Of a DNA stretch of 32,436 nucleotides, positions 1 to 32,436 are shown in pieces. How positions within the stretch are numbered: the stretch's first letter is position 1; each line of letters starts with the position of its first letter. The position numbers and the translations under genes are program-made. The DNA is from Gonapodya sp. JEL0774. Taxonomy: Eukaryota. The DNA is taken from the NCBI GenBank assembly GCA_027604505.1, contig JADIIX010000194.1, positions 1 through 32,436 on the forward strand. Direction: 5' to 3'. The notes under the pieces are model-generated. The model was not told the origin of the DNA, did no database searches, and saw only the letters and a list, made by a program, of their open reading frames with translations.

Positions 1-408
1 CTCTCCTCTCTCCTCCTGTCTTGACCAGAGGCAGGAGCACCACACACAGCCCACCTCCCTGTGTGCCCACTGTCTGGAAAGACAAGGAAAAGTTGGACTT
101 TTAAAGGAATTTTGCGAGGGTTTTGCCACTGGTGCCTCACTTGCGTCATGCCTAAAAAAAGGCAAGGGATGACTTGGCCTCTCAGCTGGGAAACAGTTCT
201 CATATGAGAAAATCTCGAGGAAGAAATGTAATGAAAGCCTCAACCAAATTGTGATTCATGTCACAATACCACAGTTTGAGGTTACGCTGAGAATACCTTC
301 CAAATTGCATTTGGACTGGACAAGTAAAAATTTGTGCAACGGGGTTGTGCAATTTTTACTTGTCCAGTCCAAAAATGCAAATTTGATACAAGTAGCAGAA
401 ATCCAAAC

Positions 409-985
409 ATGGGATATACCACTCAGCAACTCCATGCGTGCAAGATGTTGAGGCGAAAAGGCAAAGTTCCAACGCGGTTGCTTGCTGAAGCATTTGGCGT
501 CTCCCCAAGGACCATAAGAACATGGATCGCATCGCCAGTTGTAAGCAGCTCATCCGCTGGAAGACCCCGAGGCCAAAAACGGAAGTGTGCTATGGACTTG
601 GAGCATCAGATTTGCCAGTGGATGATTGCTGATCCCTCACACCGACAATTGGATCCAGCTTGATGGGTTTCCGACTCTTTTGGAATTGAAATTACTCAGC
701 AGACCATCGGTAACATTCTCAGGAGTAACTGCATCACCAAGAGAAGCTCTCTACGTTGCTCCTGAGGCAACTGGGAGAGTGAGCGAGATACAAGCTTTTC
801 AGGAACAGATGAGAAGTCTACTGCATAGCACTTGGATGGCCATGGGTGAAGGTGGATTTAAGCTCGATGAAGATCCACGTTATAGCTATTCCAAAAAGGG
901 AGAATCTGCTCTATTTGCGAAACCCAAGTCCAAGGGCAAAGAACACTATACCCTTTTGCTCTGCCTTTGCTACTCTGAGCCCCCC
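409..985 (+). pseudogene. Decayed IS630/Tc1-mariner-family DDE transposase (N-terminal half)
   Basis: ATG at 409 gives MGYTTQQLHACKMLRRKGKVPTRLLAEAFGVSPRTIRTWI...GRPRG (HTH plus GRPR motif). After TGA 661-663 the same frame reads WVSDSFGIEITQQTIGNILRSNCITK (second HTH). A frameshift near 740 leads to WMAMGEGGFKLDEDPRYSYSKKGE...PKSKGKEHYTLLLC, matching the IS630 DDE_3 pattern (DExGF...YxYSxKG...YTLI), with the first catalytic Asp read as Gly (ggt 845-847). The remainder of the DDE domain is absent. Confidence 0.8.
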
Positions 986-1019
986 ACGCATCAGCAACGT
1001 ACTTCCAACGTTTTACAGA

Positions 1020-2325
1020 GCCCAATGTTTGGAAGTGGGTCAATCTTTGATGGTGTGACCTCTACTGCAGATGGAAGGGTGCATGGCACAAGGACTCAAG
1101 CATGTTCAAAAACACATTTGCTCGCCTCTTCCAACAATACCACCCTTGAAAACCCAAACAGAGAAGGCAAATGAGCCAAAGTTGATGTTCCCTCTTATAC
1201 TGCTCAACAAGAAAGGTTTTGTTTCAGTAATGAGGGATCTGATTGTGTTAAAATGGAAGAACATGACACACATTTTGAGGGCTGGAAAGGGATTATCCTG
1301 GACTCTGTGAGTAACAGAGGTATCAGGAACTACTGGATTGATCCCAACAGAAAGGGGGTAATGGTTATGATGACCATTGATGACAATGTCAGGATCCAAT
1401 TACTCACTACAACAGAAAGGGATCAAAAGGCAGAGCAATTGGCCAAAAAAATGCAAGCTGCTACATCTGCTGATCCCAAGGGCAAAGGGAAGGCAGTTAT
1501 TGGTAGTGGAGTAAAGGGCAAGACTGGAAGTATGTTGAGGTACCTCCACATAAAGCTGAGATCATCAAGACCATCACCAATAATTACTACCATCAAAAAT
1601 GTGGGGCACCACATTGCAAGATGGACTATGAATCATCTCAAGTCACATGTTATTATGGGTGACTATGAGAGCTTGGCCAGGGAGGTGAGGAAGATCCAAA
1701 CTGATGAAGTGAGAATGACAACAACACCAAGCACTTCTACTGGAACTGGAACTAGCAGAGGAAGAGGAAAAGGGAGAGCAAGACAGTCTGCAAGTGTGCT
1801 ACCAGGCAGTATTACTGCTTTTGAATCTCAGATTGAATCCAAGAGGACCTTTGATCTGGCACAATTCCAGAAGCACCTTCAATCTGTGGGAGATCAGTGG
1901 CAAGATGCTGTAGAATTTTACTTCCATGATGTTTTCCACCACCTGAAGTTCCAGACACATGGAACAGCCATGCAAGCTCGTCAGGAGATCATTAAAGAGC
2001 TGTTTCAAAAGCAAGCTCAAAGTGATTCAACAAATATCACTCCAAATTTAATTCACCAGAACGTGGTGGTGTTATCTTTCAGGTGCATTATGGTGATGCA
2101 AGATTCAATGTTTCTAGCAAAGGACATGCTCCTAGTGCCCATAACCTCTTTAGAGATGATATAACGAAATGAAAAGAAACTTGCGCCTTGTGTGGACAAC
2201 TGTTTGCTCAAGGCGCTGATGATAAAGACATTGAACTCAGAGGGCCTTGTTAGAAACATGTGCTGGGTTATACCACATACCAACATTGCAAGCACAACAA
2301 CAAGGTCTCAGCTGCCATCACCATC
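1020..2325 (+). pseudogene. Decayed Fanzor1-like (eukaryotic TnpB-derived RuvC) nuclease, C-terminal part
   Basis: Ordered motifs: FDGVT (~1046-1060, TDGVS-like); WIDPNRK (1334-1354, RuvC-I DPG-like); ITNNYYHQKCG (frame +1, within 1561-1605); FESQIESKRTFDLAQFQKHL...EFYFHDVFHHLKFQTH...QARQEIIKELF; after a frameshift near 2005-2020, VHYGDARFNVSSKGHAPS (2083-2136); CALC (2182-2193); YQHC (2278-2289); VSAAITI (2305-2325). Stops at 1172, 2023, 2170 and 2251. Confidence 0.72.
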
Positions 2326-2329
2326 TCAT

Positions 2330-3840
2330 TTGACGATGCGCTGAATGACAGGATGGGGAATGTGGCAAATGGTGATGGTTCCAGTTGCTACTGTAGCATT
2401 GGGGGGTCCTCGGAGCTTGATGCTCTTGCAGTGGCAGTGGTGGTGGTTGGGGTGGTTGTGGTGACTTGCATTTCAGTGAGGTTGGTGAATGTGCCGCCAG
2501 CTTTTCCAGTCCTGTCAAATGTTCTTTTGGTTCTGATAGCACACTGCCTGACCTGCCACATTACATCCTGGACTCTGGCCTGTCCCATCACAACCTCCTC
2601 CTGTGCTGTTCGTGTTCCCCAGATTTTCTGGTGACTTGTTTTGACCACAGCCACCTCCCTGTCTTTTGTCACAACCTTGTGGTGGCAGTTGCATCACTTT
2701 TGACTTCCAAATCTTAGGTGTCATTTGCATGAACTCTGGCTCTGGTTTTAACAGCTTCCCTCCTGGTTCCTGCCTCGCAGGAATGTCCCATTCATGCCTA
2801 TTGGCTAACGGTGGGTAAATTGACGTTTCGAGTGGCTGATGCCCAACAGAAAGTCCTTGAAATGGTCCGACATGATGTTCAACTGATTCTTTCCAGTGAG
2901 CGCAAGAATTTGTGTTCCATCTGGTCCCAGTGCTTTGTGAACATTTCCATTAATTGTTTCTCCACGTGCTGCTGTAGCAATTGTGCTTGTCGTGGTGTGT
3001 ACCATCCCTGGTCTCGAAACGCTGTACGTTTGGAACACTGCCCACATCAGATTGTCACTTTCTTTCTTGTTTTCTCCATCATCCCATTTGTCACTGTTCA
3101 CGTGAGATACCATACTATCCATGAATTCATGTCCGAGACCAATGGCAACTGCAGTGACTGCACCCAGAGTTTGTGTTCAAGCAGCAGGCACTGTTATGCC
3201 TTCATTCTGTTTTGCATCCTATGCCACACTCTCTTCCTCCATAAGCACACTTGCACACCAATTTGCTGGGCCTGCAGTTGTTTACCCCAACAACTCTGCC
3301 ACCCAATGCAGCTGACGCACAAAGTAGCAAGCCTCCTTGCCTGGACGATGCCTTGGAAGCATTGGTTTGCAAGCAACACAGAACCCCTCAGGGTCTTGTT
3401 GCTGCTTCAGATGTCAGGTTGTTGTGTTTTCGTTTCACGTGTTGCAACGGTATGTCCCGCCGGCATCACAATAGCCTTCTGTGCCTGAAGCACTGCTACC
3501 TGCTGCACTGCACACGCTACCTTCTCGCCTCCTTTTCCGCCAGATCCATTGACATCTGCACCTTGCAAAGCACTAACTCCCGTTCCAACTTCGCCAATTC
3601 TAACTCACACGTTATTTGCAGTGACCTTTGCCTGCGCTTTGTCCACTTTCTTCTTCCACACCGCTGCACTGTTTTAGCGTCCTTTGTCGGCGCGCAACTG
3701 CCAGTAGCACCTAATGGCGCAGACCGACGCAATCAATTGGGAGCCGGGTGGGGGGGGCTATATATTGGAGAGGTTGATGGGTCCTTTGGCCTTTGCAGCC
3801 GACCCCGAGGATTTGCTGGTGGGCACTAAGTGGAGAGCCA
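2330..3840 (-). pseudogene. Possible decayed coding sequence of unknown family (coiled-coil-like fragments), probably repeat-derived
   Basis: Minus-strand protein-like fragments broken by stops and frameshifts (VDKAQAKVTANN / ELELAKLERELVLCKVQMSMDLAEKEARR; MDSMVSHVNSDKWDDG...HFKDFLLG; a Thr-rich tail). CpG-poor like the adjacent element. No recognisable motif. Confidence 0.3.
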
Positions 3841-4198
3841 TGGCGGGGCGGAAAGTGGACGGAGCGGGCCAACTAGGGCTTTTGTGTGACTTTCGGGTGT
3901 TGGTTGACGATGTGGTTGATGCCGTATGAGATTTCAGAGTTTGAACGGTGCGATGAGTGTGGATGGATGGATGATCGGAGGCTGCAAACAGAGGCCTCAG
4001 CTCTGTGACAGGATAAGCGGGAACAACAGTCGTCATCCCAACTGTGATGTCCCGTACTAGACAGCACTTGCATATCTCGTGATATGTCAGATGAGATGCA
4101 TCCTACAGATGTAGTGTGCCTGACTGTGGTCACCCACTAGGTTTCGGTTGCCCACCAATAACGAACAACACTTTACCATTTTCTCCTTCATAACGGAG

Positions 4199-6495
4199 AT
4201 GCAGGATGCCGAAGAACATGACTTCATTCTGCTGGGAACTGATGTCACCTTGGCGATCCTTGCGGCGTGCGTCTGCACTTGATTCGCTCTGTCTCTCCAA
4301 TATTTGAACAGTTTCTGTTCATTTGCTTCCATTAGAGCGCTATCACGATCGGGAAAGTCCGTTCTTCATATTGATTCGAATAATTTTTACGGAGGAAATG
4401 ATCCTGCTTTCAACTTCAAGGATGTCCTCCTTTGGCTGGCAAAGAATGCTGATCGTCCACAGATTGACTCTTTCCAAGGATTGACTCCACGCCATCACCT
4501 CGAAGCCGAAAAAGTTTTCGACTCATTCTCCGCTCAAGTCTATCCAGACCCGGAAGTGCTACTCTCTCTCTCGCCGTTTGTGAGCTCCCAGACATCTGGT
4601 GATCAGGCATCATCGTCATTCACGCCAGGACATTTCTTCGATATAATGAAGGGCGCACAGAAAGATGTAGACGATTTTTTGAGCCACAACGTGCATTTGG
4701 ACTCGCTTCTGTGCTCTCTTTCTGTTCAGTTGACGGGCACAAATGGTGAACCGTTGAACTTGCCGGACACTCCCACCCTGCTTTTTTCGCACCCGTCGGT
4801 TATCGAAACGGTTGCCAAAACGTCGACTTTGTCGAAACTTATCCAGCGAAGTCGCAGCTTTCACTTGGAAATCTCACCGAGAATAATGTTGTCACGGGGG
4901 CCTCTCATTAACACAGTCGTCACATCCGGCGTAGGGCGGTACATGGATTTCAAGATACTCGAACATTTGCAAATTTATCAAGATGGCGGCGTGAGCAAGG
5001 TAGAAATGTTGAATAGCTCGTGGATTTCGACGGATCGCCACGCGTCAAACCTATATCTCGGTTGCGCAGGTTCCCTTTTCAAAGGAGGATGTGTTCACCA
5101 GCTCTGTACTGTCATTACCGGAAAAACGCCGTCTAATGCGCTTGTTGACATCATTATCAGACCCATCCCAAGAGTTTGTTGGTCGGTGCTTTGCAGTTCT
5201 CCAAACAATCCCACAACCGCATTTGATTGATTTTTTTTCGATTATATGGAGATCCCAACATACCACTCGACAGCTTTTTGACTCGTCAGAATCTGAACCC
5301 AAAGATCAAGCAAACCATCTCTAACGCGATCGCCCTACCCACTTCCTATCGGAAAACCGAAGCTGGTGAATGACGGCGCAGATGTGACGGGAAAGTATCT
5401 TATACAAATTTCATCTCTGGTGTGACTCCCAGTGTCAGCAAAGGCCGGCCTCGTCAACACGAGAATGTTTTTGCAGTCGATCGGAGTTTATGGGCCGTTG
5501 CCGTTCCTTTGCCCCATGTATGGTGGCGGCAGTGAATTGTCGCAAGCGTTTTGCCGGTATATGCACGCGTCTGCTTTGATACTTCTGCTTTGCCAATGAC
5601 ATGTCTTGTTGCAGTCTGAGTGCGGTGTACGGCGGGACCTACCTCTTGAACTACAAATTCGACCGCGTAGAACTTCCTACTAGAGATGAAGATCTGTTCA
5701 TGGTGTACGGCAGCGATGGTCAGACCTGGAAAGGTCGTCACGTGATTGCGTCGCTAGACTACACATTCAATTCTGAAAGACCGATGTGAGTTGGAAAAGA
5801 CGACAGATTCTTGGGCTACTCCACCTTTGATATGCCAGTTTACCTTCTGGTGATCCACATTAAGCTCTTCGGATTCATTCCTGTCGCGAGCATTGGTGGT
5901 GGCGCGAACACACCAGTCAGATTTCTCGCTGCAACAGCGTTTAGTAGTTGTTCCAGCTGCAGAAGCGGGAAATGAGAACAGGGTAACTGTTGTGCAGTAT
6001 GGAGAGGCCATTGGTGCGACTCCAGAAGGATATTGTAGGCAATTCCTGCTGCGACTGACTTGTCAGGCTGTTGTTAAACGCTCTGTCTTCCTAGGTGCGT
6101 TGTACTTTACATCTGAGCACAGCCGGAGCCCACAGAAAGATCTGGCTTCGACTATCGAGAAGTTTGTGTCATTTGATTGCACCATCTCTGATTCGGAAGG
6201 TACATTCGAATGTGCCATTGAATTAATCTCAGTCACACCTCACCTGATCTTGTCATTTTGATAAGCGATGCAACCTCTTCCAGTGGCGTGCTTCGTCATT
6301 TACTACCGGCAGAGGGTAAGGCAGGGTTACCATGAAGCTTTGGGACTTCGAAGAAATCAAATCTTCAACTGCTCAGACTCTCCACCAACACTGGACTTGG
6401 ATGATTGTGTAGGAGCGGCGCAAGCCCTTTTCCATGAACTTTTAGGAGGAGATGCAATATTTCTTCCTCCCATACCACAAGAAAACGATGAATGA
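4199..6495 (+). CDS. MRS6: Rab escort protein (Rab geranylgeranyltransferase component A; REP/CHM/Mrs6, GDI superfamily), multi-exon
   Basis: [43 protein letters not shown] (intron 4267-4335), followed by a long REP-type insert, then [49 protein letters not shown] and [35 protein letters not shown]. The C-terminus [11 protein letters not shown] ends at 6495. Confidence 0.9.
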
Positions 6496-6520
6496 CAACT
6501 AAGATCTATTCTAAAACAGA

Positions 6521-8103
6521 CTATCGTGCAACTCGGCGTGGAGGGTTTGGTAGCTTAAATGGAACATGCAAAGAAGCAAGCAATGTCGTAGTACCGTCGT
6601 CTGCAGTTATGGGTTGCAACTTGCAGCCCATGGCGCGGCAAAGCTCAGAGAGTCTGAAAAGATGGAGATCAAATTGGTGGAGGACGAATAATTGCGTTAG
6701 TTAATATGGAGACTCAATACAGATTACGTTCCTCTCACTTCTTTAACGAAAGTTTGAGGGAGGATGACAGCGCCGACAGGTTGATTTTGAATCCGCAAAG
6801 GTGCAGGAGAGATGCCAAAACATAGCAACAGAGTTTGTCTTGCTGTTTTGGAGGAGACGAATATGCCCTGAGATACGATACCATGAGACTAAGAACTTTC
6901 AGAGCAGAGTCATAAGTGATGGCTGTGCTCACTTCTTTTCATCTTTTGCTTGCAAGAAGCGTGCCGCCAAGCCTTCGAAGACAGCGATCGGTGCCCCGAC
7001 TTTTGCTCGAACTTTCGTCGCATCATCGAGCAGCTTTGTGTTGACTATAGATAACAGTTTAAGCATGTAGCTCGTGTGAACAAGTTGCTTCAGATGGTCT
7101 TTGGAACGACTTGCACTAGGCAGTTGGAGATGATCATGGAAAAGTGAATACACGGCACTCTCTTGGTATATGCTGTGACCCGAAGAAACTGCCATTGGCG
7201 TAAGCGAATCAAACATGAGCTCTCAGTTCCCACCGAGCACTGACCCATTCTCCTCCAAAAGTCGACCAGGACCATCCCTGGTCTCTCGAAGAAACTTCAG
7301 GACGGGAATCTGCTGCATTTCAAGCACAGGGTGGAGGTGTTCCAACGGATAAATCTGTTCCACTGTACCAGCAGCCTGTTCCAAGGGAGGAAGCACACTG
7401 GTGACAGACTCAACATCACCAGATTCCGCATCCATGTGGGTCTGTGCACTTAGAGCGTCCAGAACTTCAGTTGATGTACTCTCAGCGTTCACTTGATTGC
7501 GGGCATACGCGCGAATGGCCTGCTGGCGTTTGCGCGACCCGAACGTCTCACCCAGCTGGTTGCGGGCTGTGAAGTTCTACAAGATCAAAATAACCTGCCA
7601 GTGCTTTTTTTCGATCAGGAATGTCTTGCTTTGGCTGCCCTCACCTTGGTCCGCACGGTTTGAGAGTCATCTCCCAGAGGGTCTTCACCAATTGTTTTCA
7701 CATGCTGTCGCACTTCGAACATTCGTGTCTCCTTCAGCGTCATGGCATTGGTCTTTCGATTGTATATTCCAATGATGTACCTGAAAAAGCAATCACCATT
7801 CAAAGAACTCGAGTGGTCACGAAACGCTGATGCGAACTCACCTCTCGTGAGGCACATCTGTTCCAACAAATGCAACCCGTCCACCGTCCCCGACAACTTC
7901 GAGTCGCCTTCTCTTCGGTGCGGGACCAGGAGAAGCGTCAAGTGAACCGAAGAGGGAAAACTGCGAACCTTCGCCGACATTGAGAGCTGGGAAGGAAGCT
8001 GTTGGTTTGCTTGTGAGCTGCGAAGAACAAGCTGAAGCAATCGACGTCACAAGGTACCCAAGAATGGTCCTTGTTCGTCATCTGCTCCTCGTTTGAAGTT
8101 CAT
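6521..8103 (-). CDS. RPA49: RNA polymerase I subunit A49 (RPA49/POLR1E), multi-exon; start codon uncertain
   Basis: GPFLASFP; YIIGIYNRKTNAMTLKETRMFEVRQHVK; NQLGETFGSRKRQQAIRAYARN; LPPLEQAAGTVEQIYPL; KLCCYVLASLLHLCGFKINLSALSSSLKL. Last exon LSELCRAMGCK...ASLHVPFKLPNPPRRVAR*, with the stop at 6521-6523. Confidence 0.85.
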
Positions 8104-8230
8104 TGGGATAACCTTTCTCTTGTCGTGCCCGTGGCCGCGCACTTCCTCACTTAAAATCCTAGCCCCAACACCCACAACCAGACGTCAAAATATATTCGCA
8201 CACCCTCCCGTAACCCAGCTCTCTCATGGA
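8104..8230. promoter_or_regulatory. Very short divergent (bidirectional) promoter region between RPA49 and SET2
   Basis: Inferred from head-to-head start codons about 127 nt apart. Both starts are inferred. Confidence 0.45.
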
Positions 8231-11200
8231 ATGGCGGCGGAGGTTATGCCCTATGAGTGAATCTCATTTCCTCTTGAGTCTTATCGACTCTGGTCCAATC
8301 AGTACTTTCCCCGACTTAGTTCCGAACTCGTTCATCCCATGAGTGGGATAGAGGACAAGATGGGGAAAACCGTAATGCCAGAGTATGACCTTCTTACCCG
8401 TGAGTTTTGCTCATTTCGTGCTCGTACCACTCCCTTCAAATCTCGTCGCTTACCCACAATTTAGCATGCTCTCCAATCGAGAATTGTAATTACCCCATCA
8501 CCTCTGAGCTTGAGGTTAAGGAGGAGCTCAAAGAAGATATCAAGGAGGAAGTCAAGGAAGAAGTCAAGAAGCTGTTCTCTCCAGAAGCGCACTTCGAGTT
8601 TAATATCAGAGCTCCAGTTGGAAGCCAGTGCACGGAGGAAGCGATGCGTACTTTTAGCACCGTGCGCGAAAATGAGTACCGAGGTGATGCCAGGGGATTA
8701 GCTCGTGGGATGACAGAGGAGTGGCCTTGCGAGTGCAAATACAACCCAGGTGTGTTATTTACACAACTCCCAAGGGCTATCCAATTGGTTTGTGTCCTCG
8801 CTTTAACCAAGCATTTGTATATGGCTTGCCGAACTATGTTTCAGCAACGGACGAGGCATCCGCGGCATGCGGCGAAAACTCAGGGTGCATCAATAGGGAG
8901 CTGTACGTCGAGTGTACCGATTGCCCGACCGGTGCAGCTTGCCAAAACCGGAGACTGCAACACCAGCAATATGCTAGGGTGGAGATTTTTAATGCTGGAC
9001 CCAAAGGCTTCGGTCTGAGAACCTTGGATGACCTACCCAGGTAAGAACGAACCCCATCGCCACAAGAGCAAATGGGTCGACATAAACGATCTTCTATTAT
9101 CAGTGGAACATTTGTCCGAGAATATGTTGGAGAAGTGATTAGTTCGTCCACTTTCAGTCGGAGAACTCGCCAGTACGATCAGGAAAAGCAAAAGCATTTC
9201 TATTTTATGAGCCTTACCCCGCACGAGGTATGTACGCAGTCTTGCTATCTTTTGAGACTTCTTTTTTCGACAACTTGAATACCCAATAAGGTGATAGATG
9301 CCACCAAAAGAGGGAGCGTGGCCCGTTTCATCAACCACAGTTGTTCCCCAAATGCGACTACACATAAATGGATCGTCAACGGTCGATTTCGGATAGGAAT
9401 ATTCACCACCAAATTTGTTGCTAGTGGAGAGGAGTTGACTTTCGACTACCAATTTCAGCGTTACGGACACGAGGCCCAAAAGTGCTACTGTGGATCGCAA
9501 AACTGTCGTGGCTACATCGGAGGGGAGCGCACTGGGCCCGCACCAGATTACGAGGGTTTGGATTCGGGAGAAGAAGGTTCGGCATCGGTTCTCAGTGTGC
9601 TCGTGCCAAAATTTTAATTCATATGATCCCGATGAAGATGATGACGAGGACATGATCAAAAAGACCAAGAAGCCTCGAGAGCCGGTGAGTGGGGCCTTTT
9701 TCACTTTCTTTGGTGAAAGATTTGACTAACTTTCAAGGGTTCTCATTTTTCAGAAACTCGTCAAGGGCATTGAGGATCACGCTGATGTCGTGAAGGTGAT
9801 TCGCGTCCTCACACGGAATTCGGAAAAGCCTGCACGCATTCGTGGTCTTTTATCCCGTTTAGAGGTGTGTTTAAAAACATGTATTTTTGCACTTTCGTAT
9901 TCAGCTACACAAAGTTGTACCCTTCAAATCATCCTAGGCGACGACATCCGTTCCTGTGTGGAGAGATGTACTGAAGTTTAGGGCGATGACCCAACTAAAA
10001 TTGTTGCTTGTGGACTACGGACGTTCTCATCCTGCGCTAACTTGTCAGGTAAGCGTTAATCAACAAGATAGTCCAACAGGTTCTGACACAGAGATTTGGC
10101 ACTTGCTAAGGTTCTACGCATACTGAAGCTTGTCCCCATTATAACGAGGAACACGAACTCTCTTGTTGACAGCAAAATCGATGAAGTCGTAGAACTTCTG
10201 TCGAAGGAACACGGAGACTTGGAAATTCGCGAATTGGCAAAACAGGTGTTTGACAAATGGAGCGAGCTTGAAATACGTTACAAAATTCCAAAACGGAAAT
10301 TAAGCCAGATGGTGAGAAAATTACCCTGCCCGTGTGCCCGAGTATTCATGCGGTTTTGAAATAGGCATTTGGTCTGAAGGAACTATCCATGCCTTCTCCG
10401 GACGCCTCCCTGTCGCCAGGTTCTACGGAATCTCCGAAGAAGCAGAAGAAGACAGAAAAGCGATCGGAATCACCGCCGCTTCGCCGCAGGATGGATAGCT
10501 ACCGACCGGATAGGAACCAGTCCCGAGACGCGCCCCATCAATTGGATACACATTCGTCGCCACCTGAACCCCCGTTGGAGAGTGAAGAACAAATTGAAAC
10601 TTTCAGCAATGCATCGATGAGTCCACGTAGCCCAAACCCCACTGGCGATTCCAGCCATCCTCTGGTGGACGAAGGAATCCGCCTACCAAACCCAGTTGCC
10701 TATCAACCGATGCCTACACATGATGTTCCACTCGAATCCGTGCTTCCTACGGGGAACCTGTCTTTGCCCGGACAAGCGTCGACGCACCAAGTATTATCGA
10801 GCAATGTTATATCATTTGGAAGCGGACTCACATCGGAAGACTTCTTCCGCATACTGGAAGCTGTAAATAAGGATGGGGGTAAAACTCGGCGCCAGGCCTC
10901 GGAAGGGGTCAAAGATCGGCAGCACCGCAAACATAGAGGTGATCGACCGGCTTCCCATCAGAGAAATTCGAGAGATGACGATCATCACAGACACCCGGAG
11001 AGGTCACGCTCACCTCGAGATGCCTTGAGTACTCGGGAAACTCACAGCCCCCAAGTTGAGCGGGGCCACTTATCATCCGAAAATACGCTATCACCGTGGT
11101 CTGACGAGCAAAAAAAAGAAATGAGAGACAAGGTAACAAACAGAAGCAATTGACCGTTGGAAGGTGTTCTCATCTCATGAATCTATATAGATGGGACCCC

Positions 11201-11616
11201 TGGTCGCCAAAGTGTTGAGCCAATGGAAGAAAGAAATGGCCAAAGAGCAATTTAAGCACTTAGCACGCAAGGTATTTTGGATTGCAGGAGGGTCAGAAAT
11301 CCGAACTGACGTATGGTGTTTTCAGATCACACACACTTTGGTTGACAAGGAATCGAAAGAACGGAACCCAAACTCCGCCATTACCCCTGAAGTCGAAAGC
11401 AAAGCAAATAAATATATTAAGGTGAGTTTGTTGTCTCTGATGGCAATGTTCCAGAACATTGTAAAATGCGGTTTTGACCTCGCCAGACGTACATGGAGAG
11501 ACTCAAAGCTGATGCTACATATCCTGGTAATTATTTTCGATTTATTTTGACGCTGTCGCAGTTTTATAGTGTTATTTCTGCGTCCAGCCAATTTGCCACA
11601 TCACAGCGGGTCTTGA
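8231..11616 (+). CDS. SET2: Histone H3K36 methyltransferase Set2 (AWS-SET-postSET, helical/TFIIS-N-like region, C-terminal SRI), multi-exon
   Basis: AWS CECKYNP..ACGENSGCINRELYVEC..CQNRRLQ; SET GPKGFGLR, FVREYVGEVI, HFYFMSL, IDATKRGSVARFINHSCSPN, GEELTFDYQFQRYG; postSET CYCGSQNCRGYIG; SRI VAKVLSQWK..FKHLARKITHTLVDKE. The first exons (MAAE...) and the last exon (stop at 11616) are inferred from splice phase. Confidence 0.92.
8512..8571 (+). repeat. Imperfect 12-nt coding tandem repeat (EVKE-ELKE-DIKE-EVKE-EVKK) in the SET2 N-terminus
   Basis: gaggttaaggag gagctcaaagaa gatatcaaggag gaagtcaaggaa gaagtcaagaag. Confidence 0.7.
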
Positions 11617-12570
11617 AGAAATTGGATGAGGTGACTGGAGTCCCTTAAATGTATTAAATCTCAGTTATGGGAATCCTCTGCGACATTTTATGCACAACTT
11701 CAGGAGAAAATATATTCAAATAAATCACGATTTTGCATGTCAGGATTATATTGCAATCGAATATGCATGGTATGACGTCTAATCATTTCAATCTGTAATG
11801 CGCAACAATCCCGTTAATTTTCAGAGACCCATTCATCTAAGCACTATTGGTGGCGTTGGAATCTCCAGCGAACTTTCCCGCTAGACTTTTGGGCTTGGCG
11901 CTGTGATTGCAATGAGCAACGGTCACACACAAAATTTTTAACCACCGCACTTTGAGGTCTCAACTCACTTTTGAAGAATTGCTCTCTTTTTGTTCAACAA
12001 CTTTGCTGTCGTGGGAGACATCATCCCATCTGACGGGCTGACAATACTGTTTGGGGATAGGAGTTGCGTCAGCATCAGCACGACCATCAGACCATATTCC
12101 TGATTGAGACGAAACGAAGGAAAAACTATTGGTCAACGGAAAATCCCAGGAAAAGAGTTTTGCGTGTGGTGGTGCAAAGTAGTAGGCACAAAAGCCCACA
12201 TCATCACGTGAAGCATGGGCCCGGCAAGATAGCGGAGCTAGCTAGCTGCAAGATGCAGTTGATCGAGCGCGGAGTGTCTGGAGAACTTGGGACAGTTACT
12301 TCGGGGGATAGCGGAAGCTCACCCTCCACCGCGCCCACCGGCGCCAGTCAGCGTGACGACGTTTTTGTGGATTGGTGCCGGATTTTCCTTAACGGCAGCT
12401 TGAGATGAGTTCTGAGTGTCACTGAGCATGATTCCTTTGCGGGATCGTGGAAGTCACTGGGGAAATCTACAGACAACAGGAGCAGGTGAGGTGAGTTCTC
12501 TTTAACCTCGACCAAAGCAACAGTCACATGTTTCCTTTATTTGTGCAGCAGCCTTCCCCACCCAATCTCA

Positions 12571-15500
12571 ATGAACTGTCTTAGAGCGCCGAAAATAAGG
12601 AATTCATTGCTCTGGACCGCAGCTTTTCTAACTCCTCGGAATGAACCTCAGGCAATTAATAGCCTCACATTTTCACCAGATGGATCATTATTGGTTGTTG
12701 CCTGTGGGCACAACTTGCTACTGTACAACGTAGAGGACGGGGAACTCGTACAGACGCTGAGGAGCCACAAGGATGTCATATATTGTGTGGACTGGTCCGC
12801 GACAGGAGGTCGTTTTGCGTCAGGAGGTGCAGACAAGACAGTCATCATATGGAACCGCAGTGGAGAGGCCATTCTGAAGTACCAACACACAGACGCTATT
12901 CAAACGATAGCTCACAATCCCAACACGGGTCAAATAGTCTCAGCAACAGCCTCCGATTTTGCTCTTTGGTCCGAGCAGCAAAAATCCGTTGCGAAGTACA
13001 AAGTGAGAAGCTTCTTAAAGTCACATCATAATATTTGACACATGCTCAAAGCGCCACATTTGCTGTAGATAGATGCCCGTGTTTTATGCTCCTCTTGGAG
13101 TGTGGATGGAGAAAGGTTGGCATTTGGACTGGATAACGGCCAAGTTTCTGTGCGAAACTCCACAGGGGAAGAAATTTTTCGTATAGACCGTGGAAACTCC
13201 GCTGTATGGACAGTGTGTTGGGTACCACCATCTTCACAGACGGATGAGGTCCTCGCCGTTGGCGACTGGAATCAGAAGCTTGCCTTTTTTACAAGCGATG
13301 GAAAGCAGATTGGAAGAGACCGTGGCCTAGGATGCGAGCCTAATATTCTCACGGTCGCTAATACCGGTGAATATATTTTGGTGGGAGGATCAGATCGTAA
13401 GCTCTCGCTTTGGACCACAGAGGGCGTCCGCGTGGATGAGATATGTAGCTTTGATGGGGCTGTTCGGGCGTGCAGAATTTCTTCGAATCGAAATGAATTG
13501 GCAGTCGGTTGCGACGACGGGACGGTTGCGATTTACCGCTTGACTTTTGAGGACGTCATCGATGTCTTTAAAGACCGTTTTGCGTACCGAGACAGTTTTA
13601 CAGATGTCATCATTCAAAATCTCGTGACTGACCAAAGGGCGCGAATTAAGTGTCGTGATTACGTCAGAAATGTTTCTTTGTTCTCGGGTCGACTTGCTGT
13701 GCAACTCTCTGAACGAATAATCATATATGAGGTCCTCGCGAATGACAACAGCGACATGCACTATCGCATTCGCGAGAAGATTCCAATGAAGATTGACTGC
13801 GATCACTTCCTTGTAACATCCGAGAATCTGATCATCTGTCAAAAAGCGGTAGTACAATTGTACGACTTTTCAGGGACAAGAAAGAGAGACTGGCACCTGG
13901 AAGAAGATGTGAGCTGTGTCATGGTTGTGGGTGGCCCAGTAGGTCGGGAGGGCTTACTAGTGGGCCTAGCGAATGGTCAGGTCCTCGAGCTATTTCTCTG
14001 GAGCTCGTTTCCTCTTCCATTGGTGCGAACTATGTCGACAGTGTGGAAAATGGAACTCAACTGCGTCCGACAGAAAATTGCAGTCATAGATGCCGAGCAA
14101 GTCCTGCAGGTTTTTGACCTGCGAACAAAGGAACTGCAGTTCCAGGAACCTCGAGTTCAAAGTGTCACTTGGAATGCAGAATGTGAAAATATTATCTGCT
14201 ACTCTAGTGGAGAGTTTCTTCGCGTGAAAGCCGGCAATCTGGAGTCCCATCCGCGAAAAATGCAGGGTGTTGTAGTGGCATTCCTTGGATCAAAAGCATT
14301 CTGTTTGAAGGGTCTCACATTGTATCCCGTCACCGTGTCTGTCACTACGATGCTGGAAGCAATCGTGGAAACTCAAGACTTTGACGCAGCGTACCTCATC
14401 GCTTGTGCTGGTGCGACTGAACTTGACTGGCGTCGCTTAGCGTTATCGGCTATTGAAGGGTTGGAGTTTGTAGTTGCTCGAAAGGCTTTCTCCAGACTGA
14501 AGGATGTCAAATTTATACGACTATTAAACGCCCTTAGTCGTTGGAAAACAGACTCAGCGATGACAAAGGATGGCTTGCTCGCGGAAATATTTTGCTATGA
14601 GGAACGGTATTCTGAGGTGAGCAACTCACGCTCACACTACTTTCACTCCACCATGGAACTCATCTACGCTTCCGCGATTCTTGTGTCGTAGGCGGTGGAT
14701 CTTTTCAGAAAAGCTGGCTTGGTGCAGAAAGCGATTGATCTTTTCGCTGACTTGAATTTGTGGGAGAAAGCTGTTCAAATTGCCGAGGAAAATTCAACCG
14801 ACAGAGGAGCAATATTGAAGCGCAAGGCACAAAGCCAGGCGAACAAAAATGACCTACTAGCGGCCGCTCTTACATACAGCGAAGTTGGCGAGTACGTCAC
14901 GGCAATTGATTTACTTGGGGCGAACGGCTGGTTGGATCAGCTGATGGAAGTTGCTCGAAAAATTCCGAATTCAGACACCAAAGCGTTGAGTCGGTGCATT
15001 TTGTACTTCCGAAAGAATAGTCGTGCTGACTGCATCATTGAAACCCTGTTGAAAATGGGTGATGTTGAGCACCTGGTCACCGTATATGCAGAGTTGAACC
15101 GTTTCGAAGAAGCCTTCCGTCTAACTGAGCTTTATCCAGAGTTGGCTCCAAAAGTGAATCTTCCTTACGCCCATTGGTTGGCATTGAATGATCGCTTCGT
15201 GGAAGCTGAAGAAAATTTCAGAAAAGCCGGGCGCTTGGATGATGCCCTCAAAGTGCTACAACAGCTAGCCAAAAATTCGGTTAATGAAGAACGCTATTCA
15301 GATGCCAGTTATTACAATTGGCTGCTGGCCCAGCATTACTTGCATCAGATTCCAGCAGAAACGGAATTGTCCAATTTCGACGTGAACCAGCGGGCAGCAT
15401 ATCGTAATTTTCATAGATTCCTCGAACTGGCGAATTTATTTTACGTCTATCATCCCGTTTACCGATATGTGGAAGATCCATTCACTGATCGCTCTTCAGA

Positions 15501-16290
15501 ATCCTTGTTGAGCATGTGCCGTTATGCTCTCATTTATGCTTCCAGGCAGTCCTGGCCTCGCGGTACATCAAAGGCACATGTTTTCTGGGCTCTAGCTAAA
15601 CTTGGACGCGCATTGGGCGCGTTTCGCCTCTCCCGTTACGCACTGGAGAAGCTACAGAAGCTCAAGGTGCCCCCTGGATGGCGGGACCTGATTGAGACTA
15701 TGGCTCTTTTGTCGCGTGCAAATCCGGACGTTGACAATGAATCACTGTTTTTGTTGTGTTTTCAATGCTCCACTGCCAGTGAACTGATCAATTATGATGA
15801 ATTTCGCAATGGGGACCAATGCACCAACTGCCGGGAGGAATTCATACCGTCATTTTATTCGTTTGATCATTTACCATTAGTTGAATTCCGTTTAGAAGAC
15901 GGCATCGCAGAGGATGAGTTCCATTCACTGTTATCACTGGATCCTCTGCTTACTTCGTACACCGCAGGATCGGAAACAAGCGATGTGAAGCAGCAACTGG
16001 GATCCTTTATGAGCCTTCTTGGGTCCCCGGATCGCCAAGGAGTCAATGCCCGGACTCCCATTTCTGTGGGAAAGGATTGCCTGGCAACCATGGAAGCGGA
16101 TGACGTTTTCGTAGTGAAATGGGGAAAACGCTGCATGCCTAACCGCTATTTTAAATCCATTCTTCCATCTGACTTCCCGATCTCTTTTTGTGAGACGTGC
16201 AATCACTTTTGGGAAGCCACAGAGCTCGAGTTTCTCTTACTGAAGGATAGTCGTTGCCCGTTTTGCCGAACGAAGCGGAGTGTGTCCTGA
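12571..16290 (+). CDS. IFT122: Intraflagellar transport protein 122 (IFT-A core; WD40 + TPR + C-terminal Zn fingers), ~1190 aa; an additional 5' exon is possible
   Basis: Exons 12571-13002, 13069-14616 and 14692-16290. HKDVIYCVDWSATGGRFASGGADKTVIIW, DFALWSEQQKSVAKYK, TDVIIQNL..RARIKCRDYVR, DMHYRIREKI, PYAHWLALNDRFVEA, SFYSFDHLPLVEF and terminal CPFCR are all IFT122 hallmarks. Confidence 0.95.
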
Positions 16291-16540
16291 CCGATGACAA
16301 TGAGAACAATGATCACTCATACCTTGTTTGTACGGCATCTCATTGGAACGCGCATATTTGCCTGCGCATGTTTCTTTCGAATTTTGGATGGAGAATGACA
16401 AACCTAACGAACTGCTCACTACCCAAGAAGTCGCCGAGACCGTAAAATCAGGTTCAAATATGTAGCTTGTTAACTTTGAACTATATTCTGTCAAATGATC
16501 TCAATACAAATTTTAATGCAAGGCATCTTCAACAACATGG

Positions 16541-17938
16541 TCATCGAGGTCGCCATGAGACTCCTGCACCGGCTCCCACAAAAGAGCGCTTGAGAGCTTT
16601 GGGATCCGCCCATTGAGAATTGACATAGTCATCGTCTGCATTCTCCAACAGCTTCTTCAAACGGATGAACTTGTAAGCAGAAAGAGACGTCAACTTCAGT
16701 TGCAATATGCCCACAGACCTTGTGTTCCTCTTGCTTTTTGAAATAGTAAGCCATCATTTGCTTTTGAGCAGCCTCGTCAATAGGACTCTCCCGGACTGGA
16801 GGGCCTTGTCCACCCTGTTCACAAGTAATGTCGTTGTCAATCGAAGTTCATTGCGCACAACGGGAGATGTTTGGGTCATACTTTCTGAAGTTTAACAATT
16901 GCCGTCGTTTTCTCGTTTCTGCCCACGTAGTCCGACAACTTCTTGTCACGAGTAAGTTCCTTACCCGCCCACCACAGTGTGCATGTCTTCGGATCCAATA
17001 GTTCTTTTGAAATCTGTCGAAATTCGTGTAATGTCAGCACATTTACGAGGACAATTGAAGTGAATTTGTGATTTACTCACTGCCTTGGATGACAGGTCTT
17101 CCGTCCCATCCAAAATTTCCCGAGCCGGCTCGTACTCTGGAAGCCCCATGGGATATGCAATCATCAATGCACCGTTGATGTTGTTTAGAGCTTCGGTGAG
17201 CGCCTGGAGGGTTGTCGGCTGTTTAAGCTTCACAAGGTCCTGTGCATGGAACAGAAGATCAGACACAGTAGAGGTCAGCATCGTCCCATTATCTGTAATG
17301 ATTACGGTAACCCACAGCTGACATCCGCGCACGAGCTTCCGCGATGGTTCTCAATACAACCTCGGCTATTTCATCAGCGATCGCTGCGAATGGGAGTGGT
17401 TCAAATATGGTTGTTTTCAACGGCACCGTACGCAAAGGAGGGGCATCAGTACCTTCACCGCAACGTCTTCCGGTGGGGTCTGGGTTGAGTATGTACACGG
17501 CTCCATTCTTTCTTACTGTTGGCTTGGGAACACTTTGAGCCGATTTACCAGAGTCACCGTTTTTGTTTGTATCTTGGTTTGTGGAAGACAAATCTTTCAA
17601 TTGATCTTCGGACAAGCCTTGCTGATTCTCGGGCTTGAGAACTCCATGTTCGACGAGATCTTCGGTTGCTGATTTTCGTTTGAAAGGACGCCAGAGTGCC
17701 GCATTACAACAGCATTCACGTAATTGTGCAAAGGACTTTCAGTAACATATACTAGACGAAGCTAAGAACGAGTGTGCTCCGTTGGCGTTCATTACCGCGA
17801 ACCTTGAATGAGGCGATTGATTTTGAGCCTCAGATTGTGAATCGCCGTCAACTGTGGAGCAACCTCTGCGATTGGCGAGAGTGTTGTTGTTTCGAATAGA
17901 AACTGGGAGTCTTCCGCTCGCTTGACGTGAATGAGCAT
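16541..17938 (-). CDS. CFAP298: Cilia- and flagella-associated protein 298 (C21orf59/Kurly/FBB18; dynein-arm assembly factor), multi-exon
   Basis: MLIHVKRAEDSQFLFET..IHNLRLKINRL; EHGVLKPENQQGLSEDQ; DPTGRRCGE; GALMIAYPMGLPEYEP; LWWAGKEL..KKLSDYVGRNEKT; YYFKKQEE; C-terminus ADPKALKRSF...WRPR* (stop 16541-16543). Confidence 0.93.
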
Positions 17939-18338
17939 TGCAGGTTGTTGGCGCAACGCACTGCCGTTTCGAGCCCCTCCGTTTTGCGCAGGACCGCCCA
18001 AAACCCCCCTTCCAATCATGGAGCAGTGTTCACTTTTTGATTTCCACCAATTACTTGAGCTGTGGAAATAATAGAAATTCATAAATGTTCACGGTGGCGA
18101 GAATTCTCCGGAACCGCGAGTTGCCACAATTCCCTGCTCACGTACTTCTCATCTCGACCGCAAGCATGCTTTTAATTATTACTCAATGGACACAGAAGTT
18201 CGTGGTATGCCTTCTGCACCTTTCACGCTGCTGTGGCCTTGACATGGAGATCCCTCTCACTGGCTCTGCCAGACTGAACCGGACTGAATTCAGTACACAA
18301 CCACCACGGTCCACGAACCATTCGGTGGAAATAAGAAA
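17939..18338. promoter_or_regulatory. Divergent promoter region between CFAP298 and TOR
   Basis: 400-nt gap between head-to-head ATGs at 17938 (-) and 18339 (+). Confidence 0.5.
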
Positions 18339-21300
18339 ATGGCGGCATCAGCTCATTCAGAGGCCGCAATGCGAATTCTGAGCGAGCTCAAGTCCAGGTC
18401 GGTGGCGACCGCCAGATTCCATTTTGTACGAACAGCTAACCACTGAAAACTGCAGCCGCACAGAGGACGCTCGACTCCGTGCTGCAAGTGAGCTTAGGGA
18501 TCACGTTGTCGCAGTGTCACGAGAGTTATCGGGAGAGAACTTTACGAAGTTCATGAACGACGTGAACCGTCGTATCTTTGAGCTCGTTCACAGTCCTGAT
18601 AACGAAGAGAAAATTGGTGGCATAACTGCCATAGGTGGGAGCTTGTTTTCTGGGATCCTTGTGATGCTTTCTCAATTGTCACCCGCTGGAACTCACTTTC
18701 ATGACTACTCCCACTCCAACCGTTGTCCACTAATGCTGACTCAGATAAGCTCATTGATTTTGATGGAGAGGAAAATACTGTCAAAATCACCCGTTTCGCC
18801 AATTACCTGCGAATTGTACTTCCTGGGAGTGATCCGCAGACAATGGTACTTGCTTCAAAAGCCCTGGGGCGCCTCGCTCTGAGTGGGGGTACACTCACAC
18901 CAGACTTTGTGGAGTTTGAAGTCAAGCGCGCGTTGGAATGGCTGCAAGGTGAGTGTGATTATTCTGTTCGATTCCTTGCAACGGTTGACAATGAAGACTC
19001 TAATCCTAGGTGACCGTAATGAATCACGGAGATACGCCGCGGTTCTTGTACTTCGTGAACTGGCGCAGAATGCCCCCACCCTTGTCTTTGCTTATGTTCC
19101 TCAAATACTTGACTTGATTTGGGTCGCTCTGCGCGACCCTAAGGTCACCATCAGAGAGAGCGCTGCGGATGTCATTCGAGTTTGTCTTGAGCTCATGCAG
19201 CAACGTGAAAGCATGTTGCGCCAACGATGGTATAGAAAAATCCTCGATGAAACACAAAAAGGATTCAAGCCAAACAGTTCGGACGCCACTCTGCATGGCT
19301 CGCTGCTCGTTTATCGAGAGCTTCTCACCCATACAGCCAAGGTGAAGCACGCAGTGCATCTCTGTGCGTTTGCACATCAATCACAACGTCCAAGCCCTTT
19401 TCCTCTCGGCTCTAGTTCATGGACGCTCACTATCGAGAAGCCAGCGAAACAATCCTACGTTACCGCGAAAGCCGTGATACGCTGGTCCGCCGTACCGTGA
19501 TCTCCCTTGTCCCTGTCATCGCTGCATACGATGTTGGAGGCTTCGTTGACAGCTACCTAAACTCTTGCATGGCGTATCTGCTTAATCAACTCAAACGCGA
19601 TAAGGAGAGATCCGCTGGTGAGTCCACAATTTATTCAGAAATAAGCAAGAGTTTGCAAGTGGTGGTGTGCTTATGTTCGTTACCAGCATTTGTTGCAATT
19701 GGAAAAGTGGCAATCGCAGTCGGCGCAAGCATGGGCCCGTTCCTTGATGCGATTCTTCAAAATGTTAAGGACGGATTGTCGGCAAAAGGGTGAGGCTTCC
19801 CATCAACTTTCTCTGTGTGGAAGATAACCACGTTAAACTCATCAACGGCAATTCACACGCATTACAGCCGAAATCGCCTTCACGTGGCTGATGCTGCTCC
19901 GATTTTTCAATGCATTAGCATGCTTGCTACCGCAGTTGGTCAGGCATTGACAAAGCATATGCACGATCTTCTTGAACAGATGTTCGCCACAGGGCTAAGC
20001 GAACCACTGAGGCAAGCTCTTGTTGATCTGGCGTTATATATTCCGCCACTCCTACCGGCGATTCAAGGTGAGAATCTACTTGCAAGATGACTTTCTCGTT
20101 TCGTTTGTTTTTGGGGTCTTTTCATTGATGCGTTTTCAATACATTGGTAGAGCGTTTATTAAACGTGCTTTCAATATGCCTGAGTGGCCAGCCTTATCGT
20201 GCACCGGGTGCGCCACTGAAATATGGCACAATACCGGGAGTCCGGTCTCTGGACATAACCGTTGGTGAACCTCGTTACAAGTAGTTGTTCCTTGAACTGA
20301 CTCATTTGTGTGGAAGGCTGCTGAGAAAGATCCCGACGTCATTATCTTGGCGTTGGTGACGCTTGGCACCTTCGATTTTCGTGGTCACGCTCTAAATGAG
20401 TTCGTGCGGGACTGCGTAACTCATTACCTTGATGATGACCACGCCGACGTTCGCAAAGCGGCTTCGATCACATGTTGTCAACTTCTCGTTCGGTACTGAG
20501 CTCGCAAGTTCCAGCAATTTCATGCGCTTACTTGATTTATGTTACGCCCCAGCGACCCTGTGTGCTATCAAAGCAGCAATCACGCGATGCGAATTGTTGG
20601 AGAAATTCTCGAACGACTGCTCACCGCTGGGATTGCGGACCCGGATTCGAGTATTCGTTGCACTGTGCTCTCTTCCCTCGACGAACGCTTTGATCACCAC
20701 TTGGCCCAGGCTGGTTGGTACTGTTTGCTTGAGGCATTGTTGAAGATGAGTGTTCACTCACCTTTCCAAATTTAGAGAGTATCCATTCCTTGTTCATTGC
20801 TCTGAATGATGAAGTGTTCGCCATACGCGAGCTTGCTATCACCATTATTGGCCGTTTAACAATACACAATCCTGCTTATGTAATGCCTTCTCTCAGAAAG
20901 ACGCTCATCCAGCTTTTGAGTGAGCTTGAATATTCTGGAGTGAGGTGCGTGACTTTCTCCCCGCAGCCTACAATGTTTCTCCAACTGACCTTGATAATAA
21001 TTCAGCCGAAATAAGGAGGAGGCTGCGCGATTACTGAGCCAGCTCGTTTCAACATCGCAAAGGCTTATAAAGCCTTACGTGGAACCAATATTGAAAGTTC
21101 TTCTTCCAAAGACGAAAGATTCGAGCCCAGGTGTAGCGTCGCAGATATTGGCTGCCCTTGGAGAGCTCGCTCAAGTCGGAGGGGAGGACTTGCGACCTTA
21201 TCTTGATGAGCTTCTTCCCATTATCATCGAGACATTGCAAGATCAAAGCAGCGCTTCCAAGCGGGAAGTGGGTGAGTTTGAGAAAATACCTGGCTCGACT

Positions 21301-32436: not shown

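Follow-up and report, generated by a model that had tools for sequence, protein, structure and literature searches.

Does the left end of this DNA hold a Fanzor1 gene that can be seen only across frameshifts and, if so, what did that gene once belong to? The window, that is, the whole stretch of 32,436 nucleotides that was analysed, comes from Gonapodya sp. JEL0774, and a first-pass annotation had placed a dead copy of a divergent Fanzor1 at 1020–2325. Every word quoted in that annotation was found in the claimed order and frames, and profile, frameshift-aware and hhalign matches all point to Fanzor1. The proposed extent held only in part: the supported Fanzor portion begins at 1337, and position 1020 falls in a linker that matches neither Fanzor1 nor the gene upstream of it. 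The 303-aa open reading frame at 1253–2164 was confirmed and sits inside a stop-to-stop frame at 1175–2164. The transposase, linker and Fanzor1 features described below are all on the forward strand.

Fanzor1 references came from a protein search and from viral and metagenome contigs scanned for motifs; two motif scans yielded no usable Fanzor protein. The resulting alignments matched the solved Fanzor1s PpFz1, SpuFz1 and GtFz1 with E values of 6e-68 to 8e-50 (A1) and 3.5e-47 to 2e-33 (A3). One low-complexity reference (L174) was left out of profile U; the tree set contained neither it nor L194. Among 1245 six-frame stop-free segments, the 329-codon frame at 1175–2161 was the best match in the window for every Fanzor1 profile. 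The E value was 7.6e-4 with the A1 profile (8 sequences), 5.5e-5 with a 48-sequence profile, 3.2e-7 with a profile of 32/33 representatives made with no lid selection, and 6.4e-10 with a 19-sequence profile whose members were picked by lid type after the lid of the window was known. Frameshift-aware alignment recovered four colinear Fanzor1 blocks, namely the RuvC-I Asp, the YYH motif, the helical block and the G-D..KG.P lid, at 55.5 bits, as compared with 0.7 ± 1.9 (maximum 6.5) for 60 dinucleotide shuffles; the 24 other tile-strand scores were at most 6.5. With two profiles that were not lid-selected the scores were 38.9 and 19.1, each reached by 0 of 40 shuffles.

In a 76-tip tree built with FastTree (76 of 80 rows kept, the 4 with more than 30% gaps being dropped) the window fragment falls inside a 17-tip Fanzor1 clade with support of 0.986, on a long branch of 1.49. 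Its identity to the nearest reference is at most 22% over 135 columns (79 references aligned). Direct searches were silent: the window frame had no Fanzor or TnpB match in Pfam, NCBIfam or PHROGs, the 329-codon frame had no relative in two word-indexed protein searches, in a search of 1.84 billion representatives, or in viral or metagenome contigs, and pairwise BLAST against two viral Fanzor1s was not significant. The family PF26935, carried by 118 of 120 Fanzor1 proteins from the protein search, appeared on 19 of 30 ESM Atlas matches, but recognition was 1914 and the top match was DUF5045 (0.95), so that the Atlas lends weak support. A single-sequence AlphaFold model of 1322–2053 had a pLDDT of 36.7 and was uninformative on the fold.

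The individual blocks differ in strength. The RuvC-I Asp belongs to a DP(G/N) motif, here IDPN, and lies in frame +2 at 1340–1342, within a supported match at 1337–1378 (the word WIDPNRK starts at 1334); 2 of 300 shuffles reached the IDPN score. The DPN had been taken as a sign of divergence, a view that does not stand, as SpuFz1 of Spizellomyces punctatus (SPu-1; Saito et al., 2023, PMC10432273; PDB 8gkh) itself reads IDPNK, and a regular-expression census of 48 references found DPN in 22 and DPG in 16. Reading PNRK..TID as a WED motif was also considered (1.5–2.6 bits) and set aside; the RuvC-I reading scores higher with broader profiles. The strand-3/YYH..G motif (1555–1605), with ITNNYYHQKCG at 1573–1605, is read in frame +1; the low-complexity inserts on either side of it are open in frame +2. 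Its score was reached by 0 of 300 shuffles, and its being in frame +1 calls for a pair of compensating frameshifts. The long inserts after RuvC-I, noticed earlier, are real and have precedents: in the alignments of supplement S3 of PMC3627910, compared by eye, the Mucoromycota Fanzor1s ROr-4, PBl-3 as well as MCi-4 to MCi-7 carry, like the window, a long insert from the second RuvC strand to the motif before the helical block.

The strongest match, at 1808–2038 in frame +2, is the helical block that separates RuvC-I from the lid, as had been proposed (hmmsearch domain E 1.4e-9; hhalign probability 88.8, E 2.5e-6). Its likeness to SpuFz1 itself is a weak, gapless match over 79 residues (E 0.096). 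The rearranged RuvC-II strand with G-D and the lid follow at 2083–2169 in frame +1, where VHYGD..KGHAPS occupies 2083–2136; none of 200 shuffles reached the lid score, in agreement with the earlier reading of this segment. VHYGD aligns to an invariant Gly column, and thus the canonical RuvC-II Glu is replaced by Gly, as in the rearranged Fanzor1 site. The lid follows the G-D-A-x-F..KG.P type, which SPu-3 has in supplement S3 of PMC3627910, and differs from the SPu-1 type. The DE..TS segment is missing, as had been noted, and its columns are gapped in hhalign. PMC10711439 places the relocated catalytic Glu of Fanzor1 six residues ahead of the first CxxC; at this site no frame gives E-x6-C.

Downstream, 2179–2325 holds what is probably a degraded zinc finger and a remnant of RuvC-III in which the Asp position is occupied by Lys. 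CALC (2182–2193), QHC (ending at 2289) and VSAAITI (2305–2325) are present, with scattered Cys and two stops nearby; a test for a C4 finger found one CxxC, at 2182, and a non-canonical second pair. These elements stand in the expected order in hhalign of the lid-to-RuvC-III frame, lid included (probability 71, E 3.7e-5), but alone they do not rise above shuffles, 95 of 200, 113 of 200 and 15 of 150 of which reached their score. The RuvC-III Asp is absent, as the annotation had it, N-K occupying the R-D columns. The third catalytic residue is given as Asp, or Asn in GtFz1, in PMC11423790, which names E541 and D606 in SpuFz1; both are absent from the window copy. With two of the three catalytic residues gone (RuvC-II Glu and RuvC-III Asp), and with domains missing as described below, RNA-guided, TAM-dependent cleavage by this copy would be excluded. 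Judged by eye, introns are an unlikely cause of the frame changes near 1530–1569 and 2022–2059: the candidate GT..AG pairs there span 26–40 nt, below the 66 and 75 nt of two measured host introns in the window, which are short and GT-AG, or have the wrong phase. A possible intron at 1685–1805 (121 nt) would have a suitable phase, but two upstream stops would have to be read through. Profile homology, clade placement, lost catalytic residues, stops and frameshifts together bear out the proposal of a dead, divergent Fanzor1 copy.

Upstream on the same strand lies a gene that the first-pass annotation did not contain. Judged by its homology, 409–970 is a decayed IS630/Tc1-mariner transposase. Its N-terminal double helix-turn-helix part (409–762) is in frame +1, with an ATG at 409 and one in-frame stop, and matches NCBIfam NF033545 at E 1.7e-7 (31 bits, under the curated cut-off of 100) and Pfam helix-turn-helix families at E 8e-4 to 7e-3. 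The start of the catalytic domain follows at 761–970 in frame +2, with Gly at the position of the first catalytic Asp (845–847). Frameshift-aware alignment to a profile of 13 transposases, mostly from giant-virus loci, gave 33.0 bits, compared to -0.2 ± 1.9 (maximum 5.2) for 60 shuffles, and a second alignment gave 34.3 bits, reached by 0 of 40 shuffles. An ESM Atlas query with 626–1171 returned no usable match.

Between the two genes, the linker at 971–1336 continues in frame +2 with one TGA. It has no significant match to the C-terminal half of the transposase, including the second Asp and the Glu of the DDE/D triad (41 of 150 and 28 of 150 shuffles reached the scores), nor to Fanzor WED and TDG (107 of 150 and 84 of 150). 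FDGVT (1046–1060, frame +2), which had been equated with the TDG motif, fares no better than shuffles (35 of 60), and it stands 97 aa before the RuvC-I Asp as against 43–92 in 54 references. No profile match to the REC and WED domains was found upstream of RuvC-I. The room between position 970 and the RuvC-I Asp amounts to 123 codons, compared to 324–552 residues before this Asp in intact Fanzor1 references; the N-terminal target-recognition half (REC, WED) is therefore physically absent. The probability of at most one stop in a given frame of the linker is 0.012. The linker probably once coded in frame +2 and is the likely site of an internal deletion.

The arrangement of a transposase gene followed by a Fanzor1 gene has precedents. 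Fanzor1-bearing Tc1/mariner elements, PGv-1 and PUl-1, were published by Bao and Jurka (2013, PMC3627910), and an association of Fanzor with Mariner/Tc1 is also described by Jiang et al. (2023, PMC10530073). Like PGv-1 and PUl-1, the window combines a transposase of mariner/IS630 type with a Fanzor1 gene within a single stretch. It differs from these elements, as they are described, in that both of its genes are broken and truncated and no terminal inverted repeats or TA duplication were found. Its host differs as well, being neither a giant virus nor an oomycete but a eukaryote with flagella, probably a fungus. It also differs from Spu-1, for which Saito et al. (2023, PMC10432273) describe no transposase between the repeats. 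Six of the fetched loci, four from metagenomes (L129, L180, L189 and L205) and two viral (L289 and L311, in which the Fanzor1 ORF reaches the contig end and is incomplete), have a long Fanzor1 ORF with an IS630/Tc1-type transposase directly upstream on the same strand, no more than 219 nt away. The order and strand in the window are those of the four metagenome loci. Overall, of 94 fetched loci that have a long Fanzor ORF and at least 400 nt upstream, 19 showed an upstream transposase of this type on the same strand, as did 4 of 10 loci of the clade that holds the fragment, the loci being partly redundant in both counts.

The reading that best accounts for 409–2325, with a probability of about 0.78, takes the stretch as a relic that no longer functions: the 5′ part of a transposase gene stands ahead of a Fanzor1 gene's RuvC half, and the whole was likely one two-gene transposon, internally deleted and eroded. 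The observations beneath it are direct: the two homologies and their order, the missing N-terminal half, the stops and frameshifts, the lost Glu and Asp, and the erasure of CpG. An internal deletion would have joined the transposase and Fanzor1 genes of a single composite transposon, and erosion would have come afterwards, probably through silencing by CpG methylation and deamination. To judge from known families, the intact ancestor would have moved by cut-and-paste, its DDE transposase acting on terminal inverted repeats. Its Fanzor1 would likewise have bound an omega RNA, made at the element's right end, and cleaved TAM-flanked DNA, an activity that presumably aided persistence of the element; cutting of TAM-flanked targets guided by a right-end omega RNA has been shown for SpuFz1 (PMC10432273). 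The present copy would neither transpose nor cut. Counting against this reading are the linker that matches neither gene, the openness of frame +2 over 776–2161 but for one TGA, which exceeds what a long-dead relic requires, the two frameshifts needed for the YYH motif, the low identity given above, and the lack of a relative by direct sequence search.

That the two genes formed one element is argued from adjacency and precedent, since terminal repeats and a TA duplication were not found. Two unrelated dead transposons, a Tc1/IS630 element and a 5′-truncated Fanzor1 of another transposon type, could instead have come to lie next to each other in a graveyard of repeats, a reading that we regard as unlikely. 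It is favored by the absence of element ends. Around the element the only inverted repeat found was local, a near-perfect 85-nt palindrome at 301–385, 24 nt upstream of the transposase start, with perfect arms of 23 nt and a fold z of -13. Differences between its arms include TG/CA pairs, as CpG decay would give; it is possibly the left end of the element, or else a small foldback element. Neither of two 16-nt probes found a downstream partner for it, and its miRNA matches in Rfam were far under thresholds. To the right, where an omega RNA would be expected, three windows over 2320–2550 gave no stable fold (z -0.7 to +1.6), and this region had no Rfam match. In addition, 66 of the 94 reference Fanzor loci lack such a transposase in the available flank, and CpG depletion spans 1–3500, beyond both genes. 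On the other side, strand and order are the same as in known mariner-Fanzor1 elements, and frame +2 continues across the junction with one stop.

The CpG depletion is severe. Observed/expected values per 500 nt are 0.04–0.5 across bases 1–3500 and 0.9–1.1 over host genes; 1201–2000 has a single CpG against an expectation of 37.4, whereas the IFT122 gene has 55 vs. 44. This is the pattern expected for a methylated repeat, methylation being deduced here from CpG loss only, and transposons are reported to be preferential targets of methylation in fungi (PMC7862722). Neither 2330–3800 nor 1–420 matched a Fanzor or transposase profile on either strand. The CpG-depleted DNA at 2330–3500 has long protein-like frames on the minus strand, with no Fanzor, transposase or Pfam match, and is probably another decayed repeat.

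The open frame +2 suggests a second alternative, an ancestral chimeric protein in which a Tc1-type DNA-binding head and part of a DDE domain were fused in frame to the Fanzor RuvC half. Over 776–2161 frame +2 contains a single stop, a TGA of the kind that CpG decay would make, as compared with 25 and 32 in the other frames, and the stop count in the linker alone, given above, points the same way. But a random deletion between coding regions stays in frame one time in three, and the long frame was chosen for its length. Such a protein, in which the Tc1/IS630 head had replaced REC and WED, might have been a RuvC nuclease that binds transposon ends; without REC and WED its RuvC half would be unable to recognise a TAM or hold a guide, judging from the account in PMC11423790. 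No fusion of this type was found in the Fanzor and methylation literature searched or among the fetched loci, where the transposase and Fanzor are separate ORFs, and protein searches gave no relative of the ORF. On balance a fusion is improbable. Still less credible, and largely refuted by the profile and frameshift-aware results, is the notion that the 329-codon frame encodes an unrelated helical protein, e.g., a Bcl-2-like one, with Fanzor words arising by chance: Bcl-xL was the top PDB sequence match (E 7e-4, ahead of SpuFz1), DUF5045 headed the Atlas matches and the domain databases were silent on Fanzor, but the Bcl-xL match is limited to one stretch of 67 residues, and the four colinear Fanzor1 blocks lie far above shuffles with three different profiles.

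Read as the relic of a single transposon, the window copy is one more dead Fanzor1 element of a eukaryotic microbe, with an architecture described in 2013 and no working nuclease. It indicates that a Tc1/IS630-linked Fanzor1 lineage with so little identity to the aligned references once lived in this host, and that relics of this kind escape Pfam and database-wide HMMER searches. It is doubtful, although likelier than the fusion, that intact siblings of this divergent mariner-Fanzor1 family survive elsewhere in the genome. If they do, a fungus-like host in which Fanzor1 comes with a transposase of its own could be used to test the role of the nuclease for the transposon, a point that is left open in Fanzor papers (PMC10432273, PMC10530073).

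The remainder of the window is eukaryotic in gene content. Genes for a Rab escort/GDI-family protein (4200–7000), IFT122 (12490–16290) and TOR kinase (about 18880–26860) have normal CpG content. The closest solved relatives of IFT122 scored 490 and 466 bits, and its presence indicates a flagellated host, perhaps a chytrid-like fungus. Toward the right end, 29240–32390 contains an inverted duplicated gene pair with 74% DNA identity over 156 nt and several tblastx blocks; one frame in it has a match to the NIPA family of magnesium transporters. Positions 32055–32064 are 10 consecutive N.
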